NCBI GenBank assembly: GCA_963800655.1
Contig: CAWDBT010000002.1
Location: 641,964 to 705,963 of the forward strand
DNA length: 64,000 nucleotides
DNA from: Parachlamydiales bacterium
GTDB lineage: Bacteria; Chlamydiota; Chlamydiia; Chlamydiales; SM23-39
Direction: 5' to 3'
The notes below the pieces were generated by a model. It was not told the DNA's origin and ran no database searches. It saw nothing but the letters and a program-made list of their open reading frames with translations. The position numbers and the translations under genes are program-made. Shown here piece after piece: positions 1 to 64,000 of this stretch. Each line of letters opens with the position of its first letter. Within the stretch, counting starts at the first letter, position 1.

Positions 1-1625
1 CCAATGGAGACGCCGTCTTCGAAGTCGAAGGCAAAATCGTGACTCCGGAAGAAGGCGCAGCCCAAGTGCTGATGAAAATGAAAGAGACCGTCGAAAGCTA
101 TCTCGGAGAAAAAGTCACGGAAGCGATTGTCACCGTTCCGGCTTATTTCAACGACTCCCAGCGCCAGTCCACCAAAGACGCAGGGCGGATCGCCGGACTG
201 GACGTCAAACGGATTCTTCCCGAGCCGACCGCTGCAGCTCTGGCCTATGGGATCGACAAGCTGAAAACCGACAAGAAGATCGCCGTGTATGACCTCGGCG
301 GCGGAACGTTCGACATCTCGATCCTCGAGATCGGCGACGGCGTCTTTGAAGTTCTCTCCACCAATGGGGATACACACCTCGGCGGCGATGACTTCGACAA
401 CGCGATCATGCATTGGATGCTCGACGAGTTCAAAAAAGAGAACGGCATCGACCTCTCGAAGGATAAAATGGCTCTCCAGCGCTTGCGCGATGCTGCCGAA
501 AAAGCGAAAATCGAGCTTTCCGGCGTCGCCTCGACGGAGATCAACCAACCGTTCATCACGATGGATGCGAGCGGCCCGAAGCACTTGGCCCTCACGCTGA
601 CCCGCTCCAAGCTGGAATCCCTCTGCCACGACCTGGTCGAAAGAACAGTCGAGCCGAGCCTCAAAGCTCTGAAAGACGCAGGTCTTTCGACATCGGACAT
701 CGGCGAAGTGATCCTCGTCGGCGGAATGACGAGAATGCCGGCCGTCCAACAGAAAGTAAAGGAACTCTTCGGCAAAGAGCCGAACAAGAGCGTCAACCCC
801 GATGAAGCCGTTGCGATCGGCGCCGCCATCCAGGGCGGAATCATCGCCGGCGACGTCAAAGACGTCCTGCTCCTCGACGTGGTTCCCCTCACCCTCGGCA
901 TCGAAACGCTCGGCGGCATCTTGACCCCGCTCATCGAGCGCAACACCACGATCCCGACGCAGAAGAAACAGATCTTCTCGACTGCGGGAGACAATCAGCC
1001 GGCGGTGACCATCGTCGTTCTCCAAGGCGAGCGCAAGATGGCCAAAGACAACAAAGAAATCGGCCGATTCGATCTGACCGATATTCCCCCGGCTCCTCGA
1101 GGAACTCCGCAAATCGAAGTGACCTTCGACATCAACGCGGACGGAATCCTGCAGGTCTCTGCAAAAGACAAGCAGACGAATAAAGAGCAAAAGATCCAAA
1201 TCCAAGCCAAATCGGGCTTAACGGATGAAGAGATCCAGCGCAAGATCAAAGAAGCCGAGATGCACGAAGCGGAAGATAAACAGCGCAAGGAAGTAGCGGA
1301 AACCCGCAACGAAGCGGACACCCTCGCATTCCGCGCGCAAAAATCGCTGAGCGAGTTTAAAGACAAGCTCCCCGCAAACGTCGTCTCCGAGATCCAATCC
1401 CATATCGACGCTGTGAAAAAAGCGCTCGAATCGGACGATCTCGCTTCGATCAAGGCGAAAACGCAAGAGCTGCAAGAGCACATGCAGCGCATCGGCGAAG
1501 AGCTCGCCAAGAGCGGAGCATCCGCCGAGCAAGCCCAGCCGAATGCCGGCCCTTCAGCCCAAGCGAAGAAGCCCGACATCGAAGAAGCCGAAGTCGAAAT
1601 CATCGACGACGAAAAGAAAAAGTAA
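1..1625 (+). CDS. dnaK: Molecular chaperone DnaK (Hsp70), 5'-truncated by the window edge
   Basis: ORF 39..1625 stays open to position 1 in the same frame. Hsp70 signatures are present ([31 protein letters not shown]), along with the substrate-binding and lid regions and an acidic C-terminal tail. Confidence 0.97.
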
Positions 1626-1635
1626 TTCTCCAGAA

Positions 1636-1665
1636 AGACCCGGGGGTCTCCCGGGTCTTTTTTTT
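1636..1665 (+). terminator. Rho-independent terminator after dnaK, at the convergent end of the LysR gene
   Basis: GC hairpin GACCCGGG-GGTCT-CCCGGGTC followed by T8. It lies immediately after the dnaK stop. Confidence 0.7.
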
Positions 1666-2521
1666 AACCAAAAGCTCTCCGCAATTCGCACAGCAAGGGC
1701 TCCAGCCGCTCGCCCATGTGCTTTCCCGCATTTCTATAGATCGCAAGGATCCGATAACAAGAAGCCTCCGGCTGCCATCCAACCGGCTGCAAATGCAGTT
1801 TCTGCGCTAGAAAATCGGGGAGAAATCCGACTTCAAGCGAATTCGAACAAATATTAGCGATCAAAAGCCAGCTGGGAATGCGCGCCTTCACGGGCAAGGC
1901 ATATCCATGCGCCTGCTGCCAGCTTTGCTGAAGCGAGAGCACTTCCATTTGATCTTCGGGCAATAAGACCGGCTTCAGCGGCGCTAGTCCATCGCTTGCG
2001 TAGAGCTGAAAGAGCCCCTTGCCGATTTCTGCGACACATACGTCTTTCCAGGGGGCGTTGTCCAACACCAGAGCGATATCGGCCTCGTCGTGAAGAATCG
2101 CAGCATATGCACGGTCTGGCCTCATATATTTGAAATCCATATGGTCGACGGAGAGAAGCGCCGGGACTGCGATCTGTGCGATCGCATGCGTCGTAACTAG
2201 GCGGATCGGCGCTCGATCTTTGGAAACGATCAAATCCCGCAATTGCTTGACCCAGTTTTCCAGCCTCGGGAAAAGGAGCTGCCCTTCCCGGGTCAGGCGA
2301 AATTGGCGTTTTTCATGCGCGCATAAAGGGACCCCAAAGGCCGATTCGACTCGCTGGATCGCCGTGCTGGCGGCGCTCTGGCTCAAATGGTGAACCTCGG
2401 CGGATTTCCCCAAACTTTTCATATGGGCGGCCGTGATGAACAGCTCCAAATCCGCCACCCTCAAATTTTTTAAAGAGTTTTCCATTTTCTGCAAGATTTC
2501 TTTCTTCGGAAATTCTTTCAT
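1664..2521 (-). CDS. LysR-family transcriptional regulator
   Basis: N-terminal LysR HTH (LRVADLELFITAAHMKSLGKSAEVHHLSQSAASTAIQRVESAFGVPLCAHEKRQFRLTREG) plus a substrate-binding-type C-terminal domain. It is divergent from the transporter at 2634. Confidence 0.9.
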   Translation of the reverse strand: MKEFPKKEILQKMENSLKNLRVADLELFITAAHMKSLGKSAEVHHLSQSAASTAIQRVESAFGVPLCAHEKRQFRLTREGQLLFPRLENWVKQLRDLIVSKDRAPIRLVTTHAIAQIAVPALLSVDHMDFKYMRPDRAYAAILHDEADIALVLDNAPWKDVCVAEIGKGLFQLYASDGLAPLKPVLLPEDQMEVLSLQQSWQQAHGYALPVKARIPSWLLIANICSNSLEVGFLPDFLAQKLHLQPVGWQPEASCYRILAIYRNAGKHMGERLEPLLCELRRAFG

Positions 2522-2633
2522 AATCTCATGCTCACTTCAAATCGATTTTTTCGAATTTAAATATCTAATCTATCAATGAAACAAATAAAACTTAAAGGAA
2601 TATCCTGAGGTTTCTCATAAAGGAGTCGAACTT

Positions 2634-4034
2634 ATGGAACAACCGATGGGAATCTTAAAAATACTGCAATCGATCTGCCGATTTAATTTCGGAATTTTCG
2701 AAAAAGAAGAATTTAAAAAATTCTTAAAAATGGGGGCCGTATTCGCCCTCATCATTGGAATTTATTGGACGCTGCGCCCCTTGAAGGACGCCGTGTTCAT
2801 CCAAATGGTGGGAAAATTCCAACTGCCCTTTGCCAAAACGGTCTCCGTATTGGCGCTGCTGCCGCTCGTGATCTGCTACACGAAACTCATCGAGAAAACA
2901 TCCAGGGAAAAAATGCTGTTCATCCTCCCCGTCTTTTATGGAGCGAGCCTTCTATTGTTCAGCCTGTTGATCCTGGGCTTCCAATCGCCCGTCGAACCGA
3001 CTGCGTCTTTTCTTTGGATCGCCTCGAGGCGCATCATAGGCTACCTGTTCTACGTATTCGTCGAGAGTTTCGGGTCTCTCGTCGTCGCGCTCTTTTGGGC
3101 GTTTGCGACCGATACCACCGATCCAGTTTCTGCAAAACGGGGGTTTCCCCTCGTCGTCGCCATCGGCCAGCTCGGGGGCATTGCATGTCCCTACGGCATT
3201 GGAGGCCTGCCCTGCCGCCTCCATTTGACGACCGACGCCCTCTCTTTGGCCCTTCTCGGATGCCTGACATTCTGCATCGCCTATCTGGTGCGCTATGTCC
3301 TCAGATCGACTCCGAGTCGCCTCATGGCCTCCCTGGCCGGCCCAACCGCCCCGCAATCCCATCGGGAAGAAGAACCCGGCTTTCTGGAAGGCCTTAAGCT
3401 GCTTCTTAAAAACCGCTATCTGCTGGGGATTTTCGCGGTCAATTTCATCTACGAGGTCGTCATCACGATCTTCGATTTCAATTTTAAAATCGCAGCGAGC
3501 CAGCAATATTCGGGCGTCTATTTGAGCAATTATTTAAGCCTCTATGGATCGAGCGTCAATATCGTCTCTTTGTCCTGCCTGCTCTTGGGGATTAGCAATG
3601 TGACCCGCTTTTTGGGAATAGGGTTTGCCCTCGCGGCCATGCCCCTCATCGTCGCTTTCGCCCTCGTCGGGTTTTTAAGCCTCGACAGCCTCGCATTCCT
3701 GTTCATCCTGATGGTCGGATCGAAAGCGGTGAATTACGCCTTAAACGGCCCGGCTCTAAAGCAATTGTACATCCCGACATCGCCGGATGCGAAATTCAAA
3801 GCTCAGGCATGGATCGAAACCTTCGGTTCCCGCTCGTCGAAACAGGCCGGATCGATGTTCAACATGTCTTTAGCCCCTTTGCAAACGGCCTTTGGAAGCG
3901 CCATCGGAAGATCTCACTACCTCGCGCTCAGCGGAATCCTCTGCTTTCCCCTGTTGGCCCTCTGGCTCGCGACGGCGATCTTTTTGAGCAGGTCTTTCCA
4001 ACGGGCTGTCCAAACCAATCGGGCGATCTGCTAA
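2634..4034 (+). CDS. Divergent NTT/TLC-family (ATP/ADP-translocase-like) membrane transporter paralog
   Basis: Multi-TM 466-aa protein. It aligns by eye block-for-block with the N-half of the ntt gene at 20397: EFKKFLKMGAVF..YWTLRPLKDAVF vs ELKKFLPMFLLF..NYTILRDTKDTL, and ESFGSLVVALFWAFATDTTDPVSAKRGFPL vs [30 protein letters not shown]. Confidence 0.75.
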   Translation: MEQPMGILKILQSICRFNFGIFEKEEFKKFLKMGAVFALIIGIYWTLRPLKDAVFIQMVGKFQLPFAKTVSVLALLPLVICYTKLIEKTSREKMLFILPVFYGASLLLFSLLILGFQSPVEPTASFLWIASRRIIGYLFYVFVESFGSLVVALFWAFATDTTDPVSAKRGFPLVVAIGQLGGIACPYGIGGLPCRLHLTTDALSLALLGCLTFCIAYLVRYVLRSTPSRLMASLAGPTAPQSHREEEPGFLEGLKLLLKNRYLLGIFAVNFIYEVVITIFDFNFKIAASQQYSGVYLSNYLSLYGSSVNIVSLSCLLLGISNVTRFLGIGFALAAMPLIVAFALVGFLSLDSLAFLFILMVGSKAVNYALNGPALKQLYIPTSPDAKFKAQAWIETFGSRSSKQAGSMFNMSLAPLQTAFGSAIGRSHYLALSGILCFPLLALWLATAIFLSRSFQRAVQTNRAIC

Positions 4035-4136
4035 GAAACGCGAATATGCCTCCGCCTAAAGGCGGGGGCTTCTAAGGAGTTCCCCTCGTTCTTCTTATAT
4101 CTACGATGGGCATAGATATTGATCTTCAGTAAGCCT

Positions 4137-4165
4137 TTGAAAAAAATCTCTTCGACGCGCATAAT
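4137..4165 (+). promoter_or_regulatory. Putative sigma-70-type promoter for the tolC-like gene
   Basis: TTGAAA-N17-CATAAT, about 30 nt upstream of the ATG at 4197. Confidence 0.35.
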
Positions 4166-4196
4166 CTCTCGCTTATCTATTGTTTTAAGATAAAAA

Positions 4197-5474
4197 ATGA
4201 AACGGATTCTTTTTTTTCTCGCGGCAAGCGCTTCCCTCTATTGCAAGCCATTGGATTTATCCGACTGCCTGGCCGAAGGTTTGGCCCATAGCAAAAAACT
4301 CCAAGGCGCCCAAGCGCAGATCCTTTTGAGCGAAGCTATCGCCAATCAGGCTCTCGCTCCGCTTTTGCCCCATTTCGATATAGACGGCAGATATGAATTG
4401 AAAAATCATGGGCGCGATTACAGCGTTTTCACTGAATTCGGCAGCGCGTTTTCCGCTAAGACGATTGGGGTGACCGCTCGCTGGATGCTTTTTGATTTTT
4501 TCTCGTCCTGGAATAAATACCAGGCTGGCAAATGCGACATTCGGATTTCCGAAAAAAATTACCAAAAGCTCAGCTTGCGACTCGAAGAGGAGATCAAAAT
4601 CGCCTACTTCAAACTGCTCCAAAACGAACGCAGCGCAAAGGTCATGGAGGACTCTGCAGCGAGGCTTGAAAAGCAGCTCGCATCCCAGAGAGAACTGTTT
4701 AAGCGAGCCACCGCCTCTTCATCGGATCTTCTCGCTCTCCAAATGCAGCTCATCGAACAGAAAAAGAACCTGCTCCACGCCCACGGCGAAACCATCCAAT
4801 CGAAAATATTTCTAAACTCCCTTTTGGGGCGCAATATCTTTTCCCCTCTGGAACTGGCGGATCTTCCCATCGATAGCTATCCCGAACGATCTTTGGAATT
4901 GATGCAACAGCAAGCGCTATCGAATCAATGCGATATCGCCGTCCTCAATGAGAAGCTCAGATCCCTCGACCATCTATTGAAAAGCGCCCGCGAGGCTTTT
5001 GCTCCCAGCTTGTTCGCCTTCGGAGGCTACCAATATCTCGACGATGCGCCTCCCGCATCCGATTCGTGCCATGACTCCAGCCACAATTGGATTTCCGGAG
5101 GGATCGGGGTAACTTTTTCCCTCTATGACGGGGGCAGGAAGCGCTCGGAGCTTCGAAAAATCGAAGCTCAGATCGCAAGCGTCAGGGCAGATCTCGAAGA
5201 CTTAAAGTACAGCGTCTTAAAAGAAGTAAATCAGCGCTATCTAAAATGCAAGGGAACCCTTGAGACGATCGGACTTGATGGCGATGCAATCCGGCTTGCA
5301 GAAGAAAACGTTCGCGCTGTTTCAGAAAGGTACTCCCAAGGACTCGATTCTCTCGATCTTCTACTCAAAGCCGAACAGGCCTGTATTCGCGCTCAAACCG
5401 CTAAAAATGACGCTATCTACAGCTATCATATCGACCGCGCCCATCTCGAGACTGCACTAAACGGCCTTCTCTGA
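4197..5474 (+). CDS. TolC-family outer-membrane efflux protein
   Basis: Has a signal peptide. The two-repeat coiled-coil/beta-barrel architecture is typical of outer membrane factor proteins (LSDCLAEGLAHSKKLQGAQAQ..., C-terminal ...AKNDAIYSYHIDRAHLETALNG). Confidence 0.85.
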   Translation: MKRILFFLAASASLYCKPLDLSDCLAEGLAHSKKLQGAQAQILLSEAIANQALAPLLPHFDIDGRYELKNHGRDYSVFTEFGSAFSAKTIGVTARWMLFDFFSSWNKYQAGKCDIRISEKNYQKLSLRLEEEIKIAYFKLLQNERSAKVMEDSAARLEKQLASQRELFKRATASSSDLLALQMQLIEQKKNLLHAHGETIQSKIFLNSLLGRNIFSPLELADLPIDSYPERSLELMQQQALSNQCDIAVLNEKLRSLDHLLKSAREAFAPSLFAFGGYQYLDDAPPASDSCHDSSHNWISGGIGVTFSLYDGGRKRSELRKIEAQIASVRADLEDLKYSVLKEVNQRYLKCKGTLETIGLDGDAIRLAEENVRAVSERYSQGLDSLDLLLKAEQACIRAQTAKNDAIYSYHIDRAHLETALNGLL

Positions 5475-5494
5475 TTTTCTAAAGCGATAGTCTC

Positions 5495-5543
5495 AGAGGG
5501 CGTCTATAAAGAGCGGCTTCGTCGATTTTTGTAGACACCCTCT
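5495..5543. repeat. PAL-A palindromic repeat, full hairpin copy
   Basis: AGAGGGCGTCTATAAAGAGCGGCTTCGTCGATTTTTGTAGACACCCTCT. It has 16-nt imperfect inverted arms, and the last bases overlap the stop codon of the minus-strand gene at 5543. Confidence 0.85.
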
Positions 5544-7027
5544 CAACATTCCAAAGCTCGAGCAATTACAATATTGTGATAGATCACTGTCTGTGCAGTT
5601 GGATCATAATAAAAGATAGGGACATCGAAATTGGAGGCATCTTCTTGGAAAGCTTCTCGAATTTGAGAAAGAACGGTTTCATCGAACACAAATCCTTTTC
5701 TTTTTAAGCTATCTTCGAGGGCGACTACAAACTCTGAAATCATCTGCTCTTTATAACCAATATGACATTTGTACACTTGATCCAATAATTGAGAAGTTCT
5801 TATCGGCACAATGCGGGCTTTTTCTCTCTTGAGTTTTTTGCATGCTTCTTCAATTTTTTGGCACACTTCCCGAGATAAGCCTCGAGAAAATTCAGTTGCG
5901 TCTTTTATTCCTAAATTTTCCAAAATTTTGAAATAATTACAAAAAGGTTCGATTCCCATCGAGGGATCAAACCAGATTCTATTGACCCCTGTTTCATCAA
6001 CCCGCCAAGCAGTTCCGTAATTTGGGTCGAAAATCATCGTCGGATCAGAAGTCGCAAACACCTCTGCATCGATGACCGTAGGCTCGCAGTTGCGAACTAA
6101 GATATTTTCATAATGAAGATCGGAAATACCCAACCTAAGCGCAATTTCGTCTAATAAAACAAGCCTTTGAAAATATTCAAAAAATTTATCCGGATCGGAA
6201 AAAGTGTTTTCTTCTTTCTTATTTTCCAAAAATTCACAGTATCCATATGACCCGTTCCTGTCTGATTTGCAAATCACTTTATAAGTTCCAAATCCCGCCA
6301 CTTTCAGCACGCTATCTGTCGTATCGCAAAGAAGCCTCTCGGGTTCCGTAGAACGCGGTTTATAGACGATTTTACGATGATTATCGAATTCGATCAGGAG
6401 GGGAATTCTTCCGCGATTATGAGTTTCGCTTCCAAGAGGATAAATAGTCTTAATAAAATTATTTGGTCCAATCCCTAGACATTTCAATTCGCCTTTTTGA
6501 AGATCGATTTTAATTCGATCCCGAGCCTCATTTACGAATTCTAAATGGTTTGCGCACACTCTATCCACAAACTTCTCTTTTTCAAGAGCGGAAATATTTG
6601 AAAAACTCGAAACATTTGTTACTCGTCCAGTTAAATAAGGAATTAAATTACAAACATCGGATTCTCTAAGATTTTTTTTCGCAAAAGATTCGGCAATCTT
6701 TAGAATTCGCAGATCTATATCTCTTAGCTTTTGGCAATATCTATTGAATAATTTTTTATCAGAACATCCTATCATACCCTTCAAAATCGCGCCTTCTTCT
6801 TTCCGAATCGATTCTATTTTATTTACAAGATCGGAAGAGGAAAACTCCGAGGATTTTTTTAACAAACAAATAACACGGCACGGGAAATTTACGGCAGAAC
6901 ACAGGATCGAGAAAGAAGAAGCGATCACAGATCTTGCAGAACTCAAAGCTAGGCCAACCCCACAAGAGAGCTCTTTCCCACCAAAAAAATAAGGGCAAAT
7001 TAATCTTGCTGAATGTTCAACTGACAT
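5543..7027 (-). CDS. Stand-alone LanM-type dehydratase/kinase-like (DUF4135-like) domain protein; effector candidate
   Basis: The motif LGISDLHYENILVRNCEPTVIDAEVF matches the DxHxxN catalytic loop plus downstream metal-binding Asp of class II lanthipeptide synthetase dehydratase domains. There is no LanC cyclase part. The gene is AT-rich relative to its flanks. I chose the start at MSVEHS (7027); the ORF is open to 7084. Confidence 0.55.
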   Translation of the reverse strand: MSVEHSARLICPYFFGGKELSCGVGLALSSARSVIASSFSILCSAVNFPCRVICLLKKSSEFSSSDLVNKIESIRKEEGAILKGMIGCSDKKLFNRYCQKLRDIDLRILKIAESFAKKNLRESDVCNLIPYLTGRVTNVSSFSNISALEKEKFVDRVCANHLEFVNEARDRIKIDLQKGELKCLGIGPNNFIKTIYPLGSETHNRGRIPLLIEFDNHRKIVYKPRSTEPERLLCDTTDSVLKVAGFGTYKVICKSDRNGSYGYCEFLENKKEENTFSDPDKFFEYFQRLVLLDEIALRLGISDLHYENILVRNCEPTVIDAEVFATSDPTMIFDPNYGTAWRVDETGVNRIWFDPSMGIEPFCNYFKILENLGIKDATEFSRGLSREVCQKIEEACKKLKREKARIVPIRTSQLLDQVYKCHIGYKEQMISEFVVALEDSLKRKGFVFDETVLSQIREAFQEDASNFDVPIFYYDPTAQTVIYHNIVIARALEC

Positions 7028-7133
7028 ATTAACCCGCGCTGTTAATTTATTATTTATTATAACATTTAAATTAATTATAAACAAAAGATTAAATTAACAC
7101 AAAAACACATGTCGCTTATAGCGAATAACTTGC

Positions 7134-7206
7134 GCTTACAACGAAACCGCTTCAAGAATCGGTCTTGGACTGCGCTAAAGCGGTTCTTGAAGTAGTTTCG
7201 GTATAT
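7134..7206. repeat. PAL-B palindromic repeat, full hairpin copy
   Basis: TTACAACGAAACCGCTTCAAGAATCGG...loop...CGGTTCTTGAAGTAGTTTCGGTATA. The arms are about 25 nt. Confidence 0.85.
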
Positions 7207-7243
7207 TCGAAAATTTCGATGCGATGGGGAACCCCAAAAAGGG

Positions 7244-7909
7244 TCATGCCGGATGGGTCAGCTTTCCATCGGTCAGATGGATTTGCCGATCGGCCATATT
7301 GGCAAACTCAGGGTCATGGGTGACGAGGACAATCGTCGAGGACAGCTCCTTCTTCGCCTTAAATAGAATGTCGATGACCAGCTTGGCATTGGCGGAGTCC
7401 AAAGAACCGGTCGGCTCGTCGGCGAAAATATACTTGGGAGACATGACCAAGGCGCGGGCAATCGCGACCCTTTGCGCTTGTCCCCCCGAGAGCTGCCTCG
7501 GCAAATGGCGGATCTTTTCTTTCAGATCCAATTGCTCCAGCAAGTGGAGCGCGAAATCCCTTTTTTCCTTGGCGCGGTTTTCTCTGCGAGCGGGAAGCAG
7601 GACATTTTCCAATGCGGAAAGCTCGGCGATGAGGTAATGAAATTGGAAGACAAAGCCCGCTTTTCGGTTGCGGAAATCGCAGATCTCTTCGACGCTCATC
7701 TCTTCTATTTTTCTCCCATCGATCTCGATGGAGCCGAAAGAGGGCTTGTCGAGGGTGCTCAATAAGTACAAAAGAGTGCTCTTGCCCGATCCCGATTTCC
7801 CGGTGAGCGCGATGAATTCTCCATTCGCGATCTCCAGATCGATCCCGCTCAATATATCCGCGGGGGGATCTTCGATCCGTTTGCCCGCTTTGATAGCTCG
7901 AATTCCCAT
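7244..7909 (-). CDS. ABC transporter ATP-binding protein (MacB/LolD/DevA type)
   Basis: Walker A GKSGSGKST, signature LSGGQAQRVAIARAL, Walker B IFADEPTGSLD. There is a 1-nt start/stop overlap with the permease gene. Confidence 0.92.
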   Translation of the reverse strand: MGIRAIKAGKRIEDPPADILSGIDLEIANGEFIALTGKSGSGKSTLLYLLSTLDKPSFGSIEIDGRKIEEMSVEEICDFRNRKAGFVFQFHYLIAELSALENVLLPARRENRAKEKRDFALHLLEQLDLKEKIRHLPRQLSGGQAQRVAIARALVMSPKYIFADEPTGSLDSANAKLVIDILFKAKKELSSTIVLVTHDPEFANMADRQIHLTDGKLTHPA

Positions 7910-9135
7910 TAGTCGGCTCCAGAGCGAATGATTTCAATCGGAGTTAGTTTTTTTGCGAAACGAGCCGGAAAAAAGCTCGAGACCCCGGAAGCGATCAATC
8001 CCAATAGGATTGCATCGATGTAAATGTCCGCGCCGAAATAGAGCGAGCAAAACTCCGGCGGCAGAGATTTTTCGATGCCGACCGAGATAACATAGCCAAA
8101 CCCCGCTCCCAACAGCCCCCCCAGCAATCCAAGGATCATCCCTTGAGACACAAAGAGCAGCATGATGCTCCCCGGGCGATACCCGAGAGATTGCAGGATG
8201 GCGATATCTTTTTTCTTTTGCACAACGGACATGTTGAGGACGTTGTAGATCCCGAATCCGGCGACGAGCATCGTGATCCCCGTGACCGAGAACCGAATGA
8301 GATCGTTGATCGCAAACGCCCGAAAAACCCCGGCAAAAAGCTCCTGCCAGCTCTCTATTTTTTCTCTTCCGAGACAGCTCCAGGCGGACGCGATGCTAGA
8401 CGCCTGGGAGTGATCGCGCAGCTTGACCGCGATTTCATTGATGCAATTCGGTTGTTTGGCCGCCCCTTGCACATCCTCCAACAACCCATAGGCGCACAGA
8501 TCGAGCATGTAATTCTTCGATTTGAAGATCGCAGCGATTTTAAACGGGACGGGGGGATTCTGAGAGATCGATACCATGACGGTCTGATTCAATTTTACGT
8601 TGAGCTGCTGGCGCAAAGCCTCTCCGATCGCAAGGCGGTTGCCGCCGATTGCAATTCCCTCGAAAGATCCCTGCGTGATGTGCCGTTTGAGGTCTCTGAC
8701 CGCCGTCTCCTGTTCGGGATAACATCCGATCAAAGAAGAAAATGCGTCTTCCTTTCCTTTGGAAAAAGAGGCCATCGCAGACAGCCTCGGAGAATGCGAC
8801 TCCACTCTGGAATCGGCCCCGAAGAGCGCGATCCATTTTTTCGGATTGTCTATCCCTTCGCTTTTCTCATGTTTCACGGGGGGCGAAAGCCAAGAGACCC
8901 CGAGATCCTCGGGATAAAAAAACCGGTTTAGCTCGTCTTCTCGTATGGGCTGTTTTTGAGATCTGATATAAAGATGCGCTTCGTTGCTGATCAGCTCCTT
9001 CATGAAATACTCCCGCCAGCCCAATAAAAGGCTGGATAGAGCGACGAATCCGCACGTCCCTAAAACGATCCCCAGCAGGATAAAACACGTCTGTTTTTTC
9101 CTGGCCAGCATGTAGCGAAACGCCAACGAAATCAT
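7909..9135 (-). CDS. ABC transporter permease, FtsX/MacB/LolCE (DevC-like) family
   Basis: N-terminal TM, a large periplasmic domain, and a C-terminal 3-TM FtsX-type module (ILQSLGYRPGSIMLLFVSQGMILG). Confidence 0.88.
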   Translation of the reverse strand: MISLAFRYMLARKKQTCFILLGIVLGTCGFVALSSLLLGWREYFMKELISNEAHLYIRSQKQPIREDELNRFFYPEDLGVSWLSPPVKHEKSEGIDNPKKWIALFGADSRVESHSPRLSAMASFSKGKEDAFSSLIGCYPEQETAVRDLKRHITQGSFEGIAIGGNRLAIGEALRQQLNVKLNQTVMVSISQNPPVPFKIAAIFKSKNYMLDLCAYGLLEDVQGAAKQPNCINEIAVKLRDHSQASSIASAWSCLGREKIESWQELFAGVFRAFAINDLIRFSVTGITMLVAGFGIYNVLNMSVVQKKKDIAILQSLGYRPGSIMLLFVSQGMILGLLGGLLGAGFGYVISVGIEKSLPPEFCSLYFGADIYIDAILLGLIASGVSSFFPARFAKKLTPIEIIRSGAD

Positions 9136-9926
9136 CGTTTCTCCAAGGGCGAAGAAAGGAGCAGCTCGTCTCCTTCCCGAAGATCCGACGAGAGGACCTC
9201 CGCCATATTTCCATCGGAAATCCCGATCCGGACTGCAATGGGAAGCACCGCATCCGCGCGCTTGACGAAGACCTGGTTTTTATCGATCGCGTTCATCGGA
9301 ATCATCAAGATGTCGGAATGCTCTTTGATCTCGATCGAAAGATCGGCCGTCATCCCCGGGAGGATTTTCTCGGGCAAATCCCCTATATCCACTCTGATGC
9401 GGAATTTATTTTGGCAAGGATAGATAGCCGCTACGGTGCCGTTGAAGACCTCGCCCCTAAGCGATTCAAAGCTCAGCTTCACGGCCTGCCCTTTGCAAAC
9501 TCGCATGGCGCTTTTTTGATCTAGAACCGCCGCGATGTAGCGATCGCAAAGATCCGTCAATTCCAAGATATTCGATGCGGAGAACACGGTTTCTCCCTCG
9601 TGGCAGAAAACGGCCGTGACGGTTCCCGAAAAAGGCGCCGTAAAAAGGGTTTCCTGCTGCGCCAGCTTATCGCCTTGCTCCACTCGGTCGCCTTCCTTGA
9701 CGAAAAGAGCTTTGAGATTCCCCGTGACTCCGGTTTTCAACAGGTAATTTTTATTGGCCGCCACCGTCCCTATGCCATAGACGCATTCCATCATCGTCCC
9801 CTTCGAGACGACGTGGGAAAACGAGGCTTTTTGCGTTCCGCCTTTGGCTATCGATACATAACCCAGCCAAATCGCAAAAACAAAAATTAAGGAACAAAAA
9901 ACCTTATGTCTTTTTATCCATCCCAT
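9132..9926 (-). CDS. Periplasmic adaptor (HlyD/MFP, DevB-like) subunit
   Basis: N-terminal anchor, a lipoyl-like motif (FVKEGDRVEQGDKLAQ...APFSGTVTAV) and beta-barrel regions. It overlaps the permease gene by 4 nt. Confidence 0.8.
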   Translation of the reverse strand: MGWIKRHKVFCSLIFVFAIWLGYVSIAKGGTQKASFSHVVSKGTMMECVYGIGTVAANKNYLLKTGVTGNLKALFVKEGDRVEQGDKLAQQETLFTAPFSGTVTAVFCHEGETVFSASNILELTDLCDRYIAAVLDQKSAMRVCKGQAVKLSFESLRGEVFNGTVAAIYPCQNKFRIRVDIGDLPEKILPGMTADLSIEIKEHSDILMIPMNAIDKNQVFVKRADAVLPIAVRIGISDGNMAEVLSSDLREGDELLLSSPLEKR

Positions 9927-10060
9927 TCAAGCCTCTTCTTTGAGCGGTAAATGATATCAAACCGCTTCGATTTCGCAAACCACACATCTCGCCGACCGAT
10001 GGGGAGCCGTCGGGAGGCCCCCCAAGAAAGGCGATTCAAAACCGTTTAAATTCAACGTTT

Positions 10061-10876
10061 TTAACCGACCACGCAATCGAGCCTTTTTTCAAGACGCCGA
10101 ATGGCATCCCATCCCATGCACGCGGTGAATAAGGCAAGAGCCGTCAAACTCATCCAAAACGGGAGATACCCCGCCTGTCCAAGCGTTGCAGCCCGCATCC
10201 CCTCCATGATGTAAACCACGGGATTGAGCAGATGCAAATACCCCGCCTTAGCGGAAATCCCCCAGACGGTCGCCCAGGAATAGTAATAGCACCCGAACAT
10301 ATAGAGCGGATTGATCACCCTGACGAACAAATGGGAAATGCTCCTCATATTCTTGAGCACGCTCACGAGCCAAAGGGCAAAAAATCCAAAGAACAGATTG
10401 CTTAAAGAAAAGATCAGGAAAAATCTCCACAAGCTAATTTGAGAGAGATCGAATTGGGATAGCAAGATCAGCTTTCCAATAGGGAACAGCATCAAGGCAA
10501 TGAGCGCGGAAATGAGCGCCCAGGAAACGCCGATATACGCGAAAACCAGCCGAGAGGGAAGCGGCAGCGTCAATGTATAAAGAATCGTCCTGTCCCCTTC
10601 CAGATCCGCGATCATCACGCCCACCTTGCCGATCATTTCGAACAGCCCGAAGGAGGCGATCAACCCGATGAGAAAAAAAGCCCCGTAATCCGCTTTCAAT
10701 CCATACGAAGGAAGCAAATAGCTGAATACAAGGACAGTCGTAAACAAGATCACCGACGTATCGATGATCTTCCCTAAAAATTCTTCTTTAAACAGCCGTA
10801 AATCGCGCCGGATCAAATGACCGACCGCGGCGAGATATCCGATAGATTTCGACCCGATTAAATTATGCCTCGACAT
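10061..10876 (-). CDS. ABC-2-type transporter permease
   Basis: Six-TM ABC-2 membrane protein. It overlaps the upstream ATPase gene. Confidence 0.85.
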   Translation of the reverse strand: MSRHNLIGSKSIGYLAAVGHLIRRDLRLFKEEFLGKIIDTSVILFTTVLVFSYLLPSYGLKADYGAFFLIGLIASFGLFEMIGKVGVMIADLEGDRTILYTLTLPLPSRLVFAYIGVSWALISALIALMLFPIGKLILLSQFDLSQISLWRFFLIFSLSNLFFGFFALWLVSVLKNMRSISHLFVRVINPLYMFGCYYYSWATVWGISAKAGYLHLLNPVVYIMEGMRAATLGQAGYLPFWMSLTALALFTACMGWDAIRRLEKRLDCVVG

Positions 10877-11660
10877 GGGTACCCCCCTGCATAAGTTTTA
10901 GGAAGACGTCTTCCAATCGCTTTTCCCGATGGAGTTCGATCAGATTCTGCGGAGTATCGATCGTCTTCACCGATCCATCGTCGATGATGCAGACTCGATC
11001 CGATAGATATTCGGCCTCGTCGAGATAGTGGGTCGTCAACAAAATGGATACGCCGGATTTTTTCAATGCGGCGATCTCCTCCCATAGCTGCCTTCGAATA
11101 TGGGGATCGAGTCCAACCGTCGGCTCGTCCAAAATAATGATCTTGGGCCGATGGACAAGCGTTCTTGCGATCAAAAACCGCTGCCTATATCCACCCGAAA
11201 GAACAAAGGCCTTGGATTGGGAATATTCTCCGAGCTGGAATTGCTCCACCAAGCTCTCGACCCGAGAGCGGGTTTCCCCTGCGCTCATGCCGCGATAGCG
11301 CCCTGCAAACGTCAAATTCTCTTCCAGAGTCATTGAAAGATCGAGATTGGGCTTCTGAGGACAAAAGCCTACGATCTTGCGATAACCCACGATATCCTCA
11401 TAGATCGAACGGCCTAGATAGCGGACGTCGCCCGAGGTCGGCGGATGCAGCCCCGCGAGAATCGTGGATAGAGTCGTTTTGCCGGCTCCATTGACTCCCA
11501 GGAGTCCCAAAATTTCCCCTTCTCGGACATCTAAAGAAACTCCCTTCAAAGCTTCCTTTGTATGCCCGGCCTCTTTGATCCAAGGCCTCCAAAAACTCCG
11601 CCCAGCCGGAGTGATATAATGCTTCTTCACCGACTGAACTTCGATCAGCAGTTGTTTCAT
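10863..11660 (-). CDS. ABC transporter ATP-binding protein (ABC-2/DrrA type)
   Basis: Walker A GVNGAGKTT, signature LSGGYRQRFLIARTL, Walker B ILDEPTVGLD. Confidence 0.92.
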   Translation of the reverse strand: MKQLLIEVQSVKKHYITPAGRSFWRPWIKEAGHTKEALKGVSLDVREGEILGLLGVNGAGKTTLSTILAGLHPPTSGDVRYLGRSIYEDIVGYRKIVGFCPQKPNLDLSMTLEENLTFAGRYRGMSAGETRSRVESLVEQFQLGEYSQSKAFVLSGGYRQRFLIARTLVHRPKIIILDEPTVGLDPHIRRQLWEEIAALKKSGVSILLTTHYLDEAEYLSDRVCIIDDGSVKTIDTPQNLIELHREKRLEDVFLKLMQGGTHVEA

Positions 11661-11910
11661 AAAAATACCAAAAAAAAATTGAAAATATCCGAATTGTTAT
11701 TCGGTCGCGTATAGTTCTTGAAAAAAGTCAATCTGCAAATCCATGCCGATCATGAGCTTCCTCATGACCAACGCAGATTCAACGAAATGCCTCTGAAAAA
11801 ATCAGAGGAAAAGAAAAGATTAGATCAACATCTGAAGCACTCAAATTCTAAGATAGAGCATATCAAACACATTCAAAACGAGTCAATAATTTTGAACTTC
11901 GATAGCGCGA

Positions 11911-13869
11911 TCAAGAAAAGAACCTCGAAATAATCCGAACGATATCTTGGTAGGTAATGTAGACGAAGAGGCCGATGATCAGCACGACAAATGGCACGAC
12001 TAGCCGTTCCATCGTCTTTGAACTCAAACGCTTTTTCGTCACGCCCTCGATGGCTGAAAAGAGGATATGCCCGCCATCTAGAACGGGGATGGGAATGAGA
12101 TTGATGATCCCGAGATTCACGCTGATCATCGCCATCCAAAAAAGAGCTTCTTTGATTCCCACCAACCAGCTCTGTTGGACGATATGCACGATCCCTACGG
12201 GACCGGCGACAAACTTTGGATTGAGGTTGCCCGTGACAAGGCTGGACAAGGTGCGCCAAGTATCCTTAAAAGCGCTGCTGAACAATTCGAGCGGACCCGG
12301 ATTGTAAAGCACAGACCGGTCTTTAAGAGAGTGAACGCCCAGGACGAGTTTGCGCTGGCTTTGTTCAAATGCCTGGAGTCTCTGCTCGCGTTGTTCGGGA
12401 TCCTGGATGGCCTCGAGTTCTTTTTGCGTTTGGGCGAGTTGCTGAGCCATTGCCGTTTTTTCAGCTTGGGGCAAAGACATCTCTGCAAAAGGAACGGGAG
12501 CGATCGGATTCAAAAGAGCGAAATGGCCCGTCTCATTGCGAAGATGATCTGTGCCGATGGTCGAGATCAAGGCGTTGAGTTCTTTCAGATCGAGGTTGTC
12601 GTCGAAATCGCGATCGGCTGCGGCCCAGGAAATCCGGTCTGTCGCAGAGGGATCTCGCTGCACGATGAGCAGAACTTTGCGCGCTTGCAGCTCTTGGAGA
12701 AGCCCGTAGGAAGAATCGATTTTCTCGCCTTGGACCGCCAAGACCACGTCTCCCTCGAGCAGGGGATTGAAATATGCGCAGCGCTCGCACCTCTGAAATG
12801 CTTTGGTCTGATCGATTTCATCCAGAAAATCGAGGCGCGCCTCGACTTCTCCCTTAGGGGATAAGAGATAGGGGATGAAATACAAATCCTGAACCCGTCC
12901 TTTCAGACCCGCTTCATGCTGCCAATCGTCGAGTTCCGCCCTCTCGACGGCCGTCATTTTTAATTCATCGAGATGGACGCGAGGAACTTTCGTTTGAAAA
13001 ATTTCGTCTCCGCGGCGGACTGTGAGAAAAGCGGTCGAATCATTGATCGCCGCGCTCAGTTGCTGCATCGAGAAGATCATCTCCCCGTCCGCCCAAAGAA
13101 TCCGATCGCCATCTTGCAATCCGCTGTTCAGCAGAGGAGATCCAGGCGGCAGAATTTGAGCGAGATCTTTTCCTTCGCTATCGAAAATGAGATAGCGGGC
13201 CGGACTCATGACGCCGATCGTTTGGATTTTATCCTGAGCTATATCGGGGTTTGGATAGGTCTGCAGGGTGTAATCGAAATTGAGCCTTTCCCCGGAGAGA
13301 TAGTCGACCTTATATCCTTGGATGCGGGCCTGATCGTCGTTCATGAGCGATGCCATGAGCAAATCCTTGGCTCCCTCAAAAGGACGCCCCCCATAAGTCT
13401 GGATCACATCCCCGGGTCTCACTCCTTGTCGATACAGGGAGGACTTGGGATCGACCCAACCGATCCGGCGGGTGAATTCGGAAAAATTCTTTTCGCGTCC
13501 GCCGCTGATCCAAATGGCTGCAAAAGCGATCAGGGCAAAGGCGATATTGACGGCAGGCCCCATGAGGGCCACTCGGATCCGCTGCATCGGGCTTTTGCTG
13601 TAAAAACCCTCTGCGATCTCGTGCGGTTCCCGGCTCCCCTCTTTCTGCATGCCGGCGATTTTCACATAGCCGCCGAAGGGAATCCAGCCGATCTGCCAGC
13701 GCACGCCGTTTTTAACCCAAGACCATACCGGAGATCCGAATCCGATCGCAAACGATTCGACCTTCATCCCCTCTCTTCGAGCCATCCAGAAATGGCCCAT
13801 TTCATGGATGAAGACTAAAAAACCGAGGCCAAAAATGGAAAATACAATGTAAATGAGATGCTCGAACAT
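11911..13869 (-). CDS. rseP: RIP site-2 zinc metalloprotease RseP (YaeL)
   Basis: HEMGHF zinc motif in TM1, central PDZ region, and a C-terminal NLIPIPVLDGGH motif. Confidence 0.93.
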   Translation of the reverse strand: MFEHLIYIVFSIFGLGFLVFIHEMGHFWMARREGMKVESFAIGFGSPVWSWVKNGVRWQIGWIPFGGYVKIAGMQKEGSREPHEIAEGFYSKSPMQRIRVALMGPAVNIAFALIAFAAIWISGGREKNFSEFTRRIGWVDPKSSLYRQGVRPGDVIQTYGGRPFEGAKDLLMASLMNDDQARIQGYKVDYLSGERLNFDYTLQTYPNPDIAQDKIQTIGVMSPARYLIFDSEGKDLAQILPPGSPLLNSGLQDGDRILWADGEMIFSMQQLSAAINDSTAFLTVRRGDEIFQTKVPRVHLDELKMTAVERAELDDWQHEAGLKGRVQDLYFIPYLLSPKGEVEARLDFLDEIDQTKAFQRCERCAYFNPLLEGDVVLAVQGEKIDSSYGLLQELQARKVLLIVQRDPSATDRISWAAADRDFDDNLDLKELNALISTIGTDHLRNETGHFALLNPIAPVPFAEMSLPQAEKTAMAQQLAQTQKELEAIQDPEQREQRLQAFEQSQRKLVLGVHSLKDRSVLYNPGPLELFSSAFKDTWRTLSSLVTGNLNPKFVAGPVGIVHIVQQSWLVGIKEALFWMAMISVNLGIINLIPIPVLDGGHILFSAIEGVTKKRLSSKTMERLVVPFVVLIIGLFVYITYQDIVRIISRFFS

Positions 13870-13873
13870 ACAA

Positions 13874-15010
13874 CTACAATTCCTCAGCTTTTCGGCGCGT
13901 TTCGAAGTCGACAGCTAAAACTGCCTCCAAGCTTAGCAGATCGGATGCAGCGTGTGAAGACATTAATTTTTCAAGTTTTTCTGCAATCTCGCCCCATCGG
14001 CAGCGCCCTTGCAGGAATTGTTCTACGAATACGTCGTTGGCTGCATTCAGGGCGCAAGGAAAACTTCGGCCGAGTTTCAGGGATTCTTCGGCTAGCTTCA
14101 GACAAGGGAATTTTTTTCTGTCTGGCTCCCGGAACGTCAGTTGGGAGTTCCTCAGAAAATCGAACGGTTCGAACATCCCCTCGAGGCGGCGCGGATAGGT
14201 CAGCGCATATTGAATGGGCATGGCCATATCGGGTTCTCCCATTTGCGCCAGAATCGAGCCGTCGCAATACTCGACCATGCTGTGGACAATGCTTTGCGGA
14301 TGCACGATGGTTTGAATGCGCGAGGCAGGGATGTCGAAAAGCCATTTGGCCTCGATCATCTCGAGGCCTTTATTCATCAGCGTCGAAGAATCGATGGAAA
14401 TCTTCTTCCCCATCTTCCAATTCGGATGGGCCAGAGCGCTTTCGACGTTGGCGGACTGAAGGGTTTCGAGACTCGCATCTCGAAACGGCCCTCCGGATGC
14501 GGTCAAGATCAACCTTCGAACCGTTTTCGAGTCATTGCCCTGCAAGCACTGAAAGATCGCGCTATGCTCGCTGTCTATGGGAAGAACGGTTGTTTTGCGC
14601 CGCTTTGCCAGGCCCATGATCCATTCCCCTGCGCAAACCAACACTTCTTTATTGGCCAGCGCGATCGACTTTCCGGCTTCGATGGCTAAGGCGACGGATG
14701 CCAAAGCCGCATTTCCGGACATGGCGAACACCGTTAGGTCGACCTCGGAATGAGCGGCTGCCGCCGCGATCCCTTCGGCTCCGGACATCACTTCGATCGC
14801 GGGAAAGCGAAGCTTGAATTCAGCGGCTTTGACGGGATCCCAAATCGCGACGAGAGCCGGGCGAAATTCCTCCGCCTGCTCCATTAAAAGATCGATGTTG
14901 GATCGGGCGGCTAAAGCGGCGACTCGAATCTCTCCTTTCAGATGCCGCGCCACGCGCAACGTATTTCGCCCAACCGATCCCGTGCTTCCTAAAATAGCGA
15001 TGCGCTTCAT
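13874..15010 (-). CDS. dxr: 1-deoxy-D-xylulose-5-phosphate reductoisomerase
   Basis: MKRIAILGSTGSVGRNTL... is the canonical Dxr N-terminus, and the protein is Dxr-like throughout. The start is re-assigned to the ATG at 15010 (ATGA overlap with the upstream gene). The track ORF extension to 15385 is R-rich junk overlapping ytgD. Confidence 0.95.
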   Translation of the reverse strand: MKRIAILGSTGSVGRNTLRVARHLKGEIRVAALAARSNIDLLMEQAEEFRPALVAIWDPVKAAEFKLRFPAIEVMSGAEGIAAAAAHSEVDLTVFAMSGNAALASVALAIEAGKSIALANKEVLVCAGEWIMGLAKRRKTTVLPIDSEHSAIFQCLQGNDSKTVRRLILTASGGPFRDASLETLQSANVESALAHPNWKMGKKISIDSSTLMNKGLEMIEAKWLFDIPASRIQTIVHPQSIVHSMVEYCDGSILAQMGEPDMAMPIQYALTYPRRLEGMFEPFDFLRNSQLTFREPDRKKFPCLKLAEESLKLGRSFPCALNAANDVFVEQFLQGRCRWGEIAEKLEKLMSSHAASDLLSLEAVLAVDFETRRKAEEL

Positions 15011-15960
15011 GAATAGATCTTTAGCTTTCTGTTTTTGACTGTGCGGCAAATGCCGAAGGCGATCGGATAAAGAACCCCGAGAAGGGCGGAGACCATCCCC
15101 CCGGTCGAAAGAGCCAGCCCATAGACGGATAAAATGTGGCGGGCCAATGCGACGCCGACGATGGAAACGAGAGCGCCGATCGACACTGCGGCGATCAATA
15201 AAATGTGGAGGCGGTGCGAAAACAGCCTGGCGATTAAATACGGCCCTACGAGAAAAGAAAGCACGAGGAGCACTCCTACGATCCGAAACGCGCTGATGCA
15301 GCTGACGGCCGTCAATCCGAGGAGCAGAGCCTGGAGCCAATTGCACTTTCCCCCGAGGGAACTGAGATGCCCGCTGTCGAAACACGAGTATTTCAACGGA
15401 ACATAGCAGAGCAAAATAGCCGTAGCGCTGATCCCGGCGAGAATAGCTCCCATATATAGGTCCTCCATTCTCAAGGCGTCAGGATTGCCGGTCACGGCCT
15501 CGACGCCGAGATGCACGTCCCGCGTAAATACCGTCACGAGGGCGACGCCAAGGGCAAAAAGAGCCGTGAAGACGAGGCCGATGCTCGCGTCTTCCTGAAG
15601 GCGGAGCCATTTATGGATCGCAAACGTCAGCCCCACGGTCAAAAGAGCGGCGGCCATCGCGCCGGGCAAGAGATAGGGAAATCCGAGAGCGCCGTGTTGA
15701 ACTGCAAAAATCGAAGCGAAGCAAATATAGCTGAGTGCGATTCCGAGCAGAACCGTATGCGCGATCGAATTGGCGAGCATCGCCAGCTTCTTCAGGACGA
15801 GGAACGGCCCCAGCATCCCGCAGGAAATGGCCACAGAGACCAATACGAAGATCTGCAGTTCATCCGCTGCTATCGCCGTCTGTCCGGTGACGACGAGTGG
15901 AAAGCGAGCGGCGAATGTCGCAAAAAACTGCCAAAAATCGCAATCCCAGTAGGGCGCCAT
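15007..15960 (-). CDS. ytgD: Metal (Fe/Mn/Zn) ABC transporter permease, YtgD/TroD type
   Basis: ABC-3 family multi-TM permease, last gene of the ytg block. Confidence 0.88.
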   Translation of the reverse strand: MAPYWDCDFWQFFATFAARFPLVVTGQTAIAADELQIFVLVSVAISCGMLGPFLVLKKLAMLANSIAHTVLLGIALSYICFASIFAVQHGALGFPYLLPGAMAAALLTVGLTFAIHKWLRLQEDASIGLVFTALFALGVALVTVFTRDVHLGVEAVTGNPDALRMEDLYMGAILAGISATAILLCYVPLKYSCFDSGHLSSLGGKCNWLQALLLGLTAVSCISAFRIVGVLLVLSFLVGPYLIARLFSHRLHILLIAAVSIGALVSIVGVALARHILSVYGLALSTGGMVSALLGVLYPIAFGICRTVKNRKLKIYS

Positions 15961-17276
15961 CAGAGATCCTCTCTTTGAGGAATCGGCTGGCTGTGCGGGT
16001 CGACTTTCGGATCGAACAGATAAACGGCAAGCCGAGCCTCCAATTCAGGAGTCAGGATGTGCTCCATTTCTTCAGCGGTTCGATGCACCTGGGCCTCCGG
16101 CCAGCCGAGATCGGCGAGATAGACTTCCCAAAGGCGATGTAGGCGGACGATCCTGGCGGCTCTTCGCATCCCGTCGGATGATAAAGCATATGCGCCTTGA
16201 GAGCGGATCATCCAGCCGTTTCTTTGCATTCGATACAGGAGCGGATAAAACAACCATAGAGGCAGGCGATGGGAATCCCTCAGGCCCCGCAAACAAACGG
16301 TTTGTTTCTTCCACAATTCCTTTAATACATTCTCCTCGATGCATCGCAGCTTGAAGCCGAGGATTTTGAACAGGCGCGCCGCCACGCCGCGCTTCGGGGC
16401 GAATAGAAGCGATGCGATCGCGATGAAAGAACCGATTAATACGATCATCGGCCCTGTCGGCAGCGAGCATCTGACTCCGCTTGCCTCATCGCTCAGTCCG
16501 ATCGAAGCTTCGACGGAAATCCAGTTGCCCAAAAATCCGCTGGCAATCCCGAATGCGGCGGCCAGGGCGAACATCGTTCCGAGCCGGTTGGTGAATTGCC
16601 TCGCCGCCGCTGCGGGAGCGATCGACATGCCGGACATCAAAATGACGCCTGCGCTTCGGATGCCCACGACGATCGAGAGCAGCAAGAGAAAACAGACGGC
16701 TTGAGGCATCCAACGGGGAAATGCCTTGGCCGTCATCGAAAATTCGGGATCGAACAGCATGGCTTGGAGCGGGCGGTAAGCGAACCAGATAAATAAGCCG
16801 ATGCAGACTGCGAGAACGGCGTAAATCGCAACATGCGCATCGGTCATCGTGGCCGCCTGCCCGTAGAGATACGTCTGCACCTGCCTCGCATAGGCGGGAT
16901 AAATGCTTTGCAATGCGCTGAAAATCAAAACTCCTATGCCGAAAAAAGAGGCGAGGAGAAAACAAAGCGCCGCATCGCTGCAAATGCGCCGTTTTTTCTC
17001 CAGCCATTCGAGAACATACAGGCCGATCAGCGAGCACGCAAGGGCTCCTCCCATCGAAAAAAACAGCCCTGAATCCCCCGCGTTGCCGAATCCGGCCAAT
17101 GCGCAAATGCCCATTCCGATCACTACCCCCGGATATGCGGCATGGGAAAGAGCTTCTCCCAAAAGAGATCTCTTTTGCAGGAAAACAAGCGTCCCGATAA
17201 GAGCGGAGGACAAACCCATCAGCATGCAACCCAAGGTAGGCGCTCGAAGAACGGGATCGAAGAAATAAGAAAACAT
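15960..17276 (-). CDS. ytgC: Metal ABC permease fused to a C-terminal DtxR-like repressor domain (YtgC-YtgR)
   Basis: ABC-3 permease (about 290 aa) followed by a DtxR-type dimerisation/metal-binding segment (RLHRLWEVYLADLGWPEAQVHRTAEEMEHILTPELEARL...DPHSQPIP). This fusion is a known chlamydial hallmark. Confidence 0.88.
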   Translation of the reverse strand: MFSYFFDPVLRAPTLGCMLMGLSSALIGTLVFLQKRSLLGEALSHAAYPGVVIGMGICALAGFGNAGDSGLFFSMGGALACSLIGLYVLEWLEKKRRICSDAALCFLLASFFGIGVLIFSALQSIYPAYARQVQTYLYGQAATMTDAHVAIYAVLAVCIGLFIWFAYRPLQAMLFDPEFSMTAKAFPRWMPQAVCFLLLLSIVVGIRSAGVILMSGMSIAPAAAARQFTNRLGTMFALAAAFGIASGFLGNWISVEASIGLSDEASGVRCSLPTGPMIVLIGSFIAIASLLFAPKRGVAARLFKILGFKLRCIEENVLKELWKKQTVCLRGLRDSHRLPLWLFYPLLYRMQRNGWMIRSQGAYALSSDGMRRAARIVRLHRLWEVYLADLGWPEAQVHRTAEEMEHILTPELEARLAVYLFDPKVDPHSQPIPQREDL

Positions 17277-17280
17277 AGCC

Positions 17281-18044
17281 CTACTCCAATCCGCTCGGAA
17301 CTTTCACGGAAAGCGCTGTCGCCTCGCCAAATAAGCTGTGTTCTTTGCCGAACGCTCGCTCCAAATAACAAGGAGCGTATGTTTCGAGAACAGGTCCGCA
17401 TGCGATCAGGCGGCGGTTGATCAAAATCAGCCAATCGAAGTACTGCTTGGCCATCGGAAGATCGTGGAACACGATCAAAATCGTTTTTCCTTTCTCCCTA
17501 AGAGACTGCAACAAAGCGATGATCGCTTTTTCCGTCGCGAGATCGACTCCTGCAAACGGTTCATCCATGAGCAAGATCTCGGGATCCTGGACGAGCGCGC
17601 GGGCGATGAAAAGGCGCTGCTGCTGGCCGCCCGAAAGCTGGCTGATCTGGCGGTCTGCGAACTCCGACATCCCCACTTGCGCAAGAGCTCTTCAGCGGCT
17701 TCTATATCGGCTTGGCGCGGACGTCCGAACAGGGTGAATTGCGCATAGCGGCCCATTAGAACGACGTCGAGAGCGCAGATCGGAAAATCCCAATCGACCG
17801 ATTCCCTTTGCGGCACATAAGCGATTTTCTTTCTCATCGCTTCGAGAGGCGATCCGAAAAATCGCACCTTTCCCGACATCGACGGCACAAGGCCGATGGC
17901 CGCTTTGAGCAACGTGCTTTTTCCTGCTCCGTTAGGGCCCGCGATCCCGCATAAAATCCCGCTCGGCAAAGACAAGGACAGATCCCAAAGCACCGGCGTC
18001 TTATCATAGCTGACAGTCAATCCATCGATCTCAATCGCTTTCAT
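17281..18044 (-). pseudogene. ytgB: Metal ABC transporter ATPase YtgB, split by a single frameshift (real or assembly error)
   Basis: ORF 17475..18044 carries Walker A (GPNGAGKST) and goes off-frame after ...ADIEAAEE. ORF 17281..17676 continues with VGMSEFADRQISQLSGGQQQRLFIARAL..LLMDEPFAGVD. The span is 764 nt (3n-1), so one base is missing near 17680-17695. Confidence 0.85.
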
Positions 18045-19132
18045 AGTTCGCCTTCCGACAAGTGGGTTGCAATGACATCCGCATTATGGCGCATCATCTC
18101 TAAATAATGGAGATTTTCCCCATCCATTGCATCTCCATAAAGCGGCTCTTCGCAAATGCGCACCGCGAGACCCGTCTCGCGTCCGGCAGAGACGATCTTG
18201 CGGATCGAATCGCGGCTCACATTCGTTTCGGGGAAAATGACGCGGATTCGATGCAGGCGGATATAATCGATGATCCGCTGAATATCGACGGAACTCAATT
18301 GGCCGTCGGGAGCGAGGCCTTCCGGAGCTGCAAAACGCGATCTCCAGTCTTTTTCTTCGGCTTCGGCCAAATAGCTCCTAGTAAAATATTGAAATGCATC
18401 GTGGCTGGTCACAAGATAGCGGCTCTTAGCCGGAACAGCTCTGAGCTTCTCTTTGAGTTCGAAATGCGCTTCCCGCATTTTTTCTATTACGGCAGCAGCC
18501 CTTCCGAGATAAAATTCCCTGCCTTCCGGATCGATCTCCGAGAGCCGCTCCGCGATCGGAAGAGCCCCTTGGCTCCAAAGGGAAATATCCATCCAAACGT
18601 GGGGATCGATCGAGGAGCCTTTATATAGGATGCGCTCCGGAGAGGAGAGGCGGATCCGATCCCCTACGGAAACGGCTTTCTGACTCCCCCGCAGCCACTC
18701 GGATAAACTCGCCCCGTGCTCTAGGCCCAGGCCGTTATAAAAAATGAGATCCGCGCGCTGCAAGACCTCATCGTCTCCCTTGACGAGCTCATAACTATGG
18801 GGATCGAGAGTCCCTTGGATGAGAACCCTCGCCTCGAGGCGATCCCCACCTATCTCGGACGTCAAGTCCCCTATCTGCGCCGTTGTGCAAAGAATTTTTT
18901 TCTTACCGTTCTCCGCCATCCAGCTCCTAATAGCTTCTCTCGAACCAGATCTCGTCCGACATCCCGAAATAATGGCAAATAAAAGAATAAAAACCGCGAG
19001 CGATTTGAAAAACCGATTCCAAATTACGCCCGTCTGGATTCTAGATTTTTTTTGACAAGCCTTCCGCTCGATATTCGATTCAAAAACTCGCAAAACCCAA
19101 TGAAACTTAATTTGTAGATGGTCTCTGAACAT
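18041..19132 (-). CDS. ytgA: Metal-binding periplasmic lipoprotein YtgA (TroA/ZnuA family)
   Basis: Cluster-9 solute-binding fold (DPHSYE, DPHVWMD motifs) and a lipobox-like LFAIISGC. The true start may lie downstream of the ATG at 19132. Confidence 0.87.
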   Translation of the reverse strand: MFRDHLQIKFHWVLRVFESNIERKACQKKSRIQTGVIWNRFFKSLAVFILLFAIISGCRTRSGSREAIRSWMAENGKKKILCTTAQIGDLTSEIGGDRLEARVLIQGTLDPHSYELVKGDDEVLQRADLIFYNGLGLEHGASLSEWLRGSQKAVSVGDRIRLSSPERILYKGSSIDPHVWMDISLWSQGALPIAERLSEIDPEGREFYLGRAAAVIEKMREAHFELKEKLRAVPAKSRYLVTSHDAFQYFTRSYLAEAEEKDWRSRFAAPEGLAPDGQLSSVDIQRIIDYIRLHRIRVIFPETNVSRDSIRKIVSAGRETGLAVRICEEPLYGDAMDGENLHYLEMMRHNADVIATHLSEGEL

Positions 19133-19173
19133 TTCCGAATCCGGTTTTTACTGAATGAATAGAATAGGACTTT

Positions 19174-19198
19174 GAAAAAAAGAAAAAAAGAAAAAAAT
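19174..19198 (+). repeat. Phased A-tract (G-A7)x3 in the ytgA / CT066-like divergent promoter region
   Basis: GAAAAAAAGAAAAAAAGAAAAAAAT read directly from the sequence. Confidence 0.8.
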
Positions 19199-19206
19199 CA
19201 AGTTTC

Positions 19207-19235
19207 TTGCTCAAAATCGCCTTGCCACATATAAT
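19207..19235 (+). promoter_or_regulatory. Near-consensus sigma-70-type promoter
   Basis: TTGCTC-N17-TATAAT. It would give a leader of about 190 nt before the ATG at 19431. Confidence 0.45.
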
Positions 19236-19430
19236 CACCGTATTATTATCCCTTCCCTATAGATAAAACTTATAGAGAGCGGGAAAAGAAGATTGCAAAG
19301 AAAACAACCTTCGGCTAAATAACATGTCTGATTTATACAGACTACCTTCAAAACAAGGGATAGAGCCGAGGTTAAAAACCGGCGCATTCGAGAGACGCAT
19401 TAAATTTTAACAATTAAGCAGGGATTATTC

Positions 19431-19961
19431 ATGAACTGGGCACAAAAAGAAGATCACGCAGAACCTAAAACAAAAAATTTGAAAGAAATCGAAGAAGTCA
19501 TTGCAAAGGCAATCCGCAAAATCAATGGAAAGAAAGAAAACGAACTCTGCAAATATCTCCCTATGAAAACGGGCGGCTATATGCACCACTTCACAATGCG
19601 AAAAATGAAACATAAGCAGCCGCAAGAATTGCTCAGCCTGATCGATCGCTTCGTCATGCAATCCGACAAACCCGTTGCCGTCGCTCCAAAACAGCGCGCA
19701 GCGAGAGGCTCCCGTAAGCGCCGCGACCACATGAATTTCACCCGCAATCAACTAGAGCGCATGCTGAATATCGCCCGCATCGCCGGAGACAAAGAAATCA
19801 TTTCCATCCTGAGCCCGAGAAAATCTCTCGCGGCCTGCAAGCGCGAACTCATCCAGGCAATCCGCCATAATAAAGCAGACCAAGAGCTGTGGAATGCTTT
19901 CGTCGAAGCCGCTGCTGCACAGCAGATGGTCGCCGACATGTTGAGCGGAGCTCAACTATAA
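19431..19961 (+). CDS. Conserved hypothetical basic protein (positional equivalent of C. trachomatis CT066)
   Basis: 176-aa Lys/Arg-rich ORF with a clean ATG, followed by two hairpins. It sits between ytgA and ntt, as CT066 does in Chlamydia (from memory). I recognised no family. Confidence 0.6.
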   Translation: MNWAQKEDHAEPKTKNLKEIEEVIAKAIRKINGKKENELCKYLPMKTGGYMHHFTMRKMKHKQPQELLSLIDRFVMQSDKPVAVAPKQRAARGSRKRRDHMNFTRNQLERMLNIARIAGDKEIISILSPRKSLAACKRELIQAIRHNKADQELWNAFVEAAAAQQMVADMLSGAQL

Positions 19962-20016
19962 GTATTCGAGCTCCTCAAAAGATCTCTATAATCTTTGAGG
20001 GCTTGATTTTCCTTCC

Positions 20017-20046
20017 GGGGCGGAGCATTCTTCGCCCTCCTTTTTT
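20017..20046 (+). terminator. Rho-independent terminator after the CT066-like gene
   Basis: GGGGCGGAG-CATT-CTTCGCCCT stem-loop followed by CC-T6. It is preceded by a second hairpin (CCTCAAAAGA...TCTTTGAGG, about 19973-20000). Confidence 0.65.
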
Positions 20047-20314
20047 CAATCGCTCTACCCGCAGCTAGTTTCCCGTTCTAAATTCCGGCATGTGAATTTG
20101 CTGCGGGCAGAGCGAATGGAAAAACCACCGAATTTCCATAGTGTGTTGTAAAATTGCTTTCCCATGAAAACGAAGGCATTTTTTCGAGGAAATTTTAAAG
20201 ATTCCAAAAAGACCGAGTTCTAGAGGGAAATAAATTTTACAACATTCCTTAGCGCAGCTTATGCAACATCAAATCCCCAAGAACTTCAGACGAAGGCGCC
20301 ATGGAGTTCGCCGC

Positions 20315-20344
20315 TTGATTTTAAATACAGACGCCTTATATGAT
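20315..20344 (+). promoter_or_regulatory. Putative promoter of ntt
   Basis: TTGATT-N18-TATGAT, about 50 nt upstream of the ATG at 20397. Confidence 0.4.
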
Positions 20345-20396
20345 TATTGCTGGTTTTTTAACTAACATTTTTAACTCTCCTTGAGGATTAAAACCA

Positions 20397-21971
20397 ATGT
20401 CGCAACCCGTGACCAAGGAATTTGGGAAATGGAGATCGTTCTTTTGGCCCGTCCATACGTTCGAGCTCAAAAAATTCCTCCCAATGTTCCTGCTGTTTTT
20501 TTTCATTAATTTCAACTACACGATTCTGCGAGATACGAAAGATACGTTGATCGTAACGGCCCCCGGTTCCGGAGCCGAAGCAATCCCCTTCTTGAAAGTA
20601 TGGGGCGTGCTGCCTTTTGCCATCATCTTCATGCTGATCTATTCCAAGCTCAGCAATATTTTGAGCAAGCAAAAGCTGTTCATGTCGACGATCGCCTTTT
20701 TCGGCGTATTTTTCGCTCTGTTCGCGCTCGTATTCTATCCCCTCCGCGAATCTCTCCATCCGATCGCTTTTGCAGACCAACTGCAAGCGATTCTTCCCAA
20801 AGGATTTGGCGGCCTCGTCGCCATTTTCCGCAACTGGACGTACAGCTTGTTCTATATCATGGCCGAATTGTGGGGCAGCGTTGCGATCTCCCTCTTGTTC
20901 TGGGGATTTGCAAACGATACGACAAAGGTTTCCGAATCCAAGCGCTTTTATGCGATTTTCGGACTAGGCGCAAACCTCGCGATGTATCCATCCGGAATGC
21001 TTGATTAAGAAATTCGCCCTGATCCGCGACTCCGTCGCTCCCTGCGCATATCGATGCTTGGGGCGTCACCCTGAACTATACGCTTGACTGCGGTCTGCAT
21101 CGCTTGCGTATGCGTCATGGCGGTATACTGGTGGATCAATAAAGAAGTCTTAACCGATCCTCGCTTCTTCGATCCGAACGAAGTCAAAAAATCGAAGAAA
21201 GACAAGCCCAAAATGGGCTTGATGGAGAGCTTTATTTTCCTCGGAAAATCTCCTTACATCCTTTGCCTTGCGATCCTCGTCATCAGCTACGGCGTTTCCA
21301 TCAACCTCGTAGAAGTGACCTGGAAAGGCCAGTTGAAGGTTCTATATCCGAATTCCAATGACTACCAGAACTTCATGGGAACGTTCTCCATGCTGACCGC
21401 GACGGCGACCATCTTGATGATGCTCTTCGTCGGCGGCAACGTCATCCGCCGATTCGGCTGGGGCGTTGGAGCATTGATCACCCCCGTCGTTCTTCTGGCG
21501 ACTGGAGTCGGTTTCTTCTCCTGCGTGATTTTCCGCGACTCCCTGATGGGCCTCATCGCCATGATGGGAACAAGTCCGCTGATGCTCGCAGTAGTCTTCG
21601 GAACGGTGCAGAACTTCATCAGCAAATCGGCGAAGTATTCGCTCTTCGATCCAACGAAAGAAATGGCTTATATTCCTCTCGACCAGGAATCTAAAGTCAA
21701 AGGAAAAGCAGCGATCGACGTCGTCGGTGCGCGGCTTGGCAAAGCCGGCGGATCTTTGATCCAGCAAGGCCTGCTCCTCACGTTCGGATCGCTCAGCGCG
21801 ATTACGCCTTATATCGCGGTTATCCTGTTCGCCATCATCGGCGCATGGATCATTGCGGCTCGCGCCCTCAGCCGACGCTTTAATGAGCTCAGCGCTCAGA
21901 AAGGATCGCCTGCGGAAGCCTTGGCTGATAAAGCGAAAACATCTACGACTCCAGCAGGAGCCGCTAGCTAA
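20397..21971 (+). pseudogene. ntt: Npt1/NTT-type ADP/ATP translocase with a scrambled stretch of about 27 codons (three +1 shifts, two in-frame stops)
   Basis: ORFs 20397..21008 and 21084..21971 are in the same frame, and together they form a full-length TLC/NTT protein. Between them the conserved reading runs ...GANLAMYPSGML / IKKFALIRDS / LPAHIDAWGVTLNYTL / TAVCIACV..., moving through frames 0, 1, 2 and back to 0. Confidence 0.85.
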
Positions 21972-21997
21972 TTTCGCAATCGCTCCATAGCGAATGA

Positions 21998-22031
21998 CCC
22001 CGCGGGGAAAACCTTTCCCGCGGGGTTTTTT
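21998..22031 (+). terminator. Rho-independent terminator after ntt
   Basis: CCCCGCGGGG-AAAACCTTT-CCCGCGGGG followed by T6. Confidence 0.85.
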
Positions 22032-22516
22032 ATTTTGATTCGAAGACCTCTTGCACAAGAGGTCTATTCACTCGCTGGTCAAATAAGAATCTACAAACCT
22101 ATCCCAGCGATGAGCTTCTGTCAATTTTTGGGGTTTTTTCGTCTATTCCGTTCGATCTGTTTTTTGCGAAGCTCGAGAACCAACCGCAAGATCTTCAACG
22201 GAGGTTGCCGAGACGAAGCGAGATGTTCCCCTCCGATCATTTGCCCGAGCAAAATCTGAGCCGCAGCGATAGTTTGAATTCTTTGATCAAATGGATCTTT
22301 AGGCGAACTGTGGAAACGCTCTCGTCCATTCCTCTCTTCCGAAGGCTCTATAGGACGCTTAAAAAAAACACCCATCGCAACCTCTTATTTAAAATTTTTT
22401 CTTACCTAAAAGGCATGGGATCTTAACGTTCTCTTTGAATTAAAATCAATCTTAACAGCTGCGTCTTGCGAATTTCTCAATGACGGCGACGAAAACAACG
22501 AGCCGGCTATACTACT

Positions 22517-22540
22517 TAGAGGGTGTCTACAAAGAGCGGC
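22517..22540 (+). repeat. PAL-A repeat, half copy
   Basis: TAGAGGGTGTCTACAAAGAGCGGC preceded by ACTACTT. It is followed by an unrelated hairpin (GGCTGCGCA...TGCGCAGCC). Confidence 0.75.
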
Positions 22541-22678
22541 TGCGCAGAACTCCTCTTATGCGCAGCCAAACTCGAATCCGGAGAAAAACCAAGATCGAAT
22601 AAAAAATAATTTTAACCCTTATTTTTTTATATTCAATCCGATATAATTTTGCCGAACTTTAACTAACCAGTCATCACA

Positions 22679-24262
22679 ATGACCGTTTCTCCAGCCTCAT
22701 CCCATCCTCTTGCCGGTTATAGATTTTCAAACGGCGACACGCCGCTCCATCACGCGATCGAGACTTCCAATCTGCCCCTCCTCAAAAGGGTGATCGAAGC
22801 CGGATTTCCCTTAGAGGAACGAAATGCTTTCAATCTAACTCCTTTTCAACTGGCGGTCTCTCAAAAAAAAATCGATATGGCCGAGCAAATCGCACGCCAT
22901 CTGATCGAGAGCGAGTTTTCCTTAGAAAACCGCCCTGCGATCGAACAACAGCTAAGCCTTTTTAAACAGCAAAAAAGCTTTTATCAATCGCAAACCCGCC
23001 TATCGGAAACGACGCCTCCTCTCCATCTAGCTGCTGCGGTTGGCGATCTAAAATCCCTCCGAGACGCCTATCCCGCATCGCTGCACATCCCCGATAGAGA
23101 CGGGCGCACCCCTCTCGAATATGCGATCATTTTTGGACAAACCAACGCGGCGGCATTCCTGATCGAACATGGTTTCTCGCCGGATTTAACAGTCGGCCTC
23201 GCCGCTTTGAATCAAAAGGCTTCCCTTTATCTCGCCGCCTTGTTCAATCGGGTCGAAATTTTCAAATCTCTTCTCGATAAAGGACTCGATCCCAATCTGC
23301 CTAACTATGCTGGATGGACGCCGGCTCAATGCTTTGCCGCTTCCTGCGATTCTCTGGAAAGTTTGCTCGCGATCAAAGAGATGGGAGCTTCCCTATCGAC
23401 TCCATCGAACATGTCTCCCGCGGCGATTTTCCTCATCCGACAATTCCCTCCCGCTTCCCTCGTCTCTATGGCAGATGCCGTACTGGCTGGAACAAATGCG
23501 GTCAAACTGGCATTGCTCTATTGCTTTTACTCCCTTGCAAGTCAAGAAAACCCCGGATGGGGAACCTATGGCCTCAACAGTTTGCTCATCCCCGCTTTGG
23601 CGGCGACTTACCTCTTCCAGCAAACGCAAATTTTTTCCCTCTGCCCAGAACATTTGAGGGAGGAAACTAAATCCCACACACACCCAGGGTCGATCGTCTC
23701 GTCGGGAATCAGCTCTTCCGTATCGAGCTTCCTCCTGCCTACCGGCTGGTCGTGGATCTTCGTCGCTCCCGGCGTAAGCACCTATGCGATCGGGCGATCT
23801 TGCCTATCGAAAATCAAAACCGCCTGTTCGCAGATCTTCAATCGCCCGGCAGCCGCTCTCGGAGCGACCGCTTTGCATCTATTCAACGGAGCTGCAGTTG
23901 CAGGAGACGTATACCACGCCTACCGATTCCTAAATTGGGTCCGGACAAACCCATTGATTCAAGCTCCCTACAGGGAAAAACTCCGTTCCGAAACTTGTGA
24001 TTTCAAAGCGGGCGCACCCATCGACGCAGGCATCGTTCAACGCGCCAAATTCTGCGCCGCCCCCCCGGGAGAACACTTCAACGAATGGCTCTACAGCTCT
24101 CATCCGAAAGAATATCTGGCAAAAATTACAGAAACTTTCTCACGCAGCGAGGATGTTGCGGATTGCAAGCCCCTATCGACGATGGCTCTGTCAATCCGGA
24201 TCTTTCCCGCTGGACGGGGAAAAAGTGCGATTCGGATGATTTCGATCTTTGGTCGCAAATGA
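22679..24262 (+). CDS. Ankyrin-repeat protein with C-terminal paired hydrophobic (Inc-like) segments; effector candidate
   Basis: ANK repeats (GDTPLHHAIETSNLPLLKRVIEAGFPLE; PPLHLAAAVGDLKSL; DGRTPLEYAIIFGQTNAAAFLIEHG). Then two TM pairs with short loops (AVLAGTNAVKLALLYCFYSLA-SQENPGWGTYG-LNSLLIPALAATYLF). Confidence 0.85.
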   Translation: MTVSPASSHPLAGYRFSNGDTPLHHAIETSNLPLLKRVIEAGFPLEERNAFNLTPFQLAVSQKKIDMAEQIARHLIESEFSLENRPAIEQQLSLFKQQKSFYQSQTRLSETTPPLHLAAAVGDLKSLRDAYPASLHIPDRDGRTPLEYAIIFGQTNAAAFLIEHGFSPDLTVGLAALNQKASLYLAALFNRVEIFKSLLDKGLDPNLPNYAGWTPAQCFAASCDSLESLLAIKEMGASLSTPSNMSPAAIFLIRQFPPASLVSMADAVLAGTNAVKLALLYCFYSLASQENPGWGTYGLNSLLIPALAATYLFQQTQIFSLCPEHLREETKSHTHPGSIVSSGISSSVSSFLLPTGWSWIFVAPGVSTYAIGRSCLSKIKTACSQIFNRPAAALGATALHLFNGAAVAGDVYHAYRFLNWVRTNPLIQAPYREKLRSETCDFKAGAPIDAGIVQRAKFCAAPPGEHFNEWLYSSHPKEYLAKITETFSRSEDVADCKPLSTMALSIRIFPAGRGKSAIRMISIFGRK

Positions 24263-24266
24263 CAAA

Positions 24267-24289
24267 AACCGTCTGTCGAAAAGACGGTT
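24267..24289 (+). terminator. Hairpin just after the ankyrin-gene stop (weak terminator candidate)
   Basis: AACCGTCT-GTCGAAA-AGACGGTT, followed by a mixed T-rich tract. Confidence 0.35.
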
Positions 24290-24504
24290 CTACGTCTTAA
24301 TTTTAAATTTCTTGAGCAAAGACTTATAGACGAATTATATGACTGCTGTCAAAACATGCAGGAGGCATTTGCTACAGCGCTCGACATCCTTCAAAAAAAC
24401 ACAGCACCTCTAAACCCTGAAAAAGAGTTGACCGCTCGAGCTTATGCAACGGTCTCTGTATAGAATGATTGCCAGCAGAATCTTTTCCTGATAAAATCGC
24501 ATCC

Positions 24505-26312
24505 ATGTTTGACTACAACCGCCGACTGATTCGAAATTTTTCAATTATCGCCCATATCGACCATGGGAAATCGACCTTGGCCGACAGACTGCTCGAATTG
24601 ACTAAGACCGTCGAGCCGAGGGAGATGCAGGAGCAATTTCTCGACAACATGGACCTCGAACGGGAGCGGGGCATCACGATCAAAGCCCGTCCCGTCACCA
24701 TGCTCTATGAGGCGAAAGACGGCCAGACCTATCAGATCAATTTGATCGATACTCCGGGCCACGTCGATTTCGCTTATGAGGTTTCTCGATCTCTTTCCGC
24801 TTGCGAAGGGGCTCTTCTCGTCGTCGATGCGGTTCAAGGCGTGCAAGCGCAAACGCTCGCCAACGTCCATCTCGCCATCGAGCGCAACCTCGAAATCGTG
24901 CCCGTCATCAACAAGATCGATCTGCCGTCCGCAGATGTCGAAGACGTCAAACGGCAAATCGAAGAAGTCATCGGCCTCGACGCGTCTCACGCTTTGCTGA
25001 TTTCGGCTAAAACTGGGATCGGAATCGACGGAGTCCTCGAAAGAATCCTCATCGACATTCCCCCTCCCAAAGAACCTACCGACGATCTGCTTCGAGCCCT
25101 GGTTTTCGATTCCCATTACGATGCGTTTCGCGGAGTCATGGTCTATGTCCGGATCATCAGCGGAGAAATGTCGAAAAAATCCCTCATCCGCTTTATGGCG
25201 ACCGGGAAAATCGTTTGAAGTCAGCGAAGTGGGCAGTTTTCACCCCGACTGAAAAACCAGTCGATATCTTGCGACCCGGAGAAGTGGGCTATTTCGTCGC
25301 CACGATCAAAAATACGTCCGACGTCAAAATCGGCGATACCATCACCCTCCACAAATTCCCGGCTCCAGCTCCGCTGCCCGGATTCAAGATCATCCGCCCC
25401 GTCGTATTCGCAGGAATTTATCCGATCGACTCCTCCGATTTTGAAGCCGTGCGCGACGCCCTTGCCAAACTGCAGCTCAATGATTCGGCTCTCTATGTAG
25501 AACAGGAGAGCAGCCTGGCTCTGGGATTCGGCTTCCGCTGCGGATTTTTAGGCCTTTTGCACCTCGAAATCGTCTTTGAAAGGCTCTCGCGGGAATTCGA
25601 TCTCGACATCATCACGACCGCTCCGAGCGTCATCTATCGCTTTACCCAGACGAACGGCGAATCGATGGAAATCGATAATCCGGCTCGCTATCCCGATCCC
25701 GCTCAAATCGAATTTGTCGAAGAGCCTTGGGTCAAATGCCATATCATGGCTCCGACGGAATATCTCGGCGCGATCATGAGCCTGGGGATGGAAAAGCGAG
25801 GAGAACTCGTCAAAACCGAGACCATGAACGCCTCGCGGCTCATGCTCACCTATCGATTCCCGATGAATGAGATCATCACCGATTTCAACGACAAGCTCAA
25901 ATCGGTGACGCGAGGATATGGCTCGTTCGATTACGAACTCGACACCTATGAAAAAAGCGATATCGTCAAACTCGAAATCCGCGTCAATGAAGAACCCGTC
26001 GATGCATTTTCCTGCCTAGTCCATCGCTCGAAAGCGGAAAGCAAAGGCCGTGCCATTTGCGCAAAACTCAAAGAAGTGATCCCCCAGCAGCTCTTCAAAG
26101 TGCCCATCCAGGCCGCGATCGGAGGGAAGATCATCGCCCGCGAAACCATCAGCGCGATCACGAAAAACGTGACTGCGAAATGCTATGGCGGAGATATCAC
26201 GCGTAAAAGAAAGCTCTGGGAAAAACAGAAAAAGGGCAAAAAGCGCATGAAGGAAATCGGCAAAGTCAATATCCCTCAAAGCGCCTTTATGGAAGTCCTC
26301 AAAGCCGAGTAG
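24505..26312 (+). pseudogene. lepA: Elongation factor 4 (LepA) interrupted by two 1-nt insertions about 28 nt apart
   Basis: ORF 24469..25218 holds the GTPase domain ([31 protein letters not shown]). ORF 25215..26312 holds domains III-V and the LepA C-terminus. The expected ...[34 protein letters not shown] is spread over three frames around 25207-25236. The likely start is MFDYNRR (24505). Confidence 0.9.
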
Positions 26313-26327
26313 CCGTTATACCGAAAC
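26312..26327 (+). repeat. PAL-B repeat, 5' fragment
   Basis: GCCGTTATACCGAAAC matches the conserved left end of PAL-B. It encodes the last residues and the stop codon of alr on the opposite strand. Confidence 0.55.
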
Positions 26328-27470
26328 AACCCCGCGCATCTTTTCGATCCTCGCGGTTTTTTCGATATAGATCCTCGGAATCCTCTCGTTGAAGTGACAG
26401 AGCACCTCTCGTGGATCAGTGCCGATCATGTGGGCCATCTCCACTAGAGAAATCTCCCGACCGCCCTGCTTGCCGACCAGCACGACCTCATCTCCGACGT
26501 AGGCCTCCCCATCGCCGAGATCCACCATGAACTGATCCATGCAGACCGATCCCGCGATCGGATAGAACTGTCCTCGAATGAGAACTTTCATCCGATTCGA
26601 AAAGTCGCGCCGATACCCATCTCCGTACCCGACGGGAACCGTCGCGATGCGGCTTTGCCTTTGCGTCTGGTAAGTATGGCCATAGCTAATCCCTTGATTG
26701 GCTTCGACGACTTTAAAATAGGAAACCTTTGCCTTGAGAGACAGGATCGGTTTGAGTTCCTGCGCCGATGGATTCAAGGCCAGTCCATAGCAAAGGAGGC
26801 CGGCTCGAACCATGTCCAAATGCGATTCCGGATAAAAGGAAATGCCTCCTGAATTGGCCAAATGCCAAATCCAGGGAAGTCCAAATGTCGATGCCGCTCG
26901 TTCCTTCAATGCGAGAAACCGCTCGATTTGGTCTTGCGTGAAAGAGTTATTGGGCGTTTCGGACATTGCGAAATGCGAATAGATGCCCTTCAAGTGGAAA
27001 CACGGTTGTTTGAGCAAATATTCCATGAGGCCGAGTGCGCTCTCGATCCGCACTCCTGTGCGGCGCATGCCGGTATCCACTTCGACATGAACCGTACACT
27101 TGAAATTCCCTTGAATGGCTGCCTTTGCCACAAGCTCCGCTTTAAAGCGGGAACTGATCGTAAACTCGAGATCATAGCGGATCAAATCGGCGATCTGATC
27201 TTCGTGAAAAGCGCCCAGAACTAAAATCGGGATGCGAATCCCCGCTCTCCGAAGAGCGACTCCTTCTTGCAAACGGGCTACGCAAAAATAATCTGCACCG
27301 CATTCTTGCGCCGCCAAAGCCATACGGATGAGCCCATGGCCATAGGCATTCGCCTTGACGCAGCAGCAAAGAAGGCTCGATCCGATCTGCTTTTGAATCC
27401 ACGAGAGGTTGAGTTTGAATTGATCCAGATCGATTTCAAACCAAGCCGGATGAGGCAATCCGCTATGCAT
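26316..27470 (-). CDS. alr: Alanine racemase
   Basis: PLP-site motif CCCVKANAYGHG and an Alr-like sequence throughout. The start is re-assigned to MHSGLPHPAWFEIDL (27470), overlapping the gnd stop. Confidence 0.9.
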   Translation of the reverse strand: MHSGLPHPAWFEIDLDQFKLNLSWIQKQIGSSLLCCCVKANAYGHGLIRMALAAQECGADYFCVARLQEGVALRRAGIRIPILVLGAFHEDQIADLIRYDLEFTISSRFKAELVAKAAIQGNFKCTVHVEVDTGMRRTGVRIESALGLMEYLLKQPCFHLKGIYSHFAMSETPNNSFTQDQIERFLALKERAASTFGLPWIWHLANSGGISFYPESHLDMVRAGLLCYGLALNPSAQELKPILSLKAKVSYFKVVEANQGISYGHTYQTQRQSRIATVPVGYGDGYRRDFSNRMKVLIRGQFYPIAGSVCMDQFMVDLGDGEAYVGDEVVLVGKQGGREISLVEMAHMIGTDPREVLCHFNERIPRIYIEKTARIEKMRGVVSV

Positions 27471-28932
27471 TATAAGAAGAAGAGCTCGTCTCTCCCCCGT
27501 GCCCGGTCCAATTCGTATGGAAAAAGACGCCCCTCGGCTGATCGACTCTCTCATAGGTATGAGCGCCGAAAAAGTCCCTTTGAGCCTGCAGTAGGTTTGC
27601 GGGAAGCCTTTCCGAACGGTAGCCGTCGAAAAATGCCAGAGCCGAACTCATGCACGGCAGAGGAACTCCGAGGTTCGCCCCTTGCGCCGCCGTTTCTTTC
27701 CACGCCTCATAACAGCGGGAAATTTCCCCGATGAAAAAGGGAGAGATGAGCAAATTCTGCAAGGTGGGGTTCGTTTCAAACGCCTCTTTGATCTTGTTTA
27801 AGAACCGGCTTCTGATGATGCACCCATTTCGCCACATCAGGGCGATCGAGCCGAAATTCAGATCCCATTTGCGCTGCTCCGAGGCGCGCCTCATGAGCAT
27901 AAACCCTTGCGCATAACTTACGATTTTCGATGCATAAAGAGCGTGCTCGATCTCAGCGCAAAATGCCTTGGCATCCCCTTTGAATACCGCTTTCGGCAAG
28001 CGATACCGGCGGGAGGCTTCGAGCCTCTCTTCCTTGAGATCCGATAAGTATCTCGCAAATACCGCCTCTCCGATGAGCGTGACCGGAACTCCCAATTCGA
28101 GCGCATTCACGCCCGTCCATTTTCCGGTTCCCTTTTGTCCTGCGATATCGAGGATTTTTTCGACCAGAGGCGATCCGTCTTCGTCGGTTTTTTTTAGAAT
28201 TTGCGCGGTGATTTCGATCAGATAGCTGCTCAACGCCCCACTATTCCACTTTGCGAACAGATCCGCGATATCCCCATTCGATCTTCCCACTCGGCGCATC
28301 AGATCATATGCCTCGCAGATGAGCTGCATATCGCCATACTCGATCCCGTTGTGGATCATTTTGACATAATGGCCGGCGCCTCCGGCTCCCACCCACTCGC
28401 AGCAAGGAACCCCGTCTTCCGACTTCGCGGCAATCGATTGGAAAATTTCTTTGACATACGGCCAAGCATCGACGCTTCCTCCCGGCATGATCGAAGGGCC
28501 ATGGCGGGCTCCCTCTTCCCCTCCCGAAATCCCCGCGCCGATGAACTGAATGCCTCGATCCATCAATGCCATGCAGCGGCGTTCGGTATCGAGATAAAAG
28601 CTATTGCCTCCGTCGATGATGATATCTCCATGCTCGAGATGAGGCGAGATCTGTTCGATGAGATCGTCCACCGCAGCTCCGGCCTTGACCATCAGGATGA
28701 TTCTCCGCGGCCGTTTGAGCTGCTTGATGAATGTGGGCAAGTCCGGATACCCCAGGATCGTCTTGCCTGCGGCAGGCCCCCGCAGGAATTCCGAAATCTT
28801 CGCGGCAGTGCGGTTGTAGACAGCGACGGTAAAACCGTGATCGGCCATATTCAGAACGAGGTTTTGCCCCATGACCGCAAGTCCCACCAACCCGATATCG
28901 GCTTGCATATTCATCCCCTTAGTGCGTTGCAA
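27463..28932 (-). CDS. gnd: 6-phosphogluconate dehydrogenase (decarboxylating)
   Basis: NAD(P)-binding IGLVGLAVMGQNLVLN and the canonical Gnd core (GGNSFY, IMPGG, KMIHNGIEYGDMQLI). Confidence 0.95.
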   Translation of the reverse strand: MQRTKGMNMQADIGLVGLAVMGQNLVLNMADHGFTVAVYNRTAAKISEFLRGPAAGKTILGYPDLPTFIKQLKRPRRIILMVKAGAAVDDLIEQISPHLEHGDIIIDGGNSFYLDTERRCMALMDRGIQFIGAGISGGEEGARHGPSIMPGGSVDAWPYVKEIFQSIAAKSEDGVPCCEWVGAGGAGHYVKMIHNGIEYGDMQLICEAYDLMRRVGRSNGDIADLFAKWNSGALSSYLIEITAQILKKTDEDGSPLVEKILDIAGQKGTGKWTGVNALELGVPVTLIGEAVFARYLSDLKEERLEASRRYRLPKAVFKGDAKAFCAEIEHALYASKIVSYAQGFMLMRRASEQRKWDLNFGSIALMWRNGCIIRSRFLNKIKEAFETNPTLQNLLISPFFIGEISRCYEAWKETAAQGANLGVPLPCMSSALAFFDGYRSERLPANLLQAQRDFFGAHTYERVDQPRGVFFHTNWTGHGGETSSSSYNA

Positions 28933-29135
28933 GCAGTATAGAACGATCGCAAAACCGCCGCAACATGAAAAACCGATCGAAGCATACTTCTCAAAGCTAT
29001 TTTAATTAAAAAGAGAAATGGACCTTAGAGGGAATGTTTCTTTTAAAAGATAGAAACTCATAACATTATCAAGATGGTGAATCTAAAAAGTAGATTGTCT
29101 TTTTAACAATCGATTTATGGCAGAGCATTTTACCC

Positions 29136-29164
29136 TTGAGCGAGGAGCTTAACTGGCGTATACT
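29136..29164 (+). promoter_or_regulatory. Putative promoter of tRNA-Arg
   Basis: TTGAGC-N17-TATACT, ending about 13 nt before the tRNA 5' end. Confidence 0.5.
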
Positions 29165-29177
29165 ATTCGTTTTTTAT

Positions 29178-29250
29178 GTCCTCGTAGCTCAGTGGATAGA
29201 GCGGTCGCCTCCTAAGCGACAGGTCGCAGGTTCAACTCCCGCCGAGGGCA
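29178..29250 (+). tRNA. tRNA-Arg (anticodon CCT)
   Basis: Folded by hand as a 73-nt cloverleaf. The acceptor stem is GTCCTCG/CGAGGGC, the D-loop AGTGGATA, and the anticodon stem-loop GTCGC-CTCCTAA-GCGAC. The T-arm is GCAGG-TTCAACT-CCCGC with one A.C mismatch. No CCA is encoded. Confidence 0.9.
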
Positions 29251-29315
29251 TTCGCTCCTTTCATCGATCCTCTAGTCGCCGCTGCTACGTGGCGCGAGTC
29301 AAATCGACAAAGCTT

Positions 29316-29338
29316 CTCTTTGTAGATATCCTCTAAAA
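29316..29338 (-). repeat. PAL-A repeat, half copy (inverted orientation)
   Basis: The reverse complement TTTTAGAGGATATCTACAAAGAG matches the PAL-A arm. It lies between the tRNA and the first island gene. Confidence 0.7.
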
Positions 29339-30049
29339 CTAAACACCTTCTTGCACATATTCAGAAATTAAAAACTCATAATTAGCTGGTTCTATGCCGT
29401 TAAACGGATGAAAACAAAAATGTTTTGCCCGTTTACTCGATCCAATCCAGAATTCAGCTCCCAAATGACCGAACGCATTTTGCTGTGGCAAGGCCGCATG
29501 TGGAAGGATCTCACTCCCGGCATTTTCCTGAATCAACTCGTGATTCAGCGCCCGAATATGAGATGAAGTCGCCCACCAATACGTCCCGCTATAGTGAGGC
29601 CAATGGCCTAAAAATGTAGCTTCGCGATATAAAACTCCGGCCGTATCATAGCCTTCTTTGAGTTTGGCGACACACTTTTCCCATTGGTAAAGAACATGAT
29701 AGTCCATCATCATCCGCCAAAGTTCGGAAATATACGACTGGCGCCACACTCCTTTCGAATGAAAATAACAAATGTAAGCGTCTGTTTTCTGGGCAAATTC
29801 CAACAAAATTCGCATCGTATTTTTCTCTCTAAGAGATATATCAGAAAATCCGCAAACTTGAATTTTATCATATTTCGATACTAATTTCTGGAGCCACTCG
29901 AAATCCTCAGGTCTCTCATACCCCACACCAAGAAATAGAGAATCGGATTGATCGTAGAGACCTGAAATAAATACTTTTGTAAGCTGATCTTGGATTCTAA
30001 ACTTAAAATCATTCGTCAAAAATACGTGATAAAAAACAGCTATTTTCAC
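29339..30049 (-). CDS. Island paralog A of an uncharacterised ~235-aa family (putative glycan-modifying enzyme)
   Basis: Shares the N-terminus MKIAVFYHVFLTNDFKFRIQDQLTK and the motif HWPHYSGTYWWATSSHIRALN with the genes at 30238 and 31098. The start is set at the GTG giving MKIAVFYHV. The gene is AT-rich. Confidence 0.7.
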   Translation of the reverse strand: MKIAVFYHVFLTNDFKFRIQDQLTKVFISGLYDQSDSLFLGVGYERPEDFEWLQKLVSKYDKIQVCGFSDISLREKNTMRILLEFAQKTDAYICYFHSKGVWRQSYISELWRMMMDYHVLYQWEKCVAKLKEGYDTAGVLYREATFLGHWPHYSGTYWWATSSHIRALNHELIQENAGSEILPHAALPQQNAFGHLGAEFWIGSSKRAKHFCFHPFNGIEPANYEFLISEYVQEGV

Positions 30050-30237
30050 AACCACCTTTTTATAAAAAAATTAAATTAATAAACCATTTTTTTAGATTTT
30101 TATTATCGCAAGCAACGAGATATTTCTAATATTGCACCTCTTGCGATTACAAAAAACAATCATCTTTCGCATAGAAAAAATTCGATTTTTGAAAATACAA
30201 AAAAACAACATTAAATCACTAAAAAGATATATTGAAA

Positions 30238-30936
30238 TCATAAATATTCAAAAATACAATGCTCAATTAAATATGGATTTGTTGCTTTAAGCGGATAGAA
30301 ACAGAAATTCTTAGAATTCCGTCTCGATCCGATCCAAAATTCGGCTCCCAAACGATCGAACGCATCTTGCTCTTGCGGAGACGCATGAGGAAGGATCACG
30401 CTCCCAGCATTCCGCTGAATCAACCTGTGATTGAGAGTCCGAATATGGGACGAAGTCGCCCACCAATACGTCCCGCTGTAGTGAGGCCAATGGCCTAAAA
30501 ATGTATCTTCGCAATATAGAATTCCGGCTGTATCATAGCCTTCTTTAAGTTTGGCGACACACTGTTCCCATTGGAAAAGAACGTGATAATCCATAATCAT
30601 CCGCCAAAGACTCGAATTATATGACTGATGATAGAGTCCCTTGGAATGAAAATAACAAATAAAGGCCTCTTGATGATCGCAAAATTGAGATATCAGCATC
30701 ATTGTATGTTTTTCTGCCAACTCTCCATTTTTAAAACCAACCAGTTTAATTTTTTCATATTTAATAAAAAGCCTTTTCAACCAAAAAAAATCATCGTCCC
30801 GATAATAAACAGCCCCAATAACAACAGAATCGCATTTCTCATAAAGACCAGAAACAAATAGCTTCAAAAACTGATCTTGCACTAGAAACTTAAAATCATT
30901 TACTAAGCATACATGATAAAAAACAGCTGTTTTCAT
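30238..30936 (-). CDS. Island paralog B of the same family
   Basis: MKTAVFYHVCLVNDFKF...HWPHYSGTYWWATSSHIRTLN. The C-terminal half is near-identical to paralog A at the DNA level, while the N-terminal half is divergent. Confidence 0.7.
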   Translation of the reverse strand: MKTAVFYHVCLVNDFKFLVQDQFLKLFVSGLYEKCDSVVIGAVYYRDDDFFWLKRLFIKYEKIKLVGFKNGELAEKHTMMLISQFCDHQEAFICYFHSKGLYHQSYNSSLWRMIMDYHVLFQWEQCVAKLKEGYDTAGILYCEDTFLGHWPHYSGTYWWATSSHIRTLNHRLIQRNAGSVILPHASPQEQDAFDRLGAEFWIGSRRNSKNFCFYPLKATNPYLIEHCIFEYL

Positions 30937-31097
30937 AAAAAACCAATAAAATATCATTTAAAATACAAAACTTTGTCGTTTTTTAGACACTTTCTTATTT
31001 TTAAAACATTGACTGGTTGATATATTATATTTATCGAAAATGAACCTATTCGGAATGCACAAACCCACCCCAACTTCCAAAGATTTTAAAATTAAGA

Positions 31098-31796
31098 TCA
31101 TAAATAACTAGAAATATCATATTCAAAAAAATACGGCTCTATTCCATTAAACGGATAAAAACAGTAATGCTTAAAATCAGGCCTCGAGCCAATCCAAAAT
31201 TCGGCTCCCAAATGAGCGAACTCATCTTGCTTTTGCGCAGACGCATACGGAAGTATAATTCTTCCGGCGTTCTGCTGAATCAAGCCGTGATTCAGCGCTC
31301 GAATATGAGATGAAGTCGTCCACCAATAACCCCCGCTATAGTGAGGCCAATGGCCTAAAACTGTGGCTTCGCGATATAAAATTCCCGCCGTATCATAGCC
31401 TTTTTCGAGCTTCGCGACACACTTTTTCCATTGGAAAAGAACGTGATAGTCCAAAATCATCCGCCAAAGATCGCAAGCATAAGACTGCTGCGACACTCCT
31501 TTTAAATGAAAATAAAAAATGTAAGCATCGTTTTGATTTGCAAAATCCAACAAAACTCGCATCGTATTTTTCTCTCTAAGGGATGGATTAGAAAATCCAC
31601 AAACTTTAATTTTATTATATTTCGATACTAAATTTTGAAGCCAATCGAAATCCTCAGGCCGCTCGTACCCGGCTCCAAGAAATAGAAAATCGCATTGATC
31701 GTAGAGGCCGGAGATAAACAATTTTGTAAGCTGATCTTGAATTCGAAATTTAAAATCGTTCGTCAAAAATACATGATAAAAAACAGCTATTTTCAT
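31098..31796 (-). CDS. Island paralog C of the same family
   Basis: MKIAVFYHVFLTNDFKFRIQDQLTK...HWPHYSGGYWWTTSSHIRALN. By eye it is roughly three quarters identical to paralog A. Confidence 0.7.
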   Translation of the reverse strand: MKIAVFYHVFLTNDFKFRIQDQLTKLFISGLYDQCDFLFLGAGYERPEDFDWLQNLVSKYNKIKVCGFSNPSLREKNTMRVLLDFANQNDAYIFYFHLKGVSQQSYACDLWRMILDYHVLFQWKKCVAKLEKGYDTAGILYREATVLGHWPHYSGGYWWTTSSHIRALNHGLIQQNAGRIILPYASAQKQDEFAHLGAEFWIGSRPDFKHYCFYPFNGIEPYFFEYDISSYL

Positions 31797-31914
31797 AAAA
31801 ACCTTTTATAAAAAAACCAACAACAAATACACCTAAAAAATCTTTGAATTAAGATATGCTCTTAGACTAGACAACTCGTTCTGAGATCAAAATCCGACCT
31901 CGAGTCAAAGCAGC

Positions 31915-32850
31915 TTATAAACACATCTCAATAATTGCTTTCTTCGGATTTTCTAGATTGCATTTCCACCAAGAGATTACCTCTTGCAACCTCTCATTCA
32001 AAGATATCTCAGGCTGCCAATGCAGTTCATCTCGAGCCCTGGATACTTCGGCCACAATCGAGGGGGTGTCCAGAATAGATGGCGCAAGTTTTCCGAACTG
32101 CAGCAAATGCTCGCCCCCAATTTGCTCAGCCAAACACAATGCGAGATCCTTTAACGAAATGCCTCGCCCCGAAGCGATATTGATCCCTCCTTCGACAGCC
32201 CTGTCCAACAGAGCTGCAAATCCCTCTCCGGCATCTTTCGAATGGAGGAAATCCCTGATTTGGTTCCCATGGGAACAGGGAATTTCCTCCCCTTTCAGCA
32301 ATCCTCGAATCACAGCCGGTACGAATCGATTGGGATGTTCAGAGGGACCATATAGGTAAAACAAATATCCCCAGGCAAACTCCATCCCGGTTTGTCTGGC
32401 AAATGCCTCGAGCATTAAATATAGCGCTCTTTTTGATGCTCCATAGATGGTCTTCGGACGAAAACGGCTCGTACGTTCTTCGTAGATCCGGCCGGCTTCA
32501 TATTCCGTACAGCTTCCAGCGACGACCATTCGGCGTCCGCCGGATTCGGCAAAACACCTGGCCAAATGCAAACTCGCATTCACCCATTTCCAATTGTCCA
32601 GAGAAGACCAAAATGCTCCATGATCCGTTACCCAGGCGAAGTGGAGCAAATGCGTGAATGAATGCTCGGAGCACAACTTGGCGATTTTCACCTCGTCGAA
32701 GAGATCGAGCTCATGCCAGAACACCCTCTGATCCATGTCAGACGTTTTTTTCCGGCAAATCGCGTGTACTTCATACGATCTTTCATGAAGAGCCGGAAGC
32801 GACCATCTTCCAATAAATCCCGTCCCTCCGGTCACCAATACCTTTTTCAC
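31915..32850 (-). CDS. NAD-dependent epimerase/dehydratase (extended SDR; probable NDP-4-keto-sugar reductase)
   Basis: Rossmann motif VTGGTGFIGR and catalytic YGASK. It is the last gene of the sugar-nucleotide operon. Confidence 0.85.
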   Translation of the reverse strand: MKKVLVTGGTGFIGRWSLPALHERSYEVHAICRKKTSDMDQRVFWHELDLFDEVKIAKLCSEHSFTHLLHFAWVTDHGAFWSSLDNWKWVNASLHLARCFAESGGRRMVVAGSCTEYEAGRIYEERTSRFRPKTIYGASKRALYLMLEAFARQTGMEFAWGYLFYLYGPSEHPNRFVPAVIRGLLKGEEIPCSHGNQIRDFLHSKDAGEGFAALLDRAVEGGINIASGRGISLKDLALCLAEQIGGEHLLQFGKLAPSILDTPSIVAEVSRARDELHWQPEISLNERLQEVISWWKCNLENPKKAIIEMCL

Positions 32851-33374
32851 GTCAAGTCCTCATATCTTCGATCTTTTTCGGACATGCAGGTGATTTCAAG
32901 AGGCCAATGAATTCCCAAAGCAGGGTCATTCCAACGCACTCCCCGCTCGCTTTCCGGCCGATAGCAAGCCGATACGTAATAAAACAGTTCCGTATCGTCT
33001 TCCAATGTCTGAAATCCATGGGCAAACCCCCTCGGGATATAGATCATCTCGCGTTTGTTTTCATGCAGTTCAATCGCGATCCATTCCTTATACGTCGGGG
33101 AATCAGGGCGCAGATCGACGATGACGTCGTAGAGAGAACCCTTTGTGCAGAAAATCACCTTTACCTCCTGATGAGGAGCGATTTGCCGATGCAATCCCCT
33201 CAGGGTTCCTTTGATCCGGTTGCGAGAGATGTTGCATTCGACATAATCCGATTCGAGATTGGCCTGTTTGAACGCCTCTTTCGAAAACGATTTGACGAAC
33301 TCCCCTCTTTCATCCGAAAAAGACTTAAGTTCTATTACATAAGCACCCGTCAATCGCAACGGTTTAAACAGCAT
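32847..33374 (-). CDS. NDP-4-keto-6-deoxyhexose 3,5-epimerase (RmlC-like cupin)
   Basis: 175-aa cupin with RmlC-type motifs (RGLHRQ..., YIPRGFAHGFQTLEDDTELFY). Confidence 0.85.
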   Translation of the reverse strand: MLFKPLRLTGAYVIELKSFSDERGEFVKSFSKEAFKQANLESDYVECNISRNRIKGTLRGLHRQIAPHQEVKVIFCTKGSLYDVIVDLRPDSPTYKEWIAIELHENKREMIYIPRGFAHGFQTLEDDTELFYYVSACYRPESERGVRWNDPALGIHWPLEITCMSEKDRRYEDLT

Positions 33375-34593
33375 GGATCTCCTCTTCGATCGAAAGGGGG
33401 AATAAAAATTTCCCGCCCCAGTTTTGAATGTACGAAAGCTGCTCGGTGATTTCGCGTTTTAAATTCCAAGGAAGAACGAGGACGTAATCTGGACGAACTT
33501 CCTCTATTTTTTCGATTCCGAAGATCGGAATGCGGCTGCCCGGGAGAAAATGTCCTTGTTTATATGGATTGACATCGACTGTAAACGGAAGGAGATCAGG
33601 ATTGACCTTGCAATAATTTAACAAGGTGTTTCCCTTGGCAGGAGCGCCATAGCCGACGACTGATTTTCCCGTCTTCTTTAAATCTTGGAGCTTGGCTACG
33701 AGCCTGTTTCGGATCATTTTAGCCCGTTCGTTAAAGGCCAAATACGTTTTGAGATATCCCAATCCAAACATGTGCTCTTTTGCCCGCAATGCATCGACTC
33801 TCTCTTCGATTTTTCTAGAAGCTCCCGCATGCTGTAGATATACCCTGAGGGATCCGCCGTGCGTGGATAGTTCTTCGACATCGAATATTTCCAGATCGTG
33901 CTGTTCGAAGATTTTTTCGACGCTCAGCAAGGAAAAATAAGAAAAATGTTCGTGATAGATCGTGTCGAATTGGTTTTGTTCGATGAGATTTAAAAGATGA
34001 GGGAACTCTAAGGTGATCGCTCCATCTGGCGCGAGCAGGCATCTAAACCCTTCTACAAAATCATGGAGATCGGGAACATGCGCCAACACATTGTTGCCGA
34101 TCATCAAATCGGCTTTTTCTCCGCGATCCCGCAGGGTTTGAGCGAGCCGTTCCCCAAAAAACTCCGAGATCGTAGGAACGCCTCGTTCAATTGCAATTTT
34201 CGCCACATTTGCAGCCGGTTCGATCCCGAGGACCGGAATTTGCCGAGCTAAGAAATGCTGCAAAAGATACCCGTCATTACTGGCGATCTCGACGACTTTG
34301 TTCGACGAGTCCAATTGAAGGCGTTTTTGAATGTCCTCCGCATATTTTTTTCCATGGGCAATCCAGCTTTCAGAACAGGAGGAAAAGTAAAAATATTCTC
34401 CAAAAATCTCCTCGGGCGTTTGAAATTGCCCGAGCTGCACGAGAAAACACGATCTGCATACATAGGCGCAGAGAGGAAATGCGATCTCTTTTCCATCTGC
34501 TTGTTTTAAATAGGCGTTTGCCGGCGGCGTAGCTCCTAAATCGCAAAAACAATCGAATAGTTCCGCATGACAAGCTCTGCATTTTTGACTCAT
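33364..34593 (-). CDS. SAM-dependent NDP-hexose C-methyltransferase (TylC3-like)
   Basis: N-terminal Cys4 zinc ribbon (CRAC...CFC...CRSC), a class I methyltransferase core (VVEIASNDGYLL) and a C-terminal C-methyltransferase domain (HEHFSYFS). Confidence 0.82.
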   Translation of the reverse strand: MSQKCRACHAELFDCFCDLGATPPANAYLKQADGKEIAFPLCAYVCRSCFLVQLGQFQTPEEIFGEYFYFSSCSESWIAHGKKYAEDIQKRLQLDSSNKVVEIASNDGYLLQHFLARQIPVLGIEPAANVAKIAIERGVPTISEFFGERLAQTLRDRGEKADLMIGNNVLAHVPDLHDFVEGFRCLLAPDGAITLEFPHLLNLIEQNQFDTIYHEHFSYFSLLSVEKIFEQHDLEIFDVEELSTHGGSLRVYLQHAGASRKIEERVDALRAKEHMFGLGYLKTYLAFNERAKMIRNRLVAKLQDLKKTGKSVVGYGAPAKGNTLLNYCKVNPDLLPFTVDVNPYKQGHFLPGSRIPIFGIEKIEEVRPDYVLVLPWNLKREITEQLSYIQNWGGKFLFPLSIEEEIHAV

Positions 34594-35576
34594 CTAATTC
34601 CCTTAATTAAATAGTTTTTGTACCAATCAATCGTCCGTTTCAATCCTTCTTTCAGCGGATAGCGAGATCTCCAACGGAGCCGCTCCTTGGCCTTATCGGC
34701 GTTGAGAGACTGATGCTCGATTTCATTTGAAGCGCATCCCAAAATGTTCGCCTGAATATGCTCGCAGCCCATGAGCCCCTGAATCGCGCCTACGATTTCC
34801 AGAACACTCGAAGGGGCTTCCGGGCCGAAATTAAACGCTTCTCCTTCGACATCGGAGCGATCTAATTGTTCAGCCAACAATAAATATGCTTCGACCGCAT
34901 CTTCGACATAGACGTAGTCGCGAGTATATAAACCATTGCTGCGGATAAGAGGAGGCGTTCCCAATAGAAAACTGCGGATGCTCCCTGGAACAATCCGGCT
35001 CCAATTCATATCCCGCCCTCCATAGATATTCCCGCATCGAGCGATCGCCACTGGTAGGCGATAGGTATGCGCGTAGGAAAGCGCCAAGAGATCGGTGCAA
35101 GATTTAGATACGTCATAAGGATGCTTGCCGCAAAGAGGCATGTCCTCGACATAAGGCAGGCGATCGCTCGACCCGTAGGCCTTGTCGCTCGACGCCACCA
35201 CGATGCGTCGAACGAGTCCGAAAGATCTTCGGCATGCCTCCAAGAGATGGTATGTTCCCCGGATATTGGCTTCAAACGTCCCAAGCGGATTGCGCAAAGC
35301 AGTGCCTACAATCGTCTGCGCTCCTAAATGAAATACCGTATCGATTTCGTATTTATGAATCGCCCGCTCAAGCGCATCGAGATCTTCGAGAGAGCCCGAT
35401 ACGAACTCGACCTGTTGATCGAACGTGCCGCGGCAAGTCAATCGATCTGCTGGAGTATCGTGGATGAGAGCGACGACATCCGCTTTCCGATCTATCAGCG
35501 CTTGCATGAGCCACGACCCTACGAGACCGGTCGCTCCTGTGATAAAAACTCTTTTTTTCTCCCAAAATATATTCAT
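34590..35576 (-). CDS. rfbG: CDP-glucose 4,6-dehydratase
   Basis: FITGATGLVGSWL Rossmann motif and YDVSK catalytic motif. It is RfbG-like throughout and is coupled to rfbF by a 4-nt overlap. Confidence 0.88.
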   Translation of the reverse strand: MNIFWEKKRVFITGATGLVGSWLMQALIDRKADVVALIHDTPADRLTCRGTFDQQVEFVSGSLEDLDALERAIHKYEIDTVFHLGAQTIVGTALRNPLGTFEANIRGTYHLLEACRRSFGLVRRIVVASSDKAYGSSDRLPYVEDMPLCGKHPYDVSKSCTDLLALSYAHTYRLPVAIARCGNIYGGRDMNWSRIVPGSIRSFLLGTPPLIRSNGLYTRDYVYVEDAVEAYLLLAEQLDRSDVEGEAFNFGPEAPSSVLEIVGAIQGLMGCEHIQANILGCASNEIEHQSLNADKAKERLRWRSRYPLKEGLKRTIDWYKNYLIKGIR

Positions 35577-36406
35577 TTAGATTTCACCCTCGACTTGATT
35601 CGTTCCGTCAATTTCGCATCCAGGCCGCTTGAATGATCAGCCCATTTTTTCCAAGGCGCTTTCCCGGATTCCCAAAGGGACTCGAGCAGACGATGTTCCC
35701 GCAGGGTATCCATCGGCTGCCAAAAGCCATCGTGAAAATAAGCCATTAATTCTTTTGTCTCGGCGAGCCGTTCGAGCGGTTCTTTTTCCCAAAGAGTCTC
35801 ATCTCCTTCGATCAAATCGAGGACTTCGGGTTCCAGCACAAAAAATCCCCCGCTCACGCGCCCCTCGAGAAGCTGGTTTTTTTCCGTGAATTCTTCGACG
35901 CAATGGCCGTTAAGAGAAAATCCGCCGAATCGAGCGGGTGGATGAACTGCAGTCAGAGTCGCCAGCCGCCCATGTTCCTTATGGAATGCGACTAGATCCG
36001 CGATATTGACATCGGATAGGCCATCGCCATAGGTCATCATAAATGTTTCGTTGCCGAGATATTGTTTTAGCCTCTTCAAGCGACCTCCGGTTTGCGTAGT
36101 CGACCCGGTATCGATCAGATGGATCTTCCAATTCGGCTGGTTGCCTTTGTAAATCGTCGTTTGCCCCGTCGATAAATCCAAAGACAGATCATGGCTCAAC
36201 GCATAGAAGTCGAGAAAATACTTCTTCACTATTTCCGCTTTATATCCCAATGCGATGATGAATTCGGAATAACCGAATCTCGCATAGGAATTGAGAATAT
36301 GCCAGAGGATCGGTCTCCCGCCGATTTCTACCATCGGCTTTGGAACCAGACCCGTTAATTCAGACAATCGAGTGCCCAAACCGCCTGCTAAAATCACTGT
36401 TTTCAT
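35573..36406 (-). CDS. rfbF: Glucose-1-phosphate cytidylyltransferase
   Basis: MKTVILAGGLGTRLSELTGLVPKPMVEIGGRPILWHI is the canonical RfbF N-terminus. The start is re-assigned from 36514 to the ATG at 36406. Confidence 0.9.
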   Translation of the reverse strand: MKTVILAGGLGTRLSELTGLVPKPMVEIGGRPILWHILNSYARFGYSEFIIALGYKAEIVKKYFLDFYALSHDLSLDLSTGQTTIYKGNQPNWKIHLIDTGSTTQTGGRLKRLKQYLGNETFMMTYGDGLSDVNIADLVAFHKEHGRLATLTAVHPPARFGGFSLNGHCVEEFTEKNQLLEGRVSGGFFVLEPEVLDLIEGDETLWEKEPLERLAETKELMAYFHDGFWQPMDTLREHRLLESLWESGKAPWKKWADHSSGLDAKLTERIKSRVKSK

Positions 36407-36449
36407 AGAAAAACCCGAATAGTTATTTTTATTCTTTTCAAGTTTATAA

Positions 36450-37155
36450 TTAATGAGCTTCAAACCTGCGATCGCAATCTCGATAATGTCCGACATGCAC
36501 CTGAGGAACTTCAATCAATAAACTTTTGTCAATTTCTTTATAAATTGAGTGTTCGATATCGACATCGGTAAACATTGAATAATAAAACATTTTATAAAGC
36601 AGATCCATTGCATTTGAATATAATTTAACAGGAAATGACCACAATACCATCTGAAGATAAAAAGGATAGATTTCTCTATCTTGCCTCCAAGATGGCTCTC
36701 TTTTTCTCAGAACATATTTTTCAGCGCATTCCGTGCTTTCATAATAAGACAGGTCAAATGAATCCATTAATTTATATCTACCAGTCATCTTAAATACTCT
36801 TTTTATATCACCAAAACCGATTCTGTCTTCTATGAATTTCAAACCTTCTATCACAGAATGAACGACTAGAGCGTTCTTTTTAAAAGCGACCCCTGGAACG
36901 GGATCGTATTTTTTTAAAACAGATACGCCATAAACATTTTTCAAACTAATTAATAAATCGGCTTTTTTTTGAATTATCTTATTTGCCTCAGAACTTTCAT
37001 GGCTGATTGAATTTTCTACAACGACAATCAGAGCAGAAGGATCTTTTTTTCTAATGCTATCTACACAATCCAGAACTTGACAGAGCCTTTCTTCTCGGTG
37101 AAAACGCGCTCACATCGCTATAAATGGAAGACGTTAAAACAAACAAATTCCTCAT
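36450..37155 (-). pseudogene. Island family-2 paralog D (GT-A-like?), broken by a 1-nt insertion
   Basis: ATG at 37155 gives MRNLFVLTSSIYSDVSAFSP. The reading then continues in another frame as EERLCQVLDCVDSIRKKDPSALIVVVENS...MTGRYKLMDSFDLSYY (track ORF 36450..36944). It is collinear with paralog E. The span is 706 nt (3n+1) and the shift lies near 37090-37098. Confidence 0.7.
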
Positions 37156-37181
37156 AACACACCTTTTTAAATTATAAAATA

Positions 37182-37874
37182 TCAATGAATCTCTACACTT
37201 CCATTTCCATCATGCTGATGCATGACATGCAACATTGGAATCTGAATGTGAGCTTTATTCAAAAACTCTTCGAAAAAAAACTTCTCTACAAATGTTATTC
37301 CTAATAAACATTGATAAAATGCTCGATGAAGGATCTCCAATATATCTGGAATCAAATCGAAAGAAAACGACCATAAATCCAGAGGAATTACCGAAAACAC
37401 CTCTTCGCAATTCGGCCTGCGCCACATCACCGGCTCTGCAAAAATATATTTCCCGACAAACTCAGGATTATCATAATAAGATATATCAAAAGAATCCATC
37501 AGTTGATATCGACCTGTCATTCGAAAGATACGTTTTATTTTACAACCCGACAATTTCTGTAAAAACTTTAAAGATTCAACCACAGAATGAATTTCCAAAG
37601 CTCCCTTAACAGGAGGCCACATATTTTTTTTCAAAATAGAAACAATCATATGATCTTTTACAAAAAGAAAAAAATCAACTTTCTCACTGAGAAATGGAAC
37701 AAACTCCGAATCGTTTTGATCTAAAGAATTATCCACCAGAAGAACAATCGACTCCGGATCTTTTAATTTAATTCTTTCGATCGCAGATCGAACTTGCATC
37801 GCCCTGGATTTTGGATCGAAACAACTAACATCGCTAAAAACAGAAGAGGTTAATAAAAAGCAATTACGACCCAT
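37182..37874 (-). CDS. Island family-2 paralog E (uncharacterised, GT-A-like?)
   Basis: MGRNCFLLTSSVFSDVSCFDP...IVLLVDNSLD...MTGRYQLMDSFDISYY. The gene is AT-rich. The 'hydrophobic-strand + D/E-N-S' segment resembles the nucleotide-sugar binding strand of GT-A transferases, but this is a weak match. Confidence 0.6.
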   Translation of the reverse strand: MGRNCFLLTSSVFSDVSCFDPKSRAMQVRSAIERIKLKDPESIVLLVDNSLDQNDSEFVPFLSEKVDFFLFVKDHMIVSILKKNMWPPVKGALEIHSVVESLKFLQKLSGCKIKRIFRMTGRYQLMDSFDISYYDNPEFVGKYIFAEPVMWRRPNCEEVFSVIPLDLWSFSFDLIPDILEILHRAFYQCLLGITFVEKFFFEEFLNKAHIQIPMLHVMHQHDGNGSVEIH

Positions 37875-37926
37875 ACAAGCCATGTTTTATTTTTTTCAAA
37901 ACATAGCGACTATTATTATTAAAAAT

Positions 37927-38595
37927 CTATTTCTTTTTGAAATAATAATCGATTCCGTCGGCGATGCCTCGGGCGATTTTTTCCAAATACAGGGGATCTT
38001 TAAGAAAGGCCCGTTCCTGGGGATTCGAAATAAATCCCCCTTCGACGAGAACCGCGGGCATCTCGGTTTCTCGGATCACATATAAATTGCCGCGTTTGAC
38101 GCCTCGCGAAAGAGCCTGAGTCCGGCGAATCACCCTTGTCAGAATGGAATTGGCGAGCCTGCGCGAAGAATTCGCGCGGCGGACATTTTCCGACGAATCG
38201 CAAAAAAACACCTCGACGCCCTGAGCGGAAGGGGTGCGCGAAGAGTTGTAATGGATGCTGACAAATAAGTCGGTCCCCCCTTTATTGGCCAATTCGACCC
38301 GTTTCGGCAACGGAATAAACGTATCCGATTGCCTTGTGAGAAGCACGTGATAGCCGAGTTGAGCGAGATATTTTTTCACGAGTCTGGCGGTTTGCAATGC
38401 GAGTCGTTTCTCCTCGCAATAGGGATTGCGCCCTTTCGCTCCGAGATCTTGTCCCCCATGTCCGGCATCGATCGTAATCGAGGGGACTATTCCTAGCTGT
38501 CCCACAGCGGCGGCAACCCGCTCTTGACGGACGGCAGCAGAGGCAACCCAGGGGAGAAATAAAAAAAGCCACAACTGCCTTGCAATTGCATTCAT
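37927..38595 (-). CDS. amiA: N-acetylmuramoyl-L-alanine amidase (Amidase_3)
   Basis: Signal peptide followed by ITIDAGHGGQDLGAKG...SIHYNS...EGGFISN motifs. Confidence 0.9.
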   Translation of the reverse strand: MNAIARQLWLFLFLPWVASAAVRQERVAAAVGQLGIVPSITIDAGHGGQDLGAKGRNPYCEEKRLALQTARLVKKYLAQLGYHVLLTRQSDTFIPLPKRVELANKGGTDLFVSIHYNSSRTPSAQGVEVFFCDSSENVRRANSSRRLANSILTRVIRRTQALSRGVKRGNLYVIRETEMPAVLVEGGFISNPQERAFLKDPLYLEKIARGIADGIDYYFKKK

Positions 38596-38790
38596 CTAAG
38601 ACCGCGAGCAATATCTACCCAAAATACATGACAAATCAGTAAATCGGCAAGAGGTCTGTTCTCGGCGAAATGGAATTCTATTCGCAAACCTTCTCAAAAA
38701 GACCTCAGCTTGTGAATGCGACACTTTCGAAAGAAGGAAAAACCGCATAGGACGAACGCTATTCGGATGATGCAATTTTGGCCCGATCAT
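38596..38790 (-). CDS. Doubtful 64-codon ORF exactly filling the murE-amiA gap
   Basis: ATGA overlap with the murE stop, and its TAG abuts the amiA ATG. The composition is Arg/Phe-rich and unconvincing, and I recognised no family. Confidence 0.25.
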   Translation of the reverse strand: MIGPKLHHPNSVRPMRFFLLSKVSHSQAEVFLRRFANRIPFRREQTSCRFTDLSCILGRYCSRS

Positions 38791-40259
38791 CGAGGCTGTA
38801 GTTCGCAGAGCGCTTCGCGCACGGCATCTCGATCATCGAAAGGCACGGTCTGATGGGCGAAGATCTGCGTCCGTTCATGCCCTTTGCCTGCGATCAGAAC
38901 GATATCCCCGCACTTTGCGGCGGCGATTGCTTCCGCGATCGCTTTTTTTCGATCCAATTGGACTCGAACGGCTTTGAGACTGGAAAATCCAGCCAGGATC
39001 TGCCGGCAGATCTCCTCGGGATCTTCGCTCCGAGGATTATCCGAAGTGACGATTGAGAGATCGGAACCTCTGTCAGCTGCTTTTGCCAACGCGGGGCGCC
39101 GCCCGGGATCTCGATTGCCGCCGGCCCCGAATACGGTGATGATGCGCCCTCGCGTCGTTTCCCGAAGGGTTTGCAGCACCTGATCGAGAGCGTCCCCCAC
39201 ATGGGCATAATCGATAAAGATATGCAGCCCCCGTTGATTGGGAACTCGTTCGAGCCGCCCGGGAACGGTTTCGAAACGGCGGAAGATTCCGGCCATTTCT
39301 TCGAGCGAAAATCCGAGATGCAATCCGACTGCGGCCGCGCCCAACACATTGCAGACGTTGAATCGACCGATGAGAGGGATTAAAAACCGAGCGGATTCCT
39401 GCCGATAGCGGGCGACAAACGACGTTTGCCCGGCATTTAAAGAGATCTCCTCGGCTCGCAAGTCCGCTTTGGGGGAAAGCCCGAACGATAGCCGATGAGC
39501 CAAGCATCCCTCGAGCATAAAATCGGCCATGGGGTCGTCGGCATTCGCAATCGCGCATTTGTTTTCTTTGGAGCTTTGATTTAACAATCGGAACAGCTCG
39601 CGCTTGGCCTTGGCGTATGCCTCCATATTCCCGTGGAAATCGAGGTGATCGGGGATCAAATTCGTGAAAAGAGCGGCATCGAATTGAATCTGGTCGACTC
39701 TGCCTTGGATCAATCCATGGGAAGAGACTTCCAGCACGGCTGCCTTGCCTTTTTCGTTTGCGATTTCAGCCAACCACTTGTGATTTAAAGAGACGTCATG
39801 GGTCGTGTGGGTAGAAGGCATTCTCCTTCGGCCTGCGATCGTCTCGACCGTGCCGATGAGCCCGCTTGGCATCTGTTTGGCATCGAGCAAATGCTTGAGG
39901 AGATAGGTCGTCGTCGTCTTCCCCTTGGTTCCGGTCACTCCGGCGATAAATAACTTGCGCGAGGGATGCTCGAACAATCGATCGGCCAACAATGCCTCGA
40001 ACTTTTCCGGAGATGGGCAAATGAGCTGGGTGGCTTTGGAAAGAAGCGGATGATATAAATCGCAGACGACTGCAGCGGCTCCGTTTTGCACTGCCTGCGA
40101 GACAAACTCGCCGCCGTGATGCTTATCCCCCTTCTTTGCGATGAAAAGATTCCCAAACGCAACGGTGCGTGAATCGGAGGAAATGCCGGTGATTTCGATT
40201 TCTTTGGATCCCTTGATTGCGTCGAAGGGAATTCCGTCGATGAGCTTTTTAAGTTTCAT
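38787..40259 (-). CDS. murE: UDP-N-acetylmuramoyl-L-alanyl-D-glutamate--2,6-diaminopimelate ligase
   Basis: Mur ligase P-loop GVTGTKGKTTT and a DNPR motif (TSDNPRSEDP). Confidence 0.95.
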   Translation of the reverse strand: MKLKKLIDGIPFDAIKGSKEIEITGISSDSRTVAFGNLFIAKKGDKHHGGEFVSQAVQNGAAAVVCDLYHPLLSKATQLICPSPEKFEALLADRLFEHPSRKLFIAGVTGTKGKTTTTYLLKHLLDAKQMPSGLIGTVETIAGRRRMPSTHTTHDVSLNHKWLAEIANEKGKAAVLEVSSHGLIQGRVDQIQFDAALFTNLIPDHLDFHGNMEAYAKAKRELFRLLNQSSKENKCAIANADDPMADFMLEGCLAHRLSFGLSPKADLRAEEISLNAGQTSFVARYRQESARFLIPLIGRFNVCNVLGAAAVGLHLGFSLEEMAGIFRRFETVPGRLERVPNQRGLHIFIDYAHVGDALDQVLQTLRETTRGRIITVFGAGGNRDPGRRPALAKAADRGSDLSIVTSDNPRSEDPEEICRQILAGFSSLKAVRVQLDRKKAIAEAIAAAKCGDIVLIAGKGHERTQIFAHQTVPFDDRDAVREALCELQPR

Positions 40260-40287
40260 CTTATACCTTTTATAATTTTGTATTTTT

Positions 40288-40356
40288 CTATGCCGAAACT
40301 ACTTAGAGGGTGTCTACAAAGAGAAACTTCAGTCGTTTTTGGTAGACATCCTCTCA
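40288..40356. repeat. Chimeric repeat: PAL-B 5' fragment fused to a full PAL-A hairpin
   Basis: CTATGCCGAAACTACTT + AGAGGGTGTCTACAAAGAGAAACTTCAGTCGTTTTTGGTAGACATCCTCT. The last bases form the stop codon of ftsI. Confidence 0.85.
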
Positions 40357-42348
40357 CTCATTCCATTTCTGATAGAGCTGTTTGAGCGCCTGCGTTTCCG
40401 CCATCCAATCCGCTTTTTCGCTATCGCGGCGCGGATCTCCCGGAGGATATCCGTACGGATCATCCGGCTGCACTCCGAGATATTGCAGCGAACGGGTGGC
40501 GATTTCCCTAAATACCGGAGAGGCGCATACGCCCCCGAGTTGCTGCTTGCCGACTCCCGGGACAAACCTGACCTCGGGATCATCGATAGAAACCATAAGG
40601 ACGAACCGCGGGTTCTTGGCCGGCGCAAATCCCAGAAACGAAGAGATATGATGCTGCTTGGAATAGGTTCCGGCAATGATTTTTTCAGAAGTGCCGGATT
40701 TTCCCGCTTCGGTATATCCCATGATATCGGCTCGTTTCGACGAACCGCCTTCTTTCGTGACGAACTTCAATCCGCGAACCACCGGCTCCACAATCGACGG
40801 ACTGAGGACCTGTTTGGCTGTGATGGGGGTTTTCGTTCGATCGAAAATCACTTCCTGAGAGCCGTTCTGATGTCGACGGGCAATTTTTCGAACGAGGTGA
40901 GGCTGAACCATCTTCCCTCCATTCGCAAATACCCCATAGGCGCGCACCATCTGGATGCTGTTGATTAGCACATTGTGGCCGATCGCAAGGGAATAAGGGG
41001 TCGGAACAGACCATTCGAGTTTGCCGTTCGGGTGGAGCTTGCCCGGAGTTGGAATGAGCCCTGGATTTTCGGCGGGCAGTTCGATCATCGTCTTTTGCCC
41101 GAATCCGAAGATTTGCTCCAACGCATTCCGATACCACTTCTCTCCCATCGCTTCGATGAGCCTCTGCATGAGCCGCGCCATGTAGACGTTGGAGGATTTC
41201 TGAAGCCCTAAATACATGTTGAGATAGCGATGGGTTCTGCCGTCTTTCAAAGGAGAACTGCGCCCCGGAAACCAGCCGTTGGAAGTGGGAATTTTTTCAT
41301 CGGGGGAAAAAATCGGCTTTTTTTTCGCCGCGATCAACTCTTCATTCGCCTTGAGGCAAAGGGCGACTGTGATGGACTTGAAAATCGAACCGGGCTCGAA
41401 ACAATCGCTCACCGCTTTGACACGGGTATGCTCTTGAAGGCTCGGATCATTGAAATAATCGGGATAGCGGCTCAGGTGAAACGGCGGGTATTGGGCGAGA
41501 GCCAGGATCTCTCCGTTCGAAGGATCCATCATGACGGCCCATCCCCCTTTCGCCTTGACGGCTTTCACCCCTTTTTCCAATTCGGTTTCCGCGATCGCCT
41601 GCAAGTAATGGTTCACGGTGAGATAGATATCCGCTCCGTTTTCCGGTTCTTCGAGAACCGTTCCGGTGTCCAGAGGATGGCTCGGAGAGCGAGTGATCAG
41701 CCTTTTGCCCCTTTTTCCCTTGAGATAATGGTTGAACAGCATCTCCAGGCCGCCGGTCGGCAAACTCTGAAACGTATGGGGATCTTTTTCCTCTTGAACG
41801 GTATGGAGCACCGAGCCGAGCAACCCCCCGAACGGATAGGAACGCTTGTAATCGGAAAGGAAAAACAAAGCGTTCCGAACGATCTTCTCTTTTGCGGCAA
41901 ATGCGCTCCACCAAGACGAGATCTGATCTTTCATCTCGCGGTCGAGCCACATGGAAATCTTGCGGCTGCGGCTCTTGCGCCCGATTTCCGCTTTGATCTT
42001 CGCCTTTTTTTCCTTGTCGGCTTTCAACAGTTTGGCAAGTTGCTCTGCGATGGGATCTTTCAGCTCATTTGGAATGGAATCGGGATCCGCGTAGAGATGG
42101 AACTTCGGCACATCGATCGCAAAGGGCTGCTCGTCTTCGGGATGGCCGGGTTGAATCGAGGTATTGGAATAAAACGATCCGCGCATAAACGGCTCGTAAA
42201 CGATCGTCTGGTGCTGGGAAAGCGCGGTTCTAGTCCATTTCTCCCCTTCGACGATCTGAATATAGTAAAAACGGGCGATGAGCGCGGCGAACATGCCTGA
42301 AAGAACGGCGGCGATGCATGCGAGCCGCTTGCGATTACCAGAGTTCAT
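40354..42348 (-). CDS. ftsI: Penicillin-binding protein 3 / FtsI (class B transpeptidase)
   Basis: N-terminal anchor and dimerisation domain, plus the transpeptidase motifs S-x-x-K (SIFK), SSN and KSG(T). Confidence 0.93.
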   Translation of the reverse strand: MNSGNRKRLACIAAVLSGMFAALIARFYYIQIVEGEKWTRTALSQHQTIVYEPFMRGSFYSNTSIQPGHPEDEQPFAIDVPKFHLYADPDSIPNELKDPIAEQLAKLLKADKEKKAKIKAEIGRKSRSRKISMWLDREMKDQISSWWSAFAAKEKIVRNALFFLSDYKRSYPFGGLLGSVLHTVQEEKDPHTFQSLPTGGLEMLFNHYLKGKRGKRLITRSPSHPLDTGTVLEEPENGADIYLTVNHYLQAIAETELEKGVKAVKAKGGWAVMMDPSNGEILALAQYPPFHLSRYPDYFNDPSLQEHTRVKAVSDCFEPGSIFKSITVALCLKANEELIAAKKKPIFSPDEKIPTSNGWFPGRSSPLKDGRTHRYLNMYLGLQKSSNVYMARLMQRLIEAMGEKWYRNALEQIFGFGQKTMIELPAENPGLIPTPGKLHPNGKLEWSVPTPYSLAIGHNVLINSIQMVRAYGVFANGGKMVQPHLVRKIARRHQNGSQEVIFDRTKTPITAKQVLSPSIVEPVVRGLKFVTKEGGSSKRADIMGYTEAGKSGTSEKIIAGTYSKQHHISSFLGFAPAKNPRFVLMVSIDDPEVRFVPGVGKQQLGGVCASPVFREIATRSLQYLGVQPDDPYGYPPGDPRRDSEKADWMAETQALKQLYQKWNE

Positions 42349-42658
42349 CGAAACGGCCCGTCTCAGGCTGAAGAGCGATGCCTTCCGGCACGGTCATGAT
42401 TTCTTTGACAAGCGGATGCTTGAGATGGCTGAATTCGGGATGGTGCGCCAACTCGATCAGACGGGAGGGGCTTTCGATCCGGTCGATCTCATATCGAAGC
42501 CGCCGATTTTCTTCGCGGATTCCCTTCACTTCTTTTTCCATCTGGGGGAGTTTGATCCTGAGTTGCGTCAGCTGATTTTGCTTATGCTGATATGAATACA
42601 GGCAAAGCGACAGCACTCCGAGACAAAATCCAAGCCGAAGCATCCCGCCTTTTCTCAT
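42335..42658 (-). CDS. ftsL: FtsL-like small bitopic division protein (CT271-position)
   Basis: MRKGGMLRLGFCLGVLSLCLYSY is followed by a coiled coil (QLTQLRIKLPQMEKEVKGIREENRRLRYEI). The start is re-assigned to 42658 (ATGA overlap with rsmH). It lies between rsmH and ftsI. Confidence 0.7.
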   Translation of the reverse strand: MRKGGMLRLGFCLGVLSLCLYSYQHKQNQLTQLRIKLPQMEKEVKGIREENRRLRYEIDRIESPSRLIELAHHPEFSHLKHPLVKEIMTVPEGIALQPETGRFDELW

Positions 42659-43587
42659 TCTTCCACCTGCTCGACTTTTTCGGCTGCGCGCAATTTTGCA
42701 CTGCGGCAGCGCGGATTTTTCTTCACTTCTTCTTCGGTCGGCTCCAGCGGCTTTTTCGTTAAAATCCGCATCGTTCCCATCGGTTTGTCCGATCCTTTTT
42801 TCCGCTCGCGAAATTCGCATTTTTTGAAAGACTGTTTCGCAATCCGGTCTTCCAAACGATGAAACGAGATCACGGCGATCCGCCCTTGCGGGCAAAGGGA
42901 TTCGATTCCCCTTTCGATGCCGTTTTCCAATTCTTTCAACTCGTCGTTCACGGCGATTCTAAGCGCCTGAAACGTCAACGTGGCCGGATGGAGGTGGCCT
43001 CTTTTATAGCCGCCCGCCACCGGCATAATCGCCTCGACGAGTTCTTTCGTCGTCTTGAGCGGCCGTTTTTTACGCGCCGCCACGATCGCCCGGGCGATCG
43101 CGCGCGAACGGGGCTCTTCCCCGTATTCCTTCAAAATCCTCGCGAGATCGGCTTCCGTCCATCGGTTGACGACCTTTTCCGCCGTCAGAGGAGACTCGGG
43201 GTTCATCCGCATATCCAGCGGCCCCTCTCCCTGAAAACTAAATCCCCTAGCCTTTTGATCGAGCTGCATTGAAGAAACTCCCGCATCGATCAGAACGCCG
43301 TCAAAACATTCGATTTTCGCTTCCTTCATCCAAAGGCGGATGTCGGAATGACTCCCATGGACCAGGCGAATTTTTTCCTTCCAGGGCGATAATTCTTTCG
43401 CCGCAAGTTCCAGCGCTTGGGGATCTCGGTCGCATCCCACATATAATTCGATCTCCGGATGCGCGGCCAAGAGCGCCGCAGCATGTCCGCCTGCGCCGAG
43501 CGTCCCATCGAAAAATCGATTCACTTTGACGGGTTCGAAGATCTCCAGAACCTCTTTCAGAAGAACTGAAATATGAGGTCGGGTCAT
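42655..43587 (-). CDS. rsmH: 16S rRNA (cytosine1402-N4)-methyltransferase RsmH (MraW)
   Basis: HISVLLKEVLE...DGTLGAGGHA...GVLIDAGVSSMQLD...SFHRLEDR motifs. Confidence 0.95.
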   Translation of the reverse strand: MTRPHISVLLKEVLEIFEPVKVNRFFDGTLGAGGHAAALLAAHPEIELYVGCDRDPQALELAAKELSPWKEKIRLVHGSHSDIRLWMKEAKIECFDGVLIDAGVSSMQLDQKARGFSFQGEGPLDMRMNPESPLTAEKVVNRWTEADLARILKEYGEEPRSRAIARAIVAARKKRPLKTTKELVEAIMPVAGGYKRGHLHPATLTFQALRIAVNDELKELENGIERGIESLCPQGRIAVISFHRLEDRIAKQSFKKCEFRERKKGSDKPMGTMRILTKKPLEPTEEEVKKNPRCRSAKLRAAEKVEQVEE

Positions 43588-44072
43588 GTCGCTGCCGGCG
43601 TCTCTTCGGAAAGAAGAGCAAACGCTTCTTCCACCATTTTATCTAAATTTTGATCCGCCCCGCCATTGAGCAAATCGGCCAAGTTGCGGTCGTAAACTTC
43701 TTTGGGCCAGATTTCGATCTTATCCATGACTCCGGCGATCACGATCTCTTTTTCAATTCCAACCGCAGCCTTTAAAGGAGCGGGAATTCCCACGCGGCCG
43801 ATCTTGTCGCATTCGGTCGGGTGCAACGTCGAGAAAAACAGCGTGAAAAACTTCTGGTATTGAGCTACGTGCTGCTTTTCGCGGAACTTTTCCACAATTT
43901 TGTCGATCAGGGTTTTTCGATAGATCGCAAGACAGCCCCCGATCCCTAAGCCGATGACGAATTCGCATTTTCCTTCCTCGACAAGCCCATAGCGCATGGC
44001 TTGAGGAAGGACAAACCGCCCCTTGTCGTCGAGCTTGGTATCGGAAGATCCACTGAAGAAGAAGGCGCCCAT
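43584..44072 (-). CDS. mraZ: Transcriptional regulator MraZ
   Basis: Two SpoVT/AbrB-like halves, each with a D-x-x-x-R type motif (LDDKGRFVLP; CDKIGRVGIP). The alternative GTG start at 44084 adds 4 residues. Confidence 0.88.
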   Translation of the reverse strand: MGAFFFSGSSDTKLDDKGRFVLPQAMRYGLVEEGKCEFVIGLGIGGCLAIYRKTLIDKIVEKFREKQHVAQYQKFFTLFFSTLHPTECDKIGRVGIPAPLKAAVGIEKEIVIAGVMDKIEIWPKEVYDRNLADLLNGGADQNLDKMVEEAFALLSEETPAAT

Positions 44073-44200
44073 GATCTTTTCCACTTTCTACCACAGACTA
44101 GCAAAGCGGCCTCAAACCGCGCAATCGGTTTATCTCCCCACCCCCTTTTGCTTTCAGATAACTCACTATCGCTCAAACTACTCGGGCGAAACATTCCGTT

Positions 44201-44220
44201 TGTGGAAAATTGTGGAAATT
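44201..44220 (+). promoter_or_regulatory. Two head-to-tail 10-bp repeats TGTGGAAAAT/TGTGGAAATT (candidate MraZ operator or DnaA-box pair)
   Basis: Exact 10-bp phasing, 117-136 nt upstream of mraZ. A third related copy, CGTGGAAATT, lies at about 44337-44346. Confidence 0.4.
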
Positions 44221-44435
44221 CTGTTCACAAACAACCGCTCAACCGGCAAAACCAAATCGCAATCTTCTGGATTTCAGAACGATCCAATCCTTATAGAAAA
44301 AATCGGCCGGCTGTTCATAACTCGGATGCAAAAATGCGTGGAAATTCGAAAAACTTCGGATTTCCTAGGAATATTTCTTGATCTCCGTGCATCATGTTGG
44401 CATCTTGCAAATGAACAGCTGAAAATTCGGTCTTT

Positions 44436-44882
44436 ATGGATGCGCATCCAGTCACAATCGACAACCTCGGGATCGACGCTTCCCGCACCTATGCCAAAAA
44501 CCAGGAATTGCTCGATAAAAATCTTCGGGCCGATTCGCTATCGATTTCAAAAAAAACTGAAATTTCAGTCATATCGCCTTATCTGGCAGAAGGAGAAGAT
44601 CGGCAGTTTGCCGTCGGCGTCGCTCAGGGATGGGTCGTTTTCTCGCTGCCTAAAAACTACGGGATCGACGTAGCGAGGCTATTCACTTATCAGTTAGCTC
44701 CTTCTTTGGGCTCCCAGGAAGAAGAGGAAGCCATTATAGAATCCCTCTCCTTGCTAGAGGGATTGAATCCCCTTGAAGAAGTAGAGAGAAAAAAAATCCT
44801 CTCATGCTTAAAAATGCTAAAGGAATTGCGCAAGCTCATGGAGCAAATCATTGGGCGCTGCAATCAATTCCATAGGGGCTGA
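44436..44882 (+). CDS. Hypothetical 148-aa protein translationally coupled to a TPR chaperone gene
   Basis: Good ORF whose TGA overlaps the ATG of the next gene (TGATG). I recognised no family. Confidence 0.6.
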   Translation: MDAHPVTIDNLGIDASRTYAKNQELLDKNLRADSLSISKKTEISVISPYLAEGEDRQFAVGVAQGWVVFSLPKNYGIDVARLFTYQLAPSLGSQEEEEAIIESLSLLEGLNPLEEVERKKILSCLKMLKELRKLMEQIIGRCNQFHRG

Positions 44883-45274
44883 TGATGGATTGGAAAGACG
44901 TGCTGGGTTGGAATGAAAGAGAAATAGAAGATGTCCGCCTTTTAGGAGCTTCCTATCTCCGCCAAGGCGTTTATGACACAGCTCTCGTCATGTTCGAGGC
45001 GCTCGCCGCAATCGATCCTGCCAATCCTTACGACCTACAAACGCTCGGAGCTTTGCATCTGCAGCAAGGCGAAGGGATGAAAGCCCTCGATTATTTGGAT
45101 CGCGCGCTAAAACTCGATCCGACCGACGCGAAAATCAAACTCAATCGAGCCAAAGCCTTATTCATGCTGGGTTATCGCAGGCAAGGCTTACTGGAAGCGA
45201 GAGAACTGCAAAGCGCGCAAGACGCGGAAGTCGCCTCTCAGGCAAGCGCCCTGATCCTCGCCTACAGCTCTTAG
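44882..45274 (+). CDS. Small all-TPR protein, T3SS class II / YscY-like chaperone candidate
   Basis: 130 aa made of three TPR-like helical pairs (LGASYLRQGVYDTALVMFEALAAIDPANPYDLQTLGALHLQQGEGMKALDYLDRALKLDPTDAKIKLNRAKALFMLG). Confidence 0.6.
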   Translation: MMDWKDVLGWNEREIEDVRLLGASYLRQGVYDTALVMFEALAAIDPANPYDLQTLGALHLQQGEGMKALDYLDRALKLDPTDAKIKLNRAKALFMLGYRRQGLLEARELQSAQDAEVASQASALILAYSS

Positions 45275-45344
45275 AAGCTGTCCTACGAGATCCATTATAT
45301 AAGGCTCTTCGATTCTTTGGGTTGTTTTGGCCGCTCGCAGTATA

Positions 45345-45375
45345 AGAGTGTGTCTGCAAATTGCAGACACACTCT
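45345..45375. repeat. PAL-A-related perfect palindrome
   Basis: AGAGTGTGTCTGCAA-A-TTGCAGACACACTCT. Confidence 0.75.
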
Positions 45376-45654
45376 AAATCCGGACGAAATGCCGCAGCGC
45401 GACGAACTCAAATTCAGATTGATCCGATCGAAAACTCTTGCTACATTGCTCAAAGGCGCAATCCATGCTATACTCCGCCTCTTACCCGAATGCAGCAGTT
45501 TTGAGGAGTTGGAGCGAATGCGAGAATTCCCGCTCTCTGCCGGCTTTAAAAAAGCTGGTAGGCGATGCATATCTATTTGAAGTCGCTGGATTTTTGCAAA
45601 CTGGCATCGGGGCGCATGATTCTATAAATAGCAACATGTCACAGATCGGGCTTT

Positions 45655-46992
45655 ATGCTTGAATGCGAAGTAAAAAACGGCTGGCCTCAGTTTCTCGAAT
45701 TCATTCAAACGCGCTGTTCGCGCGCGGAGTTTGAAAATTGGATCGCTCCGATTCGGCTCATCTCTTCGGATTCGGAAGAGATCTCATTGGAAACGCCGAA
45801 TATTTTCGTCCAGGAATATTTGCTCGAAAATTACAAGGAATTGCTCCGCGATTTCGTCCCGATGCGACCAAACGGAGAACTCGCGATCTCATTTTCGATT
45901 TCGGCGGCCCCCAAGCCCCAACCTCCCGCGCAAACCTCCTGCCAAAACGAATCATCCGGCGCCGCGACCAGCCCCTCGCTGAAACTCAATCCCCTTTACC
46001 GATTCGAAACGTTCATCGAAGGAACCTCGAATCAATTCGTCAAATCGGCCTCGATGGGCGTCGCCTCGCGGCCGGGGAAAACTTATAATCCCCTATTCAT
46101 CCACGGCGGCGTCGGCCTTGGGAAAACACATCTTCTGCACGGCATCGGCCACTATGTGCGCGAAAATCATCGAAAACTGAAGATCCAGGCGATCACCACT
46201 GAAGGGTTTATCAACGAGATCGTCGATGGGCTGCGCAATAAATCGATCGATCAGATGAAGCGCTTCTATAGGACATTGGACCTTCTGCTCGTCGACGATA
46301 TCCAATTCCTGCAGAATCGGGGAAATTTCGAGGAAGAATTCTGCAATACGTTCGAAACCCTGATCCATCAAAACAAACAGATTGTGATCACAAGCGATAA
46401 ACCGCCCTCCCAGCTCAAATTATCCGAAAGGATCATCGCCCGGATGGAATGGGGACTCGTCGCGCAGATGGGCGTTCCCGATCTCGAAACCCGCGTCGCG
46501 ATCATCAAACATAAAGCGGAATCGAGAGAGCTTTCTCTTTCGAACGACGTCGCATTTTTTATCGCGGAGCACGTCTGCAATAATATCCGCCAGCTCGAAG
46601 GCGCGATCAACCGCCTTTGCGCCTATGCGCGTTTCCAGGGGACGCAGCTCGACATCGCCTGCGCGGAAAAGATTTTAAACGAGCTGATGCAAAGTTCGCC
46701 TCCAAAGCGCATCTCCGTCGATTCCATTTTGCAAAGTATCGCCTCCGTCTTCCAAGTGAGATTGGGAGACTTGAAAGGAGATTCGCGCCAAAAAGAGATC
46801 GCCCTCGCTAGACAAGCCGCTATGTATCTGGCCAAGGAGATGATCGACGAATCGCTTTCCAAAATCGCATCGTCGTTTGGGGGAAAAACGCATTCGACCC
46901 TCCTCCACTCATGGAAAAAAATCTCCGAAGAAATCCTGGAAAACGATGTTTTGCGCCGCCAGATCCAAATGGCTCGCAAAAGCATCGAATAG
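45655..46992 (+). CDS. dnaA: Chromosomal replication initiator DnaA
   Basis: AAA+ core ([26 protein letters not shown]) and the C-terminal DNA-binding domain ([14 protein letters not shown]...[20 protein letters not shown]). Confidence 0.95.
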
Positions 46993-47147
46993 GGTTCAGC
47001 TCCTCTCTTTCTATAGGAAAACCCCGCCGCGGATTCACCCGGAAACCCGGCGGGATTTCCCTTTGCGGATATCCTCTTCCAGAAATTTAAATTGCCAAAA
47101 TTTGCAGCCGCGTTTCATAATTTCGTCCGACCTTTATGGAGGTTTTT

Positions 47148-47753
47148 ATGAAAACGAAATTTATGTTCGCAATACTGACCGCAGTTTCCTCTTTTGGATT
47201 TGCATCAGAGCCTCTCGCTACGACTGAACTGCCTCTCGAGGTAAAACAGAGTTTGGTCAACGTGAAATCAGTGCGCAACTGGTTCGGCTACATGAGAATG
47301 GGCCCAAGCTCGAGACCAGTAGGAGACGCTGCAAACGTTCTCCCCGCTCTTGGACTTGGCTGGCGTTATAGCATCGCTTCGAGCGCAATCGACATTTCCG
47401 CTTCTTATACCGGCGTAGATGCATTTGCTTCGAATAAAGAGAGCTATTCCTTTACCCTTCCTCGCGTTTCCTACCTTTATTACTTTTCTCCAGAAAGCAA
47501 AGCTCAAAGCTTCTACATGGGCGCAGGGCTGGCTTACGGCGGATCGAAAACAGATGCTATGGCATTCAATGGCCTCATTCCTAGCCTGTCCGCTGGCTAT
47601 GAAATGAATCGCCATCAAAACTGGCGCAGCTTTATGCAACTGGATGTAAGCCATCCTACATTTGCCACCACCTTGGACAAACCTTTTGTTCACATGGCAA
47701 ATATGAATTTCAGCGCCATTACAGCTGAATTCTCCGTAGGCTTGGGTTATTAA
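47148..47753 (+). CDS. Small outer-membrane beta-barrel protein
   Basis: Signal peptide MKTKFMFAILTAVSSFGFA, alternating amphipathic strands, and a terminal ...FSVGLGY with a C-terminal aromatic residue. Confidence 0.7.
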   Translation: MKTKFMFAILTAVSSFGFASEPLATTELPLEVKQSLVNVKSVRNWFGYMRMGPSSRPVGDAANVLPALGLGWRYSIASSAIDISASYTGVDAFASNKESYSFTLPRVSYLYYFSPESKAQSFYMGAGLAYGGSKTDAMAFNGLIPSLSAGYEMNRHQNWRSFMQLDVSHPTFATTLDKPFVHMANMNFSAITAEFSVGLGY

Positions 47754-47776
47754 TCTTTTCCCAGTTTCATGTTTCA

Positions 47777-47803
47777 GGGGGCAGTTTTTCTGCCCCTTTT
47801 TTA
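47777..47803. terminator. Bidirectional rho-independent terminator between the OMP gene and comF
   Basis: GGGGCAG-TTTTT-CTGCCCC followed by T6. Confidence 0.75.
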
Positions 47804-48496
47804 TTTTCCAAAGATAGAAAATACAAATACTCCCTCGGCAAAGGCATCTTTCATCAAAGAAACCGCCTTTAAAAGATCCTCCTTGGAACTTTCCCAATCG
47901 AGGAGCAATACGGATTTTCCGTTTCCGATTTGATCATCCTTCCAACCGCCTTCCCTGCGACGCACTAACCTCCATTGAAATGGACCGATCCACTTCAGAA
48001 CTAACTCGCGGCTGTATTCGATATCCAGCATCCGCGCTGTTTCCTCTGCGATTACTTCGAGAGTCCGGCTTTTTCCCCAAGATGGAATGATGGCGATTCG
48101 ATCAAAAGAATCCCATTCGAGGCGATCGAGCTGTACGATCAAAAATGAAGCCATCGCACGGCGCAAAGCTTCTTCCGACTCCCTCAGCAAAAGCGCCTGC
48201 ATCTGCGCAGCCGCATAGGTCGGCTCGAACAGATAGGCATAGGGCGATCGAAACGCATCGGAGGAATCGCATCGAGGGCAAAGAGCGGCTTCCCAATCCA
48301 GCGAAGAAAAGCACTTGCGGCAGCGCACTCTGGGATCCGCTGCGATCAGCTGCTCCATGCACATTTCGCAGAGGAGTTTCTCGCAAGGCCTTTTGCACAT
48401 CGGGCAAATCGGAGGGAATACGAGATCAACCGGCGCTCGGCTCAGGAACCCTATTAGTTTTTTGCAGATGGTAAGAGGGTTCTTCCAACGTTCCAT
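47801..48496 (-). CDS. ComF-family (phosphoribosyltransferase-like) protein with N-terminal double zinc ribbon
   Basis: CPMCKRPC..CEMC and RCRKC...CPRC motifs. The C-terminal PRT-like core has a degenerate PRPP loop (VLLLDWESS). The start is uncertain, because the ORF overlaps the end of tamB. Confidence 0.65.
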   Translation of the reverse strand: MERWKNPLTICKKLIGFLSRAPVDLVFPPICPMCKRPCEKLLCEMCMEQLIAADPRVRCRKCFSSLDWEAALCPRCDSSDAFRSPYAYLFEPTYAAAQMQALLLRESEEALRRAMASFLIVQLDRLEWDSFDRIAIIPSWGKSRTLEVIAEETARMLDIEYSRELVLKWIGPFQWRLVRRREGGWKDDQIGNGKSVLLLDWESSKEDLLKAVSLMKDAFAEGVFVFSIFGK

Positions 48497-51400
48497 CGAG
48501 GAACAGAAAAAACGCCTCGGTGATTTTAAACAGGACATATTGTTTCATCTTGATGAGAATCCGTACATTGCCGTCGAGGTCGACCGAAGGCGAAGCGCCT
48601 TCGCGGACGAGAAAGAACTCGGCTCTTTGGCCCTCGCTATAAGTGTCTTTGAGATCTCTGAGCCAAAATCTGCCGTTGTCCAGATTGAATTTGACATTGC
48701 CCTTCACAGGGATCATCAATTCGAGATCCAGCCCGATGATTCCCCCGAAGAGATTGAATGGCAGATCGAAAATCGTATATTCGCGCTTAAATGAATTGAC
48801 AAAGGACAATTCTCCTTCGGCCAGATAAGTCTTTGCATCGTCGGGACAGCCGCGGAAATCGACCAGTTTCAATTCTCGAATCACGAGGGGTTTGATCGAA
48901 GTTTCCTCGGCTCCGATCTTCCTTAAAAGGCTCGGGCGGAATTCCAACAGCTTGCAAAGAGGCATCGAAAGCTTCCATTCCCCCCCTTCGGCTTCATAAA
49001 TCGAAAGGGAATCGATGCGCAAAAGCCCAGCGAAATCGCTTCCTCGAATCTCTGAAATCTTCACGCGAGACGGCTCTGCTTCCACATTCGCAAATAATGT
49101 GCGCAGCCGATAGCCGAAGAATTCCCATTGTTTGCCGAACAGCTGCCCGGAAAAAGAAAAATCGGAGGGGCAATGCGGATCATAGCGAAGTCGGCCTTTG
49201 ATCTCATATCCCGATCCCATCTTGAGCGTTTCGAATGCTTCGCCGACCGCCGAAGGGAGCATTCCCGAAAGCGACTTCAAATCGAGATGAGCCGAACCGA
49301 CCAAACAGACTCCGGCGTTCTCAACTTCCTCTCGAAAAGAGGCTTCGATTCCTCCAAAAGATCCTTCGACCGAATGAATCCTAAATCCACCCTCCGCGGG
49401 CATCTCCCAATCGATCCGGAGCGGAGCCTCTTCATTTGGATCGCTCGCCAAAGACGCCCATCCTTGAGGATGCGGAGAAAACGCAGCTTCGGCCCATAAA
49501 TACAATGGTTTTCCTGCATGGAGCAAAGAACCGGATGCGCTTAAAGAATCCCCATCCCATGCGAGATCGATGTGCTGAAAGCGTCGGATCGATCCATACA
49601 CAGGTGCGAGCGCATCTCGAATCGAACAAGAGAACGAAGAAAAATCAGAGGCGCATTCGAGATCTGCCGCAAATTCGATCCCCTTGGACATATCGATCGC
49701 GCGCAAGCAAGCGATCGCCGCGTGATCCGGAGGCAGTTTTTTTTCGATCTGTTCCAAAGCATCGGGAGCTAAATGCGAGCGCAAATGCTGCAGAGTCCAG
49801 CGGCCGGTTTCAAAATTGAATTGGAGCAATCCGATCCGGCCATAGATCACAGGCCAATTGAGATCGGAGGGATGAATTTCGAAATGGAGCTTGGAAATCG
49901 AGAGCCCTTGCGCATTCGAATAATGGAGATGAAGCCGATCCGGATTCCCGATCAATGCAGTTCCGCATTTTAGTTTGCTGCACTGTAAATCGAGATCCGC
50001 TTCATAGGAAATCCCCATCTCCCATCCGAAGGAAATATACCCATCCCCTTGCGCTTCTCCTTCGAGCAAGGGATATCCGAGATGCTCGGCCATCGGCTGC
50101 AAATCGCATCGAAGCTCCTGCACGTTGAGTTCGCATTTTCCATGGCTCAAATAGCCCGATGCACTGCAATGCAGGCCGCTTTGATGCTTCAGCTCGCAGT
50201 CCTCGATGCGCCAGCGGGAAGGTTCTCTTACGATCTGAAATCTCCCTTTGCAAGGGCCGGCTTGCCAATGCGAAATCGACCACTGCCCTTTTCCATATTC
50301 GAGGCGGCAGGACAAAGGAATGCAGATTCCATCGACAGAGGCCTTTTCGCCTTCGATCTGCAAGGCGAATTTCCGATCTTCGAAAATGTCCAAAGACACG
50401 CGAGCGCTCCCCTCGATCGCGCGCTGGAATAAAAAACCGCCCTCGGATTCATTGGACAATAGGCCCTGGACGAGGGATTGGACAGTGTTCAGAGGAATGG
50501 ATGAATGAGCTTCGATCCTCGCTTCCGGAAAAATCCTGCATTGTTTGAGCTCAATGCTCGAGCCGAGGCAATGGCTTCTCTTTGGATCCAATTCGACGGC
50601 GATGCTTCCATCTTTGAAGCGGCCGATGCCTGCCACTCGAATCAAATCCAGAGCGCGCCTCTCTACGCTCAGATCGAAGATCCACTCTTCTTTGCATTTT
50701 TTCAGCTTCGATCCGCGAAGGGCTATTCCTCCTTCGACAGCCCCAAGGCGCCCATATAATCCGATACATGAGACAAGCCCCTCTTTCGAATCGGCGGAAA
50801 TATGGGCTCGCCCTTGGGACAACTCCCCCCATTCGATTTCCGCAAAGCTGCCCGAAAACCGCCAGTCCCATCCGGATGGATCCGCTTTTAGATCTCCGAA
50901 AATTTCAATTCCCTGCTGATCGGCGCATACCACGCCCTCGACGCCATGGATTCCAAAGAGATCTGAAATGAGGGGGCCGATCGGCCCCTCCGCCTTGTCG
51001 GCCGCGAATGAAAACCCCCTCTGTCCGGATAACTCGCATGCGCCGACTCCTGAGAATATTACGTCCTCGAAATGCCCTTCTTCGATTGAAAAATGCAAAG
51101 CCCCGCCGCAAACTTCAAAAGATCCTAAAAACCGCAATTCCCGGTTCGGGATGTTGCAGCAGCCAGAGCAATCCTCGGCCGTTCCTCCCCACGTTCGATC
51201 CGTTGGATCCCAGTACAGCGAAATCCCAGGGGAAAAAGGTTCGACAGAACCGAGATTCGGCACGCGGACTTTGCATTGGGATGACTGCCAGGCGAGTCCT
51301 GCTCCAGAGGCATCTAGCCGCCAGATCCCATCGGCCAATTGAATGACTCCATCGCAGAACCCAGCGCTTTCCGCCCCGAGCGCGCCGTTTAAAATCGCAA

Positions 51401-53021
51401 GAGGAAATCTTCGAATCGAGCCCGTCGCCGACCCGATCTTCCATCCTCCATTTTCACATGCGATGCTGAAAGAGAGATCGATCGATGCAGCCTCTTGAGC
51501 CGGGGCGCCGCCGCGGATCTTCCCTTCGATTTGGCATCGATCGAAAGAACCCGAGCATGCGACTGCGAAGGAAAAATCATTCAGCCTGCCATTTGCCTCT
51601 CCGCGACCGATTCTCCCTTCGTCGACCTCAAACGATAGTTCCGCTCCATCGATTCGCTCCGCGCCATAAGAGGCTTTCAACCCCGTTGCGCTGATCTTGG
51701 CTTGGCACTCTTCAAGGCGATTTCTCGTCCCATCCGCTGAAGCAATCACATTCTCGCAGGACAATTCCCACTCTCGCCCTTGGAGAGAAAGCTCTTCGAT
51801 AGCCAAGCGCTCGATATTCCATTTTTCCAAGGTTTGACGCCGCTCTTCCCAAGAAAGGAGACCCGATATGCGCCCGCGCTCCATGCTTACTGAATTCCAA
51901 TCGGGGAAAAAATACTGAACTAACTGCCAGCATGTACTGTCTACATTGTCCAATTCGAGAGACCATTTCCGGTTGGGCAATCCCTCCTCCGATATGCCGA
52001 GCGCCAGTTTGGATTGCCCGAATTGCGAAACGGTTTGCAATCCCCGCACCCTGCCGCGCTCGATCCCCCCCGCTCCCCTTGAGAAAAAGTTTGCGCCTGA
52101 AACATCCCATTCGAGTTTCCCGTGCCGGATGCAATCGAATAAATCGGCTTCTCCGATGAGGTCTTCCTGCTGCAGAAGATGCCCTTCCAATGCGATTGAT
52201 CCAAAAAGATCGCCCAGTTCGAATCTCCCCTTTTGAATCAGGCCGTTTTCCAAGCGAATTCGACAGCGATCGAAGAGCCACCCATCGCCGAAAGGGCTGC
52301 AATCCGCTTGCACTTGCGCCAGCTGGCTTTCTGCTCGAATCCCCAGCGAATCGGAAACCCAGCGAAGCGCTTCGAGCTGGATATTTGAGGAAACAGCGGG
52401 AATTCCGCTTGGCCCGAATTCGAAATCGATCGATCCGGTCAGCTTTCCCTTGCATTCCGCTTCGGCCAATCGATCCATAAATGAGGACAGATCCCATCGA
52501 TCAAAGCGGCAGGAAATTCGGTTTTTCTCCCCTTCTTCAATCGACCTGGCGACAAAAGTCCCGCCTTTTCTCTCTACGCATAGACCTTCTTTTGGCCCGA
52601 TGGAAAATTTTCCGTAAATCGGATCTTTGCCGCCGAGCTTCCATTCGAATGTTCCCTCTATCGCTTTGACCGCCATCTTGCAGCCGGATCCATTCATGAA
52701 AGATGTTTCTAGCGGATTTATCTTTCCCAGCAATGCGACGTGGGGGCGGAACAACTCGAATTCAAATCCCTTCCGCTTCCAGCAAAATCCGATTCCCACT
52801 CGCTCGGACCGCACATGAAAGGAAAAGGGCTTGGAACCTCGATCGAACAGCACGGCATCTTCCAAGGAGATCTTTCCCTTTCGAAATTCCACATGCGCGC
52901 AAGCCATCTGGCAGCCGAGCCAACAACGCACGGCGATTTTCAACGCAGTCTCGAGGAGGAGATGCCTTGAAAAAATGCACAGCAAAATGAGAACGCTGAT
53001 GATGACGATCCGCCGCCGCAA
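48426..53021 (-). CDS. TamB/AsmA-like translocation-and-assembly module protein (1531 aa)
   Basis: Single N-terminal TM (RRRIVIISVLILLCIF) and a very long beta-rich body. The C-terminal segment is DUF490-like (VKGNVKFNLDNGRFWLRDL...ILIKMKQ). Confidence 0.7.
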   Translation of the reverse strand: MRRRIVIISVLILLCIFSRHLLLETALKIAVRCWLGCQMACAHVEFRKGKISLEDAVLFDRGSKPFSFHVRSERVGIGFCWKRKGFEFELFRPHVALLGKINPLETSFMNGSGCKMAVKAIEGTFEWKLGGKDPIYGKFSIGPKEGLCVERKGGTFVARSIEEGEKNRISCRFDRWDLSSFMDRLAEAECKGKLTGSIDFEFGPSGIPAVSSNIQLEALRWVSDSLGIRAESQLAQVQADCSPFGDGWLFDRCRIRLENGLIQKGRFELGDLFGSIALEGHLLQQEDLIGEADLFDCIRHGKLEWDVSGANFFSRGAGGIERGRVRGLQTVSQFGQSKLALGISEEGLPNRKWSLELDNVDSTCWQLVQYFFPDWNSVSMERGRISGLLSWEERRQTLEKWNIERLAIEELSLQGREWELSCENVIASADGTRNRLEECQAKISATGLKASYGAERIDGAELSFEVDEGRIGRGEANGRLNDFSFAVACSGSFDRCQIEGKIRGGAPAQEAASIDLSFSIACENGGWKIGSATGSIRRFPLAILNGALGAESAGFCDGVIQLADGIWRLDASGAGLAWQSSQCKVRVPNLGSVEPFSPGISLYWDPTDRTWGGTAEDCSGCCNIPNRELRFLGSFEVCGGALHFSIEEGHFEDVIFSGVGACELSGQRGFSFAADKAEGPIGPLISDLFGIHGVEGVVCADQQGIEIFGDLKADPSGWDWRFSGSFAEIEWGELSQGRAHISADSKEGLVSCIGLYGRLGAVEGGIALRGSKLKKCKEEWIFDLSVERRALDLIRVAGIGRFKDGSIAVELDPKRSHCLGSSIELKQCRIFPEARIEAHSSIPLNTVQSLVQGLLSNESEGGFLFQRAIEGSARVSLDIFEDRKFALQIEGEKASVDGICIPLSCRLEYGKGQWSISHWQAGPCKGRFQIVREPSRWRIEDCELKHQSGLHCSASGYLSHGKCELNVQELRCDLQPMAEHLGYPLLEGEAQGDGYISFGWEMGISYEADLDLQCSKLKCGTALIGNPDRLHLHYSNAQGLSISKLHFEIHPSDLNWPVIYGRIGLLQFNFETGRWTLQHLRSHLAPDALEQIEKKLPPDHAAIACLRAIDMSKGIEFAADLECASDFSSFSCSIRDALAPVYGSIRRFQHIDLAWDGDSLSASGSLLHAGKPLYLWAEAAFSPHPQGWASLASDPNEEAPLRIDWEMPAEGGFRIHSVEGSFGGIEASFREEVENAGVCLVGSAHLDLKSLSGMLPSAVGEAFETLKMGSGYEIKGRLRYDPHCPSDFSFSGQLFGKQWEFFGYRLRTLFANVEAEPSRVKISEIRGSDFAGLLRIDSLSIYEAEGGEWKLSMPLCKLLEFRPSLLRKIGAEETSIKPLVIRELKLVDFRGCPDDAKTYLAEGELSFVNSFKREYTIFDLPFNLFGGIIGLDLELMIPVKGNVKFNLDNGRFWLRDLKDTYSEGQRAEFFLVREGASPSVDLDGNVRILIKMKQYVLFKITEAFFLFLDGTLEEPSYHLQKTNRVPEPSAG

Positions 53022-53103
53022 ATAAGACTCCGAGTCTATTTATTATGAACCTATCCGACGAACGCGATGAGAAGGATAGGTTTTCACACCCCAATACCGA
53101 TCA

Positions 53104-53126
53104 AAGAGGGCGTCTACAAAATAAGG
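53104..53126 (+). repeat. PAL-A repeat, half copy
   Basis: AAGAGGGCGTCTACAAAATAAGG. Confidence 0.6.
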
Positions 53127-53319
53127 CCTCTTGCAAAATTCGAATGTCGCAAGGGCTTCAACACATTTTTCAAATGATACAGAGAGCGGGAAAATCTTTC
53201 GAGAACTCGAATGCACATGCGGGATCACGCATTGCAATCGCACGCGTCCATAAATCTCAAGGATCAGGCAAAAGTCCTATTGCAAAGCCACAGCGAGTAA
53301 TTTGTCGCTTATTTTTCTA

Positions 53320-53362
53320 GCGGTTTATACCGAAACTACTTCAAGAATCGGTTTCGGTATAG
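53320..53362 (+). repeat. PAL-B repeat, short form
   Basis: GCGGTTTATACCGAAACTACTTCAAGAATCGGTTTCGGTATA. The left arm is shared with the copy at 55185, and it folds as a 10-bp hairpin. Confidence 0.8.
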
Positions 53363-53399
53363 TAATCTCGTGCATCTCGCTGCTGAACAGGAGATCCAT

Positions 53400-53804
53400 A
53401 TGAAGTTAGGCTTTATTATCGCCTACGTCAAAGACGTAAAGGCAACACAACGATTTTATCAAGAAGCGTTCGGGCTAAAAATTCGCTTTGAAGATCCGGA
53501 TGGCGATCTCTACGGGGAAATGGAAACGGGCAGTACCGTATTGGCTTTTTTAAAGGAAGACTACATGAAAGTCGCCTTTGAAAAAATGAAAAATCCGCCG
53601 CGTGCGATTGCCGCTCAATCAGGCGCCACAGAGATCGGTTTTCTCATCGAAGATGTGCCCGCCGCTTATGCGCGCGCAATAAAGGCGGGGGCGACGCAGG
53701 AACTCCCTCCGATCGAACTGCCTTGGGGGCAAATCGTCGGCTATGTACGCGATTTGAACGGGATCTTGGTCTCGATCGGAAGCCCGTGGAGTTCTCAGCA
53801 ATAA
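53400..53804 (+). CDS. VOC-family (glyoxalase/bleomycin-resistance/dioxygenase) protein
   Basis: MKLGFIIAYVKDVKATQRFYQEAFGL... shows the paired beta-alpha-beta-beta-beta pattern, and the protein is 134 aa. Confidence 0.8.
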   Translation: MKLGFIIAYVKDVKATQRFYQEAFGLKIRFEDPDGDLYGEMETGSTVLAFLKEDYMKVAFEKMKNPPRAIAAQSGATEIGFLIEDVPAAYARAIKAGATQELPPIELPWGQIVGYVRDLNGILVSIGSPWSSQQ

Positions 53805-53961
53805 CCGCCCCCTTCTTCTAAAGCTCACCCGCTCCCAATTCCGCTTCGCGCTGTCCAAAAAACAATCAATTAAATTTTAAACTTAACATTGACTTTAAAA
53901 ACTTGATTTAAAACAAAGAACTTGATAAAATTAATACCAGATTAGTAATAATAAGGAATTT

Positions 53962-55176
53962 ATGACAATTAACAATATTATTTCCAAATCCGAAGGACAA
54001 TTACCTTCGTCGCAATCCGAATCCCCGACGTCCCGCTGCTTGATCCCTATTCTTCGCAGCGCGAATGTTTTTTCATCGATCGATCCGACCCGCACTCATG
54101 TCGGCATCGGAAATTCCGGGTATGCTCTTCAGAACGGACGGATAAAAAAATTCGCCGTCCCCCAAACAAAACTGCAAAAGACGGTTCATGGAGTTTTTTT
54201 TCATTGCAAAACGCCCTCCGGAACAAAGAACCCCAAAGGCGCCGACAACGTCTGCAAAAAAGCAATCCGCTTGGGAAATAACGAACTCTGTGCAAGGCTT
54301 GTCTGTCCGCTCAACACCCTCTATAAAAACGAACAGCGCAGAGCTTTGAAGTTAAAATCATGGCGCATCCTCAATAGCCTCCGCGGCACTCCGGGAATCG
54401 TCGAGCATTATGCGGAAGCGACCCGCAAAAACAAACGCGGCTTCGACCAGCTCATCAGCTATCAAAAACTCTATGACGGCGATCTATATTCGTTGGAAGA
54501 AGGCGCCTTCGACAAACCCGTCGATGAACGCGTTTGCGAACGCATGGCCGGGCAACTCCTCGAAGGTTTGGTCGCGATGCATGCAAAAGGCATCTATCAC
54601 CGCGACTTAAAACTGGACAACATCCTGGTGGACAAAGCCCGCGAGCAGCTTGCGATCGCAGATTTGGATTTCGCCTGCGAATGGGGTGTCGACACCGCTG
54701 AGGAATTGAATAAACCGTGCGGAACTCCGTATGCCCTCTCTCCGGAACGAGCCAAAATGTGTCAGATTTCGCCGGATCGAAGACCCGCCTTCACCCAAGA
54801 AGACCTGGAAAAAAACGACGTTTGGGGGATGGGAATCGTCCTCTATAGCCTGTATCACCCGCTTCAACTGCCCCCGGCTCTGGGACACCTAAGCAATCTG
54901 CGCCCAAGAGAGCAACTCCGCGCTGCTGCGACAGTGGATGAGTTTGCCAAGTCGAAAGCGAGCCGAGCAGCCGCTTTGTCGACTACGGAAGAAGAAAAAG
55001 CTCTCGCATTCGCGATGGCGGAAACCGCCGCCTATGTCCCTCCGGGTTCTTCGAACACGAATCGGATCTTCGGGGTCATTTCCAAGATGCTGCGATTCGA
55101 CCCGCGCCAAAGGATTTCCGCTAGAGAAGCGCTGCAGGAACTCCGACAGGTCATCGCGCAAACGCCGGCGATCTAA
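53962..55176 (+). CDS. Eukaryote-like Ser/Thr protein kinase; effector candidate
   Basis: Hanks motifs: GIGNSGYA (G-loop), VCKKAI (Lys), HRDLKLDNILV (catalytic loop), DLDFA (DFG-like), GTPYALSPE (APE-like), DVWGMGIVLY, and MLRFDPRQRISAREAL (subdomain XI). There is no signal peptide, and the N-terminus is Ser/Pro-rich. Confidence 0.85.
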   Translation: MTINNIISKSEGQLPSSQSESPTSRCLIPILRSANVFSSIDPTRTHVGIGNSGYALQNGRIKKFAVPQTKLQKTVHGVFFHCKTPSGTKNPKGADNVCKKAIRLGNNELCARLVCPLNTLYKNEQRRALKLKSWRILNSLRGTPGIVEHYAEATRKNKRGFDQLISYQKLYDGDLYSLEEGAFDKPVDERVCERMAGQLLEGLVAMHAKGIYHRDLKLDNILVDKAREQLAIADLDFACEWGVDTAEELNKPCGTPYALSPERAKMCQISPDRRPAFTQEDLEKNDVWGMGIVLYSLYHPLQLPPALGHLSNLRPREQLRAAATVDEFAKSKASRAAALSTTEEEKALAFAMAETAAYVPPGSSNTNRIFGVISKMLRFDPRQRISAREALQELRQVIAQTPAI

Positions 55177-55184
55177 AAAATCCG

Positions 55185-55262
55185 GCGCCTTTATACCGAA
55201 ACTGTTTCAAGAATCGGTTTCCGTCAACGCAACAACCGGTTCTTGAAACAGTTTCGGTATTT
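55185..55262. repeat. PAL-B repeat, full hairpin copy
   Basis: GCGCCTTTATACCGAAACTGTTTCAAGAATCGGTT...AACCGGTTCTTGAAACAGTTTCGGTAT. The arms are about 27 nt and nearly perfect. Confidence 0.88.
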
Positions 55263-55417
55263 AAAGCCGCGGAGCTGTTTGCAAAACCGTTTCTTCCCGC
55301 GCTTCAGGAAGATCCCTATTGTAACATTTCCCTAAACCCAGTATGGAAACCCTTAGAGACTGCTCGCGGGTTTTCGCGAGGATTCTCTTAGAGGGCCTCG
55401 GCGGCTTTGGGATACTC

Positions 55418-56254
55418 ATGAAACGACTGACTGCGATCAATCTTTCCGCTCTGATCGCCATGGTTTTAATCGCGGTCGGCACAATCATCTTCCTTAGAGA
55501 TAAAGAAAAGACAAACGGCCTGACCCTGTATGGCAACGTCGATGTGCGGCAAGTCGACATCGGATTCCGCGTCCCGGGACAAGTGCAGGAGCTGCTCTTC
55601 GAAGAGGGCGATTTCGTCTCGAAAGGCACTCCTCTAGCTTCTCTGGATCAAACGCCTTACGACGAGGAAATCCGCAAAGCGGCCAGCATGGTCGCCTCGC
55701 TGCAAGCCAATTTGAAAAACGCTGAAATCCTCCTCAAGAGGAGACAAGAGCTGATCGGCATCGGCGGCGTCTCTCAGGAAGATCTCGACAATGCGCTGGC
55801 TCAAAGAGACAGCTTATCGGCCGATCTGCAAGCGGCTAGAGCCTCGCTGCAAATCGCAAAAGACAACCTCGGCTACACCAAGGCATACGCCCCTGTCGAC
55901 GGGATCATTTTGACGCGAATCCGCGAGCCTGGCACAGTCGTCAACCCATCGAATCCGGTCTACACCCTCTCGGTTTCCTCGCCGATTTGGGTGCGAGCTT
56001 TTGTGAATGAGCCGAATCTCGGACGCATTTATTACGGAATGGATGCGGAAGTCTTCACGGATACCAAAGATGGTCCGTTTTACCGAGGCAAAATCGGATT
56101 CATCTCGCCGGTGGCTGAATTCACTCCGAAAACGGTCGAGACGACGGAACTTCGCACCGACCTCGTTTATCGGCTGCGGATTTACATCGACCATCCCGAT
56201 CAAGGCCTCAAACAAGGCATGCCCGTCACTGTCAAGCTCAAAGGGCGAAAGTGA
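55418..56254 (+). CDS. HlyD-family membrane fusion protein (YbhG-like)
   Basis: N-terminal anchor (MKRLTAINLSALIAMVLIAV), lipoyl, coiled-coil and beta-barrel regions. It is followed by a ybhFSR-like gene order. Confidence 0.85.
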   Translation: MKRLTAINLSALIAMVLIAVGTIIFLRDKEKTNGLTLYGNVDVRQVDIGFRVPGQVQELLFEEGDFVSKGTPLASLDQTPYDEEIRKAASMVASLQANLKNAEILLKRRQELIGIGGVSQEDLDNALAQRDSLSADLQAARASLQIAKDNLGYTKAYAPVDGIILTRIREPGTVVNPSNPVYTLSVSSPIWVRAFVNEPNLGRIYYGMDAEVFTDTKDGPFYRGKIGFISPVAEFTPKTVETTELRTDLVYRLRIYIDHPDQGLKQGMPVTVKLKGRK

Positions 56255-56258
56255 ATGT

Positions 56259-57978
56259 ATGCCGGAAAATCTCGTCGAAATCAAAGGCCTCTTTCAAACA
56301 TTCAAAGGCCATAGCGCATTCGCGCTAGAGGATATCTCCGCTTCGATCCCTCCCGGAAAGATCGTCGGCCTCGCCGGACCGGACGGCGCGGGAAAAACGA
56401 CTTTGATCCGCCTCATCGCAGCTCTTTTGCATCCGAGCCCAAGGATCGATTTCGGTCTTGGGCAAAGATACCGTCCGCGATCCGGAATTCATCCACCTCA
56501 ACGCGGGCTACATGCCCCAGAAATTCGGACTTTACGAAGATCTCTCGGTCATCCAGAACCTGCGCCTTTACGCAGACTTAAGAGGCGTCGTCGGAAAAGA
56601 GCGAACCGATGCGTTTGAAAGGCTCCTCAAATTCACAGGTCTCTCTCCTTTTCAGGATCGCCTCGCGGGAAATCTCTCCGGCGGGATGAAGCAAAAGCTG
56701 GGGCTCGCCTGCGCGCTCGTGCGCAAACCTTCTCTGTTGCTCCTGGACGAACCGAGCGTCGGCGTCGATCCGATTTCTCGAAGAGAACTGTGGAAAATGG
56801 TTCGAGATCTCATCGACGATGGGATCTCGGTGCTATGGAGCACTTCCTATCTCGACGAAGCGGAGCGCTGCGACAGCGTCTTGCTCCTCAGCGGCGGGAA
56901 GCTCCTTTACAACGGGCCTCCCAAAGAACTCACCAAGACGCTCGACGGCCGCGTCTTTAGACTCCACGATATCGATGGACAGCGCCGCAAACTCCTCATG
57001 GAAGTCCTCGAACAAAAAAACGTCGTCGACGGGACGATCCAAGGATCGGATATCCGCCTCGTGTTCGGCAAGGATGCTCCCGCGACTTTAAACATCTCCT
57101 CGAACATCCCATTGGAACCGATTCCGCCTCGCTTCGAAGATGCATTCGTCGACATGCTCGGAGGCTGTCCGAAAGAAAAATCAAAGCTCGCCGAACGCAC
57201 TCCCGCCATTTCCTCTCCTTCGCCGATCGCGATTACCGCAAATGGGCTGACCAAAAAATTCGGCTCTTTCACAGCCGCGGATCACATCACTTTTTCCGTA
57301 AAAAGAGGGGAGATTTTCGGTCTCCTCGGCCCCAATGGAGCCGGCAAATCGACTACATTCAAAATGCTTTGCGGCCTTTTGAAACCAACCGAAGGGACCT
57401 GCTCGGTCAACGACCTCGACCTGCAAAAGGCGCCCGCTGCCGCCAGATCCAGGTTCGGCTATATGGCCCAGAAATTCTCCCTCTATGGAGATCTCAGCGT
57501 CAAACAAAATCTCGAATTTTTCGCAGGGATCTACAACCTGCAAAACCAAGACCGAAAACTGGCCGTCGAGCAGATGGTCGAAATCTTCAATTTCCAGGGA
57601 TATCTCGGCGATTCATCCGACTCCCTCCCGTTGGGATTCAAGCAGAGGCTCAGCCTCGCCTGCGCCACCATGCACCATCCCGAAGTGCTATTTCTCGACG
57701 AGCCGACCTCCGGGGTAGACCCGATCGCCCGCCGCGAATTCTGGAACCACATCAACGGCCTTATCGCCAAGCATGTCACCATCATGGTGACCACGCACTT
57801 CATGGACGAGGCCGAATACTGCGACCGCATCGGATTGGTCTATCGAGGCAAGATCATCCACCTGGATACGCCGGATGCCTTGAAAGCGACCGCCAAATCG
57901 CAAGACAATCCCGAGCCGACCCTGGAATGCGCATTCATCAAGCTCATCGAGGAGTACGATGCCCAACATCCCGTTTGA
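56259..57978 (+). pseudogene. Tandem-ATPase ABC protein (YbhF-like), split by a 1-nt insertion
   Basis: MPENLVEIKG...GLAGPDGAGKTTLIRLIAALLHPS goes off-frame at about 56438 (CCC run). The expected continuation QGSISVLGKDTVRDPEF... is track ORF 56458..57978, which carries the rest of NBD1 and a complete NBD2. Confidence 0.85.
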
Positions 57979-59107
57979 GCATAAAAACGGCAGCTTTCGC
58001 CGTTTAAAAGCACTCATCCGCAAGGAATCGATCCAGATCATCCGCGATCCGAGCAGCATCCTCATCAGCGCCGTACTGCCTCTGATCCTGTTGTTTTTGT
58101 ATGGATTCGGAGTGTCCTTGGATCTAAACCACCTGCGCCTCGGCCTCGTCCTCGAAGATACCACACCCGTTGCCCGCACGTTTGCCGAGTGCCTGACCAA
58201 TTCGAGGTATTTCGACATGAAGATCGCGCGCGATCGCCGCGAGATGCTGAAGGATATGGAAAACGGAAGCATCCGGGGATTCGTCGTCATCCCCTCGTAT
58301 TTTTCGGCGTTTTTCAATCGGAAAGACGCAATCGCGCCCATCCAGGTGATCGCCGACGGCGGAGAGACGAATACCGCCAATTTCGTGCGCAACTATGTCC
58401 AGGGCGTCTATCAAAAATGGCTGGCTCAAGAGGCGATTTCCAATGACCTCCAGGGGCTGCCTCGCGTCGTAGCGCAGCAAAGGTTCTGGTACAACGAACA
58501 GCTCGAGAGCCGTTTTTTTCTGCTCCCCGGCTCTTTGGCCATCATCATGACTTTGATCGGAACGCTCCTAACCGCCCTCGTCGTCTCCCGCGAGTGGGAA
58601 AGAGGGACCATGGAAGCATTGATGTCGACCCCTGCGAGCATCTGGGAAATCGTCCTCGGGAAATTCATCTCCTATTTCGTCCTCGGCATGGGCTCGATGG
58701 CGATCTGCGTCGTGATCTCCGTTTTGTGCTATGGGGTTCCTTTGCGCGGCTCAATCTGGGTTCTCGCCTTTGTCTCCGCCGTATTCTTAATCGGAGCCCT
58801 CGCAACGGGCCTGCTCATCTCGACGCTCTCCAGAAATCAGCTGGCCGCCTCGCAAGCAGCTATCCAGGCGGGGTTTCTTCCAGCTTACATGCTCTCGGGA
58901 TTCATCTTTGAGATCTCCAGCATGCCCGAGCCGATCCAATGGCTCACTTACATCATTCCTGCGAGGTATTTCGTCCAATGCCTCCAAACGATCTTTTTGA
59001 CCGGCAATGTCTGGAGCCTGATCCTGTTCAATCAGATCCCCATGATCGCCATCGGCGCCCTTCTCCTCGGGATCACCGCGCGAAAAACCGTCAAGAGGCT
59101 CGACTGA
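57959..59107 (+). CDS. ABC-2 permease (YbhS-like)
   Basis: N-terminal TM, a large external loop and five C-terminal TMs. Confidence 0.85.
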   Translation: MPNIPFEHKNGSFRRLKALIRKESIQIIRDPSSILISAVLPLILLFLYGFGVSLDLNHLRLGLVLEDTTPVARTFAECLTNSRYFDMKIARDRREMLKDMENGSIRGFVVIPSYFSAFFNRKDAIAPIQVIADGGETNTANFVRNYVQGVYQKWLAQEAISNDLQGLPRVVAQQRFWYNEQLESRFFLLPGSLAIIMTLIGTLLTALVVSREWERGTMEALMSTPASIWEIVLGKFISYFVLGMGSMAICVVISVLCYGVPLRGSIWVLAFVSAVFLIGALATGLLISTLSRNQLAASQAAIQAGFLPAYMLSGFIFEISSMPEPIQWLTYIIPARYFVQCLQTIFLTGNVWSLILFNQIPMIAIGALLLGITARKTVKRLD

Positions 59108-59108
59108 C

Positions 59109-60218
59109 ATGCTCCAGAGAATTTGGTCTCTTGTCATCAAAGAGCTGCTCATCGTCTGGAAAAATCCCAAGACGCGCATCATGCTCGTTCTGCCTCCGAT
59201 CGTCCAGCTCCTCATCTTTACTTTTGCAGCGACATTGGACGTCAAAAACGTCTCGATCGGCGTTCTCAATCGCGACAATGGAAAAGAAGCTTTCGAACTC
59301 GTCGAGCGATTCAAAGGATCTCCCACTTTCACCCGGATCTCCCATCTATCCGCCGTCGAGGAAATCGCCCCGTTCATCGACAATCAGCGAGGAATCATGG
59401 TCGTCTCGATCGACGAAACATTTTCGCGCAAGCTCAACCAAAACCAAACAGCGGAAGTCCAGATCATCTGCGACGGGCGCAAATCGAACGCAGCTCAAAT
59501 CGTCTTCGGATACGCAAATGACATCCTGGCTCGCTTCAATGCCGATTTTTGCAAGACAGCTTCCATTCCGCAAGAAAACGCCCAGCTCTTCATCCGAAAT
59601 TGGTACAATCCCAATCTCCTTTATTTCTGGTACAACGTCCCCTGCCTCGTGGCCACCTTGGCGATGATCACCTGCTTGATCGTCACCTCCTCGTCCGTCT
59701 CGAAAGAGAGGGAATTCGGCACGTTCGATCAACTCTTGGTCTCCCCTCTTCTCCCCGTGGAAATCCTAGCGGGAAAAATCATCCCCGGCCTCATTATCGG
59801 TTTGATCGAGGGATCCATCATCCTCCTGGTCGGAATTGCGATCTTCCAGGTTCCTTTCACCGGTTCGTGGCTGCTTTTTTACTTCAGCCTGTTCGTCTTC
59901 GTCCTTTCCATCAGCGGAGTCGGCCTTTTCATCTCCTCTTTTTGCGCCACCCAGCAGCAGGCCATCCTTGGGACATTCGTCTTCATCACCCCATCCGTCC
60001 TCCTCGCCGGATTCGCCACTCCGATTGAAAATATGCCCGAATGGCTTCAGCCGACCACCTATCTGATTCCTCTCCGCTACATGCTGGTGATTTCCAAAGG
60101 ATTATTCTTGAAAGCAATGCCGCCCTCGATCGTCTTGAAACAAATCTGGCCGATGGCCGTCATCGCCCTATTCAACTTGATCGGAGCATCCCTATTTTTC
60201 CGCAGGAGGCTTGGATGA
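59109..60218 (+). CDS. ABC-2 permease (YbhR-like)
   Basis: Paralogous to the preceding permease, with the same topology. Confidence 0.85.
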   Translation: MLQRIWSLVIKELLIVWKNPKTRIMLVLPPIVQLLIFTFAATLDVKNVSIGVLNRDNGKEAFELVERFKGSPTFTRISHLSAVEEIAPFIDNQRGIMVVSIDETFSRKLNQNQTAEVQIICDGRKSNAAQIVFGYANDILARFNADFCKTASIPQENAQLFIRNWYNPNLLYFWYNVPCLVATLAMITCLIVTSSSVSKEREFGTFDQLLVSPLLPVEILAGKIIPGLIIGLIEGSIILLVGIAIFQVPFTGSWLLFYFSLFVFVLSISGVGLFISSFCATQQQAILGTFVFITPSVLLAGFATPIENMPEWLQPTTYLIPLRYMLVISKGLFLKAMPPSIVLKQIWPMAVIALFNLIGASLFFRRRLG

Positions 60219-61666
60219 TGAAACGATGCATTTTTCTCTGCTGCGCCCTCATCGGAGGATGCATGGTGGGCCCCAATTACGAGGCTCCCGACGTCGCTAT
60301 CGCCGATGACTGGCAAAACCCCGATGCCCCTTCTTCGATTTCCGAAGAGCCTCCTGCATCTAAATGGTGGGAGCTCTTCGAAGATCCCCTCCTTTGCAAA
60401 TACATCGATCGAGCGGCTCAAGCCAACGAGCAGATCCTCGCCGCTGAAGCGCGCATCTGCGAAGCCAGAGCCATGCGCCAAGTCGCCGCATCCGCGCTTT
60501 TTCCCCAAGTCAGCGCCGATCTCAACGCTATGAAGACCTATTTTAGTAAAAACGGCCCTGTCTATTCTGCAACTCCCGGACAGATGTCCTCTTCGACAAA
60601 CATCCTCCCATTCAACGTGCAGGCTCCGCAGATTCAAAATCTCTTCAATGCTCTCTTCGACGCTTCTTGGGAAATCGACCTGTTTGGAAAAACCCGACGC
60701 GCTGTCGAGGGAGCCTCTGCCGTCGCGGATCGCGCGATCGATGAAAAGAATGACATCCTGCTAAGCGTATTTGCGGAATTGGCCCGCAATTACCTCGAAC
60801 TGTGCAGCGCCCGCAAACAAACCTCTCTCGTCGAAACGAATCTGGCCCTATTGGAAAAAACGGCATTTCTCATCAAAGAGCGCCTCAAATACGGCTATTC
60901 CAATCAGCTCGACCTCGACCGCGTCGAAGCGGAACTCTCCTCTCTCAAGAGCCAGCTGCCCGAACTCTACGCCATCGCATATCGCAATACCTATGCGATC
61001 GCCGTGCTGACCGGATCGATGCCGGAAACCCTCGTCGATGAACTCGCCTCCGTCAAAGAACTTCCGCGCCTTCCCAGTTCAATCGCGATCGGCCTTAAAT
61101 CCGATCTCCTCCGCCGCCGCCCCGATGTTCGCGCCGCCGAACGAACGCTCGCCGCTGCAACCGCTTACATCGGCGTCGCCGTCGCTTCCTTTTATCCATC
61201 TTTCGTCATGAGCGGAGGCGCGGGATTCCAATCCTTGCAACTCAAAGACCTCTTCCAATCCTCCAGTAAAACTTGGGCCTATGGGGGTAACTTTAACATC
61301 CCCGTATTCGAAGGGGGAAAGCTCGTCGGCTATCTCGAAGCCGCTAGAGCCTCTGCCTGCGCAGCAGCCCATACCTACCAACAAACCATTCTCTCGGCGC
61401 TGCAAGATGCCGAAACTGCTCTGGCGCTATTTACCGAAGCGCGCGCGTCTTCGTCCAATCTCAGCGAAAGCGCATCTCAATACCGCCACTTGGCCTGGCT
61501 ATCTCAAATCCGGCATCAAAAAGGACTCGTCGGCCTTCTCGACGTTCTCGACAGCGACCGCCAATTCGTCCGCTCTCAAATCGACCTCCTCGCTTCCGAT
61601 ACCAAAGCATTCATCGACCTCATCGCACTGTACAAATCTCTCGGGGGAGGATGGGAAGTTTTTTAG
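60215..61666 (+). CDS. NodT-family outer-membrane efflux lipoprotein
   Basis: Lipobox MMKRCIFLCCALIGGC followed by MVGPNYEAPD. It has OMF repeats throughout. The start is re-assigned from 60041 (ATGATG overlap with the ybhR-like stop). Confidence 0.88.
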   Translation: MMKRCIFLCCALIGGCMVGPNYEAPDVAIADDWQNPDAPSSISEEPPASKWWELFEDPLLCKYIDRAAQANEQILAAEARICEARAMRQVAASALFPQVSADLNAMKTYFSKNGPVYSATPGQMSSSTNILPFNVQAPQIQNLFNALFDASWEIDLFGKTRRAVEGASAVADRAIDEKNDILLSVFAELARNYLELCSARKQTSLVETNLALLEKTAFLIKERLKYGYSNQLDLDRVEAELSSLKSQLPELYAIAYRNTYAIAVLTGSMPETLVDELASVKELPRLPSSIAIGLKSDLLRRRPDVRAAERTLAAATAYIGVAVASFYPSFVMSGGAGFQSLQLKDLFQSSSKTWAYGGNFNIPVFEGGKLVGYLEAARASACAAAHTYQQTILSALQDAETALALFTEARASSSNLSESASQYRHLAWLSQIRHQKGLVGLLDVLDSDRQFVRSQIDLLASDTKAFIDLIALYKSLGGGWEVF

Positions 61667-61680
61667 AGGGTGTCTACCAG
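61664..61680 (+). repeat. PAL-A repeat, half copy
   Basis: TAGAGGGTGTCTACCAG. The TAG is the stop codon of the OMF gene. Confidence 0.65.
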
Positions 61681-61811
61681 TACCCAACCCGCCAAAACTT
61701 TCAAGGCCGAGCACTAGTTCAAAAAATTATTTAATAACAAACAACCGCAAAAACCATTGAAAACAATCTCATAAAATACACATCATTTTTTTCAAAAAAA
61801 ATTCCAGGCTT

Positions 61812-62015
61812 ATGGACGTCTCAACTCCTTCTTTTTCTCCTGTTTTATTTCACAAATATACGATCGACAAAAGCTACCGCATCAAGACATTTCGAAACGG
61901 GAAAGAAGAATCGATCGGCGATCCCGAGCGGATAGATCAGATGCTCTCCGGCGACTTTTTTCTCTGGATCCATCAGTTTTACGCGAGATCGAAAACATTT
62001 CGGCTTTTTACATAA
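61812..62015 (+). CDS. Doubtful small hypothetical protein (67 aa)
   Basis: ATG ORF in an otherwise empty 400-nt gap. The SD is weak and I recognised no family. Confidence 0.3.
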   Translation: MDVSTPSFSPVLFHKYTIDKSYRIKTFRNGKEESIGDPERIDQMLSGDFFLWIHQFYARSKTFRLFT

Positions 62016-62208
62016 GCTGATCTTTATCGTCCAACTGATTCATTCGCTTCTATTTAGGAGAAAAAATGCCGACGTCAGTTTATGCCATGCAGCCATCGTA
62101 CTTCGCAGCGCCTCGCCGACAGAAGCTTTTCCCCATCCATTCCTGCTCGCCCATGCGGATCGCCCCGGCATCTTCACCGAAATAGACGATGCGCTCGCAG
62201 GTAAAAAC

Positions 62209-62814
62209 GTGACGGAACTCGTCCTCTATCGCCCTATTTCCAGCGATCTTCGCAAAGAGATCTGCGACACCGCAGAAAAAACAGCTCTCTATACGAAAGA
62301 CGCGAAAACAAAAACCCCCTTCTCCTACCTCGACATCTTCCTCTCGCCGCTGCGCAATTCGAAACATCGCGTCTGCGCTCGATCCCCGCATTTTCAACAC
62401 CCCTCTTCCGATCTCATCGAGAAAACGGCCCGCCTCGTCGCCGATGCTATATTGGGCAATGAGATCCTTTCGAAAAAAGGCTCTCCCAAGCCGCTGTTTT
62501 GCAGCCCTTATGTCGCTTCGATCCTCCAATCGAGCCTCTTTTTGCAAGCGCTCAAATCCCTAGATCCTTCCGATGTGGAAGCCTTCAAATTCTCTACAAA
62601 TGGATTTCCCAACCGGATCGCCCTCATCGAGAAAATCGCAGGGGCTTTCAAGGCATCTGCCCCTAAAGGCCCAGTCGAACAACTCCTGCACAAAACCTAC
62701 TGGGATTCGACGCGAATTGGGAAGCTCGTCCGGCGGGATGTGCAATCCATCATGTCTTCTTACCTCGCCAAAAACCTCGACAAACTCTCGGAAAGATCCG
62801 CTGTTGCGACTTGA
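62209..62814 (+). CDS. Hypothetical protein, N-terminus unresolved (possible frameshift)
   Basis: The frame is open upstream to about 61936 without an ATG. A strong AGGAG-N7-ATG at 62066 is in a different frame and stops at about 62185. Confidence 0.5.
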   Translation: MTELVLYRPISSDLRKEICDTAEKTALYTKDAKTKTPFSYLDIFLSPLRNSKHRVCARSPHFQHPSSDLIEKTARLVADAILGNEILSKKGSPKPLFCSPYVASILQSSLFLQALKSLDPSDVEAFKFSTNGFPNRIALIEKIAGAFKASAPKGPVEQLLHKTYWDSTRIGKLVRRDVQSIMSSYLAKNLDKLSERSAVAT

Positions 62815-62831
62815 TTATAATTGTTTCGAAG

Positions 62832-62874
62832 TAAGAGGGTGTCTACAAAGAGCGGCTTTGTAGACGCCCTCTAA
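62832..62874. repeat. PAL-A repeat, full hairpin copy
   Basis: TAAGAGGGTGTCTACAAAGAGCGGCTTTGTAGACGCCCTCTAA. Confidence 0.88.
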
Positions 62875-62958
62875 GGAAAATTTCTTGAAAAATTGCGCTC
62901 TTTCTTCTTAAACTCTCCGCTCAAATTCTCAAGACCACAAGCACCATCAGGAACGCCC

Positions 62959-63249
62959 ATGCAAATTTCCAGCCTCAATCCGCTTCCTTCTATCCTTGCC
63001 TCGATTCAACCCATTGGGATCTCGAAACTTTTAATCGCTGCGATGAGCGCCGCTGCTTTGAATGCCCTCTCCTATTTTCCCAAAGCATCCGCTCAGGTTT
63101 TTGACAGTTCGTGCTTCGATCACTGCATGGATCTCACCAGAAATATGACTACGCCCAATCAGTTCAGGGATTTGAATCCCCTTTTGCAAAAAAATTGCCA
63201 TGATTATTGCGGCGATGCGAAACGCCTGATGGGCGCAACTATTGGCTAG
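62959..63249 (+). CDS. Small secreted protein with a twin CX3C motif
   Basis: AGGA-N7-ATG start. There is a signal-like segment (ISKLLIAAMSAAALNALSYFPKASA), then CFDHC-X23-CHDYC. Confidence 0.5.
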   Translation: MQISSLNPLPSILASIQPIGISKLLIAAMSAAALNALSYFPKASAQVFDSSCFDHCMDLTRNMTTPNQFRDLNPLLQKNCHDYCGDAKRLMGATIG

Positions 63250-63300
63250 GTTCCTGGACTGCGCAAATTTTTTTCGTAGAGGAAAATCGCTTCAAAAGAC

Positions 63301-64000
63301 TCATTCCAATCGCGCCAGTCCTTTGGCGCGGCTTTTTTCAAACATCCATCGAAATAGCGCGATTGATCCTGCGAGAAACACCGCGTTCAGGCCGATGCTG
63401 ATCCAAAAATAAGACATCGGGAACCTCCCCTCGTAGAGGATCGCGCGCATTCCCTCGAAGATATACGTCGTCGGAAGACTCCAAGCGATCCACTGCGCCC
63501 ATCCGGGGAGAACGGCTACGGGGTAGAATACCGCGCTGAATGGAGCGAACAATCCTCCGATCATCCAGGCGAACATTTCGACCGCATGGCCCCAGTAGAC
63601 AATCGCAGCCGATGCGAGGAACCCAATCGACCATCCGAAGATCAGCAGCGATGCGGCAAACGGAATAAACGCCCACCCTATGGCAAATACATCGAGGGCA
63701 TAGAGGACATAAATCGCTCCGGCGCAGAATGCAATCGTGAACATGAGCTTGCAAAGGGAAATCAACAGAACCCCCGCGATCCACTCCGAGAGCTTAAGAG
63801 GAGTCGAAAAGAGGTTGACCATGTTGCGATGCCAAAATTCTTGCAATAGGCTCGTCGATATATCGACGCAGCCGCGCCAGCAGACTTGCCAGAACATGAG
63901 GCCCGTCATGAGGATCATCGGCAAAAGAGGCGAGCGGAAATTTTGGGATTGGATCCAAGCGGAAGTGAGCCCCCAGAGAAAGATGTCCACGAGCGGCCAA
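63301..64000 (-). CDS. ABC-2-type transporter permease, probably 5'-truncated by the window edge
   Basis: Multi-TM ABC-2 pattern. The frame is still open upstream of the GTG at 63990 to the end of the window. Confidence 0.75.
   Translation of the reverse strand, partial: WPLVDIFLWGLTSAWIQSQNFRSPLLPMILMTGLMFWQVCWRGCVDISTSLLQEFWHRNMVNLFSTPLKLSEWIAGVLLISLCKLMFTIAFCAGAIYVLYALDVFAIGWAFIPFAASLLIFGWSIGFLASAAIVYWGHAVEMFAWMIGGLFAPFSAVFYPVAVLPGWAQWIAWSLPTTYIFEGMRAILYEGRFPMSYFWISIGLNAVFLAGSIALFRWMFEKSRAKGLARLE

Follow-up and report, generated by a model that had tools for sequence, protein, structure and literature searches.

In Bacillus, cereose and cillose are 3-C-methyl sugars that decorate spore glycoproteins. 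Another CDP-linked precedent is vinelose; CDP-vinelose (CDP-6-deoxy-3-C-methyl-2-O-methyl-L-talose) was reportedly isolated as a nucleotide sugar from Azotobacter vinelandii in the 1960s, and we know of no assignment of its biosynthetic genes. On dTDP carriers, the noviose pathway (NovV, NovT, NovW, NovU and NovS) uses five enzyme classes that include an RmlC-fold epimerase and a C5-methyltransferase of the Methyltransf_14 type. A four-gene Bacillus cereus operon, reportedly the subject of Li et al. 2017 (J Biol Chem 292:7636), is said to make both CDP-cereose and CDP-cillose. These two sugar nucleotides are counted among the characterised pathways in a passage citing Li et al. 2017 (PMC7725333), and an entry in the reference list of a further source gives 3-C-methyl-D-rhamnose as a component of the Phyllobacterium trifolii O-antigen (PMC5644692).

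Here we compare these systems with a locus in a 64,000-nucleotide stretch of DNA from a Parachlamydiales bacterium (the window), where five consecutive genes, all intact, occupy positions 31915–36406 of the minus strand. They encode, in order, a glucose-1-phosphate cytidylyltransferase (RfbF), a short dehydratase of the short-chain dehydrogenase/reductase (SDR) type, a SAM-dependent sugar methyltransferase, an RmlC-like epimerase and a final SDR. Successive genes overlap by 4, 4, 11 and 4 nt (ATGA, ATGA, ATG...TAA and GTGA), an arrangement consistent with translational coupling; ORF analysis reproduced exactly the coordinates and the 4–11-nt overlaps given in an initial annotation of this DNA. 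Scans for promoters and terminators gave no signal above that of shuffled sequences. We consider it likely that the five genes constitute a single operon with translational coupling, whose enzymes would build a CDP-activated 6-deoxyhexose with a C-methyl branch from glucose-1-phosphate and CTP. The initial annotation had proposed such a product, and the prediction is supported by the enzyme families, the catalytic motifs, a gene order conserved across many genomes and the resemblance to a B. cereus-group operon. In the pathway that we envision, RfbF would form CDP-D-glucose, the short SDR would dehydrate it to CDP-4-keto-6-deoxy-D-glucose, the methyltransferase would add a methyl group adjacent to the keto carbon (most likely at C3), the RmlC-like enzyme would invert C5 and the last SDR would reduce the 4-keto group. 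The sugar would then presumably be added to a surface glycan, either lipooligosaccharide or protein, by some glycosyltransferase.

The B. cereus type of operon shares with the window CDP activation by RfbF, a C-methyltransferase that uses SAM and has the same domain layout, and an SDR reductase at the end, all in the same order, with a 4,6-dehydration that is predicted for the window as well. It differs in having four genes and D-series products, whereas the window carries an additional RmlC-like epimerase between methyltransferase and reductase, and a dehydratase of a shorter subtype. For a direct comparison we used a Bacillus thuringiensis plasmid operon (L122) with the order rfbF-rfbG-methyltransferase-SDR, whose proteins are 51, 33, 52 and 38% identical to their window counterparts; the last of these values (E = 1e-62) refers to a fourth gene that is split by a stop in the plasmid operon. 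L122 matches the four-gene operon of Li et al. by gene set, and we assume that it is equivalent to the characterised one.

The rfbF gene (277 aa, 35573–36406, minus strand) lies in an ORF spanning 35573–36514, of which the real start is the ATG at 36406, giving MKTVILAGG. Its product matches the TIGR02623 equivalog with 362 bits against a cut-off of 300, which upholds, at the family level, its earlier assignment as a glucose-1-phosphate cytidylyltransferase, and it is 59–72% identical to the counterparts in other cassettes of the phylum. The second gene (328 aa, 34590–35576, minus strand) encodes a putative CDP-glucose 4,6-dehydratase of the short subtype. The protein falls 30 residues short of canonical RfbG, and its best NCBIfam match, CDP_4_6_dhtase, reaches 212 bits, under the cut-off of 278; both features would also suit a C4-dehydrogenase, in which case the methylated sugar would retain its 6-hydroxyl. 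We regard such an activity as highly improbable, as the best solved structures are two CDP-glucose 4,6-dehydratases (1rkx and 1wvg) that align with the protein from end to end, SSDKAYG aligns with their TSDKCYD so that the Ser-Asp-Lys acid/base motif is kept, and PYDVSK provides the YxxxK motif. Furthermore, canonical RfbG, 30–35% identical to the window protein, fills the same slot after rfbF in other phyla, and no gene for recycling 2-hydroxyglutarate was found near the operon. Within the cassettes of the phylum, the dehydratase gene always follows rfbF immediately (56–64% identity). A specific identity as a Cj1427-like dehydrogenase was considered and rejected because the Ser-Asp-Lys motif is present. 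We retain 4,6-dehydratase as the putative assignment; that a 328-aa protein with the CDP-type catalytic motif falls under the NCBI equivalog threshold is one useful point to come from this locus.

The third gene (409 aa, 33364–34593, minus strand) encodes a methyltransferase with an N-terminal zinc ribbon (Methyltransf_13, PF08421), a SAM domain (Methyltransf_23, PF13489) and a C-terminal domain (Methyltransf_14, PF08484), an architecture shared with MtmC, KijD1 and TcaB9. The Cys4 ribbon noted in the initial annotation of a TylC3-type methyltransferase is real, with C5, C8, C46 and C49 invariant across 24 homologues. Equally invariant in these 24 are Y69, H172, Y213, E215 and H216, which align with KijD1 and MtmC and correspond to the active-site positions of TcaB9 (Y76, H181, Y222, E224 and H225). 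The solved relatives, MtmC (1e-76) followed by KijD1 and TcaB9 (E values from 1e-60 to 1e-76 overall), are all C3-methyltransferases, and the window enzyme probably targets the carbon beside the keto group, most likely C3. Sequence motifs cannot, by themselves, tell C3- from C5-methyltransferases. The noviose pathway, with its dTDP carrier, C5 methylation and antibiotic cluster, comprises the same five enzyme classes as the window, and a structural search with the window epimerase also matches NovW (5e-27). A NovU-like methyltransferase acting at C5 would, after the epimerase and reductase, yield a CDP-5-C-methyl-6-deoxyhexose with a gem-dimethyl C5; one source automatically annotates a 57%-identical Planktothrix orthologue as 'C-methyltransferase NovU'. 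We find this outcome unlikely, since the solved relatives are C3 enzymes without exception, the epimerase matches true RmlC enzymes far better than NovW, and the orthologous methyltransferase with 52% identity sits in a B. cereus-group rfbF-rfbG-methyltransferase-SDR operon, a type whose reported products are 3-C-methyl sugars. Vinelose, the known natural CDP-linked branched sugar, is likewise a 3-C-methyl compound. A Phyllobacterium trifolii locus (L031) gave too unclear a picture to inform the regiochemistry; the cluster there is of the EPS type and its RfbF-like gene is divergent.

The fourth gene encodes an RmlC-like 4-keto-6-deoxyhexose 3,5-epimerase (175 aa, 32847–33374, minus strand) that scores 179 bits against the rmlC cut-off of 156 (TIGR01221). 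The best structures are dTDP-4-dehydrorhamnose 3,5-epimerases (2e-41), and the protein aligns with RmlC at all four catalytic positions, namely the His of GLHrQ, a Lys, the Tyr of CYRPE and the Asp of SEKD. Its neighbours, RfbF and a dehydratase of the CDP type, point to a substrate carried on CDP rather than dTDP-4-dehydrorhamnose. The enzyme probably acts at C5; because C3 would be quaternary once methylated, only C5 could then hold a lasting epimerisation. It could act at C3 only, or ahead of methylation. Were it confined to C3, redundant after the methyltransferase or inactive on the methylated sugar, the products would be D-sugars of the cillose/cereose type, as in Bacillus, and RmlC-fold mono-epimerases are indeed found among its matches (the 3-epimerase ChmJ, 4hn0, and GDP-heptose 3-epimerases, 8dcl), while two relatives (L104 and L105) have no epimerase beside the methyltransferase. 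Such a D-series outcome seems quite unlikely to us. The window enzyme retains all four RmlC catalytic positions, with genuine 3,5-epimerases as its best matches; by chemical reasoning, any inversion at C3 would be lost on C3 methylation; and most cassettes, in whatever phylum, have the epimerase gene immediately beside that of the methyltransferase, which speaks for a requirement.

Assuming C5 inversion, the extra epimerase would probably direct the window pathway to the L-series C5 epimers of the Bacillus sugars. The last step would fall to the fifth gene (311 aa, GTG start, 31915–32850, minus strand), an extended SDR that is a probable NAD(P)H-dependent 4-ketoreductase. It matches Pfam Epimerase (2.7e-42), contains the Rossmann motif GGTGFIG and, in YGASK, the YxxxK motif, and is 40–48% identical to the terminal cassette gene in relatives; a search of NCBIfam gave no equivalog match. 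The most likely products, given 5-epimerisation, are the vinelose-like CDP-6-deoxy-3-C-methyl-L-talose or CDP-3-C-methyl-L-rhamnose. These two would be the C5 epimers of the cillose and cereose of B. cereus, and the L-talose form corresponds to vinelose without its O-methyl group. CDP-vinelose, a CDP-linked 3-C-methyl 6-deoxy L-hexose, would match the five-enzyme skeleton if the reductase gives the talo configuration; it differs in bearing a 2-O-methyl group, and an O-methyltransferase is absent from the window block. The sequence of methylation, epimerisation and reduction on a 4-keto-6-deoxy sugar also parallels the late steps of dTDP-L-mycarose biosynthesis (the C3-methyltransferase TylC3, the 5-epimerase TylK and the 4-ketoreductase TylC2). 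The mycarose pathway differs in its dTDP carrier and antibiotic cluster, in contrast to the predicted CDP carrier and surface-glycan context of the window, and, with neither a 2,3-dehydratase nor a 3-ketoreductase in the window, the 2-hydroxyl would be kept here, unlike in mycarose.

Among 301 sampled genomes of the same phylum, 24 (about 8%) carry a close orthologue of the methyltransferase, mostly with the whole cassette; the closest homologue (P0002) is 72% identical. The loci were found with an alignment-based search of genome contigs. The order rfbF-dehydratase-methyltransferase-epimerase-SDR is present in at least nine further members of the phylum (L106, L108, L110, L111, L112, L114, L116, L117 and L119), as well as in a gammaproteobacterium (L073), a delta-proteobacterium (L032) and a Ca. 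Sulfotelmatobacter MAG (L053). A further locus with this order, L001, is the same contig as L106. Cassettes in this phylum, Pseudomonadota, Acidobacteriota, Planctomycetota and others have an identical gene order, with 45–70% identity per protein. The relatives show no shared synteny with the surroundings of the window cassette (AmiA, MurE, FtsI, LepA and neighbours), and the cassette lies at a different site in each genome. The initial annotation held branched-chain sugars to be rare outside antibiotic producers and a few O-antigens, a view that fails at the gene level: at E ≤ 1e-30 the subfamily of the methyltransferase numbers more than 8000 proteins, the five-gene order recurs in several phyla, and the 24 genomes above carry a close orthologue. 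Its statement that none had been described for Chlamydiota agrees with our search, which found no paper on such a pathway in this phylum. The CDP precedents (cereose/cillose and CDP-vinelose) went unmentioned there. The cassette is an unexceptional instance of a widespread pathway, and the earlier interpretation, largely right, is not new.

The significance of the locus is modest, as a CDP route to 3-C-methyl-6-deoxyhexoses has been reported from B. cereus and the five-gene form is common in many phyla. To our knowledge, this epimerase-containing form has apparently never been assayed or characterised; its product would make an inexpensive and well-defined target for biochemistry, and the five genes may fill a long-standing gap, the genetic basis of sugars of the CDP-vinelose type.

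The usual view is that chlamydiae have only a rough Kdo-lipid A lipooligosaccharide. The 1.43-Mb genome that harbours the window looks chlamydial, a view supported by at least four full-length NTT transporters, a type III secretion SctU-like gene and the relatives of MurE. It also encodes a Wzy_C protein and at least eight GT2 genes. In relatives, the genes beside the cassette include GT2 and GT61 glycosyltransferases, an ABC exporter and extra methyltransferases; no conserved glycosyltransferase partner of the cassette was found among them. That environmental Chlamydiota repeatedly carry the cassette together with glycosyltransferases suggests surface glycans richer than the rough lipooligosaccharide of the pathogens.

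The genes flanking the operon in the window include possible glycosyltransferases of their own. Upstream, q2 (233 aa, 37182–37883, minus strand, GC 0.35) is a candidate glycosyltransferase of the GT-A fold; a search assigned it to no Pfam family, its AlphaFold model has a pLDDT of 95, and its best Foldseek matches are BoGT6a, glycogenin and alpha-1,3-GalT (TM 0.5–0.57). Next to it, q1 (36450–37153, minus strand, GC 0.34), read from the sequence, is a frameshifted paralogue of q2 that matches the A3 profile at 2.4e-61. On the other side, three tandem low-GC paralogues (pA, pB and pC; 232–239 aa, 29339–31796, minus strand), assigned to PF27674 in precomputed Pfam data, are possibly GT-A-like; a structure model has a pLDDT of 72, with weak matches to GT-A and nucleotidyltransferase folds (TM 0.4–0.5). 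It is doubtful, in our judgement, that this lineage and about one in twelve genomes of the phylum place a vinelose-like, L-configured branched deoxysugar on the envelope, with the flanking GT-A-fold proteins of the q2 and PF27674 families as the transferases here. As dedicated glycosyltransferases of the cassette, these low-GC genes are unsupported: their GC content differs from that of the operon, the q2 family is absent from the 299 other genomes of the phylum, and the pA family occurs in five of these 299, just one of which also has the methyltransferase. Three pA-like genes also stand together on a 6.6-kb contig. The edge of the window block is marked by a tRNA-Arg(CCT) gene identified with ARAGORN (29177–29251, plus strand).

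The five-gene operon of the initial annotation is present as described, in its ORFs, its junctions and its family assignments alike. Gene 1, rfbF, was listed as an ORF at 35573-36514 that opens with TTG; because the family model begins at residue 37 and an ATG at 36406 yields MKTVILAGG, the start is corrected to 36406, and the operon end previously placed at that position is right. There follow, as ORF calls likewise on the minus strand, an extended SDR of the 4,6-dehydratase type (gene 2, 34590-35576), a C-methyltransferase (gene 3, 33364-34593), an RmlC-like epimerase (gene 4, 32847-33374) and a further extended SDR (gene 5, 31915-32850). Successive genes overlap at ATGA, at ATGA, over 11 nt (ATG...TAA) and at GTGA, and the arrangement of all four gene pairs is one of predicted translational coupling. 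The cassette sits between tRNA-Arg(CCT) and amiA-murE; GC is 0.46-0.51 in its five genes, 0.51 in the rest of the window and 0.33-0.40 in the genes on both sides.

The gene 1 product is a glucose-1-phosphate cytidylyltransferase (TIGR02623, 362 bits against a cut-off of 300). For gene 2 (328 aa) the top model is CDP-glucose 4,6-dehydratase, at 212 bits under a cut-off of 278, and the nearest solved structures are the CDP-glucose 4,6-dehydratases of Yersinia and Salmonella (1rkx, 1wvg). Its SSDKAYG motif aligns with TSDKCYD of these two enzymes, at a site where dTDP-glucose dehydratases in the same structure alignment carry TDE, and PYDVSK supplies the YxxxK pair. That gene 2 retains Ser-Asp-Lys speaks against its being a C4-dehydrogenase, the other enzyme type considered for this step. 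Gene 3 combines zinc-ribbon, SAM and C-terminal domains, as in sugar C-methyltransferases, and matches the structures of MtmC, KijD1 and TcaB9 (E 1e-60 to 1e-76). Across 24 homologues its four cysteines are invariant, as are Y69, H172, Y213, E215 and H216; these five match active-site positions in the solved structures, with residue roles as described for TcaB9. Gene 4 exceeds the rmlC equivalog cut-off (179 bits against 156), with His, Lys, Tyr and Asp conserved at the catalytic positions of RmlC. Gene 5 shows the GGTGFIG and YGASK motifs of an extended SDR, has no equivalog, and finds no match among solved structures better than 3e-20.

A closely related route, encoded by a four-gene Bacillus cereus operon, has been reported by Li et al. 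(2017), whose enzymes are reportedly a cytidylyltransferase, a CDP-glucose 4,6-dehydratase, a SAM C-methyltransferase and a 4-reductase, and whose products are said to be CDP-3-C-methyl-6-deoxy-gulose and -allose. On a Bacillus thuringiensis plasmid (NZ_CP094625.1, locus L122), rfbF, rfbG and the methyltransferase are followed by an SDR, with 51, 33, 52 and 38% identity to the window proteins, and gene 5 matches this fourth gene at E 1e-62; the window cassette therefore corresponds to the cer-type gene set plus an epimerase, which the Bacillus cer-type operon lacks. In the plasmid's own reductase gene (L122:7173-8099), which lies beside IS elements, a stop near 7536 leaves two separate ORFs. 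Together, the family matches, the motifs and the likeness to the cer-type operon give good support to the predicted pathway to a CDP-linked C-methyl 6-deoxyhexose, at that level of detail. PMC7725333 cites Li et al., lists CDP-cereose/CDP-cillose as a characterised pathway and predicts it in 81/12939 genomes. A ddhA-ddhB-'NDP-hexose 3-C-methyltransferase' set is also present on S. meliloti pSymB (PMC4053727).

The additional epimerase would bear on the product. Once methylated, C3 would have no proton, and an RmlC-type enzyme would leave a lasting change at C5 only. TylK plays a C5-acting role of the same sort in mycarose synthesis. Inversion at C5 would turn 6-deoxy-3-C-methyl-D-allose into 6-deoxy-3-C-methyl-L-talose, which is vinelose minus its 2-O-methyl group, and the D-gulo sugar into 3-C-methyl-L-rhamnose. 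The isolation of CDP-vinelose from Azotobacter vinelandii is reported to date from the 1960s; our literature search for this compound returned no paper. 3-C-methyl-rhamnose is already known as an O-antigen sugar of Phyllobacterium, Azorhizobium and Burkholderia andropogonis. We retain noviose-type chemistry, with methylation at C5 instead of C3, as an unlikely alternative, since the noviose pathway uses the same five enzyme classes as the cassette and sequence cannot separate the two methylation sites.

Branched-chain sugars of this kind had been considered rare and undescribed for Chlamydiota. A literature search found no paper tying CDP-glucose or a pathway of this kind to chlamydiae, but the claim of rarity is not supported: the cassette is widespread among phyla and turns up repeatedly in Chlamydiota. 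The methyltransferase subfamily is very large and well conserved (>8000 proteins at E<=1e-30), and its members in Planktothrix, Burkholderiales, Nitrospiria and Verrucomicrobia share 55-63% identity with gene 3. When species-representative genomes were scanned with a sequence pattern, there were at least 600 matching stretches, 599 of them confirmed among the matches listed, which include Nostoc, Nitrospira, rhizobia, Brucella, Planctomycetota, Acidobacteriota and others. Among the tblastn matches listed for the five window proteins, the identical order rfbF-dehydratase-methyltransferase-epimerase-SDR occurs in L001 (on the contig of the chlamydial locus L106), L032 (a delta-proteobacterium), L053 (Ca. 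Sulfotelmatobacter) and L073 (Gammaproteobacteria), and about a dozen further loci hold the first four genes in window order. The cassette is an ordinary case, the CDP route having already been published for Bacillus; its remaining value lies in the five-gene, epimerase-containing form, which appears never to have been assayed. Separately, the methyltransferases of an Aliterella MAG (L046, cyanobacterial) and a Tatlockia MAG (L067, Legionellaceae) are near-identical (branch lengths 0.035 and 0.012), which indicates that a bin is contaminated or wrongly assigned, or else that the gene moved very recently.

Within the phylum, a close methyltransferase orthologue (E<=1e-90, 52-60% identity) is found in 24/301 sampled genomes and 19/166 genera, all of a single order. 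Of twenty 15-kb regions around these orthologues, at least nine keep the window's five-gene order; in two the epimerase precedes the methyltransferase, and an insertion is present in three. The short dehydratase subtype is shared by phylum relatives (56-64% identity); in most other phyla the same slot holds a canonical RfbG with 30-35% identity to gene 2. In a FastTree phylogeny with local supports only, rooted on distant in-phylum paralogues, most phylum copies fall outside a clade (support 97%) of 79 rows drawn nearly all from other phyla, and the window copy, on a long branch, lies nearest to same-order copies. The copy of G293 (locus L113), a genome of the window's own family, lies inside that clade with Ca. 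Brocadia (L008, Planctomycetota; support 99), and not with the other copies of its phylum; the family thus acquired at least one of its cassettes from outside. No shared flanks were found among the phylum relatives, and the cassette thus occupies different genomic sites.

Two relatives in the phylum have glycosyltransferase genes next to the cassette: in L106 an ABC exporter and a GT2 gene come after it, and in L110 its neighbours are GT61 and GT2 genes together with three methyltransferases. Elsewhere in the window's own genome are a Wzy_C protein of the O-antigen ligase/polymerase type (G000:C2:448804-449229) and at least eight GT2 glycosyltransferase genes (for example at C2:626723, C2:627856 and C3:200525), glycan machinery that, in a small chlamydial genome, goes beyond the needs of a rough Kdo-lipid A envelope. 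Upstream of the operon on the minus strand, the low-GC gene q2 (37182-37883, 233 aa, without a Pfam family) has a frameshifted paralogue, q1 (36450-37153). The q2 model (pLDDT 95) predicts a GT-A fold nearest to BoGT6a, glycogenin and alpha-1,3-GalT, suggesting closest likeness to retaining GT6/GT8 enzymes; a public protein library holds about 200 representative clusters of its family, which was found in 0/299 other phylum genomes. Downstream, the tandem paralogues pA, pB and pC (29339-31796, minus strand, 232-239 aa, 58-75% identical, GC 0.37-0.40) belong to the small, new Pfam family PF27674, three members of which lie on one 6.6-kb metagenome contig; their fold model, moderate and weaker than that of q2, may be GT-A- or nucleotidyltransferase-like. 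The pA family occurs in 5/299 other phylum genomes, only one of which has the methyltransferase. Neither flank family tracks the cassette.

The assignment to Chlamydiota is sound. The genome comprises four contigs totalling 1.43 Mb; marker genes put its completeness at only 72%, and broken genes occur in other parts of the window. Its full-length TLC nucleotide transporters number at least four, an SctU-like gene of type III secretion falls just short of the equivalog cut-off, and the relatives of its MurE are MAGs of Chlamydiota, Parachlamydiales, Chlamydiales or Verrucomicrobia (51-56% identity). A search of the genome for OmcB gave no match, and its control likewise gave none. The genome's top-scoring TLC/NTT transporter gene (20412-21881, plus strand, 689 bits) contains one TGA and one TAA within the match, the mark of a pseudogene or else of a fault in the assembly.
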